Shown here: piece by piece, positions 1-64,000 of the stretch | How positions within the stretch are numbered: position 1 is the first letter of the stretch | How the letters are laid out: the number at the start of each line of letters is the position of its first letter | NCBI GenBank assembly: GCA_900754075.1 | Contig: CAAEBN010000017.1 | Span: 10,688 to 74,687 of the forward strand | Source of the DNA: an uncultured Collinsella sp. | GTDB taxonomy: Bacteria > Actinomycetota > Coriobacteriia > Coriobacteriales > Coriobacteriaceae | Length of the DNA: 64,000 nt | Reading direction: 5' to 3' | The notes under the pieces: model-generated | Told to the model about the DNA's origin: nothing | The model's database searches: none | Seen by the model: the letters and a program-made list of their open reading frames with translations, nothing else | Translations under genes and position numbers: made by a program

Positions 1-241
1 CAAATTCAACACTCTTCATGGTGGGGTGGACCTGGAAGCCGTCCTCGACGGTCTCGATACGGGCGCCGAGCGCCGTGAGGCAGCGCACCGTAGCATCGAT
101 GTCGGCGCAGGTAGTGTTGCATGTAACGTGTGTCTCGCCGTTGGCAAGAGCGGCGCAGATGATGAGGCGATGCGCCATCGATTTGGACGCGATGGCGGGA
201 ACGGTGCCCTTGAGCGGGGACGGGGTGATGCGGGCTAACAT
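1..241 (-). CDS. aroA: 3-phosphoshikimate 1-carboxyvinyltransferase (EPSP synthase), N-terminal fragment running off the window
   Basis: The reverse-strand frame starting at ATG 241..239 translates to MLARITPSPLKGTVPAIASKSMAHRLIICAALANGET..., matching the EPSP synthase N-terminal motif (PGSKS-x-x-HR..AALA.G.T). Its start overlaps the aroB stop (ATGTTAG). Not in the ORF track because it is truncated by the window edge. Confidence 0.7.
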   Translation of the reverse strand, partial: MLARITPSPLKGTVPAIASKSMAHRLIICAALANGETHVTCNTTCADIDATVRCLTALGARIETVEDGFQVHPTMKSVEF

Positions 242-1341
242 GCGGAAGCGTCTCCCTTCTGGCCGAGGCCCTCGGCAATCAAATCGTGGAAGGTGGAAAG
301 CGGCGTGCGGTCGATGCTGCAGCGGCCAATTCCGTGCGGAATTACCAGGTCGATGGTGTCGCCCGCGCGCTTCTTGTCGTGGAGCGCCTCGGCAAAGACG
401 GCATCGGCATCTAGGTCGCAGCGGGTCTTGAGGCCGTGGCGGGCGCAGAGCTCCTCGATACGATCGGGCAGCTCGGCATCGCAAACGCCATGTAGGGCTG
501 CGGCGCGCGTGATGATGCCCATGCCAATCGACACGCAGTTGCCGTGGCCGAGCTCAAAGTGCTCGCAGGCTTCGACGGCGTGTCCGGCGCTGTGGCCAAA
601 GTTAAGGAGCTTGCGCTGATTGGTCTCGCGCTCGTCGGCAACGACCACGGCGCGCTTGATGTCGATATTGCGGGCGATGATGAGCGCCGCACGGGCCACG
701 TCATGGTTGAGCAGCTCAAGCGTGAGTGGGGTCTTCTCCAGCTCGGCGAAAAGCTCGGGGTCGGCGATCACGGCGTGCTTGACGACCTCGCCGCAGCCGT
801 CGGCGAACTGCTCGGGCGTGAGGGTGGCGAGGCACCCCACGTCGGCGATGACCACGCTCGGCTGCCAAAAGGCGCCGGCCAGGTTCTTGCCAGCCTCCAG
901 GTCGATGGCCGTCTTGCCGCCGACCGACGAATCCACCATGGCGAGCAGGCTTGTGGGAATCTGCACAAACTTGCAGCCGCGCATGTAGGTGGCGGCCACA
1001 AAGCCGGCCACGTCGCCCACGACGCCGCCGCCGAGCGCCACGATCACGTCGGAGCGCGAAAGCTCGTGCTCGGCCACAAACTCCAAAATGGCAACGTAGG
1101 TCTCGGCGCGCTTATGGGCCTCGCCGGCCTCGAAGGTGTAGATGCTCACCTCGTAGCCTGCGGATTCGAGGCTTTGCTTAACGGGCATCTGGTAGAGGGG
1201 ACCTACGTTGGTGTCCGTCACGATGACGGCGTGCGAGCCGCCGGCGGTGGCGCGTACGAGCGGGCCTGCCTGCTCCAGTAAAAACGTGCCCACATGCACC
1301 TGGTAGGGGCGTACGGTGTCGATATCGATGGTAATCGCCAT
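235..1341 (-). CDS. aroB: 3-dehydroquinate synthase
   Basis: 368 aa; glycine-rich NAD-binding GGGVVGDVAGF and the metal/substrate region ...IPTSLLAMVDSSVGGKTAIDL typical of DHQ synthase. Lies in a shikimate operon with tyrA and aroA. Confidence 0.9.
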   Translation of the reverse strand: MAITIDIDTVRPYQVHVGTFLLEQAGPLVRATAGGSHAVIVTDTNVGPLYQMPVKQSLESAGYEVSIYTFEAGEAHKRAETYVAILEFVAEHELSRSDVIVALGGGVVGDVAGFVAATYMRGCKFVQIPTSLLAMVDSSVGGKTAIDLEAGKNLAGAFWQPSVVIADVGCLATLTPEQFADGCGEVVKHAVIADPELFAELEKTPLTLELLNHDVARAALIIARNIDIKRAVVVADERETNQRKLLNFGHSAGHAVEACEHFELGHGNCVSIGMGIITRAAALHGVCDAELPDRIEELCARHGLKTRCDLDADAVFAEALHDKKRAGDTIDLVIPHGIGRCSIDRTPLSTFHDLIAEGLGQKGDASAC

Positions 1342-1377
1342 AAGCTTCGGTCCTTTCGACCTGGCGTGATAGGTGGT

Positions 1378-2292
1378 CTAGTGGGAGGTCTCGTCGTCGA
1401 GCGCGCGCTTGATGCGGTCGCCCTCGGCAAGGAGATTTTCCAGATAGCGCTGGTTTCGGTCCTTAAGGGCGCGTCTGTAGGCGCCGAGCGAGTCGATCAG
1501 ATGGTCGATCTCGAAGGCGAGCGCATCTGCATCGTCGATCATGAGCTCGGACCACATTTGCGGGTTGAGGTGCGCCACGCGGGTGAGGTCGCGGTAGCTG
1601 CCGGCCGAAAAACCGTGGTGGACCTGCGCGGTCGGGCTCTTAACATAGGCGTTGGAGACGACGTGCGCGAGCTGGCTTGTAAAGGCGATGACGCGGTCGT
1701 GCTCGGCGGCGCTTGTTACGCTGAACTTGCCAAAGCCTAAGGGACGCACCATCTCGCGCACCTGGCCCAAAAGCTCCAGCTTAAGTGCGTCGTCCACTGC
1801 GGGCGGCACAAGAACGAGCGGTGCGCCCTGGAACAGGTCGGCGCGGGAGTGCGCGTAGCCCGAGAACTGCGTGCCCGCCATGGGGTGCGCGCCCACAAAG
1901 TAAAAACCGTGCTCGCGGGCAAGCTCAAAGGCGCGCTCGCACACGATACCCTTGACGCCCACGGTGTCGATCACCACGGGGCCCATGATGGCCTCGGTGT
2001 CGGTGGCGTCGGCGAGTGCCTGGGCGTGCGCCTCGAGCCACTCGATGCAGGCCTCGGGGTAGCAAGCAAGGACGATGATGTCGCACTCGCCGAGCGTCTT
2101 ATCGTTGAGTTCGCCGGCGACGGTGCCCATGCTGGCGGCCGTCATGACGTCGTCATCGGGGTCCCAGGCCAGCACGCGGACGCCCGCCTGCGCATAGCCG
2201 CGGGCAAAGCTGCCGCCGATGAGGCCCAGGCCCACGATACCGGCGCACTTGGGGCCACCCTGGTTAACGCGTGCGTTTCTCACCGTACCCAT
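1378..2292 (-). CDS. tyrA: prephenate dehydrogenase
   Basis: 304 aa; N-terminal Rossmann motif IVGLGLIGGSFA and overall TyrA-like sequence. Adjacent to aroB. Confidence 0.8.
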   Translation of the reverse strand: MGTVRNARVNQGGPKCAGIVGLGLIGGSFARGYAQAGVRVLAWDPDDDVMTAASMGTVAGELNDKTLGECDIIVLACYPEACIEWLEAHAQALADATDTEAIMGPVVIDTVGVKGIVCERAFELAREHGFYFVGAHPMAGTQFSGYAHSRADLFQGAPLVLVPPAVDDALKLELLGQVREMVRPLGFGKFSVTSAAEHDRVIAFTSQLAHVVSNAYVKSPTAQVHHGFSAGSYRDLTRVAHLNPQMWSELMIDDADALAFEIDHLIDSLGAYRRALKDRNQRYLENLLAEGDRIKRALDDETSH

Positions 2293-2295
2293 GGG

Positions 2296-3321
2296 CTACT
2301 CCTGAACGGTCTCTTGGCAGACGACCTCGCGGATGGCGCGGATGCGGCGCATGGTGTCGTCGAACTGGTCGGGGGTGAGGGCCTGAGCACCGTCGGACCA
2401 GGCGTGGCTCGGGTCGTCGTGGACCTCGATCTCCAGACCGTTGGCGCCGCAGGCGGTCGCGGCGAGCGCCATGGGCTCAACATAGCGGGTGTAACCGGTG
2501 GCGTGGCTGGGGTCGGCGACGACGGGCAGGTGCGATAGGTGGTGCAGCACCGGCACGGCGTTGAGGTCGAAGGTGTTGCGGGTGCGGGTCTCGAAGGTGC
2601 GGATGCCGCGCTCGCACAGGATGACGTTGTCGTTGCCCTCGCTCATGATGTACTCGGCTGCCATAAGCAGCTCGTCGACGGTGCCGGACATGCCGCGCTT
2701 GAGCAGGATCGGGGTCTGCGTCTTGCCGACCTCCTTGAGCAGGGGGAAGTTCTGGGCGTTGCGAGCGCCAATCTGCATGACGTCGATCTTCTTGTTGAGG
2801 AAGACCTGCACGTCGCGCGGGTCCATGATCTCGGTGACGATCGGCATGTCGAGCTCGGCGGATGCCTCGCACAGTAGGTCCAGGCCGGCGGGACCCATGC
2901 CTTGGTAGGCGTACGGGGAGGTGCGGGGCTTGTAGGCGCCGCCGCGCAGCATCGTGGCGCCGGCGGCCTTCACACGGCGTGCGATGCGGATGAGGTTCTC
3001 GCCCTCGACGGAGCAGGGGCCGGCGATGACCTGGAACTGGTCGCCGCCGATCTTGACGCCGTGGCCGCAGTCGATGATGGAGTCCTCGGGGTGGAACTTG
3101 CGGTTGGCGCGCTTGAACGGCTCGGAGACGCGCTGCACGCGCTCGACGACGTCCATGGACTCGAGCAGGAACGGGTCGATCTTGGTCGTATCGCCCACCA
3201 GGCCGATGATGGTCTCGTTCTCGCCGCGCGAGACGTCGGTTTTGAGTCCCTTTTTCTCAATCCAGCTGACGATGTGGCTGACGGCCTCGTCGCTGGCGCT
3301 CTGCTTTAAAATCGCAATCAT
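2296..3321 (-). CDS. aroF: 3-deoxy-7-phosphoheptulonate (DAHP) synthase, type I-beta, with N-terminal ferredoxin-like/ACT regulatory domain
   Basis: Catalytic core shows KDO8P/DAH7PS (I-beta) similarity (…GPCSVEGENLIRIARRVKAAGATMLRGGAYKPRTSPY…); a ~70 aa N-terminal regulatory domain precedes it. The ORF-track start at 3369 is probably too far upstream: ATG 3321..3319 is preceded by AGGTGAGAGG. Confidence 0.8.
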   Translation of the reverse strand: MIAILKQSASDEAVSHIVSWIEKKGLKTDVSRGENETIIGLVGDTTKIDPFLLESMDVVERVQRVSEPFKRANRKFHPEDSIIDCGHGVKIGGDQFQVIAGPCSVEGENLIRIARRVKAAGATMLRGGAYKPRTSPYAYQGMGPAGLDLLCEASAELDMPIVTEIMDPRDVQVFLNKKIDVMQIGARNAQNFPLLKEVGKTQTPILLKRGMSGTVDELLMAAEYIMSEGNDNVILCERGIRTFETRTRNTFDLNAVPVLHHLSHLPVVADPSHATGYTRYVEPMALAATACGANGLEIEVHDDPSHAWSDGAQALTPDQFDDTMRRIRAIREVVCQETVQE

Positions 3322-3483
3322 GGTGTGCCTCTCACCTCGATGGATAGCCCTTGCAAAAACGGCCCGCATCGCGAGCCGTTATATATGTGCATGAGAGTTT
3401 ATACTATCTGACTCGCTTTTGCCGCCTAAAGCGCGCCGTCGCGCCGTGTCTCCCACGTAATTGCAAAGCTTTTTCTATTATTT

Positions 3484-3512
3484 TGTTAGCCCGTGGCGCA
3501 CTTGGGTATAAT
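3484..3512 (+). promoter_or_regulatory. sigma-70-like promoter for tRNA-Arg (TTGTTA-17 nt-TATAAT)
   Basis: -35 TTGTTA at 3484-3489, 17-nt spacer, -10 TATAAT at 3507-3512, 11 nt upstream of the tRNA 5' end. Confidence 0.6.
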
Positions 3513-3523
3513 GCCTACCGTTC

Positions 3524-3600
3524 GCCCTATTAGCTCAGGGGATTAGAGCGTCTGCCTCCGGAGCAGAAGGCCGTTGGTTCGAATCCAACATGGGGCACCA
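3524..3600 (+). tRNA. tRNA-Arg (anticodon CCG), CCA encoded
   Basis: Manually folded cloverleaf. Acceptor GCCCTAT/ATGGGGC with one G-U pair; D-arm GCTCAGGGGATTAGAGC; anticodon stem TCTGC/GCAGA with loop CTCCGGA giving anticodon CCG; T-arm GTTGG-TTCGAAT-CCAAC; discriminator A followed by CCA. Confidence 0.85.
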
Positions 3601-3626
3601 TCGAACTAAGACCGTCCGAACCTCGC

Positions 3627-6413
3627 ATGGTCCGGGCGGTTTTCTTATACCGACGCGACATGATGGGACGTGGTATGGCAGCAACGGATATCGAGCGCGG
3701 ACTCTCGACCGCCGAGGTCGAGGAGCGCATCGCCGCCGGTAAGATCGACCGCAACATGGAGCTCAAGACCAAGTCGGTCCGCGAGCTCATCATCGAGAAC
3801 CTCTGCACGCTGTTTAACTTGATCAACGTGGTCTTGGCGATTTTGGTGTTGCTGACCGGTTCGTTTAAGAATCTGACGTTCCTGTTCGTGGTGTTCTTGA
3901 ACACGGCAATTGGCGTCATCCAGTCCATGCGTTCCAAGCGGATGGTCGACAAGCTTACGCTGCTCACCTCTAAGAAGGCCATCGCGGTGCGCGACGGCGC
4001 CGAGGTGGAGCTCGATCTGGACCAGATCGTTCTCGACGATATCATTCGCCTGGGGCGCGGTGACCAGATTCCCGCCGACGCCGTGGTAGTGTCGGGCGAG
4101 GCGCTCGTCAACGAGAGCCTGCTGACGGGCGAGAGCGACCTCATTAAGAAACAGCCCGGCTCCGAGCTCATGAGCGGTAGCTTTATCGACTCGGGCCTGC
4201 TGCGCGCCCGCGTGATCCATGTCGGCGCCGATAACTACGTGGCAAAGATCAACAACGAGGCCAAGTACGTCAAAAAGGTCAATTCCGAGATCATGAACGC
4301 GCTGAACGCCATCGTGCGGTTCGCGAGCATTATCATGATCCCGCTTGGTCTGGCGCTCTTTGCCTCGAGTGTGAGCGAGCTGTGGGATGCCGCGGGAACC
4401 CCGGGCGATAGCGCGCTTTCCTGGTGCTTCTCCGAGCTGCTGGCCGGTCGCGTGCCTTCTTCGGCGCTGCTCTCCACGGTGGGTGCCCTGCTGGGCATGA
4501 TTCCGCAGGGCCTGGTGCTGCTGACCTCGTCGGTTCTCGCCATCGCCACGGTGCGCCTGGCGCGTCGCAAGGTGCTGGCACAGCAGCTCTACTGCATCGA
4601 GACGCTCGCGCGCGTCGACGTTTTGTGCCTGGACAAGACGGGCACCATTACCTCGGGCCGTATGGAGGTCGAGGGTACCTACCCGCTGCCTGTTGAGGGT
4701 GTTGGCTTTGGCGCGGACTCGGACGAGGCTGCTGTTCCCGTCGAGACCACGGTGCTCGACTTTGCGCTTGCCAACGTGGCACGTGCGACCTTGGCAGACG
4801 CCAACGAGACCTGCCAGGCGCTGCTCAACTACTACGCCGATCGTCCGGTCGAGGTGTCCGAGCCGCTGTCGGTCATTCCGTTCTCGTCGTCCAAAAAGTG
4901 GAGCGGCGCGTCGTTTGCGCAGGGCTCCTATGTGATGGGCGCCGCGCAGTTTGTGCTCTCGGACCGTGTGTTTTCACAGGTCGAGAACCGTGTCGCCGAG
5001 CTTGCCGATACCTGCCGCGTGCTTGTGGTGGCGCGCGTGGACGGCTTTACGCCCGACGGTGATATGGTGGGCGAGGCCGAGCCCGTGGGCTTTGTGACCA
5101 TCCGCGATGAGATTCGCACCTCGGCAGCCGAGACTATCGGCTACTTTAACGAGCAGGGCGTGACCCTCAACGTGATCAGCGGCGACGACCCGCGTACGGT
5201 GTCGTCGATCGCGCGCGTGGTGGGCGTGCCGGGCGCCGACGCTTACGTGGACGCTACGACGCTCGATACGCCGTCCAAGATTGATGCGGCAGTGGACCGT
5301 TACCACGTCTTTGGGCGTGTGACGCCGCAGCAGAAGCGCGAGCTCGTACAGGCGCTCAAACGCCGCGGGTACACCGTGGCCATGACGGGCGACGGCGTCA
5401 ACGACGTACTGGCGCTCAAGGAGGCCGACTGCTCCGTGGCGATGGCCGCCGGCTCCGATGCCGCGCGCAATGTGGCCGAGATCGTGCTCGTCGATAACGA
5501 CTTTGCCTCGATGCCCGCTGTGGTGGCCGAGGGCCGTCGTTCTATCAATAACCTGCAGCGCTCTGCCGCGCTCTTTCTGACCAAGACGCTGTTCTCGATG
5601 GGCCTGGCGGCGCTGTGCATCGCGCTGCCGCCGTATCCCTTTGAGCCCATTCAGATGACGCTCATCAACTTCTTCTGCATCGGCGCGCCGGGATTTGTGC
5701 TGGGCCTGGAGCCCAACAACGCCCGCGTGAAGGGGTCGTTCTTGACCAACGTGCTTAAGCGTGCGCTGCCGGCGTCGATTGCGGTCATTTTGGCTGCGGC
5801 TCTCGATATCTTTGTGGCACGCGTATTTGGCTTTAGCCAGCTTACGCTTTCGACCATGTGCCTGCTCACGTCGTGCGCGGCGAGTGTCAGCCTGATCTGG
5901 CGCATCTCGCAGCCGCTCACGCCCTTGCGCGTGGTGCTTTTCGTGTTTGTCGTCGCCGGTATTTTGACGGGCGTTATCGGGTTCCCGGGACTGCTGTCCA
6001 TCGCCAACTTGTCGATGGGTCAGATGGTCATCTTGGCGGTTATCGTCGTCATTACCTGCGCGGTTTTCTTTAAGCTTGCCACGATGATGGACTCGCTTAA
6101 GCCCCGTCGCCGTCATGCGGCTACCGGCTTTGGACGTGGCGTGCGCGTTCGCCTGGGTCGCGGCGGCGGCAAGGTGAGCTCGACGGGATCGACCGCCGAG
6201 CGTTTTGCCAAGCGCGTTGCCGCCGATATGGCGCAGCGCCGTGAGAGCCGCACTGCTCGCGAGGCCGAGGCACACGCACTCGAGGGCGTGGCCCAGACCC
6301 AGCCCAAGAAAAAGAAGAGTGCCGGTGCCAAGCGCTCCCGCGTGACCAAATCGGCCCAGGGCATCAAGGTATCGATGCCCAGCAAGAAGAATAAGCCCGT
6401 AAAGAAAGACTAG
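3627..6413 (+). CDS. cation-transporting P-type ATPase (P2-type, Ca2+/Mg2+ family) with basic C-terminal tail
   Basis: Phosphorylation motif DKTGTIT, hinge MTGDGVNDVLALKEADCSVAM, about 10 predicted TM segments and a GLSTAEVEERIAAGKIDRN N-terminus. The true start is probably ATG 3660 or 3675, because the ORF-track start lies only 27 nt after the tRNA. The C-terminal ~110 aa are Lys/Arg-rich. Confidence 0.85.
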   Translation: MVRAVFLYRRDMMGRGMAATDIERGLSTAEVEERIAAGKIDRNMELKTKSVRELIIENLCTLFNLINVVLAILVLLTGSFKNLTFLFVVFLNTAIGVIQSMRSKRMVDKLTLLTSKKAIAVRDGAEVELDLDQIVLDDIIRLGRGDQIPADAVVVSGEALVNESLLTGESDLIKKQPGSELMSGSFIDSGLLRARVIHVGADNYVAKINNEAKYVKKVNSEIMNALNAIVRFASIIMIPLGLALFASSVSELWDAAGTPGDSALSWCFSELLAGRVPSSALLSTVGALLGMIPQGLVLLTSSVLAIATVRLARRKVLAQQLYCIETLARVDVLCLDKTGTITSGRMEVEGTYPLPVEGVGFGADSDEAAVPVETTVLDFALANVARATLADANETCQALLNYYADRPVEVSEPLSVIPFSSSKKWSGASFAQGSYVMGAAQFVLSDRVFSQVENRVAELADTCRVLVVARVDGFTPDGDMVGEAEPVGFVTIRDEIRTSAAETIGYFNEQGVTLNVISGDDPRTVSSIARVVGVPGADAYVDATTLDTPSKIDAAVDRYHVFGRVTPQQKRELVQALKRRGYTVAMTGDGVNDVLALKEADCSVAMAAGSDAARNVAEIVLVDNDFASMPAVVAEGRRSINNLQRSAALFLTKTLFSMGLAALCIALPPYPFEPIQMTLINFFCIGAPGFVLGLEPNNARVKGSFLTNVLKRALPASIAVILAAALDIFVARVFGFSQLTLSTMCLLTSCAASVSLIWRISQPLTPLRVVLFVFVVAGILTGVIGFPGLLSIANLSMGQMVILAVIVVITCAVFFKLATMMDSLKPRRRHAATGFGRGVRVRLGRGGGKVSSTGSTAERFAKRVAADMAQRRESRTAREAEAHALEGVAQTQPKKKKSAGAKRSRVTKSAQGIKVSMPSKKNKPVKKD

Positions 6414-6424
6414 CCCCAACGCCT

Positions 6425-6501
6425 CCCTAAGTTGCGGTGAAATAGGGACTGTTTAAGCGTTTTAACCTCCTATTCAGTCCCTATTTCACCGCAACTTAGG
6501 G
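6425..6501. repeat. 27-bp perfect inverted repeat (arms 6425-6451 and 6475-6501) with 23-nt loop
   Basis: CCCTAAGTTGCGGTGAAATAGGGACTG ... CAGTCCCTATTTCACCGCAACTTAGGG are exact reverse complements. Lies 12 nt after the ATPase stop, with no U-tract on either strand. Confidence 0.9.
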
Positions 6502-6599
6502 GTGAGCGGCGATGTTGAATTGGTGCCTTGCGCTTGTGGGGCCGTGTCGATGTTATGCTCTAACCTCAATTGTTTGAATTGCTTCGGAAAGAGGATGCC

Positions 6600-7754
6600 G
6601 TGATCTGCCCGCATTGCTTAAAGAACATCGAGGACGGCGCCTCGTTCTGCCCCTATTGCAACGCATACGTTGGTCCTGGCGATGGCCCCGAGCATACCGA
6701 GTTCGTGTTCTGCGACGGCTGCGGCGCCCGTCTGTCCCCGCATGACCGTACCTGTCCCAAGTGTGGACGCCCCGCGCCGGGCATCCTTTCCGAGGACGCG
6801 GCCGCATCCGACCTGGCCGCAGGGCGCACGGCCGGCTTTCCGCGCCTGACGCAGGAGCAGATCGATACCGAGGTACCCCACGCGCCGGCATCTGCCGCCG
6901 CGGTGCTCTCCGACGCAGCCGACCCCAACGAGACCTGCGTGCTGCCTGCCTTTGATAAGGACTTTGGCATCCCCAAGGTCGATATCCCCACGCCGGTGTC
7001 CCTGCGCGATGGTGCTCAGCCTAAAAAGCAAAAGCCCAAGCGCAAGGTCCATCCCGACGAGGATGCCTATCACAAGCACAAGCGCCATATCCCCAAACCG
7101 CTCATCGTCATCGCGGTGCTCGCCGCCGTGTGCGGTGGTGCCTATTGGTTTGTGACTGCCGATCCCATGGGCGTCATGCCCGGCTTCTGCGACCAGTTTG
7201 GCCAGGCCGCCAAGACCACCTTCCCGTCGCGCCAAAAGGGCGAGGCAACCGAGAAAGAGTCCACGCAAGAGGATGCGTCCGAGGTCGTTCAGGAGGAGAC
7301 CGTCTTAACCGACGACCAGCTCTACACCAGGCTCGACGGCCTGTACCAGACCATCGTGTCGTACAGCGACGATGACCAGATCGGCGAGGTCATCGATTCG
7401 TTTAATAACGGCTATCTGCGTACGCCGCTCTCCACCCGCCAGGAGCTGTCGCAGAGCGCCTATGCCCTGCGCGATCAGATTAAAAAGACCCAGGATGAGC
7501 TCAATAACCTCAAGGTTCAGGACGACACGGTCTATGCGGAGGACATCGATCATCTAAAGCAGCTTGCCCAGTGGATGTACGAGCGTGTCGACGTGATCTG
7601 CCAGAGTTGGGATATCTCGCTGTCCATTCCCGACGGCGAGTCGCTGAGCGCCCGTCAGAGCGAGATCCTGGCGCCCATCGCACAAGGCGGCAACAGCGCG
7701 CTTAACCAGTACGACGCCAACGTGAGCGCCTGGAGGCCGCAGCAGCGTTCGTAA
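6600..7754 (+). CDS. membrane-anchored hypothetical protein with N-terminal double zinc-ribbon
   Basis: Two CxxC…CxxC ribbons (CPHCLKN…CPYCNAY and CDGCGAR…CPKCGRP), a Pro/Ala/Lys-rich linker, one TM helix (LIVIAVLAAVCGGAYWFV) and a ~200 aa extracytoplasmic domain with no recognisable motifs. Start is probably GTG 6600 (SD GGAAAGAGGA) rather than the ORF-track start at 6570. Confidence 0.6.
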   Translation: MICPHCLKNIEDGASFCPYCNAYVGPGDGPEHTEFVFCDGCGARLSPHDRTCPKCGRPAPGILSEDAAASDLAAGRTAGFPRLTQEQIDTEVPHAPASAAAVLSDAADPNETCVLPAFDKDFGIPKVDIPTPVSLRDGAQPKKQKPKRKVHPDEDAYHKHKRHIPKPLIVIAVLAAVCGGAYWFVTADPMGVMPGFCDQFGQAAKTTFPSRQKGEATEKESTQEDASEVVQEETVLTDDQLYTRLDGLYQTIVSYSDDDQIGEVIDSFNNGYLRTPLSTRQELSQSAYALRDQIKKTQDELNNLKVQDDTVYAEDIDHLKQLAQWMYERVDVICQSWDISLSIPDGESLSARQSEILAPIAQGGNSALNQYDANVSAWRPQQRS

Positions 7755-7859
7755 TTTGTTGCCCTCCGGCGGCATAACCTGCGTGCGCAATTGATGGAAG
7801 CCCGTGCTTATTGCTACAATTCGTACAAATATGCTTTAAACGCACGAGGAAGGAACCAC

Positions 7860-8402
7860 ATGTTTGGTTTTAAGAAAGAGCTCTATACGCCCGAGTACCA
7901 GCTCGTCGGTGACGAGTGCGCGGTGATCGAGACGTCGAAGGGCACCATCAAGGTCAAGTTTGACGGTGAGGGCGCCCCCATCCATGTGGCGAACTTTTGC
8001 GAGCTTTCCACGATGGGCTTCTATGACGGCCTTAAGTTCCATCGCTACGTGCCCGGCTTTGTGATCCAGGGCGGCGACCCCAATACCCGCGATATGTCCG
8101 GCGCCGACGTCGCTGCCGGCCTTGAGGGTCCCGATGGCATGCCCGGTACCGGCGGCCCCGGCTACTGCATCAAGGGTGAGTTTGCCACCAATCCGCGCAA
8201 CAGCCATGTTGACGGCGCGCTTGCTATGGCCCGCTCCATGGATCCCGATTCCGCGGGCTCGCAGTTCTATTTCTGCCTGGGTGCCCAGCACAACCTCGAC
8301 TCCGGCTATACCGTCTTTGGCACCACGGTCGAGGGCCTCGATGTCATCTCGCAGCTGCGCGCCGGCGACGAGATCGTTCATGTCGAGATCGTTCACGAGT
8401 AA
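7860..8402 (+). CDS. ppiB: peptidyl-prolyl cis-trans isomerase, cyclophilin type
   Basis: Cyclophilin fold signatures (…FHRYVPGFVIQGGDP…GYCIKGEFATNPRNSH…GALAMARS…SQFYFCLG). ATG 7860 is preceded by GAGGAAGGAA; the ORF-track start at 7791 is an upstream extension. Confidence 0.85.
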   Translation: MFGFKKELYTPEYQLVGDECAVIETSKGTIKVKFDGEGAPIHVANFCELSTMGFYDGLKFHRYVPGFVIQGGDPNTRDMSGADVAAGLEGPDGMPGTGGPGYCIKGEFATNPRNSHVDGALAMARSMDPDSAGSQFYFCLGAQHNLDSGYTVFGTTVEGLDVISQLRAGDEIVHVEIVHE

Positions 8403-8413
8403 AGGGGACTTCC

Positions 8414-9709
8414 TTGAATAGCCAGCTGATCCAACAGGGCCGCGCCGCTTATCGCGCGGGTGATTTTTCCGCTGCCGCCCAGATGCTTGGCGCGGCAAAG
8501 ACTCCCAACGAGATCATGGGTGAGGCCGACCACCTGCGCGGCAACGCCTTGATGCATCTTGGCATGTACGCCGAGGCCGCCGAGGCCTACGCTGCCGCCC
8601 TCAACGACGGCGCCTATGGCAAGCGCGGCGCCCTGCTCACCAACCGCGGCAAGGCACTCGCCGCGGTGGGCGACTACGCCACGGCTGCCCAGGCGTTCTC
8701 TGCAGCTACCCAGGACGCTTCCTACGCCACGCCTTTTAAGGCCTACCTGGGTCTGGGCAACGCGCTGTTCCAGTCGGGCGACTATGCCAACGCCGGTACC
8801 GCCTTCCGTCAGGCTGCCATCGACGGCGCCAACCCGGCTCCTGCCGCCGCCCTCGGCGATCTGGGCCGCTGCTTCATCAAGCTCGGCCGCCCCGCGGACG
8901 CCGTTGAGACCTACCGCACGGCTATCGACTTTGCCGGCCCGCGCGACGATACGCGCGCCCTCAACGCCGGCATGGGCCAAGCGCTTTCCGCCGCCGGCCG
9001 TCCCTCCGATGCGCTCGATGCCTTTAACGCCGCTACCGCCGATGGCATCTACCAGCTCACGCCCGAGCAAGCCGACGAGCTTGCCCGCGTGCACGACTCG
9101 CTCGCCGCGCTTTCGGCCCAGACGGCCATGTCCACGGCTCCGGCTCCCGCGATGGACGCTCCCGCTGTCGACCCGCTCGATCCCACGGGCGCGACCGGTC
9201 AGTTTATGCCCGACCCCTCTGACACCGGCTTCTTTACGCTGTCTGAGTCCGAGATGGTCCAGCAGGACCGTAAACAGGCCAAGGTTCGTCGTCGCCATCG
9301 CCACACGGGTCTTAAGATCTTCCTGGTGCTGCTTCTGCTCATCGTGATCGCTGCCGGCGGTCTTGGCTATGCTTATACGCGCGGCATGGGCTACCCCTCG
9401 CAGGAGTCCGTCATCACCGACCTGTTCCAGGCTGCCGGTGACGGCGATACCGCCAAGGCCGAGTCCTGCCTGGCCTCGAGCCTGTCCGAGGATGCCAAGG
9501 CGATGATCATCTCCTCGATCCCGCAGGGCGCCACCGTTTCCATCGAGGGCATGGATCAATCCATGACCGAGACCACCGCCAAGGTGAAGGCTTCGCTGTC
9601 CAAGGGCGGCGAGCAGGAGTACACCGTTAAATTCGTGCGCTCCGACAACCATATCGGTTGGGCCGTTTCCTCCTTCGACATCGATTTTTCGGCCGCTGAC
9701 AACCAGTAG
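8414..9709 (+). CDS. TPR-repeat protein with TM helix and C-terminal domain of unknown function
   Basis: N-terminal ~200 aa has tetratricopeptide-like Ala/Gly/Tyr periodicity, followed by a basic stretch, TM helix GLKIFLVLLLLIVIAAGGLGYAY and a ~110 aa C-terminal domain. TTG start with AAAGGGGA SD. Confidence 0.6.
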   Translation: MNSQLIQQGRAAYRAGDFSAAAQMLGAAKTPNEIMGEADHLRGNALMHLGMYAEAAEAYAAALNDGAYGKRGALLTNRGKALAAVGDYATAAQAFSAATQDASYATPFKAYLGLGNALFQSGDYANAGTAFRQAAIDGANPAPAAALGDLGRCFIKLGRPADAVETYRTAIDFAGPRDDTRALNAGMGQALSAAGRPSDALDAFNAATADGIYQLTPEQADELARVHDSLAALSAQTAMSTAPAPAMDAPAVDPLDPTGATGQFMPDPSDTGFFTLSESEMVQQDRKQAKVRRRHRHTGLKIFLVLLLLIVIAAGGLGYAYTRGMGYPSQESVITDLFQAAGDGDTAKAESCLASSLSEDAKAMIISSIPQGATVSIEGMDQSMTETTAKVKASLSKGGEQEYTVKFVRSDNHIGWAVSSFDIDFSAADNQ

Positions 9710-9824
9710 TGACCTTATGAGATTTGGCTCTGCCCGGCGCTTCACCGCAAGTGAGGTGCCGGGCTTGCGCTAGTATGATGGGCTAGTAGTTTTCCAGCAA
9801 TCATCCAACACATCAGGAGTTGCG

Positions 9825-10868
9825 TTGTTTTCTTTGATGGATATGTTCTTCGGTAGCTATGCGGGCGATCTCGCCATCGACCTCGGCACCGCCAATACGC
9901 TCGTCTCTGTGCGCGGCAAGGGCATCGTCATCCGCGAGCCCTCCGTTGTCGCCATCGACAAGAACGACGAGCGCATCCTGGCAGTCGGCATCGAGGCCAA
10001 GCGCATGCTCGGCCGTACGCCCGGCAACATCGTGGCCGTTCGTCCCCTTAAGGACGGCGTCATCGCCGACTTCGATGTTACCGAGGCCATGCTTCGCTAC
10101 TTTATCGACAAGGCTTCCGAGAAGCGCTATCCGTGGACTCCGCGTCCGCGCGTCGTCGTCTGCGTTCCCTCCGGCGTCACGTCGGTCGAGAAGCGCGCCG
10201 TCTTTGAGGCCACGATCCAGGCTGGCGCTCGCCAGGCCTATCTGATCGAGGAGCCCATGGCGGCTGCCATCGGCGCCGACCTGCCCGTCGAGGAGCCCAC
10301 GGGCTCCATGGTCATCGATATCGGCGGCGGCACCACCGAGGTCGCCGTTATCGCTATGGGCGGTATTGTCGTGTCGCAGTCCATCCGCATTGCCGGCGAC
10401 GAGTTCGACCAGGCCATCCTCACCCATGTTCGCGATGCCTACAACCTGGCTATCGGCGAGCGCACGGCCGAGGACATTAAGATCAAGGTCGGCTCCGCCG
10501 TGCCGCTCAAGGATGAGCTCGACGTCGAGGTCAACGGACGCGACGTTATCACGGGCCTGCCCAAGACCGTGCGCATCGAGAGCGAGGAGATTCGTCGCGC
10601 GCTTAACAAGCCGCTCGACGAGATGGCCAAGGCCGTTAAGGACGCTCTGGACGCCACGCCGCCCGATCTTGCCTCGGACCTTATGTACTACGGCATTCTG
10701 CTGACCGGCGGCGGTGCGCTGCTGCGCGGCCTCGACGTGCGCCTGCGCGACGAGACCGGCGTTTCGGTCAACGTCAGCCCCACGGCGCTCGATAACGTCG
10801 TAAACGGCTGCGCCCGCGTGCTCGAGGCCAACGCCTTTGACGGTGGTTTCGTCCAAACCAATGCTTAA
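9825..10868 (+). CDS. mreB: rod shape-determining protein MreB
   Basis: Actin-like ATPase motifs DLAIDLGTANTLV, DIGGGTTEVAV, LTGGGALLRGLD. TTG start 5 nt after AGGAG. Confidence 0.95.
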   Translation: MFSLMDMFFGSYAGDLAIDLGTANTLVSVRGKGIVIREPSVVAIDKNDERILAVGIEAKRMLGRTPGNIVAVRPLKDGVIADFDVTEAMLRYFIDKASEKRYPWTPRPRVVVCVPSGVTSVEKRAVFEATIQAGARQAYLIEEPMAAAIGADLPVEEPTGSMVIDIGGGTTEVAVIAMGGIVVSQSIRIAGDEFDQAILTHVRDAYNLAIGERTAEDIKIKVGSAVPLKDELDVEVNGRDVITGLPKTVRIESEEIRRALNKPLDEMAKAVKDALDATPPDLASDLMYYGILLTGGGALLRGLDVRLRDETGVSVNVSPTALDNVVNGCARVLEANAFDGGFVQTNA

Positions 10869-10889
10869 TTTCCAAAAGGTGGATTCCAT

Positions 10890-11888
10890 TTGGCACGATC
10901 TTCGGGTTTCTCTCCAAATCTGAATACCAAGCGACAATCAACGGGTATGCGCCCGTTGATTGTTTTCAGCCTGATTTCGGTGTTGCTGCTCACGTTTTAT
11001 ATCCGTGAGGGCGAGGCCGGGCCGATTCATGCCGTGCGCTCGGGTGTGACGACGATTACCTCGCCGGTGCGCTTTTTGGGGTCGGCCGTGGCGGCTCCCT
11101 TCAACGCGATCGGCAACGTGTTCTCCAACCTCACGGCTTCGCAGGAGTCGCTCGACGACCTTAAGAAGCAAAACGAGGTGCTCACCTCTAAGGTCGCCGA
11201 GCTTTCCGAGGCTCAAAAGACTGCCGAGCGCCTGGAGGGCCTGGTCGGGCTGCAATCGACCTACAACCTTAAGTCGACCGCTGCTCGTATCGTCGGTGCG
11301 TCGGGCGATGCCTGGACCTCGACCGTTACCATCGACAAGGGATCTGCCGACGGCCTGACCATCAACATGCCCGTGACGAGTTCTGCCGGTGTTATCGGCC
11401 AGATTATCGAGGTATCGGCCAAGACCTCTACCGTGCGCCTGATTGGTGACGAGAACTCGGGCGTGTCGGCTATGGTGCAGGACACGCGTGCCCAGGGTAT
11501 GCTGCAGGGCCAGCCCGATGGCACCCTGCGCCTTGAGTACGTGAGCGTCGACTCCGACGTCAAAGTGGGCGACATCATCGTGACCTCTGGCATTGGCGGC
11601 GTGTTCCCCAAGGGCCTGCCGCTCGGCACTGTTTCCTCGGTGGAGAAGTCGGCCAACGATGTGTATTACACCATCGTGGTGCGCGCTCAGACCACGGCCG
11701 AGAACAACGAGGAAGTGCTGGTCATTACCTCGCTGACCGACGAGCAGTCGGCCTCGGACGAGGACGTGAGCACGGCCAACAGCACGCCGCAGGGAACGTC
11801 GCGCGATGCTGCGACCAAGACGAAGGACGAGAGCTCGGATGACAGTTCCGACACGTCCGAGACGACCGATTCCGGCTCGAGCGAATAG
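10890..11888 (+). CDS. mreC: rod shape-determining protein MreC (with acidic Ser/Asp/Glu/Thr-rich C-terminal tail)
   Basis: N-terminal TM helix, coiled-coil region and beta-barrel domains typical of MreC. Follows mreB. Confidence 0.9.
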   Translation: MARSSGFSPNLNTKRQSTGMRPLIVFSLISVLLLTFYIREGEAGPIHAVRSGVTTITSPVRFLGSAVAAPFNAIGNVFSNLTASQESLDDLKKQNEVLTSKVAELSEAQKTAERLEGLVGLQSTYNLKSTAARIVGASGDAWTSTVTIDKGSADGLTINMPVTSSAGVIGQIIEVSAKTSTVRLIGDENSGVSAMVQDTRAQGMLQGQPDGTLRLEYVSVDSDVKVGDIIVTSGIGGVFPKGLPLGTVSSVEKSANDVYYTIVVRAQTTAENNEEVLVITSLTDEQSASDEDVSTANSTPQGTSRDAATKTKDESSDDSSDTSETTDSGSSE

Positions 11889-11894
11889 GGGGGC

Positions 11895-12467
11895 ATGTCC
11901 ATGGATCTACACGAGCAGGGGGCGAGCTCCCGCACGTTTGTAATCGCCGCCATTGTGTGCGTGTTGCTGCAGGCAGGCCTGGCGCCGCAGATCTCCATTG
12001 CGGGCGGTCGCGTCAACTTTATGATTATCCTGGTATGCCTGAGCGTGTTCTCGGGCGATCCCACGCGGGCTGTCGTCTGCGGTTTCTGCAGCGGTCTGTT
12101 CTATGATCTTTCCGCCGCCGTTCCGGTGGGCGTTATGTCGCTGCTGTTGACGGTGGGCAGTTTTGCCCTGGTGCACAGCGCTGCCGGTCAGACGAGCGGC
12201 TCCCCGAGCGCGCGCGGTATCACCGTGGGCGCCTTCGCGCTTGCCATCAACGTGGTCTACAGCATCATCTTGCTGTTTATGGGTCTGGAGACGAGCTTTG
12301 TGGTGGCTGTTTTTGGACACGCCCTGCCGTCTTCGATCCTGACGGGTCTGGTTGCCATTCCGTTTTTGATGTCCGGTGTCGTGCCGCAGTCTGGTTACGG
12401 ATTCTCCGCACGCGGTGGTCATCAGACGGGCATGCGCTTTAAGCCCAAGACCCGCAAACTCAAATAG
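11895..12467 (+). CDS. mreD: rod shape-determining protein MreD
   Basis: 190 aa polytopic membrane protein directly after mreC. Confidence 0.8.
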   Translation: MSMDLHEQGASSRTFVIAAIVCVLLQAGLAPQISIAGGRVNFMIILVCLSVFSGDPTRAVVCGFCSGLFYDLSAAVPVGVMSLLLTVGSFALVHSAAGQTSGSPSARGITVGAFALAINVVYSIILLFMGLETSFVVAVFGHALPSSILTGLVAIPFLMSGVVPQSGYGFSARGGHQTGMRFKPKTRKLK

Positions 12468-12480
12468 GGGAGGCTCATAG

Positions 12481-14550
12481 ATGTCTTCCCAGATGACGGT
12501 TATCATCGCCGGTATCGTGCTGGTCGTGGCCATTGTTGTCGCGCTGGTCATCATGCGCCGCGGCGATTCCCGTTTTACCTACGACACACAGCATGGAACG
12601 GCCCCGCGCGCCACCGAGGGCGAGGGCAATACCGCCGCGACCGCCTTCAAGGGTCGCTTCTCCATCCTCACCGCCGGCGTGGGCGCGATGTTTGCCGCGC
12701 TCGCCGTTAAGCTGTGGGGCATGCAGATGGTCTCGTCGGACTACTACGACAAGCAGGCCAAGAGCAACCAGACCCGTACTGTCACTACGCCGGCTGTGCG
12801 CGGACGAATCCTTGATCGCAATGGCGTGGCACTTGTGCAAAACCGTCCCTCACTTGCCGTCGTCGCCTATCGCGACCTGGCTGATGACACCGTGCTGGTG
12901 CATCACCTCGCGAATGTGCTCGGAATGCCCTACGTCGCGGTTTTGCGCAACATTCAGGACAATTCCGAGGGCGCCCAGAGCCTACATACCATCGCGACGG
13001 ACGTGCGCCGCTCCACGGTTGCCTATATCAAGGAGCATGCCGGCGAGTTTCCGGGCGTGAAGATTGCCGAGCGTACCGAGCGCCAGTACCCGTACGGCGA
13101 GACGGCTTGTCACATTTTGGGCTATACCGGCACCATTACCTCCGAGCAGCTCGAGGCGCAGAACAAGAAGGCTTCGGGCGATAACGATAGCGCCGCCGGT
13201 CAGATTACGTACCAGTCGGGTGATATCGTGGGGCAGGCGGGCGTCGAGAGCTACTACGAAAACTTGCTGCAGGGTATTCGCGGCGAGCAGACGGTGAAGG
13301 TCGATGCCTCGGGCAATGTGACCGGACAGGCCGGCGCTGTGCCCGCCAAGGCCGGCTCCGACATCAAGCTCACGCTTGATCTCAAGATTCAGCAAGCCTG
13401 CGAGACGGCGCTTGCAAGTGCCATTGAGCTCGCTAAGACCACAGGCCACAGCGACGCCGGCAACGGTGCCGTGGTGTGCCTCGACCCCAATAACGGCGAG
13501 ATTCTGGGCATGGCAAGTGAGCCCAAGTTTGATCCGTCCGTGTTTATCGGCGGTGTCTCCAACGATGTGTGGACCGAGCTCAACGATGACGAGGGTTCGC
13601 ACCCGCTGCTCAACCGCGCCATTAGCGGCCAGTACATGTCGGCTTCGACCATTAAGCCGCTCTCGGCCTTGGCGGGCCTTGAGTTTGGAACGTACACGTC
13701 GAGTCAGACGACCAACTGCACGGGATATTGGACCGGCTTGGGCAAATCTTGGGGAAAATACTGCTGGCTGCACTCCGGCCACGGCACGATGACGCTGCAG
13801 TCCGGTATCGCCAACTCCTGCGACCCCGTTTTCTACGATATGGGCAAGGCGTTTTTCTACAACGACCAGCATCCCGAGGGCCTGCAAGAGGTCTTTCGTC
13901 GCTGGGGCCTGGGCAAGACCTGCGGTATCGATCTGCCGAGCGAGGGCGCGGGACGCATTCCCGACGCCGAGTGGAAAGAGTCGTACTTTACCGACGCCTC
14001 GGCCGAGGACCGCAAGTGGAATGCCGGCGATATGACGAACATCGCCATCGGCCAGGGCGACATTCTGGTGACACCGCTGCAGATGGCCTGCGCCTATATG
14101 GGCATTGCCAACGGCGGCAAACAGTATGTGCCGCATGTGTTTTTGTCGGCGGTATCGCGCGATGGCGACGGTGATGCCTACAAGTACAACGGCAAGGGCA
14201 AGAAGAAGCGCCTGGAGGCCAAGATCAACAGCGATTCGGATTTGGCTCTTGTTCGCAACGGCATGCACGATGTGATTTACTCCGCGTCGACTTCGACCGC
14301 CGCGCACTTTAACTCCCTGACCCCTACGGTCTACGGCAAGTCCGGTACGGGCGAGAAGAGCGGCGAGGACGATTACGCGTGGTTTTGCGCCTACGCGCCG
14401 GCCGATGACCCCAAGTACGTGATTGCCACCATCTTGGAGCAGGGCGGTGGCGGCTCCGATACCGCGTTGCACGTCGTGCGCGATGTTCTCGGTGCGATTT
14501 ATGACGAGCCCGACACGTCGACGGCCACGGGCGATTCCTCGGTTCGATAG
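12481..14550 (+). CDS. mrdA: penicillin-binding protein 2 (elongasome transpeptidase)
   Basis: N-terminal TM helix, PBP dimerisation domain and transpeptidase motifs SASTIK, SGHG, KSGTGE. Confidence 0.9.
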   Translation: MSSQMTVIIAGIVLVVAIVVALVIMRRGDSRFTYDTQHGTAPRATEGEGNTAATAFKGRFSILTAGVGAMFAALAVKLWGMQMVSSDYYDKQAKSNQTRTVTTPAVRGRILDRNGVALVQNRPSLAVVAYRDLADDTVLVHHLANVLGMPYVAVLRNIQDNSEGAQSLHTIATDVRRSTVAYIKEHAGEFPGVKIAERTERQYPYGETACHILGYTGTITSEQLEAQNKKASGDNDSAAGQITYQSGDIVGQAGVESYYENLLQGIRGEQTVKVDASGNVTGQAGAVPAKAGSDIKLTLDLKIQQACETALASAIELAKTTGHSDAGNGAVVCLDPNNGEILGMASEPKFDPSVFIGGVSNDVWTELNDDEGSHPLLNRAISGQYMSASTIKPLSALAGLEFGTYTSSQTTNCTGYWTGLGKSWGKYCWLHSGHGTMTLQSGIANSCDPVFYDMGKAFFYNDQHPEGLQEVFRRWGLGKTCGIDLPSEGAGRIPDAEWKESYFTDASAEDRKWNAGDMTNIAIGQGDILVTPLQMACAYMGIANGGKQYVPHVFLSAVSRDGDGDAYKYNGKGKKKRLEAKINSDSDLALVRNGMHDVIYSASTSTAAHFNSLTPTVYGKSGTGEKSGEDDYAWFCAYAPADDPKYVIATILEQGGGGSDTALHVVRDVLGAIYDEPDTSTATGDSSVR

Positions 14551-14559
14551 GAGGTTGCG

Positions 14560-15786
14560 ATGGACTTTTCGCCGGCGGACCTGTTCCGCTCAACAAAAAC
14601 CGGCTCTCGCAGCAGCCTGGACCGCGTCAACAAGCAAATTTCCGCATCGCGCGGAACGTTTCGCCAAAAGGTGCACATCGGTGTGCTGCTGGCTACCGTT
14701 GCGCTCGTTGCCTATGGTGCCATCATCATTTGGTCGGCCTCGCAGTTTAAGGCCGATGCCTCGTTCTCGCGACACCTGCTGGGTATCGGTATTGGCGCGG
14801 TTCTGGCGGTACTCGTCTGGCGCACCGACCTGCGCGGCATTTCCAACTTTTCGACGGCCCTGCTCGTCATCGATCTCATCGTGATCTTCTCGCCTAAGAT
14901 TCCGGGCCTGTCCTATACGGGCGGTCTGGGCATGACGGGCTGGATCAAGATCCCCGGTATCGGTTTGACATTCCAGCCCGTTGAGCTCGCCAAGCTCATC
15001 ACCATCTTCTTTATGGCCACGCTTGGCTCGCAGTACAACGGGCGTATCGATACCGTTCGCAACTACATTAAGCTCTGCGGCATGCTGTCCATTCCGTTTT
15101 TGGCCGTCGTCGCCATGGGCGACCTGGGCTCGGGTCTGGTCGTGCTGGTGTCGGGCGCAATCGTCATCTGCATGAGCGGTGCACGCCGCGAATGGGTGCT
15201 GTCGACCTTGGCCCTGCTGGTTGGTTTGATTGCGCTCATCTTGGCGCTCGACTCGGTCTTTGATTCGCTCCTTGGCCACGACGTGCTGATCAAGCAGTAT
15301 CAGATGAACCGTCTGACAGTCTTCATCGACCCCGACAATGCCAATTCGGATGATGCCTACAACCTGCAGCAGTCGCTCATCGCCGTCGGCTCGGGTGGCT
15401 TCTTTGGTAAGGGCCTGGGCCACGCGACGCAGTCGGCCGGCGGCTTTCTACCCGAGTTCCACACCGACTTCGTCTTCGCCTTCCTGTCCGAGACGTTCGG
15501 CTTCTGCGGCTCCTTTTTGCTTCTGTGCCTCTACGTGATGCTGATTTTCTCGACGATCCGCGTTGCCTTTAAGTGCGAGTCACTGTTTTTGCGCCTATCG
15601 TGCGTGGGTATCGTCGGCATGTGGGCGTTCCAGACCTTCGAGAACATCGGCATGTGCATTGGCATGATGCCGATTACTGGTATTCCGCTGCCGTTTATTA
15701 GTTTTGGTTCGTCGTCGATGATGATTCAGTTGCTGACGGTGGGTATCGTACAATCCATATGGCGGCATCGTTCGGGCGCCGCGTAA
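14560..15786 (+). CDS. rodA: peptidoglycan glycosyltransferase RodA (SEDS family)
   Basis: FtsW/RodA/SpoVE-family 10-TM protein. ATG preceded by AGGAGG; lies immediately downstream of PBP2. Confidence 0.9.
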   Translation: MDFSPADLFRSTKTGSRSSLDRVNKQISASRGTFRQKVHIGVLLATVALVAYGAIIIWSASQFKADASFSRHLLGIGIGAVLAVLVWRTDLRGISNFSTALLVIDLIVIFSPKIPGLSYTGGLGMTGWIKIPGIGLTFQPVELAKLITIFFMATLGSQYNGRIDTVRNYIKLCGMLSIPFLAVVAMGDLGSGLVVLVSGAIVICMSGARREWVLSTLALLVGLIALILALDSVFDSLLGHDVLIKQYQMNRLTVFIDPDNANSDDAYNLQQSLIAVGSGGFFGKGLGHATQSAGGFLPEFHTDFVFAFLSETFGFCGSFLLLCLYVMLIFSTIRVAFKCESLFLRLSCVGIVGMWAFQTFENIGMCIGMMPITGIPLPFISFGSSSMMIQLLTVGIVQSIWRHRSGAA

Positions 15787-15804
15787 CCGCTGGAGGGGTT
15801 TGCC

Positions 15805-16734
15805 ATGAAGATTCCCGTAGATAAGTTGACCAGCGCTTTTAAGATGGGCGCGTCTGTTAAGAAGGATTCCGATACACCGGTGCGCGTCTCGGTTTACCTT
15901 GATTCGACTGCGTCTCGCTTTTTGGTCGAGACGGTGCGCGATGCCTTTGTGCCGCAGACGACTTCGGGCATTGTGCGTGTTGATCGCCTGGGGGAGGACC
16001 GTATCGTTCCCAAGGCCGATACCGACGTGGTGTTGGTCCTCTCGTGCGGATCCGACCGCCTGGAGAGTGCTGTGCAGGAGCTCGTGATTGCCGGCGCGCC
16101 CGTGTGCGTGCTTGCCGAGTCCGCCGTCGAGGTGCCGTTCGTTGAGGAATCTACGCCCATGCTCGGCGTGGTGGCGGCGACCGATAAGACCTATCTGCTC
16201 GAGACGCTTGCCCGCTGGATCCTCGATCGTACGGACAAGGAGACGGCTTTTGCCGCCAACTTTGCCTTTATGCGCATCGCTGCGGCAAATCGCATCATCA
16301 CCTCGTGCGCACTCACCAACATGGCGACGGGCGCCCTGGTGTTTTTGCCGGGTGCCGACTATCCCGTGATGGCGCTGGCGCAGGTGGGCATGCTCTTTGA
16401 GCTGGCGGCCATCTTTGGACGCGGCATAAAGCCTGAGCGCGGCTACGAGGTCGCGGGCGTGCTCGCCGGCGGTCTGGTGATTCGCGCCGTCACCCGTGCA
16501 TTGGTAAAGCAGACGCCGCATATCGGCTTTGCCGTGAAGGCGCTTACCGCCGCCGCGGGTACCTATGGCATGGGCCGCGCGCTCGTGTCGCTCTACGAGC
16601 GCGATGTGGACTACAGCCGTGCCAATGAGGTTGTCAACGCCACGTTCTCGCGCGTTCGCGACCTGGTGACCACGGTCGCCGGTGCCTCCCGTCCCATGAG
16701 TCCTTTTGAGGATGCATCCGATCTCGCTGCTTAG
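15805..16734 (+). CDS. hypothetical protein (conserved-looking, unknown function) in mre-rodA cluster
   Basis: 309 aa, no recognisable catalytic motif. The C-terminal half is Gly/Ala-rich and amphipathic (…GALVFLPGADYPVMALAQVGMLFELAAIFGRGIKP…), reminiscent of DUF697-type domains; the N-terminal half resembles a degenerate P-loop-less GTPase/Rossmann fold. Occupies the slot where minCDE sits in many Gram-positives. Confidence 0.5.
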   Translation: MKIPVDKLTSAFKMGASVKKDSDTPVRVSVYLDSTASRFLVETVRDAFVPQTTSGIVRVDRLGEDRIVPKADTDVVLVLSCGSDRLESAVQELVIAGAPVCVLAESAVEVPFVEESTPMLGVVAATDKTYLLETLARWILDRTDKETAFAANFAFMRIAAANRIITSCALTNMATGALVFLPGADYPVMALAQVGMLFELAAIFGRGIKPERGYEVAGVLAGGLVIRAVTRALVKQTPHIGFAVKALTAAAGTYGMGRALVSLYERDVDYSRANEVVNATFSRVRDLVTTVAGASRPMSPFEDASDLAA

Positions 16735-16743
16735 GGGTTTCTT

Positions 16744-18621
16744 TTGCGCGTTCCATACCAAGACTGTTTTCATCTGATCGAGCCGCTGCTCGCCAAGGTC
16801 GAAAAGCCGAGTCGCTATATCGACCACGAGTGGGGCACGCTGTCAAAGGCCGATGCCGACTATCGCTGCTGCATGATCTATCCGGACGTGTATGAGGTCG
16901 GTCTGCCCAACCAGGGCATCGCCATTCTCTACAACATCCTTAATCAGGCCGAGGGCATTTCCTGCGAGCGCGGCTACGTGCCTTGGCCCGATATGGGCGA
17001 TGCCATGCGCGAGGCGGGGATTCCGCTGCTGTCGCTCGAGGGTGCAGCGCCTGTGGCCTCGTTCGACATTGTCGGCATGCACGTGCCGCACGAGATGGCT
17101 GTGACGAACTTCCTCGAAGCGCTCGATCTCGCCGGCATTCCGCTGTTGGCTGCCGACCGCACCGAGGACGACCCCATCATCGTCGCCGGTGGTCCCTCGG
17201 TGTATAACCCCGAGCCGTACGCGGCATTTTTCGATGCCATTCTCATTGGCGAGGGCGAGGAGTCGCTGCTTGAGATCTGCCAGCTGCATCGCCGCTTGCG
17301 CGACAAGGGTGTCTCGCGCGCTCAGATTGTCGAGCAGCTCGCGACGGTCGGCGGTACCTATGTGCCGTCCCTGTATGAGGTGCGTCATGACGAGCCCTGC
17401 TCGCCGCATGGCTACACCGTGCCGCGCGAGGGCAAGGACGTCCCGCCGGTAGTCTACAAGCGAGTCGTCGAGGACTTTGGTGCCACCAATCCGCTTTCTC
17501 AGTCGTGCGTGCCGTATGCGCAGCTCGTCCACGATCGCCTGTCTATCGAGATCCTGCGTGGCTGCGCCCGCGGCTGCCGTTTTTGCCAGGCGGGCATGAC
17601 GTATCGTCCGGTACGCGAGCGCTCGGCCGACCAGATCGTGTCATCGGTGATTCAGGGCTTGGAAAAGACTGGCTATGACGAGGTGTCGCTTACCTCGCTT
17701 TCGACGACCGACCACTCCTGTATCCGCGACGTACTCGGTCGCCTTAACCGCCGTCTGGAAGATACGGGCATTCGCGTGTCCATTCCCTCGCAGCGCTTGG
17801 ACTCGTTTGGCGTTGATATGGCCGAGTCGGTCGCCGGCGAAAAGAAGGGCGGCCTGACATTCGCGCCCGAGGCGGGCAGCCAGCGTATGCGCGACATCAT
17901 CAACAAGAACGTGACCGAGGAGGACTTGGATCGCGCGGCCAAGGCAGCCTTCGAGGCCGGCTGGAACCGCATGAAGCTCTACTTCATGATGGGTCTTCCC
18001 GGCGAGCGCGACGAGGACATCGTGGCTATCGCCAACCTGGCCGATCATGTGCTGGAGCTCGGCCGCTCCGTGGTGCCCAAGGCGCGCCGCGGGTCTATCT
18101 CGGTGTCTATCTCTGTTTCGGTCTTTATCCCCAAGGCGGCAACACCTTTCCAGTGGTGCCCGCAGCTCGATTACGACGACGTCAAGCGCCGCCAAAAGCT
18201 GCTCATCACGAGCGTGCGTAACCGCGCCGTACGCGTGCATTACCACGATGCCGAGACCTCGCTTGTCGAGGCTGCGCTCTCCCGTGCCGGTCGCGATATG
18301 ACGCCGGTCATCATCGACGCCTGGCGTGCGGGCTCGCGCTTCGACGCCTGGGTGGAGCACTTCTCGCTCGACAATTGGAAGTCAGCCGCTGCCAAAAACG
18401 GCATCGACCTCAACGAGCTGGTGCACCTGCCCTACGAGTTGGACTGGCGCCTGCCCTGGGAGCACGTGAGCCCCGGCTGCTCGCGCGGCTTCCTCGAGCG
18501 CGAATACCGCCGTTCGCTCGAGGGCGTCACGACGCCCGATTGCACCCGCACGTCGTGCACCGGCTGCGGAATCTGTCCCACGCTCCACGCCAAGAACGTA
18601 TTGATGGGTGATCGCGCATGA
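16744..18621 (+). CDS. radical SAM protein, TIGR03960-like (uncharacterised family)
   Basis: CxxxCxxC motif CARGCRFC; N-terminal B12-binding-like/Rossmann domain; 625 aa. Confidence 0.8.
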   Translation: MRVPYQDCFHLIEPLLAKVEKPSRYIDHEWGTLSKADADYRCCMIYPDVYEVGLPNQGIAILYNILNQAEGISCERGYVPWPDMGDAMREAGIPLLSLEGAAPVASFDIVGMHVPHEMAVTNFLEALDLAGIPLLAADRTEDDPIIVAGGPSVYNPEPYAAFFDAILIGEGEESLLEICQLHRRLRDKGVSRAQIVEQLATVGGTYVPSLYEVRHDEPCSPHGYTVPREGKDVPPVVYKRVVEDFGATNPLSQSCVPYAQLVHDRLSIEILRGCARGCRFCQAGMTYRPVRERSADQIVSSVIQGLEKTGYDEVSLTSLSTTDHSCIRDVLGRLNRRLEDTGIRVSIPSQRLDSFGVDMAESVAGEKKGGLTFAPEAGSQRMRDIINKNVTEEDLDRAAKAAFEAGWNRMKLYFMMGLPGERDEDIVAIANLADHVLELGRSVVPKARRGSISVSISVSVFIPKAATPFQWCPQLDYDDVKRRQKLLITSVRNRAVRVHYHDAETSLVEAALSRAGRDMTPVIIDAWRAGSRFDAWVEHFSLDNWKSAAAKNGIDLNELVHLPYELDWRLPWEHVSPGCSRGFLEREYRRSLEGVTTPDCTRTSCTGCGICPTLHAKNVLMGDRA

Positions 18622-19430
18622 GTGAGCGCTTGACCGACAATCCCACGCTCTTTAGGCTGCGCGTTCGCTACGGCAAGCGTGATCGCCTTAAGTACTTGGG
18701 CCATCTGGAACTAATCCATACCATTGAGCGCATCGTGCGCCGTGCGGGCCTGCCCTATGCCGTGACGCAGGGTTTCTCGCCGCATATGCGCGTGGGCTTT
18801 TCGTCGGCGCTGCCCGTGGGCACGTCGTCGACCTGCGAGTGGTATGACCTGTTTATGACCGAGTTCGTCGCGCTTGATGAGGCCTTTGAGCGCCTGGCGT
18901 CTGCGTCGCCTGCCGATCTGGCGCCTATCGAGGCTGCCTACATCGACGTGCGCACGCCGGCGTTGACGGCTCAGCTTACGCGTCTGTCGTACCGCATCGA
19001 CTTGCACCTGGACCCCGAGGCCCCCGTGAGCGCCGACGAGGTTCGCGCTGCGATCGACACGCTGCGCGCGGGTCACGGCATCGACTACGCGCGTGGAAAA
19101 AAGAGCAAGCGTCTTGATCTGGACCATACGCTCGTTGGCTATGAGCTCGCGGCGGGGGAGCGTGAGGACCATCTGGTGCTCATGCTCGACACCCATGCCG
19201 ACAACGAGGGCTCCATGCGTCCGGAGATTTTGCTTTCTGCTGCTGATGTTTTGTTGCAGGGCTTGACCCCGGGCGTCGATGCACCTATTGTTTCCACCGG
19301 TATGCAAGACCTCGTGACCATCTGCTCCTACGATGTCGAGCGTCAGAATCAAGCATGCGAGGACGACGAGGGCCGACTCGTCAGCCCCATACCTGTGCGA
19401 ACTTGTGGATTTGCTCCACATACTCGTTGA
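18618..19430 (+). CDS. radical-SAM-associated protein, TIGR03936/DUF2344-like
   Basis: …FRLRVRYGKRDRLKYLGHLELIHTIERIVRRAGLPYAVTQGFSPHMRVGF… matches the DUF2344 partner of TIGR03960. Start ATG overlaps the upstream stop (ATGA). Confidence 0.75.
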   Translation: MSERLTDNPTLFRLRVRYGKRDRLKYLGHLELIHTIERIVRRAGLPYAVTQGFSPHMRVGFSSALPVGTSSTCEWYDLFMTEFVALDEAFERLASASPADLAPIEAAYIDVRTPALTAQLTRLSYRIDLHLDPEAPVSADEVRAAIDTLRAGHGIDYARGKKSKRLDLDHTLVGYELAAGEREDHLVLMLDTHADNEGSMRPEILLSAADVLLQGLTPGVDAPIVSTGMQDLVTICSYDVERQNQACEDDEGRLVSPIPVRTCGFAPHTR

Positions 19431-19455
19431 CGGGGGTATTATCGCCTGCTACTAT
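19427..19455 (+). promoter_or_regulatory. sigma-70-like promoter for rplU-rpmA (TTGACG-17 nt-TACTAT)
   Basis: -35 TTGACG at 19427-19432, 17-nt spacer, -10 TACTAT at 19450-19455. Located at the very end of the preceding CDS. Confidence 0.5.
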
Positions 19456-19497
19456 ATTCGGCTGTTGCACTAACTGATGCATGAAGGGCAAGTAAAC

Positions 19498-19872
19498 ATG
19501 TACGCAATCGTTAACACGGGCGGCAAGCAGTACAAGGTCGCCACCGACGATGTCATCACCGTCGAGAAGATCGAGGGCAATGAGGGCGACAAGGTCACCC
19601 TGCCGGTCATCTTCCTCAACGATGGTAAGAAGATCGTCACCGATCCCGACAAGCTGGCCAAGGCCAAGGTTACCGCTCAGATCGTTGAGCAGTTCAAGGG
19701 CGAGAAGCAGCTGGTCTTCAAGTTCCACAAGCGTAAGCGCTATCGTCGTCTGAAGGGTCACCGTCAGCAGCTCACCAAGCTGAAGATCGTGAAGGTCCAG
19801 GCTACGTCCCGCGCCAAGAAGGCTGTCAAGGCAGAGGCCGAGGCTGTTGCCGAGGCTCCCGTCGCCGAGTAG
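19498..19872 (+). CDS. rplU: 50S ribosomal protein L21
   Basis: MYAIVNTGGKQYKV… L21 signature; has an Ala/Lys/Glu-rich C-terminal extension. Confidence 0.95.
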   Translation: MYAIVNTGGKQYKVATDDVITVEKIEGNEGDKVTLPVIFLNDGKKIVTDPDKLAKAKVTAQIVEQFKGEKQLVFKFHKRKRYRRLKGHRQQLTKLKIVKVQATSRAKKAVKAEAEAVAEAPVAE

Positions 19873-19905
19873 ATTACACTCGTAACGAAAGAGTAGGTAT
19901 ACACA

Positions 19906-20163
19906 ATGGCACACAAAAAAGGACTCGGTTCCTCCCGTAATGGCCGTGACTCCCGCGGTCAGCGCCTTGGCACGAAGCGCTTCGCCGGCCAGACGGTAAC
20001 CACGGGCACGATTCTCGTCCGTCAGCACGGCACGCACATCCACCCGGGTGAGAACGTTGGCCGTGGCAAGGACGACACGCTGTTCGCGCTGGTCGACGGT
20101 ACCGTTGAGTTCCACAAGGGTATCAAGCACAGGGTCAGCGTACGCCCGCTCGCGAACGCGTAA
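19906..20163 (+). CDS. rpmA: 50S ribosomal protein L27
   Basis: [22 protein letters not shown]… L27 signature. Confidence 0.95.
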
Positions 20164-20235
20164 TTCACCCTTCATAGAGCACATATGTGGGAGGCACTTG
20201 AGTTTTAGGATTCAAGGGTCTCCCTCTTTTTGTAG

Positions 20236-21714
<1,479 letters not shown>

Positions 21715-21717
21715 GTT

Positions 21718-22395
21718 ATGTCGCTGCGCGGTGGAATTGGTCTTCCTGAGCTGCCTATCAAGGATGGGCAGGAGTTTCGGCTTGGCATTATGGGTGGCAC
21801 CTTCGACCCGATTCATTACGGGCACTTGGTTACCGCCGAGCAGGCGCGCGAGTCGCTCGACTTGGACGCCGTGCTCTTTATGCCGGCCGGCTCTCCAGCC
21901 TTTAAGCTCGACAAACCGGTGACGCCTGCCGAGGACCGTTATGCCATGACGGTCCTCGCCACCGCCGCGAATCCGGCTTTCTTGGCGAGCCGTTTCGAGA
22001 TCGATCGTCAGGGCGTGACCTATACGGCCGATACGCTTCATGCCCTTCGCGACTTTTACCCGCCTCAGGTAAAGCTCTACTTTATTACGGGCGCCGACGC
22101 GATTATCGATATTGTGACCTGGCATGATGCCGAACGAATAGCTGAGCTTGCTACCTTTATTGCGGCGACGCGACCGGGCTTTGATATCGATACAGCGCGT
22201 GCCCGAATTAAAGAGTCGGGACTGCCATTCGACGTGCGCTATATTCAGATTCCGGCGCTGGCGATCAGCTCGACGAACATTCGTAAGCGAGTTGCCCGCG
22301 GCATGAGCGTGCGCTATCTTACGAGCGAGTCCGTGCTCGGCTACATTCGCAAACGCAGGCTATATGCCGATTTGGGCCAAGAAGATTTTGAGTGA
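21718..22395 (+). CDS. nadD: nicotinate-nucleotide adenylyltransferase
   Basis: GIMGGTFDPIHYGHL (H/TxGH motif). Lies downstream of obg. Confidence 0.9.
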   Translation: MSLRGGIGLPELPIKDGQEFRLGIMGGTFDPIHYGHLVTAEQARESLDLDAVLFMPAGSPAFKLDKPVTPAEDRYAMTVLATAANPAFLASRFEIDRQGVTYTADTLHALRDFYPPQVKLYFITGADAIIDIVTWHDAERIAELATFIAATRPGFDIDTARARIKESGLPFDVRYIQIPALAISSTNIRKRVARGMSVRYLTSESVLGYIRKRRLYADLGQEDFE

Positions 22396-22407
22396 TGGGG
22401 GTCTACG

Positions 22408-23031
22408 TTGTCGGTAGAGGATCAGTTTGAGGGCGATGAGCGCGCATTGTTGACGCGTATCCACGAGTTGCTCGATGTGCGCATGAAGGATAAACGTAAG
22501 CGCTACGTTCATTCGCTCGGGGTTGCCGAGACTGCACTGCACCTAGCCGAGGTATACGGTGTCGACCGCTTTGATGCCGCTGCCGCCGGCCTGATCCATG
22601 ACTGGGACAAGGTGCTCTCCGACGACGAGCTGGTCACGCGCGCTCTGCATTATGGCATTAAGATTGCCGGCTCTCCGTCTGCCGCGACGCCGCTTTTACA
22701 TGGCCCGGTTGCCGCCTATGAGCTTCCGCAGCTTTTTCCCGAGCTGTCGCCGGCCGTTTTCCAGGCTGTCGACCGTCACACCGTGGGTGCCTGCGACATG
22801 ACGCCGCTCGATATGGTGGTCTTTGTGGCCGATGCCATCGAGCCCAACCGCCACGGCGACTATGCCCATGCGCTGCGCAAGATGGTGGGGGAGTCGACGC
22901 TCGACGAGTTGTTCTTCTCCTGTTTTGCGCAGGGTCTGGTCTATGTGATCCAGTCCGGGCGCTATCTTTATCCCACGGCTATTTCGATTTACAACCATTA
23001 CGCCCAGCTTGCGCTAGCTCGGGCTGTCTAG
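22408..23031 (+). CDS. yqeK: HD-domain bis(5'-nucleosyl)-tetraphosphatase YqeK
   Basis: HD motif (…HSLGVAETAL…LIHDWDK…) in the conserved nadD-yqeK-rsfS order. Confidence 0.8.
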   Translation: MSVEDQFEGDERALLTRIHELLDVRMKDKRKRYVHSLGVAETALHLAEVYGVDRFDAAAAGLIHDWDKVLSDDELVTRALHYGIKIAGSPSAATPLLHGPVAAYELPQLFPELSPAVFQAVDRHTVGACDMTPLDMVVFVADAIEPNRHGDYAHALRKMVGESTLDELFFSCFAQGLVYVIQSGRYLYPTAISIYNHYAQLALARAV

Positions 23032-23044
23032 AAAGAGGTATTCC

Positions 23045-23500
23045 ATGGCCGACGAGACCATGACCGACGAGCAGATTCTTGAAGGTGTGGAGCACAAGAG
23101 CTTCGTCGCTACGTCCGACCGCACCGCCGCCTCGCTGTCCGCGAGCGGTGTCGCCGCCGAGGATGTCGCCCGCGCCGCCGCGCAGGCCGCCTACGACAAG
23201 AAGGGCGAGGACGTTCAGGTGCTCGACCTGACCGAGCTTTCCGACGTATGCGACTACTTTGTGCTTGCCACCGGTACCAATAACCGTCAGGTCGATTCGA
23301 TCGTCGACGAGATCGAGGAGAAGGTCGCCGAGGCTTGCGGTGAGCACCCGTTCTCCATCGAGGGCCGTGAGCAGAAGACCTGGATGCTCATGGACTACGG
23401 CTCGGTCGTCGTCCACGTCTTCACCCCCGAGGCACGTGACTTCTACCGTCTCGAGAAGCTCTGGGGCGACGCTCCCCAGCTTCCCCTCAATCTCCTCTAG
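23045..23500 (+). CDS. rsfS: ribosomal silencing factor RsfS (Iojap)
   Basis: …DYFVLATGTNNRQVDSIVDEIEE…WMLMDYGSVVVHVFTPEARDFYRLEKLW Iojap signature. Confidence 0.9.
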   Translation: MADETMTDEQILEGVEHKSFVATSDRTAASLSASGVAAEDVARAAAQAAYDKKGEDVQVLDLTELSDVCDYFVLATGTNNRQVDSIVDEIEEKVAEACGEHPFSIEGREQKTWMLMDYGSVVVHVFTPEARDFYRLEKLWGDAPQLPLNLL

Positions 23501-23546
23501 GACCTTATTTGGTCTGGGGCTTCTCTAGAGCTTCCCTCTACCGTTC

Positions 23547-23589
23547 GCCGGGCAGTTGCGGTTTTCCGCACCTGCCCGGCTTTCTTTTT
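23547..23589 (+). terminator. intrinsic terminator after rsfS (15-bp stem, TTTT loop, TTTCTTTTT tail)
   Basis: GCCGGGCAGTTGCGG-TTTT-CCGCACCTGCCCGGC followed by TTTCTTTTTG. The same hairpin lies 12 nt beyond the convergent dinB stop. Confidence 0.7.
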
Positions 23590-23601
23590 GCCCAAAGGCG
23601 G

Positions 23602-24855
23602 TTAATCGTTGAAGCGGGATTGGCGGCCGAAGGATAGGGCGGTATCGCCGAACTTGTCTCGGACGGCGTCGATGGCGACGGAGAGGTTGCGACGGTCGCT
23701 GGATTGGGCTCCGCGGTCGTCGACTTCGCAGAACAGGTCGGTCTGGATGCCGCCCTGATGATCGAAGTCGCTCATGCCGATGCCCGCCAGGCGCACATGC
23801 ATGCCTTCCTGCCAGATGTTGTCGAGCAACTCGAGCGCCACCGCTACAAAGATGTTCTCATCGTCGGTCGGATGCGGCAGCCGGCGCTGTGCCGTGCGTC
23901 CGCTGCCGTAAGAGTATTTGAGCTTGAGCGTCACCGTGGCGCCCGTCAGCCCCTGACGGCGCAGGCGGCGCCCAACCGACTCGCCCAGCAGCGCAATCGC
24001 CGCCTCGATATCCCCACGCTCAGTCAAATCCTTCGCAAAGGTGCGCTCATTGCTCACCGATTTAACTTCACGTTCGTCATCCAGGCTGGTGACCTCGGAT
24101 ACTTCGAGCCCCAAAGCACGCTGACGCATGCGCTCGCCATTCACGCCAAAAATTGCAGCCAGGGTGGAATCTGGCGCGCGTGAAAGCTCGCCGAGTGTAT
24201 AGATGCGCATGCGACGCAGTCGCTCCTCGGCCGAACGCCCGATTCCGCTCATGGCGGACACGGGCAGCGCGGCCAAAAACCGCTGCTCCGTACCAGGGCG
24301 CACAATGGTCAGACCAAACGGCTTGTCGCGCTCGCTTGCGATTTTGGCCACGGTCTTGTTGCAGCCCACGCCAATTGAGCACGTCACTCCCAGCGCTGCC
24401 ACGCGGTCGCTTATGCGCCGCGCAACCAGCAGCGGGTCTTCGGGCGCGAACCGGCCCGGCGTAATATCGATAAAGGCCTCGTCGATGGACACACGCTCCA
24501 CGCGCGGTGTCTCGTCGGCGAGAATCGCCATGACCTGCGCGCTCACCTCACGGTAGCGATCGAAGTGTCCGTGCGTCCAAATGGCCTGCGGGCACAGGCG
24601 CCGCGCCTCGGCTGAGGCCATGGCAGAATGCACGCCAAAGCGACGTGCCTCGTATGAACATGTGGACACGACGCCGCGTGACTCGGCGTCTCCACCCACG
24701 ATGAGCGGCTTGCCGCGCCACTCGGGATGATCGAGCATCTCCACGCTCGCAAAAAATGCATCAAGGTCCATCAGGCCCACCGCCGGACCCGTCCAGGGCG
24801 GCGGCGTGACGCCCGCAGCATCCTCATAACCGTATGTATGTTCGCGTCTTTCCAT
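23602..24855 (-). CDS. dinB: DNA polymerase IV (Y-family)
   Basis: …MDLDAFFASVE…GKPLIVGG…STCSYEARRFGV… Y-family polymerase motifs. The first 28 aa of the ORF may be an over-extension; an alternative start is ATG 24771..24769 (MDLDAFF). Confidence 0.9.
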   Translation of the reverse strand: MERREHTYGYEDAAGVTPPPWTGPAVGLMDLDAFFASVEMLDHPEWRGKPLIVGGDAESRGVVSTCSYEARRFGVHSAMASAEARRLCPQAIWTHGHFDRYREVSAQVMAILADETPRVERVSIDEAFIDITPGRFAPEDPLLVARRISDRVAALGVTCSIGVGCNKTVAKIASERDKPFGLTIVRPGTEQRFLAALPVSAMSGIGRSAEERLRRMRIYTLGELSRAPDSTLAAIFGVNGERMRQRALGLEVSEVTSLDDEREVKSVSNERTFAKDLTERGDIEAAIALLGESVGRRLRRQGLTGATVTLKLKYSYGSGRTAQRRLPHPTDDENIFVAVALELLDNIWQEGMHVRLAGIGMSDFDHQGGIQTDLFCEVDDRGAQSSDRRNLSVAIDAVRDKFGDTALSFGRQSRFND

Positions 24856-25056
24856 GTCATGAGTATATCGCGCAGCTCATGTGGGGTGCGTGGATGTGCT
24901 TGCAAATCGCGAATTCTTGTCTAAGATATGGATTTGCCCTCGACTACACCGAAGAAGTTGGTCTCACGGACTTCACCTGCCCGCGTCGATGGCGTATTAT
25001 GTTCAACTGTTTGTTTGTAGTTGCAGCCTAAAGCTGCTTGGTTGGAGGAGTTTCCT

Positions 25057-25398
25057 TTGGCAGTCAAGATTCGCCTTGCTCGTCACGGCGCTAAGAAGCG
25101 TCCGTACTACCGTGTCGTCGTCGCCGATTCCCGCGCCCCGCGTGACGGTCGTATCATCGAGGAGGTTGGCCGCTACAACCCGATGACCGCCCCCAAGACC
25201 ATCAACCTCGACCTCGAGAAGATCGCTGACTGGCAGTCCAAGGGCGCTCAGCTCACCGACGCCGTCGCTGCTCTGGTCAAGGCCGCCAACGAGGGCGAGA
25301 AGACCGAGACCGTCGTCAAGAAGTCCAAGAAGCAGCTCGCCAAAGAGGCCGAGGCCGCTAAGGCTGCCGCTGAGGCCGCTGAGGGCGCCGAGGAGTAA
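25057..25398 (+). CDS. rpsP: 30S ribosomal protein S16
   Basis: (M)[31 protein letters not shown]… TTG start 25057 follows GGAGGAG; the ORF-track start at 25021 is an upstream extension. Has a Lys/Ala/Glu-rich C-terminal tail. Confidence 0.9.
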
Positions 25399-25401
25399 AT
25401 C

Positions 25402-25686
25402 GTGCCTGAGGTTGACGCTGCACAGCTCGAGGGTGAGGCAATGCTCTCAGATCGCATCGCCGATCTCGTCGAATATCTCGTTGTTCAGATCGTCGACGAC
25501 CCGGATTCCGTGAGCCTCGAGGTCATCGATGGTGACGACGCCTCCACGATTGAGGTTTCGGTTGCCGAGGATGACGTCGCTAAGGTCATCGGCCGTCGTG
25601 GCCGTACCATCAAGGCCATTCGCACGCTCGCCCGTGCACTGGCCGCTCGCCTCGACACCGCTGTCGAGGTAGAGGTTCTGGGCTAG
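25402..25686 (+). CDS. KH-domain RNA-binding protein (UPF0109/YlqC-like)
   Basis: …VAKVIGRRGRTIKAIRTLARAL… KH GxxG motif. GTG 25402 follows GAGGAG; ATG 25441 is an alternative start. Confidence 0.8.
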   Translation: MPEVDAAQLEGEAMLSDRIADLVEYLVVQIVDDPDSVSLEVIDGDDASTIEVSVAEDDVAKVIGRRGRTIKAIRTLARALAARLDTAVEVEVLG

Positions 25687-25690
25687 GACC

Positions 25691-26212
25691 TTGAGGTCCC
25701 AGTACAAAAACATCGCCCGTGTGGTCAAGCCGCACGGAAGGAAGGGGGAGGTCCTCGCGCAGCCGCTGCGGGGGCTTCCTTCTGTATTGGAGCCGGGTAT
25801 GCGTGTCGCCTTGACGCCGCCGGCGCTCAAGCGCGACCGTTTTTGCACGGTCGTGTCCGTCACCGATACGGGCGATGGCGATCTGGTCTCGTTTGAGGGC
25901 ATAGACGACTTGACGGCCGCCGAGGGCATCACCGGATGCTATGTGCTGGCCAATCGTGACGACTTCGAGCTCGATTCGCTCGACGCCGCCTATACCGACC
26001 TCATGGGTCGCGAGGTGACCGACGAGCGCTTTGGCTCGCTCGGCACGATTGTCGAGATCATGTCGACGCCCGCCAACGATGTTTGGGTTGTCGAGGGCGA
26101 TCGGTACGGCGAGGTGCTGATTCCCGTGGTCGAGCAGGTTGTGCTCGATCTTCCCGACACAGGAACAATTTCCGTCCACGTTATGGACGGCTTGATCGAT
26201 ATGGACAAGTAG
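25691..26212 (+). CDS. rimM: 16S rRNA processing protein RimM
   Basis: …ARVVKPHGRKGEV… plus a PRC-barrel C-terminus, in the conserved rpsP-KH-rimM-trmD order. Confidence 0.85.
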   Translation: MRSQYKNIARVVKPHGRKGEVLAQPLRGLPSVLEPGMRVALTPPALKRDRFCTVVSVTDTGDGDLVSFEGIDDLTAAEGITGCYVLANRDDFELDSLDAAYTDLMGREVTDERFGSLGTIVEIMSTPANDVWVVEGDRYGEVLIPVVEQVVLDLPDTGTISVHVMDGLIDMDK

Positions 26213-26222
26213 GGAGGACAGC

Positions 26223-26981
26223 ATGCTGATTGAGACCCTTTCGGTCTTTCCCGAGATGTTTGAGCCCGTCATGTCCACGTCGATTTTGGGCCGCGCCCGC
26301 AAGGCCGGCCTTTTTGATTTTAAGGCGTATAACCTGCGCGACTGGACGCACGACCGCCATCGCACCGTCGATGACGAGCCGTACGGCGGTGGGCAGGGCA
26401 TGCTCATGAAGGTCGAGCCCATTGCCGAGGCAATCGAGGCCATCAGCTCCGAGGGTCCCAAGCCCACCGTGGTGTTCTTCACCCCCTGCGGCGAGCCCTT
26501 TACGCAGCATGTGGCCGAGCGCCTGCTCAAAAGTGAGCGCCTGCTGTTTGTGTGCAGCCGTTACGAGGGCGTCGACGAGCGCGCCTATGCGTATGCCGAT
26601 GAGCGTCTGTCGATCGGCGACTACGTGCTCACGGGCGGCGAGCTGCCCGCTATGGTCGTAGCCGATGCCGTCGTACGGCTCATTCCCGGTGCCCTTGGTG
26701 ACGAGATGAGCAACGTGGACGAGTCCTTCTCGACCGCCGAGGACGGTGGCCTGCTCGAGTACGCGCAGTACACCCGCCCCGCCGAGTTTAATGGCGAGGG
26801 CGTGCCTCCAGTGCTCGTAAGCGGCGACCACGCCAAGGTCGATGCCTGGCGTCGCAAAAACGCCATCGAGCGTACCTGTCGTTGGCGTCCCGATCTTATC
26901 GAGACGGCACACCTTACGGCCGAGGAGCGCGCATACGCGCAGGAGATTCTGGACGCATCGTATTCGCAGGGCGAGGAGTGA
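26223..26981 (+). CDS. trmD: tRNA (guanine37-N1)-methyltransferase
   Basis: SPOUT-fold TrmD signatures (…SIGDYVLTGGELPAMVVADAVVRLIPGALGDEMS…). Confidence 0.95.
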   Translation: MLIETLSVFPEMFEPVMSTSILGRARKAGLFDFKAYNLRDWTHDRHRTVDDEPYGGGQGMLMKVEPIAEAIEAISSEGPKPTVVFFTPCGEPFTQHVAERLLKSERLLFVCSRYEGVDERAYAYADERLSIGDYVLTGGELPAMVVADAVVRLIPGALGDEMSNVDESFSTAEDGGLLEYAQYTRPAEFNGEGVPPVLVSGDHAKVDAWRRKNAIERTCRWRPDLIETAHLTAEERAYAQEILDASYSQGEE

Positions 26982-26983
26982 GA

Positions 26984-27547
26984 ATGGTTCCATCGCAGCA
27001 TTCTGCCCTGAGGGGCGCCTTTGAGTGGATCGTAATCGTTGCGATCGCACTGGTCGCCACCTTCTTGATTCGCTCGTTTGTGGTCGAACCCTTTGTGGTG
27101 CCTACCGGTTCCATGGAGTCCACGATCGAGATCGGAGACCAGATCCTGGCGCAAAAGGTGAGCCTCGAGCTTGGGCAGCCCGTCAAACAGGGCGATATCG
27201 TGGTGTTCCACAACCCCGATGCCACGTCCGAGCATGATGTGCTGGTAAAGCGCGTCATCGCCACGGCCGGTCAGACGGTCGATCTGCAGGACGGCAAGGT
27301 CGTCGTCGATGGCCAGGCGCTCGACGAGGACTATACGACTGGCATTAGCTGGCCGCTTTCGGTCCAAGCCCCCGGCGCTCAGGTGAGCTATCCCTACACC
27401 GTCCCTGACGACTGTGTGTGGGTGATGGGCGACAACCGCGAGAACTCTGCTGACTCCCGCTACTTTGGCCCGGTCGACCGCTCCGACTTGATCGCCGTGG
27501 CGCTTGTGCGCTACTGGCCGCTTAACCGTATCGGCGCTATCGATTAA
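26984..27547 (+). CDS. lepB: signal peptidase I
   Basis: TM anchor then catalytic SM motif (PTGSMESTI), K region (VKRVIA) and GDNRENSADSRYFG box. ATG 26984 follows GAGGAG, 2 nt after the trmD stop; the ORF-track start at 26882 overlaps trmD and is an artefact. Confidence 0.9.
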   Translation: MVPSQHSALRGAFEWIVIVAIALVATFLIRSFVVEPFVVPTGSMESTIEIGDQILAQKVSLELGQPVKQGDIVVFHNPDATSEHDVLVKRVIATAGQTVDLQDGKVVVDGQALDEDYTTGISWPLSVQAPGAQVSYPYTVPDDCVWVMGDNRENSADSRYFGPVDRSDLIAVALVRYWPLNRIGAID

Positions 27548-27606
27548 AAACCGCTATAGTACAGTACCTAACCGTGTAATCGTTTCGACGAGGGGATATT
27601 AGAGGC

Positions 27607-28518
27607 ATGAACGCTTCATCGCTTTCCTTCCAAGACATCATCCTGCGCCTCCAGCAGTACTGGGGCGAGCAGGGCTGCGTCATTATGCAGCCCTATGACT
27701 CCGAGGTCGGTGCCGGTACCTTCCATACCGCGACCACGCTGCGCTCGCTCGGTCCCGCCGAGTGGCGCACCTGCTATGCACAGCCCTGCCGCCGTCCCGC
27801 CGACGGCCGCTACGGCGAGAACCCCAACCGCATGCAGCATTACTATCAGTTCCAGGTGCTTATCAAGCCCTCGCCGGTCAACGCCCAGGAGCTCTACTTG
27901 GGTTCGCTGGCCGCCATTGGCCTGGACCCCAACGACCATGACGTCCGCTTTGTCGAGGACGACTGGGAGAGCCCGACGCTCGGCGCCTGGGGCCTTGGCT
28001 GGGAGGTCTGGCTCAATGGCATGGAGGTCACGCAGTTTACGTACTTCCAGCAGGTGGGCGGCATCGAGGTCGACCCCGTGCCCGTCGAGATCACCTATGG
28101 CCTGGAGCGTATCGCCATGTACGCCCAGGGCGTCAACTCGGTCTATGACCTGGTGTGGAGCTACCTGCCCGACGGCACGCCCATGACCTACGGCGACGTG
28201 TTCCTGGAGAACGAGCGCGAGTTCAGCGCTTACAACTTTGAGGTCGCCAACGTCGAGATGATGCGTCAGAAGTTTGACGACTACGAGGCCGAGTGCCACT
28301 CCTGCCTGGAGCGCAAGCTGCCGCTGCCGGCATATGACTGCGTCATGAAGTGCAGCCATGCCTTCAACCTGCTCGATGCCCGCGGTGCGCTGTCCGCAGT
28401 CGAGCGCGCCAACTACATCCTGCGCGTCCGCGCCGTCGCCAAGGCGTGCTGCGAGGCCTATATGGCCGAGGTCGCCGGAATCAACGAGAATGCCGATCAG
28501 GAAGGCGAGGTGGCGTAA
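27607..28518 (+). CDS. glyQ: glycine--tRNA ligase alpha subunit
   Basis: Highly conserved GlyQ sequence (…[24 protein letters not shown]…[11 protein letters not shown]…). Confidence 0.95.
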
Positions 28519-28521
28519 GCC

Positions 28522-30618
28522 ATGGCAGACGCTAAGGATTTCCTGTTTGAGATCGGTACGGAGGAAATGCCCTCTGCACCGCTGAACAATGCCGTCAAGC
28601 AGCTTGGCACCATGATCGCCAAGGGTCTCGACGAGGCCGGTCTGGCCCATGGCGAGGTCCGCGTGATCTCGAGCCCGCGTCGCCTGGCTGCGCTCGTTGC
28701 CGACGTCGCCACCGCGACCGATGAGGTTCACGAGGTTAAGCGTGGCCCCGCGGCCAACATCGCCTTCGACGCTGACGGTAACGCCACCAAGGCCGCCCAG
28801 GGCTTCGCCCGCAAGTGCGGTGTGGCTGCCGAGGACCTGGTCCGTCGCGAGGACACCGACGGACGTGAGTACGTCTTTGCCGAGAAGAACATTCCTTCCG
28901 CCCCGGCCACGCCGATCCTGACCGCCCTGTGCGAGAAGACCATCGCCGGCCTGCAGTGGCCCAACTACCGCAGCCAGCGCTGGGGTCACGAGCACGCTAC
29001 GTTTGTTCGTCCGGTCCGTTGGATCTGCTGCCTTTTGGGCGAGGACGTCGTGCCCGTGTCGTTTGCCGACGTGACGAGCGGTAACACCACGCGCGGCCAT
29101 CGCGTGCTTGGTCCCGGTGAGCATGTGGTCGCCAACCCTGCCGTCTACGAGCAGGTACTCGAGGACGCCGGTGTGCTTTCTGCTGAGCGCCGTCGCGAGG
29201 CCATCCTTGCCGGTATCGCCGAGGTCGAGGCTGCGCGCCCCGGCTGCCACGTCGATACGCCCAAGAAGGTCTTCGAGGAGGTCATCAACCTCTGCGAGTG
29301 GCCGACGGTGCTCGTCGGTACCTTCGATGAGGAGTTCCTCAAGGTCCCTCACGAGATCATCTGCGAGTCTATGCTCACCAACCAGCGCTACTTCCCGATT
29401 TATGACGGCGAGGGCAAGCTGACGCGTGAGTTCGTGATCGTCTCCAACAGCAAGCCCGAGAATGCCGAGCGCGTGATCGACGGCAACGAGCGCGTTGTGC
29501 GCGCCCGCCTGGATGACGCCAAGTTCTTCTACGAGGGGGACCTGAAGATCTCCCTCGACGAGTTCCGCGAGCGCCTGGCCAAGGTTGCCTTCCAGGAGAA
29601 GCTCGGCAGCGTGCTCGCCAAGTCCGAGCGTATTGAGCAGCTCGCGCTCGCTATTGCCCGTGAGGCCCATCTGGGCGCTCACCTTGCCGCCGACGCTGGC
29701 CGCGCCGCACACCTGTGCAAGGCCGACCTGGTGTCCAACGCTGTCGTCGAGTTCACGAGCCAGCAGGGCGTGATGGGCGGTTATTACGCGACCGCGATGG
29801 GGGAGAACGACGAGGTCGCCCATGCCATTCGCGATCACTATCGTCCCCGCTTCGCTGGCGACGAGCTGCCCGAGGGCACCGCTGGCTGCATCGTTGCCTG
29901 CGCCGACAAGCTCGATACCATCGCCGGTATCTTTGCCATCGGCGAGCCCCCGACCGGCTCTTCCGACCCGTACGCGCTGCGTCGTGCCGCTATCGGCATC
30001 ATCAACATCCTGCGCGACCGTCTGCCGATTGATCCCACGTCGCTCATCGACTTTGCGCTCGAGCTCTATAGCGAGCAGGGCATTGAGTTCAACGCCGCCG
30101 AGGTCGCCCAGCAGGTCCGCGACTTCTTCCACGGTCGTCTGGTGAGCATGGCCCGCGACGAGAAGATCCCGGCCGACACCGTTGCCGCCGTTTCTGCGGT
30201 GCACATCATTGCCCCGTCGGTCTTCTTCGCCCGCTGCGCCGCGCTCGACGAGGCCCGCAAGAACGATGCTGAGACCTTCGACAACCTGGCGACCGCCTAT
30301 GCCCGCGCCGCGCACATCTCCAAGCCCGAGCTGGGTGCTGAGTACGATCGCAGCCTGATGGGCGAGGTCGAGCTTGCGCTTGCCGACGCCTCCGAGGCCG
30401 CTCAGACCGCTGTCGATGCCGCTCTCGCCGCCGAGGATTACCCGGCCGCATTTACCGCCCTTGCCGCCCTGCGTGCCCCCATCGACCGTTTCTTCGACGA
30501 GGTTATGGTCATGGACAAGGACGAGCAGCTCCGCGATAATCGCCTTAAGCTGCTCAACCGTTTCGAGGCCGTTTTCTCCGGCATCGCCAACATCGGTGAG
30601 CTTGCCCGCAAAAAGTAA
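28522..30618 (+). CDS. glyS: glycine--tRNA ligase beta subunit
   Basis: 698 aa GlyS immediately after glyQ; includes the anticodon-binding DALR-like C-terminus. Confidence 0.95.
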   Translation: MADAKDFLFEIGTEEMPSAPLNNAVKQLGTMIAKGLDEAGLAHGEVRVISSPRRLAALVADVATATDEVHEVKRGPAANIAFDADGNATKAAQGFARKCGVAAEDLVRREDTDGREYVFAEKNIPSAPATPILTALCEKTIAGLQWPNYRSQRWGHEHATFVRPVRWICCLLGEDVVPVSFADVTSGNTTRGHRVLGPGEHVVANPAVYEQVLEDAGVLSAERRREAILAGIAEVEAARPGCHVDTPKKVFEEVINLCEWPTVLVGTFDEEFLKVPHEIICESMLTNQRYFPIYDGEGKLTREFVIVSNSKPENAERVIDGNERVVRARLDDAKFFYEGDLKISLDEFRERLAKVAFQEKLGSVLAKSERIEQLALAIAREAHLGAHLAADAGRAAHLCKADLVSNAVVEFTSQQGVMGGYYATAMGENDEVAHAIRDHYRPRFAGDELPEGTAGCIVACADKLDTIAGIFAIGEPPTGSSDPYALRRAAIGIINILRDRLPIDPTSLIDFALELYSEQGIEFNAAEVAQQVRDFFHGRLVSMARDEKIPADTVAAVSAVHIIAPSVFFARCAALDEARKNDAETFDNLATAYARAAHISKPELGAEYDRSLMGEVELALADASEAAQTAVDAALAAEDYPAAFTALAALRAPIDRFFDEVMVMDKDEQLRDNRLKLLNRFEAVFSGIANIGELARKK

Positions 30619-30652
30619 GCTAGCCTGCGCATGAGCGCAAAAGGAGCCCCGC

Positions 30653-31528
30653 ATGGATTGCCCGGTCACCGCTCGTACCACCGTTATCGTTATCTCCGAC
30701 TCGCTCGGTGATACCGCTTGTGAGGTGGTGCTTGCGGCGTCCGGGCAATTTGATGAAGGGGCTTTTCGTCTCTTGCGCCTGCCCAAGGTGAACTCAGTGG
30801 AGCAGGTCAAGTCGTTTGTGGGTCCGCGTGTCGATGCGGACCATCGCGATATCGCCGTGTTCCATACCATCGTCGACCCGTCGCTTCGTGCTCGCGTGCT
30901 CGACTACTTGGGCATGCTGCACATTCGCTCGGTCGACCTGATCGGTCCGACCCTCGCCGTGCTGTCGTCGCTTATCGGTGTGCCGCCCAAGGGCGTCGCG
31001 GGCGTGATTCACAGGACCGATGACCGCTATTTCCATCGTATCGAGGCCATGGAGTATTTCGTTGAGCACGATGACGGGCGCGGCTGTGACGATCTGTCGG
31101 GGGCTGATATCGTGCTGCTGGGCGTATCCCGCACTTCTAAGACGCCGCTGTCGATGTATTTGGCCTATCAGGGCTATAAGGTCGCCAACGTTCCGTTGGC
31201 GCACGGTATGGAGCCACCCAAGTCGATTTACGAGGTCGATCCTATGCGTCTCTTCGGTCTGATTTCGACCGTCGATGTGATTTCCGAGATTCGCGATAGC
31301 CGCCTGGGCGACGACTATGCCCGTGCCGTTGCCGGCTCCTATGCCGAGCCCGAGAGTGTGCGCAGTGAGCTCGAGGAGGCTCGTGCCCTCATGAAACGTC
31401 TGGGTTGCTTTGTGGTGCGCACCGACGGCAAGGCGATCGAGGAGAGTGCCTCCGAGATCATCGCTCACCTCGAAGAGATTCAAGAGGCAAGAGCCCGCCG
31501 TGCCGCCCGCCGCGCTCAACAAAAGTAG
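30653..31528 (+). CDS. pyruvate, phosphate dikinase regulatory protein (bifunctional kinase/pyrophosphorylase, DUF299)
   Basis: N-terminal VISDSLGDTAC and P-loop GVSRTSKTPLSMYLA, characteristic of the PDRP/PpsR family. Directly upstream of ppdK. Confidence 0.85.
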   Translation: MDCPVTARTTVIVISDSLGDTACEVVLAASGQFDEGAFRLLRLPKVNSVEQVKSFVGPRVDADHRDIAVFHTIVDPSLRARVLDYLGMLHIRSVDLIGPTLAVLSSLIGVPPKGVAGVIHRTDDRYFHRIEAMEYFVEHDDGRGCDDLSGADIVLLGVSRTSKTPLSMYLAYQGYKVANVPLAHGMEPPKSIYEVDPMRLFGLISTVDVISEIRDSRLGDDYARAVAGSYAEPESVRSELEEARALMKRLGCFVVRTDGKAIEESASEIIAHLEEIQEARARRAARRAQQK

Positions 31529-31631
31529 CTAATTTGGGACGGGGCTTTTTTAACTGCCCCGTCGGCAATTGGCCAAAAAGCTCGTGGCCTCAGCCGGGGT
31601 AGCTAAAAAAGCCCCGTCCCAAATTAGCTAC
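31525..31631. repeat. 27-bp perfect inverted repeat (31525-31551 / 31605-31631) enclosing internal hairpins; bidirectional terminator-like
   Basis: GTAGCTAATTTGGGACGGGGCTTTTTT … AAAAAAGCCCCGTCCCAAATTAGCTAC are exact reverse complements. An internal 8-bp hairpin GACGGGGC-N10-GCCCCGTC sits at 31538-31563. The element spans the PDRP stop (31528). Confidence 0.85.
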
Positions 31632-31634
31632 TTA

Positions 31635-31652
31635 TGATAAAGCGCTTTATCA
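31635..31652. promoter_or_regulatory. 18-bp perfect palindrome TGATAAAGCGCTTTATCA (putative operator, LacI/cre-like core AAAGCGCTTT) upstream of ppdK
   Basis: Exact dyad symmetry, AT-rich in a 63% GC genome, ~220 nt upstream of the ppdK start. Followed by four TTTACC direct repeats (31667, 31713, 31723, 31744). Confidence 0.5.
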
Positions 31653-31871
31653 GTTTCTACCGCTTTTTACCTGCAATTATACTGTAGTGCTATCTTCATA
31701 AGCTAACCACCTTTACCTACCGTTTACCGCTAGTTTTAGCACGTTTACCAAACCGCGTATCCTCTGCTCAAGCCCGTTCAAAACCCGCCGTATAGTTCCC
31801 TCACGGCCCGCATCCGGCGGGCCAATTCGTTACCACGGTCGTGCGCGAGAGCGCATGGAAGGGGAAGTATC

Positions 31872-34622
31872 GTGAGCGATTGCAAGAGGGTTTACCGTTT
31901 TGGAACCGATGCCCAGGGCACTTGTGTCACCGAGGGCGACAAGTCCATGAACTTCGTGCTTGGCGGCAAAGGCGCTAACCTTGCCGAGATGAGCCGTATC
32001 GGCCTGCCGGTTCCCGGTGGCTTCACCATTACCTGCCAGACCTGCGTCGAGTACTCTGGTGCCGGCAACGTCTGGCCCGAAGGCGCGCTCGACGAGATCG
32101 TTGCTGCCGAGGCCGACCTCGAGGCTCGCTGCGGCAAGAAGCTCGGCGATGCCCGTGACCCGCTGCTCGTCTCGGTGCGCTCGGGTGCCCCGTTCTCCAT
32201 GCCCGGTATGATGGATACGGTCCTCAACTTGGGCCTCAATGACGATTCCGTCCAGGGCCTTATCGCCCAGACGCAGAACCCGCGCTTTGCCTGGGATAGC
32301 TATCGTCGCTTTATCCAGATGTTCTCTAACGTCGTCATGGGTGTCGATGCCGACTTGTTCGAAAACGCCCTGACCCAGGCCCGCCTGGTCGCCGGCGTTC
32401 GCATCGATTCCGAGCTTTCGTCCGAGGACCTGCAGGAGCTCGTCGAGACCTTTAAGGGCATTTTCTCTGAGAACGTCGAGGCCGCCCTGTACCCCGAGCT
32501 CGAGGTCGCGGAAGGCAAGCCCGTCTTTCCGCACGATCCGGAGCTCCAGCTGCGCCTTGCCATTCAGGCCGTCTTTGGTAGCTGGATGAACGAGCGTGCC
32601 TGCATCTACCGCAAGCAGCACGGCATTTCCGACGACCTTGGCACCGCCGTCAACGTCCAGGCTATGGCCTTTGGCAATAAGGGTGAGACCTCGGCGACCG
32701 GCGTCGCCTTTACGCGCAACCCGGCCGACGGCACCAAGGAGTTCTACGGCGACTTTCTGGTCAACGCTCAGGGCGAGGACGTCGTCGCCGGCATCCGTAA
32801 CACCGAGCCCATCGCCGACCTCAAGACCACCCCGGGCCTCGAGTCCGCAGGTGAGGAGCTTGAGCGTGTCTTCCTGACGCTTGAGGATCACTACCGCGAT
32901 ATGTGCGACATCGAGTTCACCATCGAGCAGGGCAAGCTCTGGATGCTCCAGACCCGCGTGGGCAAGCGTACCGCAACCGCCGCTCTGCGCATTGCTATTG
33001 AGATGGTCGAGGAAGGCCTCATTACCCGTGAGGAGGCCGTGAGCCGCATCGACCCCGCGCAGCTCGACCAGCTCCTGCACCCGCAGTTCGACTCCTCCAA
33101 GAAGTACGAGGCGCTCGCATGCGGCCTTAATGCCAGTCCCGGTGCCGCCGTGGGCGAGGTCGTGTTCTCGAGCGATGACGCCGTTGCGCGTTCTGCCGAG
33201 GGCCATAAGGTCATTCTGGTTCGCTGGGAGACCAACCCCGATGACCTGAAGGGCATGGTCGCCGCCGAGGGCATCCTGACCAGCCACGGTGGCAAGACGA
33301 GCCATGCCGCCGTTATCGCTCGCGGTATGGGCACGCCCTGCGTCTGCGGCGTCGAGCGCTTCCATATTGACGCCGCCGAGAAGGTCGTGCACATTGAGGG
33401 CAGCGATCGCGTGCTGCACGAGGGCGACATCATCTCCATCGACGGCACTCAGGGCATCGTCGTCGATGGCGCTGTCGACTTGGTCTCCGCTGAGCTCACC
33501 GGCGACCTGGACACCATCCTGTCCTGGGCCGACGAGATCCGCCTGGACGAGACCGACGGTCACGCCAACCACGTGCGCGTCAACGCCGATAACCCCGAGG
33601 ATGCCGAGCTCGCGCTTGAGTTTGGCGCCGAGTCCATCGGTCTGTGCCGCACCGAGCACATGTTCCTGGGCGATCGCAAGAACATTATCCAGAGCTTCAT
33701 CCTGTCCGACGACGAGGCCGTGAAGCAGCAGGCCCTGGCCGATCTGCTCAAGGTCCAGACTGAGGACTTCTTGGCGATGTTCAAGACCATGTCTGGTCGC
33801 GAGGTGGTCGTTCGCCTGCTCGATCCGCCGCTTCATGAGTTCTTGGATAATCCTCGAGAGCTCGAGGTCGCCATCACCAAGAAGGAGGCCGCTGGCGCCA
33901 GCGAGGAGGAGCTCGCCGCCTTGCGCACCCGCCTGCGCCGCATCGACGGCATGGTCGAGTCCAACCCGATGCTCGGCCTGCGCGGCGTGCGTCTGTCCGT
34001 CGTCTTCGGTGACCTGCCGCTCATGCAGGTCCGTGCCGTGGCAACGGCTGCCGCTCGCCTTATCAAGGAAGGCGTCGACCCGCGCCCCGAGATCATGGTT
34101 CCGCTCGTTTCCATCACGGCCGAGCATGTCCAGACCCGCGAGGTCATCGAGCGCGTGATCGCCGAGGTTTCCTCCGAGGAAGGCGTCGAGCTCAACATTC
34201 CCGTTGGCACGATGCTCGAGCTGCCGCGCGCCTGCATGGTCGCCGACGAGATCGCGCAGCACGCTGACTTCTTCTGCTTTGGCACCAACGACCTCACGCA
34301 GACGACGTTCGGTTTCTCGCGTGACGACGCCGAGGCCAAGTTCATCCCGCTGTACATGCACAAGAAGATCTTGAAGGATAACCCCTTCGAGACCATCGAC
34401 TCGGCGGTGCTGGAGCTCGTGCACATGGCCGTCGAGAAGGGTCGTGCCACCAACCCCAGCATGCACTTTGGCGTGTGCGGTGAGCACGGCGGCGACCCTA
34501 AGTCCATCAAGGCCCTGTTTAACGCGGCCGACGTGGACTATGTGTCCTGCTCGCCTTATCGCGTGCCCCTCGCACGCCTGGCTGCCGCCCAGGCCAAGCT
34601 CGAGGCCAAGCGTTCCGCCTAA
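31872..34622 (+). CDS. ppdK: pyruvate, phosphate dikinase
   Basis: 916 aa; N-terminal ATP-grasp (…LGGKGANLAEM…), central phospho-His domain (…GGKTSHAAVIARGMG…) and PEP-utilising C-terminus (…CGE…). GTG start after GAAGGGGAAG. Confidence 0.95.
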   Translation: MSDCKRVYRFGTDAQGTCVTEGDKSMNFVLGGKGANLAEMSRIGLPVPGGFTITCQTCVEYSGAGNVWPEGALDEIVAAEADLEARCGKKLGDARDPLLVSVRSGAPFSMPGMMDTVLNLGLNDDSVQGLIAQTQNPRFAWDSYRRFIQMFSNVVMGVDADLFENALTQARLVAGVRIDSELSSEDLQELVETFKGIFSENVEAALYPELEVAEGKPVFPHDPELQLRLAIQAVFGSWMNERACIYRKQHGISDDLGTAVNVQAMAFGNKGETSATGVAFTRNPADGTKEFYGDFLVNAQGEDVVAGIRNTEPIADLKTTPGLESAGEELERVFLTLEDHYRDMCDIEFTIEQGKLWMLQTRVGKRTATAALRIAIEMVEEGLITREEAVSRIDPAQLDQLLHPQFDSSKKYEALACGLNASPGAAVGEVVFSSDDAVARSAEGHKVILVRWETNPDDLKGMVAAEGILTSHGGKTSHAAVIARGMGTPCVCGVERFHIDAAEKVVHIEGSDRVLHEGDIISIDGTQGIVVDGAVDLVSAELTGDLDTILSWADEIRLDETDGHANHVRVNADNPEDAELALEFGAESIGLCRTEHMFLGDRKNIIQSFILSDDEAVKQQALADLLKVQTEDFLAMFKTMSGREVVVRLLDPPLHEFLDNPRELEVAITKKEAAGASEEELAALRTRLRRIDGMVESNPMLGLRGVRLSVVFGDLPLMQVRAVATAAARLIKEGVDPRPEIMVPLVSITAEHVQTREVIERVIAEVSSEEGVELNIPVGTMLELPRACMVADEIAQHADFFCFGTNDLTQTTFGFSRDDAEAKFIPLYMHKKILKDNPFETIDSAVLELVHMAVEKGRATNPSMHFGVCGEHGGDPKSIKALFNAADVDYVSCSPYRVPLARLAAAQAKLEAKRSA

Positions 34623-34660
34623 CCTTTTGGGTATAGACGCCTAGCGTAGCCCCCTTCATG

Positions 34661-34712
34661 CCGCCCGTCTCATTCGTGAGGCGGGCGGTTGTCATGTGCG
34701 GGTTTTGTCTTT
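34661..34712 (+). terminator. intrinsic terminator after ppdK
   Basis: CCGCCCGTCTCA-TTCG-TGAGGCGGGCGG (12-bp stem with one G-U pair) followed by T-rich TTGTCATGTGCGGGTTTTGTCTTTTTG. Confidence 0.7.
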
Positions 34713-34734
34713 TTGTCTGCATAAAAAATTGTTC

Positions 34735-34762
34735 TTGCAGCAGAAACCCGCGCGTGTATACT
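34735..34762 (+). promoter_or_regulatory. sigma-70-like promoter for rplS (TTGCAG-16 nt-TATACT)
   Basis: -35 TTGCAG at 34735-34740, -10 TATACT at 34757-34762, ~70 nt upstream of rplS. The leader contains hairpin GTGCCGG…CGGCAC. Confidence 0.5.
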
Positions 34763-34831
34763 CGAATACGTTTGTTCAACTACGTGCCGGCCAAGGTGGT
34801 ACGGCACCTCTAGAAGAGTAAGGAATTGCAC

Positions 34832-35173
34832 ATGGATTACATCCGCGCAATCGAGCGTCAGCAGATCCGCGAGGACATCCCGCAGGTCCGCGTTGCCGAC
34901 AACGTCAAGGTTCACTACCGCATTAAGGAAGGCGACCGCGAGCGCATCCAGGTTTTCCAGGGTGACGTCATCCGCATGGCCGGCGCCGGTGCCCGTGAGA
35001 CCTTCACCGTCCGCAAGATTTCCTTCGGTGTCGGTGTTGAGCGTACCTTCCCGCTTCACAGCCCCAAGATCGCCAAGCTCGAGGTCGTCCGTCATGGTCG
35101 CGTCCGTCGCGCCAAGCTGTACTACCTCCGCGACAAGGTGGGCAAGGCTGCTCGCATCCCCGAGAAGCGCTAA
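34832..35173 (+). CDS. rplS: 50S ribosomal protein L19
   Basis: [47 protein letters not shown]… L19 signature. ATG 34832 follows AAGGAA. Confidence 0.95.
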
Positions 35174-35206
35174 GAAGATCGCAGCGTCTGTCCACTCGTT
35201 TGGACA

Positions 35207-35239
35207 AAAGGGTCACCTTCGGGTGGCCCTTCTTTTTAT
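35207..35239 (+). terminator. intrinsic terminator after rplS
   Basis: AAGGGTCACC-TTCG-GGTGGCCCTT followed by CTTTTTAT. Confidence 0.85.
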
Positions 35240-35266
35240 CTGATTTGCATGCAAGGAGGCCCCGAT

Positions 35267-36055
35267 ATGGCCAACATGACGAGCTCGGTTTCGGCATCGC
35301 AGGTTGCCGGCGAGCTGGCGAGCGCCACGTTTGAGGAGATCCCCGCCCTCGTGGAGCATTATCGTGAGGATCCGCGCCAGCAAGTGATCAAGGCTTGCGA
35401 GCGTGCTCTTAAGCGCCATGCCAAGGAACTTGCCGAGCGCGAGCGCGTCAACGGCATGTACGAGCTGATGCACGAGCTCGGTGGGGATGGCGTGGTCGTG
35501 GGCGTGGACGAGGTGGGTCGCGGCTCGGTGGCCGGTCCTTTGACGGTGTGCGCCATGTGCCTTCCCATGGAGCCGCGCGTCTGGGGCATCAACGATTCCA
35601 AAAAGCTCACGCCGGCGCGCCGCGAGCTGCTCTCTGTGAAGATTGCCGAGGTCGCGACGGCGATTGGTTTTTGCCATATCGCGCCCGCGGATATCGATGA
35701 TATGGGCATGGCCCGCGCCATCCGCGCTGCCGTCGCGGGCGCCGTGGCCGATACGGGGCTCGAGCCCGATTGCGTGCTTATGGACGGTAACCCCTTGGGC
35801 GCCGTACCCAACGAGCGCGACGTGGTGAAGGGCGATGCCAAAATCGCCTGTATCGCCGCGGCGTCCATCATGGCCAAGGTCACGCGTGACGAGATGATGG
35901 TCGAGTACGACGCCGAGTATCCCGAGTATCATTTGGCCGAATCGAAGGGCTACGCAAGCCCCGAGCACATCGAGGCGATCCGCAAACACGGACTTTGTCC
36001 GCTGCACCGCGTGAGCTTTTGCGGAAACTTTCTGCAGACTGAGCGCCTTTTTTAG
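35267..36055 (+). CDS. rnhB: ribonuclease HII (with ~65 aa N-terminal extension)
   Basis: RNase HII core GVDEVGRGSVAGPL…DSKKL…(D-E-D-D residues). ATG 35267 follows AAGGAGG. Confidence 0.9.
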   Translation: MANMTSSVSASQVAGELASATFEEIPALVEHYREDPRQQVIKACERALKRHAKELAERERVNGMYELMHELGGDGVVVGVDEVGRGSVAGPLTVCAMCLPMEPRVWGINDSKKLTPARRELLSVKIAEVATAIGFCHIAPADIDDMGMARAIRAAVAGAVADTGLEPDCVLMDGNPLGAVPNERDVVKGDAKIACIAAASIMAKVTRDEMMVEYDAEYPEYHLAESKGYASPEHIEAIRKHGLCPLHRVSFCGNFLQTERLF

Positions 36056-36244
36056 GTCAATTGTGGAGACGGGGACCTCTGGCGTTTTATAAACCTGCTG
36101 GTAGCGGGCCGTGTGCAACGTGATTGTTGCGTACGGCCCGTTTTTTGTCGGCATTTGGTCAGCTTTTGGTTTGCTTCCGGTACTTACCCGCATGAAAGGC
36201 GCCCTCATCATCGGGGCAATGCAGTGTGCGGGAAAGGAGACCCC

Positions 36245-36730
36245 ATGTGTGCCGCAAGCAAAAAGAGCAAGACGCAGCAACTCAAGGAACGCTGGGAAGA
36301 CGGCGAGCTCGACTGCGGGGCGATGACGCCCGAGTTTATCAAGGGGCTCAGTCCTCGCGAGCTTGGCATGCTGGGCGAGTTGATCACCATCGATTACTTT
36401 AACGAGCGTGGTTACACCTTGTTGGAGCAGGGCTATCGTTGCATTGAGGGCGAAGCCGATCTGGTGCTGCTCGACGAGCTCGACGATGTCGTGGTGATGG
36501 CCGAGGTCAAGACGAGACGCGTTGCCCTGGATTGCACCACGCGGGTCTTTCCCGAGGAGGCCGTTGACGCCCAAAAGCAGCGTCGGTATCGCCGTATCGC
36601 AAGTTGCTATCTCATGGAGCACTATCCGCTCAGATCGATTCGCTTCGATGCCGTGGGCGTCACCATCCGCGGCGGGCATATCGCCGAGATCGAGCACCAG
36701 TACAATGCGTTCGATTGGCAGGTGTCGTGA
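36245..36730 (+). CDS. yraN: UPF0102 family endonuclease YraN
   Basis: …GEADLVLLDELDDVVVMAEVKTRR… matches the YraN/PD-(D/E)xK fold. ATG 36245 follows AAGGAGA; the ORF-track upstream extension is unlikely. Confidence 0.8.
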   Translation: MCAASKKSKTQQLKERWEDGELDCGAMTPEFIKGLSPRELGMLGELITIDYFNERGYTLLEQGYRCIEGEADLVLLDELDDVVVMAEVKTRRVALDCTTRVFPEEAVDAQKQRRYRRIASCYLMEHYPLRSIRFDAVGVTIRGGHIAEIEHQYNAFDWQVS

Positions 36731-38253
36731 TGGCGTTCGAGACGTTTGCCGTACACGCGGCCTGCATCCGCGGCGTCGAGGCAATTCCCGTCACCGTCGA
36801 GGTCTCGCTTGCCGGTGGCGTTCCGGGCATCCAGATGCTCGGCATTCCGAGCATGGAGGTGATGGAGTCGCGCGGGCGTATCCGGTGCGCCATGCGCTCG
36901 GCAGGCTTCGAGATCCCACGCTCTGGCATTACCGTCAACCTGGCACCCGGCGATATCCGTAAAACTGGCAGCGGTTTTGACCTGCCGATTGCCATCGCGG
37001 TTCTGGCGGCCGATGGGCAGATTCCCCGTGACAACCTCGATCGTTGCCTTATCGCAGGAGAGCTAGGTCTGGACGGCACGGTGCTACCCGTCAAGGGCGA
37101 GGTGGCGTTTCAGCTGTTGGCGCGCGATATGGGGCTTTCCTTTATTGCCGGCAGGTCCGATCAGCATGTCCCGCTTGCGGGTGTGGACTGCGGGTTTATC
37201 GACCACCTATCTCAGCTTGCCCATGGCATGGGGGATGCCGCACGGCATTACCTGGATTCTGAAGTGCTCGAGGCGACCTTTGAGCCCGAGCTCGATTATG
37301 CCGACGTGCTGGGGCAGGAGGTCGCCAAGCGCGGCATGGCGCTTGCGGCCGCCGGCGAGCTCGGCCTGCTCATGATCGGCTCGCCCGGTTCGGGCAAGAC
37401 CATGCTTGCGCGGCGCATGACAGGCATTTTGCCCGAGCTTTCTCTCGAGGATCAGCAAGAGGCACTGTGCATCCATTCGGTCTTGGGCGAGAACATCGAT
37501 GGACTGCTTGCGGGGCATCGCCCCTTCCGCAGCCCCCATCACAGTATTTCGACCGCGGGACTCATCGGCGGCGGGCGTCCGGTGCATCCGGGCGAAATTA
37601 GCCTAGCTCATGGCGGCGTGCTCTTTTTGGATGAGCTCGCCGAGTTTCCCACCGGCGTGCTGCAGACGCTGCGTCAGCCCATCGAGCGCGGTTACGTAAG
37701 GATCGTGCGCGTTGACGGGGCCTTTACGTTCCCGTCGCGCTTTCAGCTGCTAGCTGCGAGCAATCCCTGCCCCTGCGGATTTTTGGGAGATCGCGAAGTG
37801 CCGTGTCGCTGTTCCGCGTCGATGGTCGAGCGCTACCGGGGCAAGTTGCGCGGTCCTTTGGCTGATCGTATCGACATGATGATCGATGTGACCCGCCCCG
37901 ATCCTCAGGTGATCATTGAGGGCGCGGAGGGTATGTCATCGGCCGAGCTGCGCGATTACGTCGTGCGTGGGCGCGCCTTTCGCGCCTGGCGTGAATCCCG
38001 TATGGACGATGCGGACACCGAGGCCGAGGAAGACGAGTCGCGGTCCATTGACGGCGTCGTTTCGACCTTTGGGCTTGATGAGGCTGCCGAGAAATGCGTG
38101 CTCGGCCTGTCGAGGCGCACACATCTCACGGGTCGCGGCATCGTGCGCCTGGTACGCATCGCACGCACGATCGCCGATGTCGCCGAAAGCGAACGGGTAT
38201 CGCAGGATCACGTGCTCGAGGCGGCGATGTATCAGGGAAGGAGGGACCAATAA
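36730..38253 (+). CDS. comM: Mg-chelatase-like AAA+ ATPase YifB/ComM
   Basis: Lon-like N-domain, AAA+ Walker A GSPGSGKTMLARR, Walker B LFLDELAEF and ChlI C-terminal domain. ATG overlaps the yraN stop (TGATG). Confidence 0.9.
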   Translation: MAFETFAVHAACIRGVEAIPVTVEVSLAGGVPGIQMLGIPSMEVMESRGRIRCAMRSAGFEIPRSGITVNLAPGDIRKTGSGFDLPIAIAVLAADGQIPRDNLDRCLIAGELGLDGTVLPVKGEVAFQLLARDMGLSFIAGRSDQHVPLAGVDCGFIDHLSQLAHGMGDAARHYLDSEVLEATFEPELDYADVLGQEVAKRGMALAAAGELGLLMIGSPGSGKTMLARRMTGILPELSLEDQQEALCIHSVLGENIDGLLAGHRPFRSPHHSISTAGLIGGGRPVHPGEISLAHGGVLFLDELAEFPTGVLQTLRQPIERGYVRIVRVDGAFTFPSRFQLLAASNPCPCGFLGDREVPCRCSASMVERYRGKLRGPLADRIDMMIDVTRPDPQVIIEGAEGMSSAELRDYVVRGRAFRAWRESRMDDADTEAEEDESRSIDGVVSTFGLDEAAEKCVLGLSRRTHLTGRGIVRLVRIARTIADVAESERVSQDHVLEAAMYQGRRDQ

Positions 38254-39185
38254 TGGGCGAGAAGAGCTTTGAACTGCATCCCACGGATGCGTTGTATCCC
38301 GACACCGTATTGGAGCTTCCGGATGTGCCCGAGACCCTCTACGTTCGCGGCGACCCTGCCGTTTTATCGACGCCCGCGCTTTCTATCATCGGTGCTCGCA
38401 AGGCATCGCCGTACGGTCTCGCCGTGGCAGAGCTTGCGGCAAAGGTGGCGGTGGAGGCGGGGGTGACGGTGGTCTCGGGCGGTGCGGTCGGCTGTGACCA
38501 GGCGTCAGGTTGGGCTGCGGTCAACGCCGGGGGCAAACACGTCGTGGTACTGGGGACGGGTGCCGATGTTGTCTATCCGCGCTCGAGTGCCGGCCTCATC
38601 ACGCGCACACTCGATACGGGCGGCGCGGTCGTTTCGATTTCGCCGTGGGGTATGGGACCGCGTAAGTTCGCCTTTCCGCGGCGCAATCGCGTAATCGCCG
38701 CCTTGTCGCAGGCGCTCTTTGTTTCCGAGGCGGGCATGCCCTCGGGTACATTCTCCACGGCGGAGGCCGCTATGGACTTGGGCCGAGAGCTCCTTGCGGT
38801 GCCGGGCTCTATCCTTTCGCCCGAGTCGCGCGGGACTAACTATCTCATCGCTAACGGAGCCTGCTGCATCATCGATGAGGAATCAATCGAGATGGCCATC
38901 TCGCGCATCTACGGCACGCTGCGCTACTCGCGTCCCGATGCACCTGGCATTGCCGATCTGGACCCAACACAGCAGACCGTGATGCACGCGCTTATCGCCT
39001 CGCCGCTCAAGGTCGACGACATTGCCGCGCTCGTCTCGCTTGATGCTGTCGGCGTGCTCAAGCTTTTGGGCTCGCTCGAGCTCGAGGGTCTTATCGAGCG
39101 CATGATGGATGGAAGGTATGCGCCCTCAAAGTTTGCGCTTCACGCCCAGACGCCCTTCGGTCACAATGGAAAGCGTGTCAATTAG
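38253..39185 (+). CDS. dprA: DNA processing protein DprA (Smf)
   Basis: Rossmann-like DprA core (…IIGARKASPYG…VVSGGAVGCDQA…) plus a C-terminal winged-helix domain. ATG overlaps the comM stop (TAATG) and follows GGAGGGA. Confidence 0.9.
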   Translation: MGEKSFELHPTDALYPDTVLELPDVPETLYVRGDPAVLSTPALSIIGARKASPYGLAVAELAAKVAVEAGVTVVSGGAVGCDQASGWAAVNAGGKHVVVLGTGADVVYPRSSAGLITRTLDTGGAVVSISPWGMGPRKFAFPRRNRVIAALSQALFVSEAGMPSGTFSTAEAAMDLGRELLAVPGSILSPESRGTNYLIANGACCIIDEESIEMAISRIYGTLRYSRPDAPGIADLDPTQQTVMHALIASPLKVDDIAALVSLDAVGVLKLLGSLELEGLIERMMDGRYAPSKFALHAQTPFGHNGKRVN

Positions 39186-39193
39186 AAAGGTGT

Positions 39194-40537
39194 TTGCAGA
39201 TGCAGTTCGATCAGGTGACGGTTATCGGTGGCGGTCTGGCGGGTTCGGAATGTGCGATCCAGCTGGCAGATCGCGGGTTTGCCGTAAAGCTGTGCGAGAT
39301 GCGCCCCCAGGTGAGCTCTCCGGCCCACCATACCGACCACCTGGCCGAGCTCGTCTGCTCAAATTCGTTTAAGTCAACCCGTCCGGATTCCGCTGCTGGC
39401 CTACTAAAGGCCGAGCTCGAGCGCATGGGTTCGGTGCTGCTCGATTGCGCCCATCGCGCGGCCGTTCCCGCCGGCGGTGCCCTGGCGGTCGATCGCGTCA
39501 AGTTTTCCGAGCTTGTCGAGGCCGAGGTTGCCGCCCGACCCAATATCGAGGTCGTGCACGGCGAGGTTACGCAGATTCCCGAGGGCCACGTGGTCATTGC
39601 CGCGGGCCCGCTGTGTTCACCGGCATTGAGCGAAGAGGTCATGAAGCTCGTCGGTGGCGACGCCTTGGCGTTCTTTGATGCTGCCGCGCCAATCGTCGAT
39701 GCCTCCACGCTCGATATGGACGTGCTGTTCTCGCAGTCGCGCTACGAGGAGCAGGGGAGCGGCGACTATCTCAACGCTCCGCTTAATAAGGAGGAGTACG
39801 AGGCCTTTTTCGAGGCACTCACCACCGCCGACCGCGTGGTGCTCAAGGACTTTGAGGGTGGCGACCTGTTCCAGGCCTGTCAGCCCGCCGAGGAAGTCGC
39901 CCGTACCGGTAAGGATGCTATCCGCTTTGGTGCCATGAAGCCCGTCGGCCTCACCGACCCGCGTACCGGACGTCGCCCTTGGGCGGCGATTCAGCTGCGC
40001 GCCGAGAACAAGGAGAAGACCGCCTACAACCTGGTGGGCTTCCAGACCAACCTGACCTTTGGCGAACAAAAGCGTGTCTTCCATATGGTTCCCGGTCTGG
40101 AGAATGCCGAGTTCTTCCGTTATGGCGTCATGCACCGCAATACCTTTGTCGATGCGCCGCACGTGCTTGACGGCACTTTTGCCGTGCCTGGCACGGGTGT
40201 GCGCCTCGCCGGTCAGATTACCGGCACCGAGGGGTACATGGAAGCGGTGGCGACCGGTCTGCTTGCTGCGCTTAACACCTATGCCGAGGCTATCGGTGTG
40301 GCTTCTGTGGAGCTTCCTCGCGTGGGCGCCCTGGGCGCGCTCGTGGGCTATGCGACCGATCCGGCAACGGTGGGCTATCAGCCCATGCACGTTAACTTTG
40401 GCTTGGTGCCACCGCTCGAGGACGGCAAGCGCCGCAGTAAACGCGACCGCTACCAGGCATATGCGGATCGCGCGCTCGAGGCCCTCGATGCCTACTTGGC
40501 CACGCGTTCCGACTTGTTTGGGGGCGACCGGTCATAG
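39194..40537 (+). CDS. trmFO: methylenetetrahydrofolate--tRNA-(uracil54-C5)-methyltransferase TrmFO (Gid)
   Basis: FAD-binding VIGGGLAGSECA and TrmFO-specific …ELVCSNSFKS… motifs. Confidence 0.9.
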   Translation: MQMQFDQVTVIGGGLAGSECAIQLADRGFAVKLCEMRPQVSSPAHHTDHLAELVCSNSFKSTRPDSAAGLLKAELERMGSVLLDCAHRAAVPAGGALAVDRVKFSELVEAEVAARPNIEVVHGEVTQIPEGHVVIAAGPLCSPALSEEVMKLVGGDALAFFDAAAPIVDASTLDMDVLFSQSRYEEQGSGDYLNAPLNKEEYEAFFEALTTADRVVLKDFEGGDLFQACQPAEEVARTGKDAIRFGAMKPVGLTDPRTGRRPWAAIQLRAENKEKTAYNLVGFQTNLTFGEQKRVFHMVPGLENAEFFRYGVMHRNTFVDAPHVLDGTFAVPGTGVRLAGQITGTEGYMEAVATGLLAALNTYAEAIGVASVELPRVGALGALVGYATDPATVGYQPMHVNFGLVPPLEDGKRRSKRDRYQAYADRALEALDAYLATRSDLFGGDRS

Positions 40538-40611
40538 CCTTTGACCTGTACGATACCGTCGACTCGTTTATCGCCTACATCGCACGTGTCGAGGGGCTCT
40601 CTCCCAATACG

Positions 40612-41454
40612 GTGACTGCCTATGGATCGCGGTTGGAGCGCTTTGCTGCCTGGTGCGAGCGTACGGGTGTCGATGCGCGTATGGCCGATGTGCGTACCGT
40701 CCGCGCATATTTGGCCGAGTTTTCGCGCGAGCAGGTGGCGCCTCGCACCATTGCCGCGCATTTGTCGGCTATTCGGTCGCTCTATCGTTGGATGGCTGCC
40801 GAGGGGATTGTCGAGGGCGATGCGGTCTCGGCGATCGCGTCGCCCAAGCTGCCGCGCGACCTGCCCGGTGTGCTGACGACCCAACAGGTCGAGGCGCTGC
40901 TCAAGACGCCTGATACTTCGACGCCCGTGGGACTGCGCGATGCGGCGATGCTCGAGCTGCTCTATGCCTCGGGTGCCCGCATCTCGGAGCTTGCCGCGCT
41001 TAACGTGGAATCCATCGCTTGGTCGGAGCGCGTGGTTCGCCTTTGGGGCAAGGGGAGCAAGGAGCGCATCGTTCCTCTGTATCGTCGCGCACTTGAGGCG
41101 ACGTGCACCTATGTCGAGGAGGGGAGACCGGTGCTGCTCGCCCAGGCAAAGCGTCGTGATGCCGCAAACGGTCCCCATCCGCTGTATATTTCTGCGCGCG
41201 GTAATCGCATGAGTGCCGCTATGCTCAGACGACGGTTCCATACGCTGGCGACGCTCGCTGGCATCCCTGCCGACATTGCCCCGCATGCGATGCGCCACAC
41301 GTTTGCGACCGATTTGCTTGAGGGCGGCGCGGATCTGCGTTCGGTTCAAGAGCTGCTGGGACATGCGAGCCTGTCCACGACGCAGATTTACACGCATCTT
41401 ACGCCCGATCGGCTTAAGCGCGCCGTGACCCAGGCCCATCCCCGGGGCGAGTAG
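40612..41454 (+). CDS. xerC: tyrosine recombinase XerC/XerD family (N-terminus probably begins further upstream, about 40540)
   Basis: C-terminal catalytic motifs (…RHTFATDLLEGGADLRSVQELLGHASLSTTQIYTHL…). The conserved N-terminal helix (AFDLYDTVDSFIAYIARVEGLSPNTVTAYG) is encoded in-frame upstream of the first canonical start (GTG 40612). Confidence 0.8.
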   Translation: MTAYGSRLERFAAWCERTGVDARMADVRTVRAYLAEFSREQVAPRTIAAHLSAIRSLYRWMAAEGIVEGDAVSAIASPKLPRDLPGVLTTQQVEALLKTPDTSTPVGLRDAAMLELLYASGARISELAALNVESIAWSERVVRLWGKGSKERIVPLYRRALEATCTYVEEGRPVLLAQAKRRDAANGPHPLYISARGNRMSAAMLRRRFHTLATLAGIPADIAPHAMRHTFATDLLEGGADLRSVQELLGHASLSTTQIYTHLTPDRLKRAVTQAHPRGE

Positions 41455-41670
41455 GCTGGGCGGCTCGTGTTGCGCTTAGGTGTGTGGTTTTGATTGCGGG
41501 TTGGCAGAAAGAGGCAATCCTGCTATCATTCATCGGGTTGCTTCACGGCAACAGGTTTTTATCACGCACGCGCGGCTACTTCATACCGTGGTGCCCGGGC
41601 TTTGGTAGCACATGTCCGGGTTGGTTTTGGAGGATGACCCCGCGCGGAGGCAAACCACAGGAGGTTTAAC

Positions 41671-42399
41671 ATGGCTACCAAGATTAATATCCGCACCCTG
41701 CTCGAGGCCGGCTGCCACTTCGGTCACCAGACCCGTCGCTGGAACCCCAAGATGAAGCCGTTCATCTTCGGTGAGCGCAACGGCATCTATATCCTCGACC
41801 TCAAGCAGACCATCCTCGACGCCGACCAGGCCTACACCTTCGTCAAGAACGTCGCCAAGGGCGGCAACGTGCTGTTCGTCGGCACCAAGAAGCAGGCTCA
41901 GGAGGCCGTCAAGAACGCCGCTGAGCGCGCCAACATGCCTTACATCAACCAGCGTTGGCTCGGCGGCATGCTGACCAACTTCGTCACCATCCGCTCCCGT
42001 ATCAACCGCATGGAGGAGCTCGAGGCCATGGTCGAGGACGGCCGTATGGCAGTGCTCCCCAAGAAGGAGCAGGCTGTGCTCGGTAAGGAGCTCACCAAGC
42101 TCCAGACCAACCTCGGTGGCGCCCGCGACATGAAGGGTCTGCCCCAGGCTCTCTTCGTCATCGACACCAAGCGCGAGGAGAACGCTATCAAGGAGGCCCA
42201 GCGCCTGAACATCCCCGTCGTCGCTCTGATCGACACCAACTCCGATCCCGACGAGGTCGAGTACGGCATCCCCTGCAACGATGACGCTATCTCCGCTGTC
42301 ACCCTTATGTGCGAGCTCATGGCTGACGCCTGCCTCGCTGGCTCCGGCAAGGAGCAGGTCTCCGAGGCCGAGATGGCCGCTGAGCCCAAGGCCGAGTAA
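41671..42399 (+). CDS. rpsB: 30S ribosomal protein S2
   Basis: [28 protein letters not shown]… S2 signature. Preceded by a ~215-nt leader. Confidence 0.95.
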
Positions 42400-42444
42400 A
42401 TCAGTCTTAGTTAATTCTTTTTCATCTCTTTGAAAGGAACCACA

Positions 42445-43314
42445 ATGGCCCAGATTACCGCCGCTATGGTCAAGCAGCTCCGCGAGATGACCGACTCCCC
42501 GATGATGGAGTGCAAGAAGGCTCTCGTCGAGGCTGACGGCGACATGGACGCCGCTGTCGACGTTCTGCGCAAGAACGGCCTCGCCAAGGCTGCCAAGAAG
42601 GCTGGCCGTGAGACCAACGAGGGCGCTGTCGCCGCGTTCGTCTCCGAGGACGGCAAGACCGGCGCTCTGCTCGAGCTCTCCTGCGAGACCGACTTCGTCG
42701 GCTCCAACGCCAAGTTCACCGGCTTTGCTTCCAAGGTCGCTGAGGTTGTCGCTACCACCGAGCCTGCTGACGTCGACGCTCTGCTCGAGAAGCCGATGGG
42801 CGAGGAGACCGTTTCCTCCGAGCTCACCGAGATGATTCACATCATGGGCGAGAACATGAAGATCTCCCGTTTCGCCGCCCGCAAGGCTGAGAACGGCGCT
42901 CTCGCTTCTTACATCCACATGGGTGGTAAGATCGGCGTTCTCGTCGAGTTCGCTTTCGAGAAGGCCGAGACCGCTCAGGCTGAGTCCTTCAAGACCTTTG
43001 CTCACGACGTTGCCCTTCAGGTTGCCGCCGTCGCCCCGATCTGCGCTACCCGCGATCAGGTTCCGGCTGAGACCGTCGAGCACGAGAAGCAGATCTACAT
43101 GGCTCAGGCTGCCGAGTCCGGCAAGCCCGAGGCTATCCAGGAGAAGATGGCTGTTGGCCGTCTGGAGAAGTTCTACAAGCAGTCCGTGCTCACCGAGCAG
43201 GAGTTCATCAAGGACAGCTCCCTCACCATCAAGAAGTACGCTGAGCAGGTCTCCAAGGAGCTCGGCGACACCATTACCGTCGTTGCCTTTGACCGTCTGG
43301 TCCGTGGCGAGTAA
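42445..43314 (+). CDS. tsf: elongation factor Ts
   Basis: MAQITAAMVKQLREMTDSPMMECKKAL… EF-Ts signature. ATG 42445 follows AAAGGAA. Confidence 0.95.
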   Translation: MAQITAAMVKQLREMTDSPMMECKKALVEADGDMDAAVDVLRKNGLAKAAKKAGRETNEGAVAAFVSEDGKTGALLELSCETDFVGSNAKFTGFASKVAEVVATTEPADVDALLEKPMGEETVSSELTEMIHIMGENMKISRFAARKAENGALASYIHMGGKIGVLVEFAFEKAETAQAESFKTFAHDVALQVAAVAPICATRDQVPAETVEHEKQIYMAQAAESGKPEAIQEKMAVGRLEKFYKQSVLTEQEFIKDSSLTIKKYAEQVSKELGDTITVVAFDRLVRGE

Positions 43315-43337
43315 ATAAGCTCTTGTAGCTGGTAATG

Positions 43338-43373
43338 AGCAGGCTGTGGGTTTTACTCACAGCCTGCTTTTTC
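43338..43373 (+). terminator. intrinsic terminator after tsf
   Basis: AGCAGGCTGTG-GGTTTTACT-CACAGCCTGCT followed by TTTTT. Confidence 0.85.
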
Positions 43374-43431
43374 ATGGCTCTCCGTTAAGCCTTTGATATT
43401 ATGTTATGAGTCTAATTAAAGGAGGATCGCT

Positions 43432-44154
43432 TTGTCCGACATCCGATATAAACGCGTGCTTCTGAAGCTCTCCGGTGAAGCGCTGATGGGCGATGGCAAC
43501 TACGGCATCGACCCCAAGGTTACCGATCATCTTGCCAAGCAGGTCAAGGAGCTGCTCGCCGTTGGTCATGAGGTCGGCGTCGTTGTCGGCGGCGGCAATA
43601 TTTTCCGCGGCATGGCCGGCGCCGCCGGTGGTATGGATCGCGCCCAGGCCGATTACATGGGCATGCTCGCTACCGTTATGAACGCGCTTGCCCTGCAGGA
43701 TGCCTTCGAGCACAACGATGTTCCCTGCCGCGTGATGAGCGCTATCCAGATGAACGAGATTTGCGAGCCCTATATTCGCCGTCGCGCCATCAACCACCTG
43801 TCCAAGGGCAACGTCGTTATCTTTGCCGCCGGATCGGGTAATCCGTACTTTACGACTGACACCGCCGCGGCCCTTCGCGCCTGCGAGATCGGTGCCGAGA
43901 TTCTGATTAAGGCCACCAAGGTTGACGGCATCTACGACAAGGATCCCGTCAAGTGCGCCGATGCCGTCCGTTTTGACAAGATTACCTATCACGAGGTTCT
44001 CGTCCGCGGTCTGCAGGTTATGGATTCCACGGCTACGGCACTGTGCCAGGATAACCGTATGCCGATTTTGGTCCTCAACATCGATGGCGAGGACACCGTC
44101 AAGCGCGCGCTTTCGGGTGAGCCCGTCGGCACGCTCGTCTATCAGGAGGATTAA
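43432..44154 (+). CDS. pyrH: UMP kinase
   Basis: …[13 protein letters not shown]…[10 protein letters not shown]… UMP kinase motifs. TTG start after AGGAGG. Confidence 0.95.
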
Positions 44155-44156
44155 GC

Positions 44157-44693
44157 ATGGCAGAGAACATCACCGCCCACATGGACAAGTCGCTCGAGTC
44201 CCTCAAGCACAACTTCTCCAAGGTTCGCACGGGTCGCGCCAACGCTAACATTCTGTCCGACATCTCGGTCGATTACTACGGTGTTCCCACGCCGGTTACC
44301 CAGGTTGCCGCCGTTAAGACTCCCGAGGCCCACATGCTGCTCATCGAGCCCTGGGACAAGGCACTCGTCAATGCTATTGTGAAGGCTATCAGCGCTTCCG
44401 ATCTGGGCATTACTCCCAACTCTGACGGTACCGTCGTGCGCCTTCCGTTCCCGGCTCCCACCGAGGAGCGTCGTCGCGAGCTCGTCAAGGAGTGCCGCGA
44501 GTATGCCGAGCAGGCCAAGGTTTCCATTCGCAACATCCGTCGTGACTTTAACAACAAGCTCGAGCGTGACGAAGAGCTCACCGAGGACGATGTCCGTCGC
44601 GAGCAGGCCAAGGTCCAGAAGCATACCGATGAGTATGTTGCCAAGGTCGAGGAGCTTCTGAAGGAAAAAGAAGCCGAGGTCATGGAGATCTAA
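44157..44693 (+). CDS. frr: ribosome recycling factor
   Basis: 178 aa RRF signature (…VRTGRANANILSDISVDYYG…). Confidence 0.95.
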   Translation: MAENITAHMDKSLESLKHNFSKVRTGRANANILSDISVDYYGVPTPVTQVAAVKTPEAHMLLIEPWDKALVNAIVKAISASDLGITPNSDGTVVRLPFPAPTEERRRELVKECREYAEQAKVSIRNIRRDFNNKLERDEELTEDDVRREQAKVQKHTDEYVAKVEELLKEKEAEVMEI

Positions 44694-44694
44694 G

Positions 44695-45489
44695 GTGCAA
44701 TACGACGAGAACAAACTGGTCGAGTACTTTGCCGACGCCCCTGCGGGCGTCGGTTTTTCCGACCTTGACCTCAATAAGATTCCGCATCATATTTCGTGCA
44801 TCATGGACGGCAACGGTCGTTGGGCCACGGCGCGCGGTCTTGCCCGCACCGAGGGCCACAAGGCAGGTATCGTCTCCCTGCGCGAGATTATTACCGCATG
44901 CGTGCGCTTGGGCGTCGACGTCCTTTCGGCCTATGCGTTTTCCACCGAAAACTGGAATCGTCCGCAGCACGAGGTCAACGTTTTGATGCATTTGTTTGCC
45001 AAGACGTTTATCGATGAGCTGCCGCTGCTTAAGCGTGAAAACGTTCGCGTTGTCTTTTTGGGCGATATTTCCGCACTGCCCAAGAAGACCCGCGATGTCT
45101 TTGAGCGAGGTCTTGCCGAGTGTGCCGACCACACCGGCATGACGCTGGCGCTTGCCGTCAACTATGGTGCCCGTGCCGAGATCACCCGTGCCGTCCGTCA
45201 GATCGCGCTCGATGCCGCCGCTGGAAAGATCGATCCCGCCGCTATCGACGATGATTTGGTTGCTTCGCATCTGTACACCGCCGGATTGCCCGATCCGGAG
45301 CTTGTGATTCGCACTTCTGGCGAGCTTCGCCTTTCGAACTATCTGCTGTGGCAGGTTGCCTATTCTGAGTTTTATGTCACCAATACCTATTGGCCCGACT
45401 TTGATCGTTGGGGTCTTGTCGACGCCATTTTGGCCTACCAGGGCCGCGACCGTAGGTTTGGTGGACTGAGCAAGACCGAGGAGGCTTAA
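44695..45489 (+). CDS. uppS: undecaprenyl diphosphate synthase (cis-prenyltransferase)
   Basis: …HISCIMDGNGRWA…SAYAFSTENWNRP… UppS motifs. Confidence 0.9.
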   Translation: MQYDENKLVEYFADAPAGVGFSDLDLNKIPHHISCIMDGNGRWATARGLARTEGHKAGIVSLREIITACVRLGVDVLSAYAFSTENWNRPQHEVNVLMHLFAKTFIDELPLLKRENVRVVFLGDISALPKKTRDVFERGLAECADHTGMTLALAVNYGARAEITRAVRQIALDAAAGKIDPAAIDDDLVASHLYTAGLPDPELVIRTSGELRLSNYLLWQVAYSEFYVTNTYWPDFDRWGLVDAILAYQGRDRRFGGLSKTEEA

Positions 45490-45491
45490 TC

Positions 45492-46382
45492 GTGTCCGAT
45501 CGTCCCAAGGCGTCTGCTCCCAAGGCGTCAACTCCCAAGGCGCCTGCCGCCAAAAGCGGCGCGGCTACGACTTCGTGGTTGGCCGGCTTTATTACCCGTG
45601 CCGCTGCAGGTATCGTCTACGCCGTTGTATTTATTCTCTGCCTGGTTTTGGGTATCGTTCCCACTGCCATCTTCGTCTCTGTCATGAGCGGCCTGTGCTG
45701 CTATGAGTTTTTCCGCATGACGAAGCTCGATGGCAAGGTGGCCAACGAGCGCCTGGGTATCGCTGCCGCCGTGCTCTTTCCGCTCTCGGCGCTGGGTGAC
45801 TCGCTGCTGTTGAATGCCCTGCTTTTTGCTCTGATGCTTGCGGTGGGCATTTGGTATGTCTGGTCGTCGCGTACCCGCATATCCGATGTAGCTGTGACGC
45901 TCATGGGTCCCATCTACACCGGTTTTATGCTGTCGGCCATCGTGCTGCTGCGCGATGCCGTGCCCGGTTTTGCCGGCGCCCTGCTTTCGGTGGGTGTTTG
46001 CGCGTCTCTCTGGGTCTCCGATTCGTTTGCCTACATCGTGGGTAGTCGTATCGGCAAGCATAAGATGGTCCCCAAGATTTCTCCAAAAAAGAGCTGGGAG
46101 GGCTTTTTCGGCGGCATCTTGGGCTCGGTTCTCATCTGGCTCATTTTGTGGGCCACGCACTTCTATAGGCTGAGCCTGCCCTATGCACTGCTGTGCGGCG
46201 TTGTTGTGTCCATCCTGGGCGTTATCGGCGACCTCATCGAGTCACGCATCAAGCGTGGCGTGGGCGTCAAGGATTCCGGCAACCTTATCCCGGGCCATGG
46301 CGGCATGCTCGACCGTAGCGACTCGCTTATCTTTGGCTGCATTACCGCGCAGCTGCTTTTGATGATCGGAGGCGTGCTGTAA
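45492..46382 (+). CDS. cdsA: phosphatidate cytidylyltransferase
   Basis: CTP-transferase signature …SWEGFFGG…KDSGNLIPGHGGMLDRSDSL…. Confidence 0.9.
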   Translation: MSDRPKASAPKASTPKAPAAKSGAATTSWLAGFITRAAAGIVYAVVFILCLVLGIVPTAIFVSVMSGLCCYEFFRMTKLDGKVANERLGIAAAVLFPLSALGDSLLLNALLFALMLAVGIWYVWSSRTRISDVAVTLMGPIYTGFMLSAIVLLRDAVPGFAGALLSVGVCASLWVSDSFAYIVGSRIGKHKMVPKISPKKSWEGFFGGILGSVLIWLILWATHFYRLSLPYALLCGVVVSILGVIGDLIESRIKRGVGVKDSGNLIPGHGGMLDRSDSLIFGCITAQLLLMIGGVL

Positions 46383-47569
46383 TGGCGTTTCAGACGACGT
46401 ACGGCCCCGATAGTCGTCTGCGGGTTGCAATTTTGGGCTGTACGGGCTCTATTGGCACCCAGGCGCTCGATGTTTGCCGTCAGCATGCCGACCGTCTGCA
46501 GGTGACGGCGCTTTCCGTTAATTCCAGTACCGCTGAGCTCGTTGCGTTTGCCCGTGAGTTTTCGGTTCCGGCCGTTGCCGTGGCCGACGCCACCCACGGT
46601 GCTGATGCTGTACTGCAGGAGCTGCCCGAGGGCACCGAGCTCGGTGTTGGTGCGCAGGCAGTTTGTGAGCTCGCACGTCGCGATGACGTCGACTGTGCAC
46701 TCGTCGCTATTGTGGGCGCCGCCGGGCTCGAAGCGAGCCATGCTGCCCTGACTTCGAACAAGCGTCTTGCACTTGCCAATAAGGAGTCGCTCGTTGTTGG
46801 CGGCGACCTGCTGATGCCGCTGGCGCAGCCGGGTCAGCTCATTCCGGTCGACTCCGAGCACTCCGCCATCTATCAGTGCTATCTGGGTGAGAATCCACGC
46901 GAGGCCCACTGCATTTGGCTTACCTGTTCGGGCGGTCCGTTCTTTGGCCGTTCACGCGAGGATCTCGACCACGTGACCCGCAAGGACGCCTTGGCGCATC
47001 CCACGTGGGCCATGGGGGCAAAGATCACCATCGACTCCGCCACCCTTATGAACAAGGGCCTGGAGCGTATCGAGGCGATGCATCTGTTCGGGTGCGATCT
47101 CGACTTTATCAACGTGGTCGTTCAGCGCCAGTCAAAGATCCACTCGATGGTCGAGTATGCGGACGGCTCTGTGATGGCACATCTTGGTGCGTCCGACATG
47201 CGCATTCCCATCCAGTTTGCGTTCTCGTATCCCGAGCGGTGGGATACCCCAGCGCCTCGAATCGATTTCCGCGAGCTCGGGCAGCTCACGTTTGATGCTG
47301 CCGATATGGACACATTCCGCTGCCTGGCGCTGGCCGAGCGTGCCGGCAGAACGGGCGGCACCATGCCGTGCGTGCTGAATGCCGCCAACGAAGTTGCCGT
47401 CGATGCCTTCCTGCACGATGCCTGCACCTTTACCGATATCGACCGAATCGTCGAGTCGTGCATGGATGCACACGATACGCAGGCGGTCGCATCCTTCGAG
47501 CAGCTTCGCGATATCGATACGTGGGCTCGTGCCAAGGCCGCCGAGGTGCTCGCTGCAACCCGCTCTTAA
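46382..47569 (+). CDS. dxr: 1-deoxy-D-xylulose 5-phosphate reductoisomerase
   Basis: N-terminal NADPH motif ILGCTGSIGTQALDV and Dxr catalytic core. ATG overlaps the cdsA stop (TAATG). Confidence 0.95.
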   Translation: MAFQTTYGPDSRLRVAILGCTGSIGTQALDVCRQHADRLQVTALSVNSSTAELVAFAREFSVPAVAVADATHGADAVLQELPEGTELGVGAQAVCELARRDDVDCALVAIVGAAGLEASHAALTSNKRLALANKESLVVGGDLLMPLAQPGQLIPVDSEHSAIYQCYLGENPREAHCIWLTCSGGPFFGRSREDLDHVTRKDALAHPTWAMGAKITIDSATLMNKGLERIEAMHLFGCDLDFINVVVQRQSKIHSMVEYADGSVMAHLGASDMRIPIQFAFSYPERWDTPAPRIDFRELGQLTFDAADMDTFRCLALAERAGRTGGTMPCVLNAANEVAVDAFLHDACTFTDIDRIVESCMDAHDTQAVASFEQLRDIDTWARAKAAEVLAATRS

Positions 47570-47592
47570 TCGTAAGGATTGCTTTTCGTTTT

Positions 47593-48954
47593 ATGGATAC
47601 TGTTCTGAGCGTTCTCTCCTCAGTCTTTTGGGGCCTTCTGATGCTTTCCGTCCTCGTGTTTTTGCACGAGGGCGGCCACTTTTTGGCGGCGCGTGCCTGC
47701 GGCGTCCGCGTGACCGAGTTCTTTTTGGGTCTGCCGTGCCGCTTTGACATCCATCACACGTCGCGTCGCATCGGAACCAAGTTTGGTGTGACGCCGCTGT
47801 TGCTGGGCGGTTATGCTGCTATCTGCGGTATGGACCCGACCGATGTCAGGTGTGCCGATCGCGTGCTTGCTGCGATCTATCGTCATGGTCGCGTTTCGGT
47901 TGCAGACCTTTCCGTCGAGCTGGAGCTGCCCGAGGAGGATGTTCTCGAGGCTTGTGCCTTGCTTTTGGGCTGGGGTTCCATTGCGCCTTGGTACGAGGAA
48001 GGGGAGAAGCCTTCACCCAGCTATTATCCGGTTAGGTACCAGACGCTGCCGCGCGATGCTGCAGGATATACCACCTTTGACGGCCGCAAGTTCGATCGAG
48101 AGCATGCGACTGCCGAGGGCGATGTGTGGGAGCTGCCGGTCGCCGCGTCGGAGTTTCTCGAGCAGGAGCGTTCGCATACCTATCTGGGTCAGGGTTTTCT
48201 CAAGCGTGCCTTTATGCTGCTCGCGGGCATTCTCGTCAATATTCTGACGGGCTTTTTGCTGCTTATGAGTATCTACTCTATCGCCGGCGCATCGGTTCCG
48301 GTCGATAGCAATGTGATCGGTCAGGTCGACGAAGGCTCAATTGCTGCCAAGGCGGGCATCGAGGCCGGTGACGCAATTCTTTCGGTCGACGGCGTGTCCT
48401 GCTCTAGCTGGATGGATGTATATGATGCCATCGGCAAGGCTGCAGGTCAGGGCGATTTCGCCATTGAGTACCAGCGCTGCGGCAAGAATCTTTCGACCTC
48501 GGTTGCGCTCAAGGAGGGCGAGCGTTTGGGCGTTTATGCCTCCACGCAAGTGGTCCATTTGGACCTCATTACGTCGGCGCGCTTGTCGTTCTCCTATGTT
48601 CAGCAGACAGCTGAGGGCGTGATGCGCCTGCTGCAGCCGCAGCATACGATGGAGATACTCGATCAGTCCTCCTCGATTGTGGGCATCAGCGTCATGTCTT
48701 CTCAGGCGGCGGCAGCCGGTTCTGCGACGTTCTTGACGTTTGCCGCCCTCATTTCGTTCTCGCTTGGCTTTATGAACCTGCTGCCCATCCCACCGCTCGA
48801 TGGCGGTAAGCTGGTTATCGAGATCATTCAAAAAATCGCGGGCCGCGAGCTTCCGCTCAAGGTCCAGACGATTGTGAGCTATGTGGGCATCGCACTCTTT
48901 GCGCTGCTGTTTGTCTATATGCTTCGTTCCGACATCCTTCGATTTATTCTGTAG
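47593..48954 (+). CDS. rseP: RIP site-2 zinc metalloprotease RseP/Eep family
   Basis: HEGGH zinc motif in TM1, a PDZ domain (…GIEAGDAILSVDGV…) and C-terminal LDG motif (…IPPLDGGKL…). ATG 47593; the ORF-track upstream extension is unlikely. Confidence 0.9.
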   Translation: MDTVLSVLSSVFWGLLMLSVLVFLHEGGHFLAARACGVRVTEFFLGLPCRFDIHHTSRRIGTKFGVTPLLLGGYAAICGMDPTDVRCADRVLAAIYRHGRVSVADLSVELELPEEDVLEACALLLGWGSIAPWYEEGEKPSPSYYPVRYQTLPRDAAGYTTFDGRKFDREHATAEGDVWELPVAASEFLEQERSHTYLGQGFLKRAFMLLAGILVNILTGFLLLMSIYSIAGASVPVDSNVIGQVDEGSIAAKAGIEAGDAILSVDGVSCSSWMDVYDAIGKAAGQGDFAIEYQRCGKNLSTSVALKEGERLGVYASTQVVHLDLITSARLSFSYVQQTAEGVMRLLQPQHTMEILDQSSSIVGISVMSSQAAAAGSATFLTFAALISFSLGFMNLLPIPPLDGGKLVIEIIQKIAGRELPLKVQTIVSYVGIALFALLFVYMLRSDILRFIL

Positions 48955-48967
48955 GGGAGTGTTTGGA

Positions 48968-50050
48968 TTGTCTTTATCCCATCCTTTGCCGCGCGAGCTG
49001 ACGCGCCCCGTGCATGTGGGCGGCGTGCAGATCGGTGGCGGCGCGCCGGTGGTGGTTCAGTCCATGACCTGCACCGATACCGCCGACGCCCAGGCAACGC
49101 TTGCGCAAGTGCGCGCGTTGGCGCAGGCTGGCTGCGATATCGTGCGCGTGAGCGTGCCCACCGAGGCCGCGCTTGAGGGTTTCCGCACGATTTGTGCCGA
49201 GTCTCCGGTGCCGATCGTTGCGGATATCCACTTTAATTACAAGCTGGCCATTGGCGCTGTGGAGGCCGGTGCCGCCAAGCTTCGCATCAATCCCGGCAAT
49301 ATCGGCGATTGGGCTAAGGTTGACGCGGTGATCGATGCTGCGGGTGCCGCGGGCTGTGCGATTCGTATCGGCGTCAATGCCGGTTCGCTTGAGCAGGATA
49401 TCGCCGAGCGCGACGTCCTTACGCAACCCGAAAAGCTCGTGATGTCGAGCGAGCGTTTCGTCAAACATTTTGAGGATCGCGGCTTTACCAATATCGTGCT
49501 TTCCGCCAAGGCGCATAGCGTGTCAACGACGCTCGACACCTATCGTGCCCTTTCGCGCGAAATCCCCCATGTTCCACTTCACTTGGGCGTGACTGAGGCC
49601 GGAACCAAGCTCCAGGGCACCATTAAGAGCTCTGTGGGCTTGGGTATTCTGCTTTCCGAGGGCATTGGCGATACCATGCGCGTCTCGCTTACGGCCGATC
49701 CGGTCGAGGAGCCGCCGGTCGCCTGGGGTATCTTGCAGTCGCTTGGCCTTCGCCGCCGCGGTCCCGAGATCGTCTCGTGCCCCACATGCGCTCGCTGCCA
49801 GGTCAACCTCATTCCTATCGCCGAGGAGGTCACCGAGCGGCTTAAGAACTACTCTGCGCCGCTTTCGATTGCCGTGATGGGATGTGCGGTCAATGGCCCC
49901 GGCGAGGCCTCTGACGCCGACTTGGGCGTTGCCTGCGGACGAGGTCAGGGCCTGCTCTTTTCGCACGGCCAGATCATTGGTAAAGTAGCTGAGGACCAAA
50001 TTGTCGACGCGCTTATGGCCGAGGTCGACAAGCTTATTGAGGAGAAATAA
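48968..50050 (+). CDS. ispG: 4-hydroxy-3-methylbut-2-enyl diphosphate synthase
   Basis: GcpE signature with [4Fe-4S] cysteines (…SCPTCARC…GCAVNGPGEA…). TTG 48968 (or GTG 48959) follows GGGGAG. Confidence 0.9.
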   Translation: MSLSHPLPRELTRPVHVGGVQIGGGAPVVVQSMTCTDTADAQATLAQVRALAQAGCDIVRVSVPTEAALEGFRTICAESPVPIVADIHFNYKLAIGAVEAGAAKLRINPGNIGDWAKVDAVIDAAGAAGCAIRIGVNAGSLEQDIAERDVLTQPEKLVMSSERFVKHFEDRGFTNIVLSAKAHSVSTTLDTYRALSREIPHVPLHLGVTEAGTKLQGTIKSSVGLGILLSEGIGDTMRVSLTADPVEEPPVAWGILQSLGLRRRGPEIVSCPTCARCQVNLIPIAEEVTERLKNYSAPLSIAVMGCAVNGPGEASDADLGVACGRGQGLLFSHGQIIGKVAEDQIVDALMAEVDKLIEEK

Positions 50051-51772
50051 ATGACTCGAGCAATGTATATGTCTAAGCTGTATGCTCCGACGCTCAAAGA
50101 GGATCCGGCCGACGCCGAGCTTGCGAGCCATCGACTGCTGCTTCGTGCCGGCATGATCCGCAAGGAGGCCGCCGGTCTCTATTCCTATCTGCCGCTCGCG
50201 TGGCGCTCGATTCGTAAGATCGAGAACATCGTGCGCGACGAGATGGATGCTGCCGGCGCCCAGGAGCTCATGATGCCCATCATGGTCGATGCCGAGCTGT
50301 GGCGTGAGTCCGGCCGTATCGATGCTTATGGCAAGGAGCTCGTGCGCTTTGATGACCGCCACGGACGCGAGTTCGTGCTCGGTCCCACGCACGAGGAGAC
50401 CGTGACTGCCCTGGTGCGCAATGAGCTGCGTTCCTACAAACAGCTGCCGGTGAATCTCTATCACATCCAGGATAAGTTCCGCGATGAGTTCCGTCCCCGC
50501 TTTGGTCTGATGCGCGGTCGTGAGTTCATCATGAAGGACGCCTACAGCTTCTCCGCCACGCAGGAGAGCCTGCAGGAGGAGTACGACAAGATGAAGCAGG
50601 CCTACGCCAACATCTGCGAGCGCTGCTACATCAAGGCTCTGCCCGTCGTCGCCGACTCCGGCGAGATCGGCGGCGACACCTCCGTCGAGTACATGGCGCT
50701 GGCCGACGCCGGCGAGGCTTCGCTCGTCTACTGCGACGATTGTGGCTTTGCTGCCGATGACGAGGCGGCAAGCACTAAGGTTGTCGTGACCGAGGGCCCC
50801 GGCGACGGTACGCTCACCAAGGTCGAGACTCCGGGCATGGGCACCATCGAGGCCGTTGCCAAGTTCTTCGGGTTCCCCGAGAACGGCACGCGCAAGTCCC
50901 TGGCGTTGATCGATGCCGAGGGCAAGCCCGTTGTGGCCATCGTTCCGGGCGATCATGAGCTCAACGACTGCAAGGCCGAGCACGTCTTTGGCAAGGGCTA
51001 TCGCATGATGACCGACGAGGAGCTCCAGACCTACGGTCTGCATAAGGGCTTTATCGGACCGGTTAACCTGCCCGAGGGTATTCGTCTGGTCTGTGACGAG
51101 AGCCTGCGCGAGTCCAAGCAGTGGGCCTGCGGTGCCAACGAGGTCGACTATCACTTTACCGGCGCCTGCCCTGAGCGCGACTTTACCGTCGACGAGTGGG
51201 CCGACCTGGTAACCGTCGTTGCCGGCGATCCCTGCCCGCACTGCGGCAAGTCGCTCTCTGCTGCCCGCGGCATCGAGGTCTCCCAGGTGTTCCAGCTGGG
51301 CACCAAGTATTCCGAGGCCATGGGTGCTACCTTTATGGACGAGGACGGCAAGGAGAAGCCGCTTATCATGGGCTGCTACGGCGTTGGTGTGTCCCGCTCG
51401 CTCGCTGCCGTCGTGGAGCAGCACAATGATGAGCACGGTATCGTCTGGCCGGTCTCTGTCGCTCCGTACGAGGTCGCGGTGATTCCGCTCGATCCCAAGA
51501 AGGAGGAGTGCGCGACCGTTTGCGAGCAGATTGTTGATGGCCTGTGCGCCGAGGGTATCGAGGTTGTCGTGGATGACCGCGACGAGCGCCCCGGCTTTAA
51601 GTTTGCCGACAACGACCTTATGGGCTTCCCGTATCAGGTGATTCTGGGCAAGCGCGGTCTTAAGAACGGTACCGTTGAGCTCAAGGACCGTGCTACGGGC
51701 GAGCGCGAGGATGTGGCGATCGATGAGGTTGTCGCCAAGGTTGCCGAGCTTGTGAAGGCAGCACGCCGTTAA
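50051..51772 (+). CDS. proS: proline--tRNA ligase (bacterial type with INS editing domain)
   Basis: Class II aaRS motifs plus an inserted editing domain; 573 aa. Confidence 0.95.
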   Translation: MTRAMYMSKLYAPTLKEDPADAELASHRLLLRAGMIRKEAAGLYSYLPLAWRSIRKIENIVRDEMDAAGAQELMMPIMVDAELWRESGRIDAYGKELVRFDDRHGREFVLGPTHEETVTALVRNELRSYKQLPVNLYHIQDKFRDEFRPRFGLMRGREFIMKDAYSFSATQESLQEEYDKMKQAYANICERCYIKALPVVADSGEIGGDTSVEYMALADAGEASLVYCDDCGFAADDEAASTKVVVTEGPGDGTLTKVETPGMGTIEAVAKFFGFPENGTRKSLALIDAEGKPVVAIVPGDHELNDCKAEHVFGKGYRMMTDEELQTYGLHKGFIGPVNLPEGIRLVCDESLRESKQWACGANEVDYHFTGACPERDFTVDEWADLVTVVAGDPCPHCGKSLSAARGIEVSQVFQLGTKYSEAMGATFMDEDGKEKPLIMGCYGVGVSRSLAAVVEQHNDEHGIVWPVSVAPYEVAVIPLDPKKEECATVCEQIVDGLCAEGIEVVVDDRDERPGFKFADNDLMGFPYQVILGKRGLKNGTVELKDRATGEREDVAIDEVVAKVAELVKAARR

Positions 51773-51803
51773 TTGGCCCCGTTGCGTTGAGCGCGCTTTC
51801 GAA

Positions 51804-51846
51804 GCGGCCCTGCGTCTCTCGAGGGAGAGGCGTAGGGCCGCTTTTG
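51804..51846 (+). terminator. intrinsic terminator after proS
   Basis: GCGGCCCTGCGTCTCTC-GAGG-GAGAGGCGTAGGGCCGC (17-bp stem with two G-U pairs) followed by TTTTG. Confidence 0.7.
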
Positions 51847-51865
51847 CGTCTAAGAATCTTTAGTA

Positions 51866-51910
51866 GCTAAAAGGAAAACCCCACAGCCCAAATGAGCTGC
51901 GGGGTTTCCC
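51866..51910 (-). terminator. intrinsic terminator after APH-like gene (minus strand)
   Basis: On the - strand: GGAAACCCCGCAG-CTCATTT-GGGCTGTGGGGTTTTCC followed by TTTTAG. Confidence 0.65.
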
Positions 51911-51944
51911 TTGTGCCTCCGATGCGAAAGAAATCGCTCAGATA

Positions 51945-52709
51945 TTACTGATAATCGACGACGTCGATCCAGTTCTTAAGGAACTCATCGTTCACGTTGC
52001 GCTTACGAGCGAGCTCGGAAGCGGCGACGATGCTCGTCCACTGACGCACGACCTGCATGGGCATGTCGGCGCGGTCGCAGTAGAGCTCCAGGTAGGCCTC
52101 GGCCTGATCCTTGCTGTTGAGGGCAAAGAGCAGGTAGGTGGTGGCAACGTCGGCGGCAGGGGAGCCCTGGGTAGCGTGTGCCCAGTCGCACACATAGAGC
52201 TGGCCGTCGTCACCGACGATGACGTTGGAGGGGTTGAAGTCGCCGTGGCAGACCTTGAACTCCTTGGTCATACCGTCCAGACGCTCCTGAAGGTTGTAGC
52301 GCGTGGTGGCATTGAGCTGATCGAGGCTGTCGATCATGCGGGCGAACTTGTCGCGCTGACGGTTGAGCAGCGGGGAGGTGTAGCCGTGGATCTCGATCTG
52401 GAGGTCGACGAACATCTCGAGGTACTCACCAAAGCGCTGGGGCTCGGCAGTCATCTTCTCGGCAAGGGTGGTGCCCGGAACCTTCTCGGTCACGAGTGCC
52501 CAGCCGTTGGCGTTCTCGAGCTGAGAAACCTCGAGAGCCTTGGGGCTGCGGATGCCGCACTCATTGATGCGGGCAAGATTCAAAGCCTCGTTGAACACGT
52601 CGGAGACGGGCTTGGTCTCGTTAAAGACCTTGACGATCTTGTCGCCCAGGTCGTAAACGACCTTGTTGCCGCGACGGACGAGCTCGGTCTTGGAATCGGG
52701 TAGCAGCAT
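51945..52709 (-). CDS. aminoglycoside/choline-kinase-like phosphotransferase (APH family)
   Basis: Kinase catalytic loop VCHGDFNPSNVIV and Mg-binding CDWAH, characteristic of the APH/CotS phosphotransferase family. Confidence 0.75.
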   Translation of the reverse strand: MLLPDSKTELVRRGNKVVYDLGDKIVKVFNETKPVSDVFNEALNLARINECGIRSPKALEVSQLENANGWALVTEKVPGTTLAEKMTAEPQRFGEYLEMFVDLQIEIHGYTSPLLNRQRDKFARMIDSLDQLNATTRYNLQERLDGMTKEFKVCHGDFNPSNVIVGDDGQLYVCDWAHATQGSPAADVATTYLLFALNSKDQAEAYLELYCDRADMPMQVVRQWTSIVAASELARKRNVNDEFLKNWIDVVDYQ

Positions 52710-52796
52710 GGTTGCATCCTTTCAACGATGCGATAGAAGCTACGGCGGGGGTGTGTGAAACACCCGTGCACCCCCGCCGTTAAAACCGTGCTAGAA

Positions 52797-55445
52797 CTAG
52801 CAGACGGCGTAATCCTGAGGCTCACGGCCGTAGTAGGCGTCCAGGTAGAGCTCCTTGATCTCGCTCATGAGCGGGTAGCGCGGGTTAGCGCCGGTGCACT
52901 GGTCGTTGAATGCCTGCTCGGTCATCTCGTCGAGGGTGTCGAGGAAGTACTGCTCGTCAACACCGTAGTCGGCGATGGTCTTCTTGACGCCGATGAAGTC
53001 CTTGAGCTCCTCGAGCTTCGTGATGAAGTTCTCGAAGACCTCCTTGTCGTCCTTGCCCTCGATGCCGCAGTACTTGGCCATCTCGGCGTAGTTGTGCAGC
53101 GCGTTGGGGTAAGGATACTGGGAGAAGGTGCCCATCTTGACGGGAGCCTCGGCGGCGTTGTAGCGCATGACGCGGGTCAGGATGACGGCGTTTGCGAGAC
53201 CGTGGGGCAGGTGATGGAAAGCGCCGAGCTTGTGGGCCATGGAGTGGTTGAGGCCCAGGAAGGCGTTGGCGAAGGCCATACCGGCCATGCAGGAGGCGTT
53301 GTGCATCTCTTCGCGGGCATGCGGGTCCTTGGCACCGTTCGTGAAGCTGGAGGGCAGGTTCTCGAAGACGAGCTTGGCAGCACGCTCGGAGAGGCCCTTG
53401 GTGTAGTCGGAAGCCATGATGGAGACGTAGGACTCGATGGCGTGGGTCATGACGTCGATGCCGGAGGCAGCGGTCAGGCCGCGCGGGGCGGTCATGCAGT
53501 TGTCGGCGTCGACGATGGCCATGTTGGGGAGCAGCGCGTAGTCGGCGAGCGGCCACTTGATGCCGGTCTCCTTGTCGGTGATGATGGCGAACGGCGTGCA
53601 CTCGGAGCCGGTACCCGAAGAGGTCGGGACGGCGACGAAGTAGGCCTTCTTGCCCATCTCGGGGAAGGTGAAGATACGCTTGCGGATGTCCATGAAGTCC
53701 ATGGCCATGTCCTCAAACTTGCACTCGGGGTGCTCGTACATCATCCACATGATCTTGCCGGCGTCCATAGCGGAGCCACCGCCGACGGCGATGATGACGT
53801 CCGGCTCAAAGAGAGCCATCTGCTTGGCGCCGCGACGTGCGCACTGCAGCGACGGATCGGGCTCGACGTCGTAGAAGCAGTCGTGGGCGATGCCCATCTC
53901 GTCGAGCTTGGCCTCGATGGCGCGGGTGTTGCCATTCTTGAAGAGGAACTGGTCGGTGACGATGAAGGCGCGCTTCTTGCCCATGACGTTGCCCAGCTCG
54001 TCGAGGGCGACGGGCGTGGAACCCTTCTTGAAGTAGACCTTCTCGGGAGCGCGGAACCACAGCATGTTCTCACGGCGCTCGGCCACAGTCTTAACGTTGA
54101 TCAAGTGCTTCACCCCAACGTTCTCGGAGACGGAGTTGCCGCCCCAGGAGCCGCAGCCCAGGGTCAGAGACGGCTTCATGCCAAAGTTGTACAGGTCACC
54201 GATGCCGCCGTGCGAGGACGGGGTGTTGATGACGATACGGCAGGCCTTCATGACGTGCTCGAACAGGCTGATCTTCTCGGCCTGGGCGGGGTGCACGTAC
54301 AGAGAGGCGGTGTGGCCCGGGCCACCGGCGAGCACCAGGTGCTCGGCCTTGTCGACGGCCTCCTGGAAGTCCTTGGCGTGGTACATGGCCAGGACCGGGG
54401 AGAGCTTCTCGTGGGAGAACTCCTCCTTGGCGGGGTCGGTGGAGGTGACCTCGGCGATCAGGATCTTGGTCTTGGCGGGAACCTCGATGCCGGCGAGCTC
54501 GGCGATCTTGGCGGCAGCCATGCCGGGGATGCGGTGATCGAGAGCGCCGTTCTTGAACATGGCGGCACGCAGGGCCTCCATCTCGGCACCCTGCTTGACG
54601 AAGTAGCAGCCGCGCTTCTGGAACTCGGCCTTGACCTGGTCGTAGATGCTGTCGATGACGGTCACGGACTGCTCGGAAGCGCAGATCATGCCGTTGTCGA
54701 AGGTCTTGGAGTGGATGATGGAGTTGACGGCGAGCAGCACGTCGGCGGTGTCGTCGATGACGACCGGGGTGTTACCGGCGCCAACGCCCAGGGCGGGCTT
54801 GCCCGAGGAGTAGGCGGCCTTGACCATACCCGGGCCACCGGTGGCGAGGATGATGTCAACGTCGCGCATGACCATGTTGGTCAGCTCAATGGAGGGGACA
54901 TCGACCCAGCCGATGATGCCCTCGGGGGCGCCGGCCTTGACGGCGGCGTCAAGCACGAGCTTGGCGGCGGCGATGGTGCACTTGGCGGCAGCCGGGTGCG
55001 GGGAGATGATGATGGCGTTGCGGGTCTTCAGGCAGATCAGCGTCTTGAAGATCGCGGTGGAGGTGGGGTTGGTCGTCGGGATGACGGCGCCCACGATGCC
55101 GATGGGCTCGGCGATCTTGGTGATGCCGTAAGCCTCGTCGCGCTCCAGAACGCCACAGGTCTTGGTGTTCTTGTAAGCGTTGTAGATGTACTCTGCGGCG
55201 TAGTGGTTCTTGATGACCTTGTCCTCAAGAACGCCGCGGCCGGTCTCCTCGATGGCCATCTTCGCCAACGGGATACGAGCCTTGTTGGCGGCCATGGCGG
55301 CTTCATAGAAGATCTTGTCGACCTGCTCCTGCGTGTACGTAGCAAAAAGCGCCTGGGCCTCTCGCATCTGAGCGAGCTTGGCCTCAAGCGCCTCTACGTT
55401 GTCCACAATTGCGGGAGTAGTGTTTTCCGGTGACTTTTTCACCAT
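52797..55445 (-). CDS. adhE: bifunctional acetaldehyde-CoA/alcohol dehydrogenase
   Basis: 882 aa; N-terminal ALDH domain and C-terminal iron-containing ADH domain with the typical AdhE linker. Confidence 0.95.
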   Translation of the reverse strand: MVKKSPENTTPAIVDNVEALEAKLAQMREAQALFATYTQEQVDKIFYEAAMAANKARIPLAKMAIEETGRGVLEDKVIKNHYAAEYIYNAYKNTKTCGVLERDEAYGITKIAEPIGIVGAVIPTTNPTSTAIFKTLICLKTRNAIIISPHPAAAKCTIAAAKLVLDAAVKAGAPEGIIGWVDVPSIELTNMVMRDVDIILATGGPGMVKAAYSSGKPALGVGAGNTPVVIDDTADVLLAVNSIIHSKTFDNGMICASEQSVTVIDSIYDQVKAEFQKRGCYFVKQGAEMEALRAAMFKNGALDHRIPGMAAAKIAELAGIEVPAKTKILIAEVTSTDPAKEEFSHEKLSPVLAMYHAKDFQEAVDKAEHLVLAGGPGHTASLYVHPAQAEKISLFEHVMKACRIVINTPSSHGGIGDLYNFGMKPSLTLGCGSWGGNSVSENVGVKHLINVKTVAERRENMLWFRAPEKVYFKKGSTPVALDELGNVMGKKRAFIVTDQFLFKNGNTRAIEAKLDEMGIAHDCFYDVEPDPSLQCARRGAKQMALFEPDVIIAVGGGSAMDAGKIMWMMYEHPECKFEDMAMDFMDIRKRIFTFPEMGKKAYFVAVPTSSGTGSECTPFAIITDKETGIKWPLADYALLPNMAIVDADNCMTAPRGLTAASGIDVMTHAIESYVSIMASDYTKGLSERAAKLVFENLPSSFTNGAKDPHAREEMHNASCMAGMAFANAFLGLNHSMAHKLGAFHHLPHGLANAVILTRVMRYNAAEAPVKMGTFSQYPYPNALHNYAEMAKYCGIEGKDDKEVFENFITKLEELKDFIGVKKTIADYGVDEQYFLDTLDEMTEQAFNDQCTGANPRYPLMSEIKELYLDAYYGREPQDYAVC

Positions 55446-55587
55446 TTGTGTCTCCTTGCGATCGGAGATTTACCCTACGCCTTGCATGATAGCAAGAAAT
55501 TATTCGGCGAACGGTAAGATTCCCGTAAAAGGCACACTAAAACGCTTCAACTAAATGAACCGTTTCAACTAATGCTGCATTGCTCCG

Positions 55588-56625
55588 CTCATTGGGGACA
55601 GACTTACATGAGTGCATTTACTCATTTGGGACAGACATTGTTTTGCCATTTTGCCGCTCTGGGCTTGTTATTACCGCTCATCGGATATAAATAGGTCACA
55701 GGCTCAGCATTTCGCGTTGCTTCTCTCCTTTTAGGCGTTGCCTGTACAGTTTCGGAAGGAGAGATTATGCCCCGATGCGCCCGCGCCGTTTCGATCACCG
55801 GCTATTACCATGTCTTTGACCGCGGTAACTCCAAACAGATTATTTTTTGAAGATGACTCCGACCGCTATCGCTTCTTATCGGATATCTCGGAGAGGTTCG
55901 TGCGCTATGAAGTGGCGGTGTTGGCTTGGTGCCTTATGGACAACCACTTTCATTTGATGGTTGATGACCCATATGACAACCTTTCAAAGGCGATGCAGTG
56001 CGCATTGACGGCATATGCTAAGTATTTCAATGGAAAAACGGGGAGAACGGGGCATCTGTTTGACAATCGCTATTCGCGGGTCGCGGTTGAGTCGGACACG
56101 CAGGCAGTGCAGCTGCTCGATTATATCCATCTCAATCCCGTAAAAGGCGCGCTTGACTCACTCGAAGCGTACCGTTGGTCAAGCTACAAGGCATATCAGT
56201 TGGGCTATGATCCCTTTGACATCTGTGATGCGGCCCCTATGCTCGATATTGTCGGAGGCTCCCGTCGCTATTGCGAGCATCTCAAGGAAGTTGCCGAGCG
56301 CATCTGGTCGGTGGAGGTCCTTCCACGCCGGCGGATTCCCGATGAGGAGGCCTTTTCCGTTGCGCGCGAAGTCCTGCCGAGCATAGATCCTGCGCTGCTC
56401 AAGGCTCTGCCACGCCCCGAACGCGATGCCTGTCTTCTGAGGCTCAGGCGGGCGCATCTCACGGTCAAGCAAATTGCCCGTATCACCGGTATCGGCGCTA
56501 CAAGCGTGACCAAGGCCACCATAGGCTGGAATGAGGCAGCGTGAGGCAGGGGCGAACCGCTGCCGGCACGCGTTATGTCTGTCACAAATGCGTGAAAACA
56601 CTCATGTAAGTCTGTCCCCAATGAG
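55588..56625 (+). mobile_element. IS200/IS605-RAYT-like element: HuH-Y1 transposase gene flanked by 27-bp perfect terminal inverted repeats (REPtron-like)
   Basis: CTCATTGGGGACAGACTTACATGAGTG at 55588-55614 is the exact reverse complement of 56599-56625. Imperfect inner subterminal repeats at 55622-55641 and 56574-56593 (CATTTGGGACAGACAT / ATGTCTGTCACAAATG). Encloses the transposase ORF. Confidence 0.8.
55767..56544 (+). pseudogene. tnpA: IS200-like HuH tyrosine (Y1) transposase with C-terminal HTH, disrupted by +1 T in a T6 homopolymer
   Basis: ATG 55767 (SD GGAAGGAGAG) opens MPRCARAVSITGYYHVFDRGNSKQIIF, the canonical Y1 N-terminus, then hits TGA at 55848. The family-conserved continuation (EDDSDRY…HFHLMV…LDYIHLNPV…) is in the +1 frame (ORF-track 55738..56544). 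A T5 tract instead of T6 at 55843-55848 would restore a 259-aa ORF. Confidence 0.75.
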
Positions 56626-56628
56626 TGC

Positions 56629-56657
56629 AAAAAAGCGCCCTCCACATGAGAGGACGC
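56629..56657 (-). terminator. intrinsic terminator after rpmB (minus strand)
   Basis: On the - strand: GCGTCCTC-TCATGTG-GAGGGCGC followed by TTTTTT. Lies 4 nt from the IS right end. Confidence 0.7.
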
Positions 56658-56729
56658 CTTTGGTAAGTTCTATGTGAACGCGAGGTCTTTGGCCCGGAGA
56701 GTCCGAGGTACTTGTTGGTAAGACCTTAT

Positions 56730-56918
56730 TTAGGAGCGCGCAACCTTGCCGGACTTGAGGCAGGTGGAGCAAACGTTCATCTTGCGACGGTGACCATCGA
56801 CGACGACGTAGACGCGCTGGATGTTGGGGCGGAACTTACGGTTGGTGACGCGGTGAGAGTGGCTGATGGAGCGACCGGCAACGGGGTGCTTACCGCAAAC
56901 TTCGCAAACTTTGGACAT
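56730..56918 (-). CDS. rpmB: 50S ribosomal protein L28
   Basis: MSKVCEVCGKHPVAGRSISHSHRVTNRKFRPNIQRVYVVVDGHRRKMNVCSTCLKSGKVARS. ATG 56918..56916 follows AAGGAGGG; the ORF-track start at 56990 is an extension. Confidence 0.95.
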   Translation of the reverse strand: MSKVCEVCGKHPVAGRSISHSHRVTNRKFRPNIQRVYVVVDGHRRKMNVCSTCLKSGKVARS

Positions 56919-57269
56919 AACTGACCCTCCTTGGGCGACAAACGAACATGTCGCGTTAACAAACAAGCCTGAACTATAGCACAGAAGCATGTCTCTGTGC
57001 GCAATCTACACAGAGATATTCCTCTTTTGGCGATAGTGCCCACGCCACGGCCCTGGACGTAGATCCGATTTGCGTGCGGCAGAGGGGATTATGCCAGCTC
57101 GCAACAAGGTTTTCAAGCGCGTCCCACAAATATATATAGGTTTATGGAGCGATTGGCTCCGTTTACGGATTGACTAGTATTTATGCTCGCAATTGAGCCC
57201 GAGGTTGGCTACACTATGCCTTGACCATTAAAGGGGTACGAGATACCCACATGGAATTACATAGCTGTC

Positions 57270-57335
57270 AATGAGCAGTACTTCCTGTGGGTGTCTGGTT
57301 CCGCTTTGAGCGGTCGGGCATCTATTTTTTTGACT
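57270..57335 (+). promoter_or_regulatory. putative PyrR-responsive attenuator in pyr operon leader (hairpin plus T7 tract)
   Basis: UUCCUGUGGGUG (loose match to the PyrR box UCCNGNGAGG), then hairpin CCGC-TTTGA-GCGG and TTTTTTT at 57325-57331, ~40 nt upstream of pyrR. Confidence 0.4.
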
Positions 57336-57358
57336 GTGTCAGCAGTCAAGACATGTGA

Positions 57359-58887
<1,529 letters not shown>

Positions 58888-58904
<17 letters not shown>

Positions 58905-60177
58905 GAATGCCCACGTCGTCGATCCGTCCGTCGAGCTTGACGGTGTCGTTGACGTCCTGATCGACGGCGACAAGATCGCCGAGGTCGGCGAGAACCTCGC
59001 CGCCGAGGGAGCCGAGGTCCGCGACCTTTCCGGTAAGTACCTCGTCCCTGGTCTGGTGGACATGCACGTCCACCTGCGCGAGCCCGGCTACGAGGTCAAA
59101 GAGGACATCGAGAGCGGCACCCGCGCAGCTGCCAAGGGCGGCTTCACCGGCGTGTGCGCCATGCCCAACACCGACCCTGTTACCGATAACGGTACCGTCG
59201 TTGAGTTCGTCAAGTCCCGCGCTGCCGAGGTCGGCCACTGCCGCGTCTATCCTTCTGGCGCCATGACCCGCGGTCTTAAGGGCGAGGCTATGTCCGAGAT
59301 GGGCGATATGGTCGCTCACGGCGCCGTCGCCTTCACCGACGACGGTCGCGGCGTGCAGGGTGCAGGCATGCTCCGTCGTTGCATGGACTACGGCAAGATG
59401 TTCGGCAAGGTCTTTATGAGCCATTGCCAGGACGAGGACCTGGTCGGTCACGGCCAGATCAACGAGGGCAAGGTCTCTACCCGTCTGGCCCTCGAGGGCT
59501 GGCCGGCGGCGGGCGAGGAGCTGCAGATCGCCCGCGATATCGAGATCGCCAAGTTGACCGGTGCCAAGCTGCACATCCAGCACATCTCCACTGCGCATGG
59601 CCTGGAGCTCGTGCGTGCCGGTAAGGCAGCTGGCGTGCAGGTCACCTGCGAGGCTACCCCGCACCACATGTTCCTGACCGAGAACGACCTGGACGAGACC
59701 TACAACACCTCGCTCAAGGTCAACCCGCCGCTGCGTACCGATGAAGACGCCGAGGCTATCCGTCAGGGCGTCATCGACGGCACCGTCGACGTCATCGTCA
59801 CCGACCACGCTCCCCACACTCCGTGGGAGAAGGCTCGTGAGTTCGAGCTTGCGCCCTTCGGCATGATCGGCCTCGAGACCTCGCTGTCGCTCGTGCTCAC
59901 CGAGCTGGTCAACACGGGCAAGATGGGCATGGGTCGCATGGTCGAGCTCATGGCCATCAAGCCGCGCGAGATCCTGGGTCTGGACCAGGTTCAGGTCAAG
60001 GCGGGCTCCGTTGCCGACCTGACCGTGTTCGACGCGTCCGCCACCTGGACGGTTGGCGAGGACGGCTACGAGTCGCGCGCCGAGAACTCCGGTTTTGCCG
60101 GCCGCACGCTCACCGGTCGTGCCACCGATGTGTTTGTCGGCGGTAAGCAGACGCTTGCCGACGGCTGCATCTGCTAG
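58888..60177 (+). CDS. pyrC: dihydroorotase
   Basis: Metal-binding DMHVHLREPG and overall amidohydrolase DHOase sequence. ATG 58888 follows GGAGGTG. Confidence 0.95.
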
Positions 60178-60197
60178 CATAGCCTTATCGCTTTTGT

Positions 60198-60230
60198 GCG
60201 CGGCGCCCTTGCGGTGCCGCGCTTTCTGTT
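60198..60230 (+). terminator. terminator-like hairpin inside the pyr operon, between pyrC and pyrK
   Basis: GCGCGGCGCC-CTTGC-GGTGCCGCGC (10-bp stem, one mismatch) followed by TTTCTGTT. Possible partial terminator or processing site. Confidence 0.4.
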
Positions 60231-60269
60231 CGCCTGAACCATGCAACCGCATGGGGGATTGGAGCGTCT

Positions 60270-61061
60270 ATGCCCACACCTTCCACTGCACGCATGCACG
60301 ACTTCGAGGTCGTCTCGAACCAGGAGATCGCCGACGGCATCTTCTCGCTCGTTATCTCGGCCCCCAAGCTTGCAAGTGCGCTCAAGCCCGGTCAGTTCGT
60401 GAATATCGCCGTGCCGGGCGATGCTTCCTCGCTGCTTCGCGTGCCCCTGAGCTTCTATCGTGCCGACGCCGAGGCCGGCACCGTCGAGCTGTGGTACGCC
60501 GTCGTGGGCGATGATACCCGTCGTCTGTCGCAGATGGCCCCTGGCTCCACCTCCAACCTGCTGGGCCCTGGCGGCCGCGGCTGGTTCGTGCCCGAGGGCA
60601 CCAGGAAAGCACTGCTCGTCGCCGGCGGCATTGGCGTTCCGCCCGTGCTCTGCCTGGCTGACATGCTTGCTAAGCAGGGTGTAGCCGTCGACGTGTGCCT
60701 GGGCTTTGGCACCGCGTCCAAGGCCGTGGGCGTCGATGAGTTCCGCGCGCTTGGCGCCACGGTTAACGTGTGCACCGATGATGGCACGCTGGGCACGCAC
60801 GGTTTTTGCACCGACCCGGCAGCCGAGCTGCTCGGAGAGGGCGGCTACGACTATGTGGCCAGCTGCGGCCCCGCTGTCATGATGAAGAAAGTCGCCGCCG
60901 CTGCCGCCGAGGCCGGTGCGTACTGCGAGGTGTCGCTCGAGCGCATGATGAGCTGTGGCTTTGGCGCCTGCAACACCTGCAATGTCGAGACGGTCGACGG
61001 TATGAAGGGTGCTTGCATGTGCGGCCCCGTGTTCGATGCTTCCAAGGTGGTGGTCTTCTAG
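60270..61061 (+). CDS. pyrK: dihydroorotate dehydrogenase electron-transfer subunit
   Basis: FAD/NAD-binding ferredoxin-reductase fold and C-terminal [2Fe-2S] cysteines (…CGFGACNTCNV…GACMCGP…). Confidence 0.9.
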   Translation: MPTPSTARMHDFEVVSNQEIADGIFSLVISAPKLASALKPGQFVNIAVPGDASSLLRVPLSFYRADAEAGTVELWYAVVGDDTRRLSQMAPGSTSNLLGPGGRGWFVPEGTRKALLVAGGIGVPPVLCLADMLAKQGVAVDVCLGFGTASKAVGVDEFRALGATVNVCTDDGTLGTHGFCTDPAAELLGEGGYDYVASCGPAVMMKKVAAAAAEAGAYCEVSLERMMSCGFGACNTCNVETVDGMKGACMCGPVFDASKVVVF

Positions 61062-61984
61062 TGGGTACCGTGAACATGGCCGTCGATTTCGGCGGCGTCA
61101 AGATGCAGAACCCCATCAACACCGCAGCCGGTACCTTTGGCTACGGTTGGCAGTTCCAGAACTTCTTCGATGTCTCCCAGCTGGGCGCCATCACCACCAA
61201 GGGTTGCGCTGCCGAGCCCTGGCCCGGCAACCCCGCGCCCCGTATGGCCGAGATTCCCGGCGGCATGATCAACTCCGTGGGCCTTCAGAACCCTGGCGTG
61301 GCTGCCTTTGCCCGTGAGTCCGGTCCGTGGCTGGAGCAGCTCTCCAAGGACGGTTGCCAGGTCATCTGCCAGGTTGCCGGTCATTCCGTGGACGAGTTTG
61401 TCCGTGCGCTAGAGATGTATGTCGAGCTGTGCCCCTGGGCTGCCGGCTACGAGATCAACGTGAGCTGCCCTAATATCGCCGCCGGCGGTGCCGCCATGGG
61501 CTCCACGCCCGAGGGCGCCTCTTCCGTTATGGCTGCCTGCCGCAAGGTGACCGATAAGCCGCTGTTCGTGAAGATGGCGCCGGTCAACGTCGCCGAGATT
61601 GCCAAGGCCCTCGAGGCTGCCGGTGCCGACGGCCTTTCAGTCATCAACTCCATCCAGGGCATGGCCATCGACGTCCATACCCGCAAGTCCCGCGTGGCCA
61701 AGCCCAAGGGCGGCCTTTCGGGCCCGCTGTGCCACCACATCGCCGTGCGCATGGTCTGGGAGGTTGCCCAGGCTGTCGATATCCCCATCAACGGTGTCGG
61801 CGGTGTCATGACCGGCGAAGATGCGGCCGAGTTTATCCTGGCCGGCGCCACCTGCGTGTCGGTCGGCATGGCCAACTTCGTCGATCCGTGCGCTTCGCTC
61901 AAGATCGCGCACGAGCTCGAGGCCTGGGCCGAGTCTCAGGGCGTGAAGGACATCAACGAACTGGTAGGTGCGTTCGAATGCTAG
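61061..61984 (+). CDS. pyrD: dihydroorotate dehydrogenase (class 1B) catalytic subunit
   Basis: …MQNPINTAAGTFGYG…GAITTKG… TIM-barrel DHODH motifs. GTG 61061 overlaps the pyrK stop (TAGTG) and follows AAGGTGGTGG. Confidence 0.9.
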   Translation: MGTVNMAVDFGGVKMQNPINTAAGTFGYGWQFQNFFDVSQLGAITTKGCAAEPWPGNPAPRMAEIPGGMINSVGLQNPGVAAFARESGPWLEQLSKDGCQVICQVAGHSVDEFVRALEMYVELCPWAAGYEINVSCPNIAAGGAAMGSTPEGASSVMAACRKVTDKPLFVKMAPVNVAEIAKALEAAGADGLSVINSIQGMAIDVHTRKSRVAKPKGGLSGPLCHHIAVRMVWEVAQAVDIPINGVGGVMTGEDAAEFILAGATCVSVGMANFVDPCASLKIAHELEAWAESQGVKDINELVGAFEC

Positions 61985-62694
61985 AGACCGATGCCCGCGA
62001 CCGTGTTATCGTCGCCCTCGACTGCGACCGTGAGCGTGCGCTCGAGCTTGCCCACGAGCTTTCGGGCCATGCCGCCTGGCTCAAGGTTGGCATGACGCTC
62101 TATTACGCCGAGGGTCCTGAGATCGTCAAGACGTTCAAGGATTTGGGCTTTAAGGTCTTCCTTGACCTCAAGTTCCATGATATTCCGCATCAGGTTCGCG
62201 GTGCCGCCCGCTCGGCCTCGCTTGCCGGTGCCGATCTGCTTTCGGTCCACGGCTTGGGTTCGGGCGCCATGCTCGCTGCCTGCCGCGAGGGCGCCGAGGA
62301 GGCGCGCGAGGACCGCGCCAAGCTCGTCGCCATCACCGTGCTCACGAGCATGAACCAGGATGCCTTGAGCGAGATCGGCGTCGAGTCGCCCGTGGCCGAG
62401 GAGGCCGCCCGCCTGGCAAAGCTCGCTCAGGCCAACGGCATCGACGGTATCGTGTGCTCGCCGATGGAGGCTCACGACATGCGTGAGCTGCTGGGTCCCG
62501 ATGCCCTGATCGTGACTCCGGGTGTGCGTCCGGTGGGTGCCGCCCTTGGTGACCAGTCCCGCGTGGCGACGCCTTCCCAGGCTATCGAGCGTGGCGCAAG
62601 CCACATTGTGGTGGGCCGCCCCATTACCGGCGCCGACGATCCGGTTGCCGCATTTGACGCTATCGTTGCCGAGCTGGTCGAAAACGTCGCTTAA
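61978..62694 (+). CDS. pyrF: orotidine 5'-phosphate decarboxylase
   Basis: …RVIVALDCD…LKVGMTLYY…FLDLKFHDIP… OMPDC motifs. ATG overlaps the pyrD stop (ATGCTAG). Confidence 0.9.
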   Translation: MLETDARDRVIVALDCDRERALELAHELSGHAAWLKVGMTLYYAEGPEIVKTFKDLGFKVFLDLKFHDIPHQVRGAARSASLAGADLLSVHGLGSGAMLAACREGAEEAREDRAKLVAITVLTSMNQDALSEIGVESPVAEEAARLAKLAQANGIDGIVCSPMEAHDMRELLGPDALIVTPGVRPVGAALGDQSRVATPSQAIERGASHIVVGRPITGADDPVAAFDAIVAELVENVA

Positions 62695-62740
62695 AAGATT
62701 CCCTTAAGTCACCACTTTTGGGTCTCATTAGCACAAATTA

Positions 62741-62809
62741 GCCCCTGTGCCTGCGAAAACTTTCCCATCCTTTGTGTGGAATCGCAGGTCAGGGGCTCAT
62801 CTTTTAGCG
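62741..62809 (+). terminator. intrinsic terminator after pyrF (long bulged hairpin plus CATCTTTT)
   Basis: AGCCCCTGTGCCTGCGA … TCGCAGGTCAGGGGCT followed by CATCTTTTAG. Confidence 0.6.
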
Positions 62810-62933
62810 CGATATATTGCACTTTTTGCGGGTATCGTCTAACCTATGGAGCCGCGATTGGCCATTTTGTACGTTTTACGTGCTAAAATGCCAAATATTG
62901 AATCAGATATAACCCAACTATTTGGAGGTACGA

Positions 62934-63242
62934 ATGGCACTCCCTCAGCTTACCGATGAGCAGCGCAAGCAGGCTCTTGAGAAGGCTGCCGCCGCGCGTC
63001 ACGCTCGCGCAGAGCTCCGTGAGCAGATCAAGAAGGGCGAGAAGTCCCTCGAGTCCGTGCTCAACTCCGATGACCCCATTGCTTCCCGCATGAAGGTTTC
63101 CACCCTCATCGAGTCTCTCCCCGGTTACGGCAAGGCCAAGGCCGCCAAGATCATGGAGGAGCTCGGCATCTCCGCTACCCGTCGCGTCCAGGGCCTTGGC
63201 GTCCGTCAGCGCGAGCAGCTCCTCGAGCAGCTGACCAAATAA
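62934..63242 (+). CDS. mihF: actinobacterial integration host factor mIHF
   Basis: MALPQLTDEQRKQALEKAAAARHARAELREQIKKGE… matches mIHF. ATG 62934 follows GGAGG; lies upstream of gmk-rpoZ, as in actinobacteria. Confidence 0.85.
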   Translation: MALPQLTDEQRKQALEKAAAARHARAELREQIKKGEKSLESVLNSDDPIASRMKVSTLIESLPGYGKAKAAKIMEELGISATRRVQGLGVRQREQLLEQLTK

Positions 63243-63812
63243 GTGAGCGCTCAGGATTCAAAGCTCTTTGTGATTTCTGGACCGTCAGGCGCGGGCAAGG
63301 GCACGCTCGTCACTCGTGTGCGCGAGCGTCGCTCTAACCTGGGCCTGACGGTTTCGGCTACCACGCGAGCCCCACGTAAAGGCGAGGTCGATGGCGTCAA
63401 TTACTTTTTCCTGACGCGCGAGGAGTTCGACCGCCGCGTGGCAAACGGTGAGTTTGTTGAGTGGGCCGAGGTCCACGGTAACTGCTACGGCACGTTGGTG
63501 AGCGAGGTTCAGTCCAAGCTCGCCTCTGGTTCGTCTCTCATCTTGGAGATCGATGTTCAGGGTGCCCTGCAGGTCAAGGAGCGTTTCCCCGAGGCCGTGT
63601 TGATCTTTATCAAGCCACCCTCGCTCGAGGTGCTCCGCGAGCGTCTGGTCGGTCGCGGTACCGAGACGCCCGAGACAATTGAGCTGCGTATGGCAAACGC
63701 CGCCCATGAGCTTGCCCTTGCCGACCGCTACGACGACGTCGTGGTGAATGACGATCTCGACCGCGCGACCGACGAGCTCGTTCGCGTTCTCGATATGCAT
63801 GAAAGGATCTGA
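63243..63812 (+). CDS. gmk: guanylate kinase
   Basis: P-loop ISGPSGAGKGTL and GMP-binding motifs. Confidence 0.95.
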   Translation: MSAQDSKLFVISGPSGAGKGTLVTRVRERRSNLGLTVSATTRAPRKGEVDGVNYFFLTREEFDRRVANGEFVEWAEVHGNCYGTLVSEVQSKLASGSSLILEIDVQGALQVKERFPEAVLIFIKPPSLEVLRERLVGRGTETPETIELRMANAAHELALADRYDDVVVNDDLDRATDELVRVLDMHERI

Positions 63813-63816
63813 GGTC

Positions 63817-64000
63817 CGTGTCCGTTGTAAAGCCTTGCATTGACGATCTTCTGGAGAAGACCGATCACAACCGCTTCTTGCTCGCTTCGCTTGCCTCCAA
63901 GCGTGCCTGCGACATCAATAGCATGCTGCGTGGCCAGCATAACCGCGTGCTTGCCGTTCAGGATGTCGACGACATCACCATCGCGCTCTCTGGCGCCGAT
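63817..64000 (+). CDS. rpoZ: DNA-directed RNA polymerase subunit omega, 5' portion (runs off the window)
   Basis: GTG 63817 opens VSVVKPCIDDLLEKTDHNRFLLASLASKRACDIN…, the RpoZ signature. Conserved gmk-rpoZ order. Confidence 0.65.

Follow-up and report, generated by a model that had tools for sequence, protein, structure and literature searches.

The 343-bp spacer between the PDRP gene and ppdK in this Collinsella DNA carries two conserved elements, an 18-bp palindrome (O1) and a helically phased array of TTTACC-type direct repeats, each lying upstream of a predicted promoter. Orthologous upstream sequences show that these elements are present and conserved, together with their symmetry and spacing, and that the leader has hairpins with some compensatory changes. 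The arrangement is consistent with a composite control of ppdK by two tandem promoters (P1 and P2) and two independent protein-binding elements, a model whose chances we put at about even.

Conserved islands in the PDRP-ppdK spacer

Homologues and metagenome contigs assign the window (the whole stretch of 64,000 nucleotides that was analysed) to a human-gut Collinsella of the C. aerofaciens complex, and the exact PDRP and PPDK proteins were found on human-gut metagenome contigs. The gene order is glyQ-glyS-PDRP-ppdK, and the coordinates of all features are collected in Table 1. An earlier note, made from the letters of this DNA, had described an AT-rich region between the two last genes with a perfect 18-bp palindrome and four copies of TTTACC at irregular spacing, and each of these observations was confirmed. 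GC content is 0.37–0.40 at 31600–31750 and 0.61 window-wide; the palindrome is an exact 9+9 repeat, unique within the window even with three mismatches allowed; and the hexamers occur on the plus strand, in the contexts quoted, at 31666–71, 31712–17, 31723–28 and 31744–49 (start-to-start distances of 46, 11 and 21). The view of the AT-rich stretch as upstream control DNA of ppdK holds for its conserved islands and fails for the part occupied by a REP-like mobile hairpin, which is not regulatory DNA.

A PPDK scan of species-representative genomes yielded relatives from the C. aerofaciens complex, about 45 Collinsella species with PPDK identities of 93–98%, and more divergent relatives were added, with PDRP identities of 81–95% in one set and 63–70% in another. 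The alignment sample consisted of 34 distinct orthologous upstream sequences. Mean pairwise divergence at 4-fold sites is 0.19 inside the main clade and 0.35–0.47 to the lineages L009, L010 and L012. In the same 36 genomes, 96 of 247 intergenic columns are invariant and clustered in discrete islands, compared with 10 of 121 4-fold sites (8%) in ppdK, so that intergenic conservation is far above neutral.

The decisive evidence for O1 and the repeats is this conservation, not counts within the window. Perfect 18-bp palindromes are expected 0.56 times per 64 kb at the composition of the window, and with one or more turning up in 40% of the Markov simulations, a perfect palindrome alone is not significant. 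Clusters in which one hexamer is present four times on the same strand inside 84 nt are rare: with the AT-rich composition of the region they arose in 3 of 2000 simulations. A consensus promoter and terminator scan of 31300–32000 gave zero calls. Rfam returned no match in the whole window at the gathering threshold except one tRNA elsewhere, and at E<=10 the matches on 31400–32000 were at chance level only (E = 0.8–6). Literature searches on ppdK regulation in Collinsella and on the exact motif retrieved nothing specific, and no transcription-factor regulon or regulon reconstruction was found for Coriobacteriia.

Table 1. Features of the PDRP-ppdK region, in positions of the window.
Feature	Position	Strand	Description
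PDRP	30653-31528		PF03618 kinase/pyrophosphorylase; upstream flank of the palindrome/repeat region
REP-like mobile hairpin	31520-31636		42-nt-arm inverted repeat within the AT-rich stretch, adjoining the palindrome
Candidate palindromic operator O1	31635..31652	.	TGATAAAGCGCTTTATCA; clade consensus TGnTAAAkCGmTTTAnCA
First TTTACC	31666..31671	+	-35-like hexamer of predicted P1; TTGACC/CTGACC in relatives
Predicted P1 extended -10	31688..31696	+	TGCTATCTT; TGGTATCTT in relatives; near-invariant in the main clade
Conserved block	31697..31750	+	CATAAGcTAACCACCTTTACCTACCGTTTACCGCtaGTTTTAGCACGTTTACC; mostly invariant columns, no indels, 34 sequences
Linker	31751..31787	+	Sequence variable, length fixed
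Predicted P2 -10 region	31788..31796	+	CCGTATAGT; TATAGT at 31791-96; invariant in all 34 sequences; no -35 match
5'-proximal leader hairpin	31805..31823	+	GGCCCGC-AUCCG-GCGGGCC; 98% of cells paired
Ribosome-site leader structure	31834..31874	+	MFE fold
Stem across the GUG start	31834-39 / 31869-74	+	CACGGU / AUCGUG, SD left in the loop; MFE fold
Leader hairpin	31842-31855	+	UGCGC-GAGA-GCGCA; 94% paired
SD	31857-67	+	GGAAGGGGAAG; in the loop of the MFE fold
ppdK	31872-34622		Three-domain PPDK; GTG start at 31872

The palindrome O1

O1 occupies a fixed position in the 34 orthologous sequences and carries at least 1.66 bits of information at 16 of its 18 positions, the two exceptions with low values being 31637 (0.67 bits) and 31645 (1.21 bits). 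The information profile mirrors itself about the centre: TG is high, position 3 low, TAAA maximal, G/T high and CG maximal, with the least conserved positions at +-7 and +2, and the central CG (C31643/G31644) is invariant in 34/34 sequences. Immediately outside the 18 bp, the flanks drop below 1.2 bits. We take this pattern to be the footprint of a dimeric DNA-binding regulator. The commonest form in relatives is TG[A/G]TAAAGCGATTTAGCA, in which seven of the nine mirror pairs (14/18 bases) are symmetric. The perfect form seen here is limited to L010 and the lineage of the window; L051 has a different perfect variant, TGCTAAAGCGCTTTAGCA. The operator-like dyad of the earlier note is upheld as a conserved, symmetric element in 34 sequences, the perfect form that had drawn attention being a lineage variant. 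In L009 and L012 the site reads GGTAAATCGATTTACC, that is, inverted TTTACC half-sites. An O1-like sequence of L048, TGGGCAAACGATTTAGCA, overlaps the end of the PDRP reading frame and has lost its symmetry; it was left out of the positional arguments.

The palindrome lies 220–237 bp upstream of the ppdK GTG, with its centre (31643.5) at about -59.5 from the predicted P1 start. This centre is 48.5–50.5 nt from the promoter anchor in main-clade sequences; in L009 and L012 it is 39.5 nt away, about one helical turn less. L010 has a second O1-like site inside the P1 spacer.

We considered whether the palindrome might have no regulatory role, being a chance occurrence, a weak glyQS-PDRP terminator hairpin or a part of the REP-like hairpin. 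Chance could well produce a perfect 18-mer palindrome in 64 kb (P≈0.4), O1 adjoins the 42-nt-arm inverted repeat, and its single-stranded DNA forms a small hairpin. Against this, conservation acts at the sequence level in 34 sequences, which include species of the L020 type without the REP-like element; O1 is not part of the mobile hairpin, since these species retain it about 15 nt after the PDRP stop. Of the base pairs that a hairpin of O1 would form, six are the same throughout, the one at +-7 is disrupted in 27 of 32 sequences, and none shows covariation, so that it is the sequence of the symmetric half-sites that is conserved and not a stem. On these grounds, with pairs either invariant or broken at +-7, an RNA or DNA hairpin was ruled out, and an intrinsic terminator was rejected as well, with an A/T-rich (A/U-rich in RNA) stem, no T-run and no terminator call in the scan of 31300–32000. 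The conservation pattern largely refutes the idea of a palindrome without regulatory role, which we regard as very improbable.

When the 64-kb window and about 417 kb of related Collinsella loci were scanned with a PWM of O1, no second site emerged. The best other score in the window, 17.1, is inside the shuffle range (one shuffle reached 23.3), and a hit at 6450–6467, which sits in the loop of another long hairpin element, is probably due to chance. The adhE promoter (gene at 52797–55445, minus strand) contains an inverted pair of conserved LacI-like 12-mers, TTRAAACGnTTCA and TTGAAGCGTTTTA, which have the core TRAARCGYTTYA in common with O1. This relaxed core has 5 hits where 0.78 would be expected, and the adhE promoter accounts for two, but the pattern was defined after the sites had been seen; the shared core is thus a lead toward a common regulator, not evidence of one. 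Words shared by the ppdK and adhE upstream regions, such as TACCGTT, are not above the shuffle level, and because 292 of 300 shuffles did as well we claim no common TTTACC-type element for the two genes.

Predicted promoters, repeat array and leader

The earlier note had treated the four TTTACC copies as one set, and three of them are indeed conserved together. The first is TTTACC only in the window lineage, and because the aligned relatives read TTGACC or CTGACC at this place it was interpreted as a -35-like element. The four copies are thus not one family: they comprise one hexamer of a predicted promoter and a separate direct-repeat array. The -35-like hexamer is 19 nt upstream of TATCTT, and the predicted start of P1 is near 31703. 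Elsewhere in the window, adhE and rpsB are preceded by TGCTATCAT, a box of the P1 -10 type. P1 is not called by a strict sigma-70 scan because its spacer is 19 nt, and it fails such a scan only on spacer length and score, while P2 fails for want of a -35. A candidate covarying dyad in the P1 spacer (CTGCAA..TTGCAG, CCAAT..ATTGG) is not established, since it is only 77% paired in a fixed register and shows one two-sided change.

The array consists of units of the form [C/G]TTTACC plus 4 nt, which start at 31711, 31722, 31733 and 31743, so that the hexamers TTTACC (31712–17), TTTACC (31723–28), TTTTAG (31734–39) and TTTACC (31744–49) are phased by 11, 11 and 10 bp. Variation is greater in the spacers than in the cores, which are near-invariant. 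The degenerate unit TTTTAG reads ATTTACC or ATTTATC in some species, the last unit is GCTCACC in L009 and L012, and an inverted GcTAAC (GGTAAC in relatives) precedes the array at 31701–06. No indels occur over 97 bp, and CCGTTTACCG within the conserved block is invariant.

In 34/34 sequences, CCGTTTACCG and TATAGT lie 71 nt apart. In the distant L015/L016 lineage, with a PDRP identity of 69%, the block element recurs as CCGTTTACGG, also 71 nt from a -10-like TATTAT across a linker that cannot be aligned. A constant spacing over a variable linker indicates a functional link, by way of DNA geometry, between the repeat element and P2. Since L015 and L016 keep the CCGTTTAC element without O1, the repeat element is independent of the palindrome. 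Measured from the predicted P2 start, the hexamers are centred at about -88, -77, -66 and -56, on one helix face, and the array spans -54 to -92 of the predicted P2 start and +9 to +48 of the predicted P1 start. It ends 42 nt before the P2 -10, which has no -35 match, and is placed further upstream than classic PHO boxes.

Transcription from P2 is predicted to start near A31803. Its -10 region resembles CGCTATAGT and CGCTATAGTAC (glyQ) and TGCTATAGTTC (rpmB) in the same window, and a GC hairpin comes 8 nt further on. A comparable -10-like box with a GC hairpin after it is also present in C. ihumii, in another Collinsella lineage and in Coriobacterium glomerans.

Downstream of P2 the leader folds with z = -2.5 (MFE). 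Changes in the 5'-proximal hairpin (31805–31823) are almost all one-sided and compatible with G.U pairing on the plus strand. In the hairpin at 31842–31855, two pairs have changed on both sides (UGUGC/GCACA in L025 and UGUGU/ACACA in L051). These compensatory changes show that RNA structure matters here, and could favour an explanation in which the TTTACC block acts as RNA: the block would make up the 5' portion of a long P1 leader, where its conserved segments would base-pair around the ribosome-binding site, and P1 transcripts, unlike those from P2, would then be translationally masked. RNAalifold on the 34 sequences indeed pairs CACGUUUAC of the last repeat with GUAUCGUG of the start codon, and CCUCU with the AGGGG of the SD. 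All of these long-range pairs, however, are invariant and receive no support from covariation, the full P1 leader folds no better than shuffles (z = -0.5), and no Rfam match was found. The fixed-length variable linker and the 71 nt to the -10 are moreover a DNA geometry that an unpaired RNA linker does not need, and the 11-bp phasing corresponds to the period of the DNA helix. We consider this RNA mechanism unlikely, and favour the array as a protein-binding DNA element.

Proposed control and candidate regulators

In the composite-control model, transcription starts, protein binding, regulator families and the sign of regulation are inferred. O1 would serve as operator for a helix-turn-helix protein that binds as a homodimer and most likely belongs to the LacI family; this regulator would sit just upstream of the P1 -35 (centre about -59) and modulate P1. 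Regulators at a position like that of O1 usually act from upstream of the polymerase as activators, or the site serves as an auxiliary operator. By analogy we lean slightly toward activation of P1, and the second O1-like site in the P1 spacer of L010 suggests repression rather than activation. The first TTTACC would merely be the -35-like hexamer of P1. A regulator bound to the array, of the winged-helix OmpR/PhoB type, would activate the -35-less P2, and its occupancy at +9 to +48 of P1 could simultaneously obstruct P1 transcripts. A more specific version, which we regard as improbable, is a two-input switch in which the occupied array blocks a long P1 transcript with a masked start codon and activates the short P2 transcript, the LacI-type operator independently tuning P1. 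If true, such a switch would tie the synthesis of PPDK in Coriobacteriia to a pair of signals, for instance the carbon state and the phosphate/PPi state.

PPDK is an enzyme of the PEP-pyruvate node that is also under post-translational control by the adjacent PDRP, and Collinsella is an abundant human-gut genus with many species. The operator, the repeat array and the two candidate promoters provide concrete probes (an 18-mer and a 40-mer) for regulator capture, and the motif can also be used for scanning complete Collinsella genomes.

The array most likely recruits a direct-repeat-binding winged-helix regulator of the OmpR/PhoB type. PhoB/PhoP-type boxes are made of 11-nt units with 7 conserved and 4 variable positions, the core in S. 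coelicolor being GTTCACC (PMC4415409). A winged-helix activator is favoured here because the array shows the same unit structure, with at least two direct 11-nt repeats of about 7 conserved and 4 variable positions, and because the last unit in L009 and L012 is GCTCACC. Like PHO boxes, the repeats are 11 nt long and on one strand, and [C/G]TTTACC is one base off the S. coelicolor GTTCACC (PMC4415409). Typical activating PHO boxes, however, overlap the -35, whereas the ppdK array ends about 54 bp upstream of the predicted P2 start, and the third unit of the array is degenerate (TTTTAG). No PHO-like pairs of GTTCACC/GTTTACC were found upstream of ppdK in 38 other Actinomycetota and Firmicutes loci, and a link of the array to phosphate is only an analogy.

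O1 and the repeats could alternatively be bound by one tetrameric or oligomerising regulator of the SorC/DeoR/CggR type, recognising TTTAnC[A] half-sites, spanning from O1 to the array and enclosing P1. The L009/L012 palindrome, GGTAAATCGATTTACC, consists of inverted TTTACC half-sites, and in the main clade the 7-mer TTTAGCA is present in the right arm of O1 and at 31735–41, where it is followed by CGTTTACCA. Members of the SorC family (DeoR, CggR) have, as here, an 18-bp palindrome about 50–60 bp upstream of the start together with direct repeats of its 3' half: DeoR of B. subtilis uses an 18-bp palindrome at -60..-43 and a 3'-half direct repeat near -35, and tandem repeats at +32..+77 allow CggR to control glycolytic genes (PMC11229326). 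SorC operators nevertheless span 39–45 bp, whereas the ppdK elements are 60–100 bp apart and evolutionarily separable, L015 and L016 having kept CCGTTTAC and the 71-nt spacing without O1. No 3'-half repeat accompanies the palindrome within 39–45 bp, the only hexamer near O1 (31666–71) reading TTTACC in the window lineage alone. The distance from O1 to the block varies by 1–10 bp while that from the block to P2 is rigid, the register differs (CGmTTTA in O1, with one extra base, versus CGTTTA in the repeats), and the O1 arms read TTTAGC, not TTTACC, in most species. A single regulator for both elements is accordingly improbable in our view, and two independent elements are preferred.

For the regulator of O1, the chance that it belongs to the LacI family is roughly one half. 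In this family, 1251 of 1303 motifs are even palindromes of 16–22 nt and 1173 of 1303 have a central CG (Ravcheev et al. 2014, PMC4052901); O1 is an even palindrome of 18 nt with a central CG in 34/34 sequences. The operators of AglR (tcAAAGCGCTTTga and nnntcAAAGCGCTTTgannn) and ThuR (atcnAAAnCGnTTTngat and natcnAAAnCGnTTTngatt) have an AAAnCGnTTT core like that of O1 (PMC4052901), and together with O1 they are even palindromes of 18–20 nt with a central CG and an A3/T3 core around it; the outer positions differ, those of O1 being TGnT...AnCA. A predicted LacI-family regulon, GluR of Caulobacter, includes ppdK (PMC4052901). We stop short of a confident assignment for three reasons. LacI sites are typically close to the start codon and O1 is about 230 bp away, with one or more long leaders; its conservation reaches +-8/+-9, beyond the approximately 7 bp per half-site contacted by LacI proteins; and neither the 64-kb window nor the neighbourhood of ppdK in the relatives examined was found to contain a cognate gene for a LacI-family or other transcription factor.

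The distance from the start codon and the lack of a LacI-family gene nearby would also suit a regulator of another kind, such as a CRP/FNR-type (5-6-5), TetR or GntR protein. In relatives O1 fits GTA-N8-TAC and GGTAA-N6-TTACC as well, and the outer TG/CA at +-8/+-9 with a core separation of about 12 bp suits many helix-turn-helix dimers. The centre of O1, however, is its most conserved part, with an invariant CG and AAA/TTT flanks, whereas CRP/FNR-type and many other dimers leave the central 4–6 bp free. The LacI signature is an even palindrome with an invariant CG at its centre (1173/1303, PMC4052901). We hold a non-LacI regulator to be a minor possibility, if a somewhat better one than a single regulator for both elements, and LacI remains the family to which O1 is best compared.

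Control by CcpA and HPr-Ser-P is a Firmicutes system. The earlier note had likened the core of O1 to LacI-family and cre operators with a longer half-site, and had suggested control of ppdK by a transcription factor of the carbon-catabolite type. The likeness is borne out, the inner 10 bp of O1 (AAAGCGCTTT) being identical to those of strong cre boxes such as acoR TGAAAGCGCTTTAT (PMC3463425). The cre consensus WTGNNARCGNWWWCAW is not matched, since O1 has TG/CA at +-9/+-8 instead of the +-7/+-6 of cre, a displacement of 2 bp outward on each side. As to transcription-factor control in general the suggestion was right in kind, with a LacI-like operator as judged from its sequence, and the palindrome is not a true cre. 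In its position upstream of the -35 of a central-carbon gene, O1 resembles the activating cre sites of ackA, pta and ilvB, where CcpA binding upstream of the -35 goes with activation (PMC3463425).

A comparison from a gut actinobacterial lineage is provided by AraQ and MalR1 of Bifidobacterium, LacI-type regulators of central carbon flux whose sites upstream of the -35 probably serve activation (PMC6882875, PMC4746261). Binding and regulon have been demonstrated for AraQ/MalR1, O1 being known from sequence, and the half-sites differ (GTGAGC in AraQ/MalR1 versus TAAAGC in O1). As in O1, their sites are palindromes (TGTGAGC><GCTCACA) with a central CG that lie upstream of the -35 and -10 (PMC6882875, PMC4746261). 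Taken as a whole, the ppdK upstream region represents a familiar type of bacterial regulation, with no new principle and nothing outside the known kinds.

Palindromic and LacI-like sites upstream of ppdK and adhE

The ppdK upstream region was compared among the loci of Collinsella relatives. Locus L010, whose PDRP (the PF03618 kinase/pyrophosphorylase encoded ahead of ppdK) is 85% identical, carries a perfect 18-mer that is the same as O1, the palindromic operator-like site of the PDRP-ppdK spacer in the window. A further O1-like site, AGGTAAAACGCTTTACTG, lies 28 bp downstream of this 18-mer, in the spacer of the predicted promoter P1 (L010, 3117-3180 and upstream), and the interval between PDRP and O1 contains two additional long inverted repeats. 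O1 is absent from the ppdK spacer of the more distant Collinsella loci L018 and L014, but these spacers harbor other palindromes, which suggests that ppdK is under different regulators in different Collinsella lineages. In L044, a contig from a Collinsella metagenome-assembled genome, the PPDK has a different N-terminus but 95% identity from residue 5 on, and the ppdK upstream region (about 1240-1520) is very AT-rich and unrelated; the contig may be chimeric, or the promoter region may have been replaced.

The two 12-mers found upstream of adhE are inverted relative to each other, 18 bp apart, and are followed by the extended -10 TGCTATCAT. Both are kept at the adhE locus in related Collinsella, among them lineages at 86-87% AdhE identity, and may be targets of a regulator identical with, or related to, that of O1.

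Features of the window and of related Collinsella ppdK loci
Feature	Position	Strand	Description
Second long hairpin element	6425-6501		38-nt arms, 87% complementary; just past the P-type ATPase gene
Inverted repeat	31520-31636		42-nt arms, 93% complementary; directly adjoins O1 upstream of ppdK
ppdK leader	31803-31880		5'-terminal GC hairpin; hairpin with compensatory changes; start-codon stem
LacI-like 12-mers, central CG	55538-49 and 55556-67	-	adhE upstream region 55446-55570
ORF	55738-56544	+	IS200-like Y1 transposase family match (PF01797, 29 bits)
L018 spacer palindrome	about 2940-2960		ATGGTATCGATACCAT; perfect or near-perfect
L014 spacer palindromes	about 2990-3080		TGGTATCACCA and ACTGGTACTAAACCAGT; perfect or near-perfect

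The ppdK leader RNA

Against shuffled sequence, the short leader of ppdK shows the better fold (z = -2.5). In the predicted fold, a stem buries the GUG start codon and the Shine-Dalgarno sequence stays unpaired; the complementarity CACGAUA/UAUCGUG is retained in more distant species.

Repeat elements and a putative transposase gene

The inverted repeat that adjoins O1 is built from a REP-like unit, GTAGCTAATTTGGGACGGGGCTTTTTTA, present in two inverted copies, and folds as single-stranded DNA with -50.5 kcal/mol (z = -10.9). The PDRP stop codon (31526-28) falls within it. Across Collinsella species the site is occupied by the full element, by half of it or by another hairpin, or is empty, and by this varying occupancy the element behaves like a mobile, REPIN-type insertion. 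The loop of the hairpin past the P-type ATPase gene holds a weak O1-like match, TGTTTAAGCGTTTTAACC, probably by chance.

Inverted copies of GCTCATTGGGGACAGACTTACATGAGTG are located on both sides of the putative transposase ORF (region 55585-56630), and the core GCTMATTKGGGACRG, with 7 matches in the window against 0.75 expected, is common to these flanking repeats and the ppdK hairpin. Taken together, the ORF with the Y1 transposase match, its flanking repeats and the core shared with the ppdK hairpin suggest that a RAYT/REP-type system is present in this Collinsella genome.

Follow-up and report, generated by a model that had tools for sequence, protein, structure and literature searches.

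The spacer between rpmB and adhE in this genome of Collinsella (C. aerofaciens complex) raises the question of whether it was entered recently by a mobile element or has been occupied for a long time. In a sequence-only reading of the window, which is the whole stretch of 64 kb that was analysed, a complete and recently inserted IS200/RAYT-like element was proposed at this position. It is likely that the element is a long-resident TIRtron, in which a single-locus, vertically inherited gene for a TIR-associated tyrosine transposase (TIRYT) is bracketed by cognate hairpin repeats, as in the class described by Di Nocera et al. 2013 (PMC3733652). The locus comprises the following features:

55446 to 55571, reverse strand: conserved adhE upstream region, up to ...CGTTTCAACTA; left boundary of the variable cassette, outside the element, in every allele type
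55586 to 55614, forward strand: left outer hairpin unit, CG-CTCAT-TGGGGACAGACTTAC-ATGAG-TG; holds the 27-nt repeat and the GGGGACAG motif
55619 to 55640, forward strand: inner unit of the left end, degenerate, TACTCATTTGGGACAGACATTG; follows the outer unit at a spacing of 33 nt
55767 to 56544, forward strand: disrupted gene of the TIRYT (HuH-Y1 tyrosine transposase with putative C-terminal helix-turn-helix, HTH), assigned by PF01797, profile and fold
55843 to 55848, forward strand: T6 run with +1 frameshift; TGA stop of the short frame at 55848-55850
56573 to 56594, reverse strand: right inner degenerate unit, reverse complement CACGCATTTGTGACAGACATAA
56599 to 56627, reverse strand: right outer hairpin unit, reverse complement CACTCATTGGGGACAGACTTACATGAGTG; holds the 27-nt repeat at 56599-56625
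56629 to 56652, reverse strand: intrinsic terminator of rpmB, detected as a stem (56652-56638) plus T-tail; right boundary common to all TIRtron-derived alleles

The proposed 27-nt perfect terminal inverted repeats were confirmed. The sequence CTCATTGGGGACAGACTTACATGAGTG is present at 55588-55614 (+) and 56599-56625 (-), and no further match was detected in the 64-kb window even at 3 mismatches (chance expectation 0). The inverted repeat can be prolonged to 55 nt (55586-55640 versus 56573-56627; 47 of 55 positions identical, 85%). Each end of the element contains two direct copies of the 16-mer CTCATTKGGGACAGAC at a spacing of 33 nt; the inner copies are imperfect (55621-55636; 56577-56592 with 2 mismatches) and represent the second, imperfect inverted pair that had also been noticed inside the ends. 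The small hairpin CTCAT...ATGAG, likewise recognised before, can be folded in each outer unit. The terminal hairpin unit consists of a stem followed by the loop GGGGACAGACTTA, and the units have a stem of 5-8 bp and a loop of 13-15 nt bearing GGGGACAG. Inverted arrays of this hairpin repeat, with two units per end, bracket the gene.

When folded as single-stranded DNA, single units and doublets gave clear structures. The fold of the whole left end was unconvincing (z = -1.4), because the units pair with each other in alternative ways. The stem is supported by covariation: pair 1-29 occurs as CG (49) or UA (23) and pair 3-27 as CG (54) or GC (22), and the covariation score of 0.230, compared to 0.168 in shuffled alignments, was reached by 0 of 500 shuffles. 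An Rfam search with the ends and the spacer revealed no family. The element has a GC content of 53.5% versus about 61% for the window, and no target-site duplication is visible at its boundaries.

As had been stated, the element lies between the rpmB terminator and adhE: its right end halts 3 nt short of the A-run of the terminator, and its left end begins 142 nt upstream of the adhE start codon (ATG, 55445). A change of the adhE leader or promoter had been considered possible. We infer that this is unlikely, because the 142 nt adjoining adhE are conserved regardless of the cassette upstream; an effect of the element on the adhE core promoter is probably absent. Repeats in the adhE upstream region were rejected as parts of the element, since they are conserved in alleles without any TIRtron. 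A scan for consensus promoters yielded only chance-level matches inside the gene and was uninformative for the promoter of either adhE or the TIRYT gene.

The gene itself is disrupted, and the element can therefore not be called complete. A ribosome-binding site (GGAGG, at about 55756-55760) precedes the ATG at 55767, and the frame comprises only 27 codons up to the TGA at 55848, since the run of T at 55843-55848 is six long, with one extra T. Deletion of one T in silico yields a protein of 258 amino acids as in the relatives. A slip at UUU-UGA would restore exactly the conserved protein. Five T are present in all 26 other full-length copies, 25 of which have an intact frame of 258 codons. The copy in the window is a pseudogene due to a one-base insertion, or it reflects a homopolymer sequencing error. 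Leaky expression of the frameshifted gene by slippage may occur. Programmed +1 frameshifting, for which prfB is an example, was also considered at UUU-UGA and was rejected, as T6 was found in 0 of the 26 other full-length copies and no SD-like stimulator is present upstream.

All domain, residue and fold results for the enzyme of the window refer to the repaired reading frame. One PF01797 (Y1_Tnp) gene was detected between the ends (32.9 bits, cut-off 23), in agreement with the single HuH-Y1 transposase-family gene reported earlier. The HuH motif is H60-F-H62 and the catalytic tyrosine is Y119 (numbering of the repaired protein), at a distance of 57-59 amino acids. H60/H62, Y119-x-H-x-N-P, W54 and W137-S-S (W137-S138-S139) are invariant across 29 homologues. 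A profile search of the PDB gave TnpA_REP of E. coli (4ER8) as top match (E=2e-5); a search of the PDB with the single sequence gave nothing relevant. The same structure was the best Foldseek match of the AF2 model (pLDDT 89; 4er8_A, E=1.8e-6, TM 0.71), and TnpA of ISDra2 and IS608 ranked behind it (E about 5e-4 to 1e-3). The model furthermore contains a helical C-terminal domain (residues 192-250, pLDDT about 90). For a C-terminal HTH, weak sequence matches to Sigma70_r4_2 (E=0.08) and to the wHTH regulator PH1932 (E=0.009) were obtained; the Pfam families Bac_DnaA_C, HTH_23 and HTH_28 had no match in the protein.

In every genome and contig examined, the gene was found solely in the rpmB-adhE spacer, where it is present throughout the C. 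aerofaciens complex and also in Collinsella-like genomes of greater distance. All looked-up genes for proteins with 91%, 70%, 56%, 55% and 44% identity to that of the window adjoin rpmB, and the enzymes with 70%, 56% and 55% identity are encoded at the orthologous rpmB locus of correspondingly more distant species. Nearly all relatives sampled hold the element or its decay products in the spacer, and no empty rpmB-adhE site was found among the loci sampled within the complex. The suggested search for gene copies at other loci and for empty sites yielded neither. In a metagenome census of 120 loci, 28 copies were full length, 37 had an internal deletion, 24 were gene-less doublets and 4 were remnants; 11 metagenome loci had, at the left boundary shared with the element, a cassette of about 4.1 kb that is unrelated to it. 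The gene is dispensable, since it is lost in about three quarters of the sampled loci.

The intact gene is under purifying selection. For 26 copies, a median dN/dS of about 0.11 at a median dS of 0.33 was determined, which argues for long residence rather than a recent hop. A scan of viral contigs for the inverted repeat gave 0 matches, and plasmids and phages contain only distant relatives (at most 40% identity). The element gives no evidence of recent horizontal transfer. Together with the single locus and the occupied spacer in the relatives, the divergence values speak against the earlier view of a recently inserted mobile element. The gene-less doublet at the rpmB locus has a length of 60 nt (left unit, 5 nt, right unit) with covarying arms, and such doublets were demonstrably formed by in-place collapse of the master element and not by transposition.

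Besides the rpmB locus, each genome has about ten (about 8-12) conserved extragenic sites at which the hairpin unit lies without a gene, either singly, in tandem or as an inverted doublet. These site counts are indirect, since they derive from a genome scan that returned at least 120 stretches, nearly all of Collinsella; 21 of the stretches listed represent the rpmB locus, and the instances among the matches listed group into 8 flank clusters. Only 35 of 139 hairpin cores are located inside a long open frame, versus 1834 of 1980 random positions. No Y1 gene was present at any dispersed hairpin site examined. Conservation of these sites extends across species, and they frequently adjoin terminators; the number of units at orthologous sites varies from 1 to 3. 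When two neighbouring sites were inspected in ten genomes for presence/absence polymorphism, all were occupied and only the unit number varied. In search of an empty dispersed site, orthologues of the dispersed sites were also sought inside the 64-kb window, with no overlap.

The units that flank the gene and the dispersed units are separate sublineages: the TTAC form accounts for 30 units at the rpmB locus and 3 elsewhere, and the TTAA form for 0 and 144 units, respectively. Because of this separation, and because no orthologous hairpin-free dispersed site was found, there is no sign of recent movement. At the 5' foot, 103 distinct units have CAC, TAC, CGC or TAG followed by TCATT, and a GTAG or CGTC tag was found in none of them.

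These properties correspond to those of TIRtrons, for which the motif GGGGWSAS and the occurrence of TIR families as singles, dimers and groups were described (PMC3733652). A RAYT-like HuH-Y1 gene lies between terminal inverted repeats with GGGGWSAS (GGGGACAG in the window, GGGGTCAG in L018 and GGGGACAC in L015), an arrangement that is also found in the L015, L018, L026, L273 and L274 types. The repeats are likewise a modest repeat family of singles, dimers and groups, and the protein is long, with a predicted C-terminal HTH and a serine motif (W137-S138-S139) after the catalytic tyrosine. Quentin et al. 2018 (PMC6006769) assigned TnpA-Y1 proteins with a C-terminal HTH (Bac_DnaA_C-, HTH_23- or HTH_28-like) to subclass 2.1, with a serine motif just past the catalytic tyrosine and a HuH-to-Y distance of about 58-67 amino acids as criterion, and detected it in 14.9% of the strains analysed. 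TIRYTs correspond to this subclass, and the Collinsella enzyme, whose serine motif and HuH-to-Y distance of 57-59 amino acids agree with the criterion, probably belongs to it. REP-like sequences were not found near subclass 2.1 genes in that study, whereas the repeats in Collinsella are plainly REP-like. The Collinsella unit further differs from described TIRtrons in that it is itself a hairpin with a covarying stem and occurs twice per end, and Collinsella (Coriobacteriia) is mentioned in neither paper (PMC3733652, PMC6006769). TIRtrons are a known kind of element, for which Collinsella seems to be an undescribed host. The literature searched contained no biochemical study of a TIRYT. To our knowledge, a fixed-locus decay series and a swap of TIRtron types have not been described before.

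Also close are REPtrons, which consist of a RAYT/TnpA_REP together with REP/BIME/REPIN repeats (E. coli, Pseudomonas; TnpA_REP structure 4ER8) and were reportedly the subject of Nunvar 2010, Bertels and Rainey 2011, Ton-Hoang 2012 and Messing 2012. Both systems have a single-copy, vertically inherited Y1 gene between inverted copies of a palindromic unit that is also dispersed extragenically, including inverted doublets folding into one long hairpin, and TnpA_REP (4ER8) is the closest solved structure by profile and fold. In contrast to REPtrons, the Collinsella units lack a GTAG or CGTC tag at the hairpin foot and occupy about ten sites, compared with the hundreds of copies (>100 REPs) known from classical REPtrons. 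In addition, the conserved motif is located in the loop, the enzyme has an extra predicted HTH domain, and it scored 54.5 bits in the NCBIfam equivalog REP_Tyr_transpos, below the cut-off of 80.

What the element has in common with IS200/IS605 elements (IS608, ISDra2, IS200) is the catalytic fold of HuH-Y1 enzymes and terminal DNA signals in the form of hairpins. IS200/IS605 elements have dissimilar left and right subterminal hairpins and no terminal inverted repeats, insert beside a specific tetra- or pentanucleotide, and are multi-copy and often plasmid-borne; their TnpA is a dimeric, single-domain protein of about 130-150 amino acids. The Collinsella element shows none of these traits and differs in its inverted repeat (27 nt perfect, 55 nt at 85%), in the restriction of the gene to one locus and in the C-terminal helical domain of its 258-amino-acid protein. 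An IS200/IS605 insertion sequence was rejected for these reasons and for the closer relationship to TnpA_REP. Of the earlier designation as IS200/RAYT-like, the RAYT-like part with single-stranded hairpins is retained (4ER8 closest, hairpin dispersed); the IS200-type part is not, given the single locus. The gene-less 60-nt doublets with covarying arms at the rpmB locus and the dispersed sites resemble MITEs or REPINs, from which those at rpmB differ by their origin from the master element in place. Since REPIN-like gene-less doublets can form by such a collapse, some of the dispersed doublets may be what is left of former master copies rather than transposition products.

By homology, the TIRYT enzyme would be a RAYT-like nuclease/ligase of the HuH-Y1 type that acts on single-strand DNA and has a putative helix-turn-helix at its C-terminus. 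By analogy with the biochemistry of IS608 and TnpA_REP, it would bind hairpins that have folded in single-stranded DNA, probably at the replication fork, and cut and rejoin the strand through Tyr119 with the HuH metal site. The HTH domain would probably aid the reading of the conserved GGGGWSAS motif, and the 33-nt spacing of the two units at each end would permit cooperative binding. The enzyme might thereby move or reshuffle hairpin-bounded segments, with the exception of its own gene. Cleavage and mobilisation by the Collinsella enzyme are inferred from these better-known systems.

An alternative to a TIRtron, which we consider unlikely, is a domesticated host factor that no longer moves DNA and acts on the hairpins for a purpose of the host, for example in processing or protection of hairpin DNA at forks or in regulation through the HTH; the hairpins would then be terminator-adjacent structural or mRNA-stabilising elements. 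The single-copy gene with vertical inheritance and strong purifying selection, the conservation of the hairpin sites between species, often next to terminators, and the lack of evidence of recent movement fit this explanation, and domestication of RAYTs in general was argued by Bertels et al. (PMC5581495). However, the gene is deleted or disrupted at most sampled loci, so that any host function is dispensable, the invariant catalytic HuH and tyrosine are what would be expected of an active nuclease, and the variation from 1 to 3 units at orthologous sites points to ongoing turnover at the DNA level.

It is very unlikely that the spacer is a cassette-exchange or integration hotspot, at which TIRtron lineages and unrelated DNA were placed repeatedly by target-specific integration or hairpin recombination, so that presence reflects site preference and not ancient descent. 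The flanks of L018 are as close to the window as those of any C. aerofaciens-complex genome (adhE 97.7%, pyrR 96.8%, spacers 92-93%), and between these near-identical flanks (about 98%) it nevertheless encodes an enzyme of 297 amino acids with only 44% identity and its own, different hairpins (GGTGCA-TTGGGGTCAGGTTACTT-TGCACC). The 11 unrelated cassettes at the left boundary point in the same direction, as does the left boundary ...GCGTTTYAAC common to all alleles, with TIRtron-derived alleles ending at the A-run of the rpmB terminator. Yet in a set of 5.8 billion proteins, window-type enzymes (44-46%) are the closest relatives that the L018-type enzyme has, enzymes of 70%, 56% and 55% identity occupy the rpmB locus of correspondingly distant species, and no unoccupied spacer turned up within the complex. 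The kinship of the L018-type enzyme and the rpmB-locus enzymes of distant species are in keeping with inheritance of the locus and divergence there, with later exchange of alleles by way of the homologous flanks. Whether the interval from the rpmB terminator to the adhE upstream region is in addition a dedicated exchange site, at which TIRtron lineages (enzymes only 44-56% identical, each with covarying hairpins of its own) and even unrelated cassettes replace one another between flanks of about 98% identity, is a possible but doubtful extension. If true, it would imply target-specific Y1 integration beside a terminator hairpin or hairpin-mediated cassette swapping.

Recent transposition of an autonomous insertion sequence (IS200/IS605-like, or a new one with terminal inverted repeats) into the spacer is hardly credible in spite of the perfect 27-nt repeats around a single transposase-family gene and the GC content of 53.5% below the window's 61% or so, because the gene occurs at one locus in every genome and contig examined, its copies there have diverged (dS 0.12-0.48) with no visible target-site duplication, IS200/IS605 elements lack terminal inverted repeats and encode about 130-150 amino acids instead of 258 with a closer relationship to TnpA_REP, and plasmid and phage relatives reach at most 40% identity, with the inverted repeat absent from viral contigs.

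For annotation, the gene in the window should be regarded as a pseudogene or a homopolymer error, and the adhE promoter is probably untouched. Within the HuH-Y1 family, the TIRYT enzymes form a large branch still untouched by biochemistry. For their study the Collinsella locus offers a compact natural series of alleles at a single fixed position, which are intact, frameshifted, shortened by internal deletion, reduced to a doublet or replaced. The host of this series is an abundant human gut bacterium, its hairpin population is small and countable (about ten sites), and the fixed one-base difference between gene-flanking and dispersed units is handy for study. The system poses the questions of whether a TIRYT mobilises its hairpins and of what becomes of a repeat population once its master gene is lost.

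The element in the rpmB-adhE spacer is read here as a TIRtron, that is, a RAYT-like HuH-Y1 gene bracketed by its own hairpin inverted repeats. It comprises 1038 nt and has a GC content of 53.5%, compared to about 61% in the window.

Features at the rpmB-adhE spacer
52797–55445, minus strand: adhE; the left end of the element lies 142 nt upstream of its start codon
55588–56625: TIRtron
56730–56918: rpmB; terminator stem at 56652–56638, minus strand

The sequence-only reading had placed the element between the rpmB terminator and adhE and had described perfect 27-nt terminal inverted repeats, and both statements were confirmed. The right end lies 3 nt short of the A-run of the terminator, and the 27-mer CTCATTGGGGACAGACTTACATGAGTG was found at 55588–55614 (plus strand) and 56599–56625 (minus strand); no further match with up to 3 mismatches occurs in the window, and none is expected by chance. 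Alignment of the two ends extends the inverted repeat to 55 nt (47/55 identical). At each end the 16-mer CTCATTKGGGACAGAC is present twice in direct orientation, spaced 33 nt, with a perfect outer and a degenerate inner copy. The outer unit is a small hairpin with the stem CTCAT/ATGAG and the 15-nt loop TGGGGACAGACTTAC; at the right end this stem is longer (CACTCAT/ATGAGTG). A target-site duplication is not visible at the element.

The same reading had regarded the element as complete, which is wrong because the Y1 gene is frameshifted. It starts with ATG at 55767, preceded by GGAGG, and reads MPRCARAVSITGYYHVFDRGNSKQIIF up to a TGA stop, while the remainder of the protein is encoded in the +1 frame. 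The frameshift is caused by a T6 run at 55843–55848, and removal of one T yields a 258-aa protein. Full-length copies are present at 26 of the 35 other loci of the same TIRtron type as the window (window-type), and all 26 possess T5 at this position; the 258-codon frame is intact in 25 and split elsewhere in one. The window gene is either a fresh pseudogene or the product of a homopolymer sequencing error. The exact protein would be regained by a +1 ribosomal slip at UUU-UGA, though there is no sign that such a slip is a designed feature. With no full-length enzyme produced, apart from possible rare +1 slippage, the window element would be inert in the absence of a paralogue acting in trans.

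The repaired protein passed the cut-off of Pfam Y1_Tnp (32.9 bits, cut-off 23) and scored 54.5 against the NCBIfam model of REP-associated tyrosine transposases, below the cut-off of 80. Across 29 aligned homologues, the most distant being 38% identical, the invariant residues were W54, H60 and H62 (HuH motif), Y119-x-H121-x-N123-P124 and W137-S138-S139. By alignment profile, the best solved relative is TnpA_REP of E. coli (4ER8, E=2e-5), and in the same search the C-terminal 60 residues resembled a winged-helix regulator (E=0.009). The top structural match of an AlphaFold model (pLDDT 89) was 4er8_A (E=1.8e-6, TM 0.71), followed by the ISDra2 and IS608 transposases of IS200/IS605 (E about 5e-4 to 1e-3).

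The term TIRtron was coined for RAYT-like genes with flanking inverted repeats, and TIRYT for their enzymes (Di Nocera et al. 2013, PMC3733652); the repeats carry GGGGWSAS, and some belong to families of moderate abundance that are arranged as singles, dimers and groups. Most TIRYTs belong to TnpA-Y1 subclass 2.1, whose members are long, end in an HTH and bear a serine motif behind the catalytic Tyr (Quentin et al. 2018, PMC6006769). The window element shares the inverted repeats, the repeat motif (here GGGGACAG), the long protein and the serine motif, and its protein has a putative C-terminal HTH that is weakly supported by sequence. From the earlier designation as an IS200/RAYT-like mobile element, the RAYT-like part can be retained, with TnpA_REP as the nearest solved relative. 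In contrast to IS200/IS605 elements, however, it has terminal inverted repeats, a single locus and a large two-domain protein, and it differs from classical REPtrons in lacking the GTAG tag, in its low copy number and in its score below the NCBIfam cut-off. Neither PMC3733652 nor PMC6006769 mentions Collinsella or Actinobacteria, and the literature searched yielded no later work on TIRYTs and none on Collinsella REPs.

Ten long contigs were gathered via the exact RpmB protein. All showed the order pyr operon, pyrR, rpmB, X, adhE, where X is the Y1 gene in seven and a spacer of 503–517 nt in three; in the latter, both outer inverted repeats are retained together with some 190 nt from inside the gene. 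The intact protein met most often (P0002, 91% identical to that of the window, 9882 member sequences) was seen only at this locus, whose carriers are Collinsella, mostly of the C. aerofaciens complex. For a less biased census, metagenomes were scanned with a 20-mer of the conserved adhE upstream region. The resulting 120 loci were sorted by script with a few borderline cases, and alleles differing inside the 20-mer, such as that of locus L270, are missed.

Alleles at the rpmB-adhE locus in the census
Full length: 28/120
Internal deletions, at least 5 classes: 37/120
Gene-less doublet (left unit, 5 nt, right unit): 24/120
Single-unit remnant: 4/120
Contig end within the element: 13/120
Type of locus L018 (divergent enzyme) or decayed remnant thereof: 2/120
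Unrelated cassette of about 4.1 kb: 11/120
No repeat whatever: 1/120 (more distant species, rpmB 91.5% identical)

The element decays in place. A count of copies and a search for empty sites in relatives had been suggested; hairpin units do occur at other loci, the window-type gene was found only at the rpmB-adhE spacer in the genomes and contigs examined, and no empty site within the C. aerofaciens complex was found among the 120 metagenome loci.

The cassette of about 4.1 kb (L230, about 40–4100, oriented from the adhE side; also L151, L188, L201, L210, L212, L235, L256, L258, L265 and L266; GC 50%) encodes transposase-like ORF fragments and a 788-aa protein, whose C-terminal hydrophobic stretch and basic tail suggest a cell-surface protein. 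At these loci the rpmB terminator is different and the hairpin repeats are absent. In one genome (L009, 7369–8625), a DDE-type insertion sequence with a 418-aa HTH_21 + rve transposase lies between the TIRtron and adhE. In L168 (oriented, 1–200), the rpmB-locus doublet is fused on the right to a flank, tagggatagaaaaaggcccgggtgcc..., normally located beside another dispersed hairpin site; either the repeats mediated a rearrangement or the metagenome contig is chimeric.

An altered adhE promoter, as previously suspected, is not probable. Beside every cassette type, the 4-kb one included, the adhE upstream region is conserved over 126 nt, from the start of the gene to ...CGTTTCAACTA; in the repeat-free distant species it is conserved in part. 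As the putative core promoter lies inside this stretch, the element probably leaves it unreshaped. The stretch also contains an imperfect palindrome, ACGCTTCA-N6-TGAASCGT, or direct-repeat pair (window 55536–55575, L018 3716–3751, L001 6560–6600), which reads AAACGCTTCAACTAA / AACCGTTTCAACTAA in the window and ACGCTTCA-N6-TGAAGCGT in relatives. Because every allele and also distant species retain it, it is a candidate adhE operator. In two genomes (L008 and L096), identity of adhE to the window falls to 90% over the first 1 kb (dS about 0.3), compared with 98–99% (dS about 0.05) in all others, which suggests a recombinant allele beside the variable spacer.

The Y1 gene is under purifying selection, with a median dN/dS of 0.11 over 26 window-type copies (catalytic half 0.07, C-terminal half 0.17). 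The median dS of these copies is 0.33, roughly double the 0.1–0.2 of the adjacent pyrR and pyrB and far higher than the value for adhE (about 0.05). More distant species (rpmB 95–99%, pyrR 88–89% identical) harbor 70%, 56% and 55% identical enzymes in the same spacer, each with its own inverted repeats around GGGGAC. This pattern fits long residence and fast co-evolution of enzyme and repeats. L018 is an exception, with a 297-aa, 44% identical enzyme and different hairpin arrays; its flanks are as near to those of the window as any complex member's, and among 5.8 billion proteins the closest relatives of its enzyme are window-type enzymes.

A second TIRtron (type of protein record P0069, enzyme 45% identical) is located between a MatE gene and a CobA-family gene and is flanked by TAGTCRTTGGGGACGTTC... 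units. Its hairpin family (TAGTCRTTGGGGACGTTCTTAAACGACTA; L026 3790–3872 and 4793–4852) is interleaved with window-type units at dispersed Collinsella sites (e.g. L044, L073, L100), forming BIME-like mixed clusters. A third paralogue (34% identical) lies between nifU and sufU. The short motif GGCTCAGCA, found 50–70 nt upstream of the start codon (window 55700–55715, L015 about 3930–3945, L026 about 3932–3945), is common to three TIRtron types, in which it may act as a promoter or leader signal, and is absent from the L018 type.

Cognate hairpins are dispersed beyond the locus. When one genome per species was scanned with the 17-mer CTCATTGGGGACAGACT, at least 120 stretches matched, nearly all from Collinsella. 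Of the 120 listed, 21 are the rpmB locus; the other 99 contain single units, tandems spaced 33 nt or convergent inverted pairs 42–75 nt apart, and none of them carries a Y1 gene. Among the matches listed, 126 site instances form only 8 flank-similarity clusters, some with 2–3 neighbouring sites, so that the family occupies, by this indirect estimate, roughly 10 conserved sites. This abundance is comparable to that of the RAYT groups of Bertels et al. (2017), whose flanking 16-mers number only about a dozen per replicon. In the window no copy was found beyond the element. Of 139 hairpin cores, 35 fall within a stop-free frame of 120 or more codons, versus 1834 of 1980 random positions; the hairpins are therefore extragenic. 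Many adjoin terminators, for example those that follow rplX in an annotated C. aerofaciens replicon. TTACATGA was counted 30 times at rpmB loci against 3 times at other sites, TTAAATGA 0 and 144 times, respectively; judged by these sequences, gene-flanking and dispersed units are distinct sublineages.

Although the 900-kb record NZ_OY725717.1 (L270–L272) is labelled 'C. aerofaciens plasmid 6', its ribosomal-protein operons, adhE, and pyr and suf genes show that it is chromosomal DNA. Its rpmB locus holds an L018-type allele in decay, yet two window-type hairpins are still intact downstream of rplX; thus, window-type hairpins persist where the rpmB locus lacks their cognate gene. Collinsella-type hairpins in L129 (CAVKNR010000305.1, labelled Sodaliphilus sp.), with flanks identical to a dispersed Collinsella site, are probably due to bin contamination rather than an occurrence in Bacteroidota.

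The dispersed unit, (CA)CTCATT-GGGGACAGACTTA-AATGAG(TG), folds with -4.8 kcal/mol (z = -3.7), and the doublet forms one long hairpin (-35 kcal/mol, z = -14). Among 103 distinct units, two-sided changes were observed at stem pairs 1-29 (CG 49, UA 23) and 3-27 (CG 54, GC 22). The covariation score of the stem was 0.230 versus 0.168 in shuffles (0/500 reached it), and slid registers scored 0.016–0.124. Since the units are related sequences, this supports the hairpin without proving it. At the rpmB locus, the doublet arms covary as well (GGGGACAGGC with GCCTGTCCCC, GGGGACGGGC with GCCCGTCCCC, GGGGATCGAC with GTCGATCCCC).

By homology with IS608 and TnpA_REP, the enzyme would recognize the folded unit on single-stranded DNA, cut via Tyr119 and the HuH metal site, rejoin the ends, and so move or reshuffle hairpin-bounded segments, its own gene excepted. 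More tentatively, the putative HTH may help to read the conserved loop motif, and the distance of 33 nt between units (about three helical turns) may permit cooperative binding. Evidence of recent movement of the hairpins or the element was not found.

Overall, the sequence-only reading was largely right in its observation and half right in its interpretation. The element represents, in a new host, a kind that is known but has been little studied. What merits follow-up is its allelic series and its replacement by a divergent TIRtron at the same site.

Follow-up and report, generated by a model that had tools for sequence, protein, structure and literature searches.

We identified, in the adhE-rpmB interval of a Collinsella (C. 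aerofaciens group) chromosome, a transposase gene that is broken by one additional T. The best explanation, to which we assign a probability of about three in four, is a recent and ordinary pseudogenising frameshift at a fixed locus that is prone to decay. The DNA analyzed is a stretch of 64 kb, referred to below as the window. The broken gene codes for a tyrosine transposase of the TIR-associated HUH/Y1 type (TIRYT; TnpA-Y1 subclass 2.1), and the adhE-rpmB interval in the window is a TIRtron of ~1.06 kb, consisting of a single-copy transposase gene bracketed by inverted repeats (TIRs) of 62 nt.

The gene begins at an ATG (55767-55769) that is preceded by a strong Shine-Dalgarno region, GGAAGGAGAG (55754-55763, + strand), which was read from the sequence and is conserved in orthologues. 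Translation of the window in frame 0 gives MPRCARAVSITGYYHVFDRGNSKQIIF followed by a premature TGA (55848-55850), so that the N-terminal fragment (55767-55850, + strand) comprises 27 codons. The remainder of the transposase, 231 codons and a stop, lies in the +1 frame (55849-56544, + strand); it reads EDDSDRYRF...NHFHLMV...YIHLNPV... from 55849, ends at TGA 56542-56544, and was assigned by translation and by its match to Pfam Y1_Tnp. At the junction is a run of six T (T6; 55843-55848, + strand) where orthologues have five (T5), and together with 55849-55850 this run forms U_UUU_UGA. When one T is deleted from T6, a protein of 258 amino acids is restored. The sequence-only reading had placed an N-terminus in frame 0 from ATG 55767 to TGA 55848 and its continuation, EDDSDRYRF..., in the +1 frame, and had predicted that removal of one T yields the family junction ...KQIIFEDDSD.... 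The coordinates of both parts were confirmed by translation, and the predicted junction is the one found in all 80 best orthologous loci (see below).

The repaired protein matched Pfam Y1_Tnp (PF01797) with 32.9 bits (gathering score 23) over residues 13-121, a segment that includes the junction, in support of the claim that a Y1 transposase has been broken by one extra T. The N-terminal fragment encodes strand beta1 of the HUH core. The +1 part encodes the HuH motif N59-H60-F-H62 (H60, 55945-55947; H62, 55951-55953), the tyrosine motif Y119-IHL-N123-P124 with the single catalytic tyrosine on helix alphaD (Tyr119, 56122-56124, inside YIHLNP) and the C-terminal helical, HTH-like domain. Residues N59, H60, Y119, N123, and P124 are invariant in an alignment of 54 homologous sequences. 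Taken together, the Pfam match that spans the junction, the uniform junction in homologues and the T5 run in orthologues indicate a real one-base insertion and not a chance pair of open reading frames.

A sequence search of the PDB with the transposase returned nothing relevant, and the structural relatives came from a fold search. For the latter we used an AlphaFold2 model of an orthologue (P0002; pLDDT 89.9), in which beta1 corresponds to residues 13-20 and residues 192-257 form a confident helical bundle. The best PDB match was 4ER8, a RAYT (Foldseek E 1e-6, target TM-score 0.71), followed by 2XO6, 2A6M, and 2F4F, with structures of ISDra2, IS608 and IS200 TnpA among the matches. The C-terminal HTH was recognized at sub-threshold level only (Pfam Sigma70_r4_2, E 0.08; NCBIfam sigma-factor models, E 0.005). 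The top NCBIfam match was REP_Tyr_transpos (NF047646); its score of 54.5 bits is below the curated equivalog cut-off of 80, and the protein was therefore not assigned to the canonical RAYTs. An identity as IS200/IS605 was rejected as well, on the basis of the YIHLNP motif, the length of 258 amino acids and the presence of one copy at a fixed locus. The initial description as a canonical Y1 transposase thus holds for the Y1 family, but the gene is not of the classical IS200 kind; it is a TIRYT (TnpA-Y1 subclass 2.1) gene that is present in one copy and flanked by TIRs.

In the left TIR (55577-55638), CATTGGGGACAGAC is present twice in direct orientation, at 55590-55603 and at 55623-55636, and both copies include a motif of the GGGGWSAS type. 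In the right TIR (56575-56636) the outer copy (56610-56623) is intact and the inner copy (56577-56590) is degenerate, with two mismatches. The arms are imperfect: over their 62 nt they show 84% complementarity. Two motifs, GGGGACAG or GGGACAG, are found in each. The CATTGGGGACAGAC motif occurs four times in the 64-kb window, against 0.29 occurrences expected, and all four lie inside the two arms; no copies of the TIR repeat were found outside both arms in the 64-kb window. The outer boundary of the element was defined by comparison with a contig that carries a divergent allele (L167), whose homology to the window stops at 55574 and restarts at 56652. When the DNA of the TIR ends was folded, the hairpins were weak and mostly non-significant (z-scores -0.3 to -2.9), and a description of these ends as REP-like palindromes was rejected for this reason. 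More distant relatives from other Coriobacteriia, at 45-56% identity (L167, L170, L173, and L174) have TIRs of 34-106 nt with GGGGAC motifs. A terminator-like hairpin of rpmB with a T tail (56638-56652, - strand) lies within 2 nt of the right TIR, which places the element directly against the 3' end of rpmB.

Two further observations were made on the composition and assembly of such elements. Third-position GC content (GC3) is 0.61 in the transposase gene (55735-56544) vs. 0.90 in adhE (52797-55469) and 0.80 in pyrR (57359-57955), and the codon usage of the transposase gene is atypical for the host genome despite its fixed, apparently vertically inherited locus. Four Logan contigs of 945-1026 bp (L169, L172, L173, and L175) have both ends inside their own TIRs. 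We rejected these TIR-bounded contigs of ~1 kb as evidence for multi-copy mobility, since their ends are probably places where the unitig broke because the inverted repeat exceeds the assembler's k-mer.

A search of 5.8 billion proteins identified 1968 relatives of the transposase, and the full-length homologues of 258 amino acids (88-96% identity) all read ...GNSKQIIFEDDSD... at the junction. A locus scan with one genome per species gave at least 546 loci, the best 80 of which were compared in detail. These best 80 loci are nearly all labelled Collinsella or Coriobacteriaceae, and each is from a different assembly. Every one of the 80 copies is intact and reads ATH ATT TTT GAA (T5), encoding ...KQIIFEDDSD...; the tract of 5 nt, invariant among the intact copies at these best 80 loci, is the ancestral length. 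Ten further copies beyond those 80 have T5 or T4C, bringing the copies without T6 to 90. A junction in homologues that differs from frame 0 before position 55848 would have spoken against the insertion; the 90 copies align to frame 0 and have T5 or T4C there.

The same loci show that the position of the gene is fixed. Flanking adhE, rpmB, and pyrR were present in 70 of the best 80 loci; the other 10 were cut by a contig end, and all flanks that could be reached matched. The window has one copy of the transposase gene, and all of the best 80 loci represent the adhE-rpmB locus. Among the intact copies dN/dS was 0.078 at a mean dS of 0.31 (2999 pairs from the best 80 intact orthologues), from which we conclude that the intact gene is maintained by strong purifying selection.

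One contig has a very divergent TIRtron allele (L167:2760-3907; protein P0049) at the same site, which corresponds to 55574-56652 of the window. The protein is 56% identical to that of the window and the DNA ~65% identical over part of the gene, whereas the flanks are 95% identical on the adhE side and 88% on the rpmB-pyrR side, and the homology is lost exactly at the outer margins of the TIRs. Two readings are suggested by this pattern, exchange of the entire cassette and a long-standing balanced polymorphism.

To place the T6 allele among these copies, both its exact recurrence and its pattern were searched for. The 244-amino-acid product that starts at an ATG in the frameshifted ORF (MSLTAV...) had an exact match in the Logan assembly of ERR414387. 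The contig concerned (L091) is 100% identical to positions 52810-59544 of the window (6.7 kb), T6 included, and its sample may be the window's own. The 268-amino-acid product of the ORF that starts at a TTG gave no exact match in the look-up. In the protein search with the out-of-frame N-terminus no cluster representative covered the out-of-frame part (maximum coverage 89%), a result to be read with the fact that clusters at 90% would absorb T6 proteins.

When metagenome contigs were scanned for the pattern of the T6 junction, 55 stretches were returned, among which only L137 (VOFK01001545.1) is a true homologue with an insertion at the junction. A second stretch (L134) was rejected as a T6 allele, being a distant relative (30% identity) with the pattern elsewhere, and the remaining stretches are chance matches. 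Identity between the L137 and window copies is 90.9%, but L137 shares 95.2% with an intact copy (L079), and the window copy shares 97.7% with another (L004). Within 10 nt on either side of the T run the two T6 copies also differ, with CAA vs. CAG upstream and GAT TCT vs. GAC TCC downstream. The different intact copies that they resemble and the different adjacent SNPs indicate that the same additional T arose independently in the two copies. T6 is therefore present in two lineages, that of the window, which shares its sequence with L091, and that of L137, vs. T5 or T4C in 90 copies.

Apart from the extra T both T6 copies are intact. With the T removed, the window copy has a dN/dS of 0.086 against the others and just one residue of its own (H47Y), which argues for a recent lesion. 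A second short T run (55745-55753), upstream of the Shine-Dalgarno region, reads CAG-TTTCGG in the window vs. TTTTTG or TTTTG in relatives (L081, L086, and L089), and this length variation between strains indicates that small homopolymer indels occur naturally in the element. The suggestion that the tract is slippage-prone applies as far as a mutational warm spot, given the independent additional T in L137; it does not hold in any stronger sense.

The state of the locus in other strains was determined by sampling through identical neighbouring proteins (AdhE, PyrR, and L28), which is unbiased as to the transposase and yielded 29 loci. The full intact element was found in seven of these, whereas 18 have only remnants of 260-530 bp and four are partial or rearranged. 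In most of the 18 remnants the two TIR ends are preserved, with a fragment of the gene between them that has internal deletions and many stops. Point lesions were found as well: a Q24* lesion in L177, with a protein cluster (P0010) of 420 members; an E48* lesion in L176, which carries T5 and is the window copy's nearest relative at the protein level; C-terminal frameshifts in P0007, P0008, and P0011; and truncations in P0014 and P0015. The locus is therefore prone to decay, having been inactivated recurrently and independently by frameshift, nonsense mutation and internal deletion.

Among the strains with remnants, L082-L085, L087, L088, L148, L150, L156, L157, and L162-L164 have MITE-like remnants of 500-530 bp between adhE and rpmB, in which both outer TIR ends are kept, with ~240 bp of transposase sequence between them that is stop-ridden and has internal deletions; some of these strains have an AdhE identical to that of the window. 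Even shorter remnants are present in L090, L153, L154, L161, L165, and L166. In L152 the adhE-rpmB region (~1269 bp) contains an IS200-type TnpA of 152 amino acids with HVHVLL and YIREQ motifs, encoded on the opposite strand and adjoining the right TIR of a TIRtron remnant. In L151 an IS3-type (rve) transposase gene (L151:1961-2686) lies upstream of rpmB, adhE is not found within 3.5 kb, and the locus is rearranged.

The sequence-only reading had offered a sequencing error, a genuine pseudogenisation or a slippage-prone, possibly phase-variable tract as causes. Pseudogenisation is the best supported of these, given the presence of the allele in a second assembly and the many independent inactivating lesions across strains. 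Replication slippage, as the presumed cause, would have lengthened the T5 run at codons 26-27 (ATT TTT) by one T. Ribosomes would then start at the Shine-Dalgarno/ATG, make a peptide of 27 residues and terminate at the new UGA. This would leave 231 codons out of frame, including those for the HuH motif, the catalytic tyrosine and the HTH-like domain, with no in-frame start or Shine-Dalgarno sequence before Met57, and strand beta1 (residues 13-20) would be separated from the remainder of the fold. With beta1 severed in this way the gene is expected to be functionally dead or nearly so. Reinitiation does not provide a way around the lesion: the first start codon in the transposase frame after the UGA is that of Met57 (55936), and translation from there would yield a protein devoid of beta1, alphaA, and beta2. 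Most simply, the T6 allele of the window is read as a null allele. As one of many independent loss events it would be an ordinary young pseudogene and not the sign of a new mechanism.

It is unlikely that the genome has in truth T5 and an intact gene, with the extra T being a consensus error in a homopolymer. The change does concern a single base in such a run, and the repaired ORF, with its one unique residue and its dN/dS of 0.086, is indistinguishable from the selected orthologues. Many of the related metagenome contigs are of low coverage, going by their names. Against an error stands the separately built Logan assembly with T6, identical over 6.7 kb, even though the ERR414387 contig may stem from the sample of the window and thus may not be independent. 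Moreover, a run of 6 nt is short for a systematic consensus error, and the rest of the window is dense with long ORFs and shows no widespread frameshifts, as judged from a crude GC3-based ORF map that was used only to exclude these. Real lesions are also common in this gene and include nonsense codons, which are impossible as homopolymer errors.

Leaky or switchable expression of the T6 allele, either by low-level +1 slippage of tRNA-Phe at U_UUU_UGA, by slippage of RNA polymerase or by a reversible T5/T6 ON/OFF switch, is in our view quite unlikely. Transposases need little protein, which counts in favour of leaky expression, and the slippage routes would restore the exact wild-type ...IIF-EDD... 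protein. At T6 a slippery codon is followed by a stop that is slow in the A site (AUU UUU UGA A), the strong Shine-Dalgarno region brings ribosomes to the shift site, and the same additional T was gained twice independently, both times in an ORF that is otherwise intact. Since the +1 frame offers tRNA-Phe a perfect match for re-pairing, the next codon (GAA) is that of the native Glu28 and UUU UGA is listed among the +1 slippery patterns (FSDB table; PMC3500957), some leakiness is mechanistically plausible, and the loss of function may thus be incomplete. Against this, the sequence upstream of the shift site, ACUCCAAACAGAUUAU, has no GGAGG-like element that could serve as a Shine-Dalgarno-like stimulator, and the stop is in a UGA-A context, where prfB has the weak UGA-C. 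None of 90 other copies has T6, and other strains have lost the gene through irreversible changes (nonsense mutations and deletions), a pattern in keeping with loss and not with regulation. Known contingency loci and tracts for transcriptional slippage are far longer than 5-6 nt. The proposed phase variation is likewise disfavoured by this short tract and by the distribution of T6 (two lineages) and T5 or T4C (90 copies). Without a stimulator and without conservation, there is no support for programmed recoding or for phase variation, and we infer that meaningful recoding is absent.

A stronger version of the same idea, that the change from T5 to T6 has throttled the gene rather than abolished its function, is very unlikely. 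Expression of a few per cent would then be retained through slippage at U_UUU_UGA, the change might be revertible, and its recurrence would reflect selection on a domesticated HUH endonuclease. Finally, a programmed +1 frameshift that evolved as a normal, prfB-like autoregulatory feature of the transposase gene is effectively refuted and extremely improbable: the site has the appropriate shape, a slippery codon followed by an in-frame UGA, but is not conserved among orthologues, as full-length homologues from 36% to 96% identity all have a single ORF and all 80 best orthologous loci have T5, and it lacks a stimulatory element.

For annotation, a recent pseudogenising frameshift means that the transposase should be marked as a pseudogene and not as two ORFs, and the frameshift itself matters little. 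In its context it is of modest interest, as a TIRtron of the C. aerofaciens group that is found at one fixed site, is under purifying selection and has yet been destroyed repeatedly. The very divergent allele at the exact same site in at least one strain is part of the interest of this population pattern. A comparison of natural knock-outs with intact strains, both of which occur in a common human gut species, could be used to seek the function of TIRYT / subclass 2.1 transposases.

The programmed +1 frameshift of prfB (RF2) takes place at CUU_UGA_C, in which UGA-C is a weak stop context. The T6 site resembles it in having a P-site codon that can re-pair in the +1 frame (UUU to UUU) followed by an in-frame UGA, and differs in the missing upstream stimulator, in UGA-A instead of UGA-C and in a site that is not conserved in orthologues.

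With the IS200/IS605 TnpA proteins (subclass 1.1; IS608 and ISDra2) the transposase shares the HUH/Y1 fold, the PF01797 match and the structural matches. It differs from them in having Y...NP and not Y...Q and in its length of 258 amino acids vs. ~150, and the element has no tnpB, no subterminal-hairpin architecture and a single copy at a fixed locus. The E. coli RAYT (TnpA-REP; 4ER8) is the top structural match and has the Y...NP tyrosine motif as well, and as in a REPtron the gene is single-copy, vertically inherited and has inverted cognate repeats on both sides. In contrast to a REPtron, the flanks in the window are 62-nt TIRs and not short GC-rich REP palindromes; in addition, the protein is ~90 residues longer at the C-terminus than a RAYT and its NF047646 score is under the cut-off.

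The closest correspondence is to the TIRYTs. In the excerpted text of Quentin et al. (2018; PMC6006769), subclass 2.1 proteins have NH[YF]H (or NHVH) and Y[IV]HLNP (or YIELNP) motifs, a median length of 238 amino acids and a C-terminal HTH (Bac_DnaA_C, HTH_23 or HTH_28-like), are of low copy number and are without REPs; Table 1 of the same source equates the subclass with RAYT Group 1 of Bertels et al. The excerpt of Di Nocera et al. (2013; PMC3733652) describes a TIRtron as a TIRYT gene with TIRs, many of which carry GGGGWSAS. The window copy departs from this description in being frameshifted, in having F-D after GHL (GHLFDNRY) vs. the W[EQ]/FQ listed for subclass 2.1 in the excerpted text, in a C-terminal HTH that matches Pfam only below threshold and in having no dispersed TIR family in the 64-kb window. 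Collinsella (Coriobacteriia) is not among the examples given in the excerpts of the two sources (PMC3733652 and PMC6006769). The agreement extends to both motifs, NHFH fitting NH[YF]H and YIHLNP fitting Y[IV]HLNP, to the protein of 258 amino acids compared with the median of 238 and to the helical C-terminal extension, which may be HTH-like. The gene is of low copy number, chromosomal and without tnpB, and it lies between long TIRs rather than REP hairpins, with GGGGACAG fitting the published GGGGWSAS motif.
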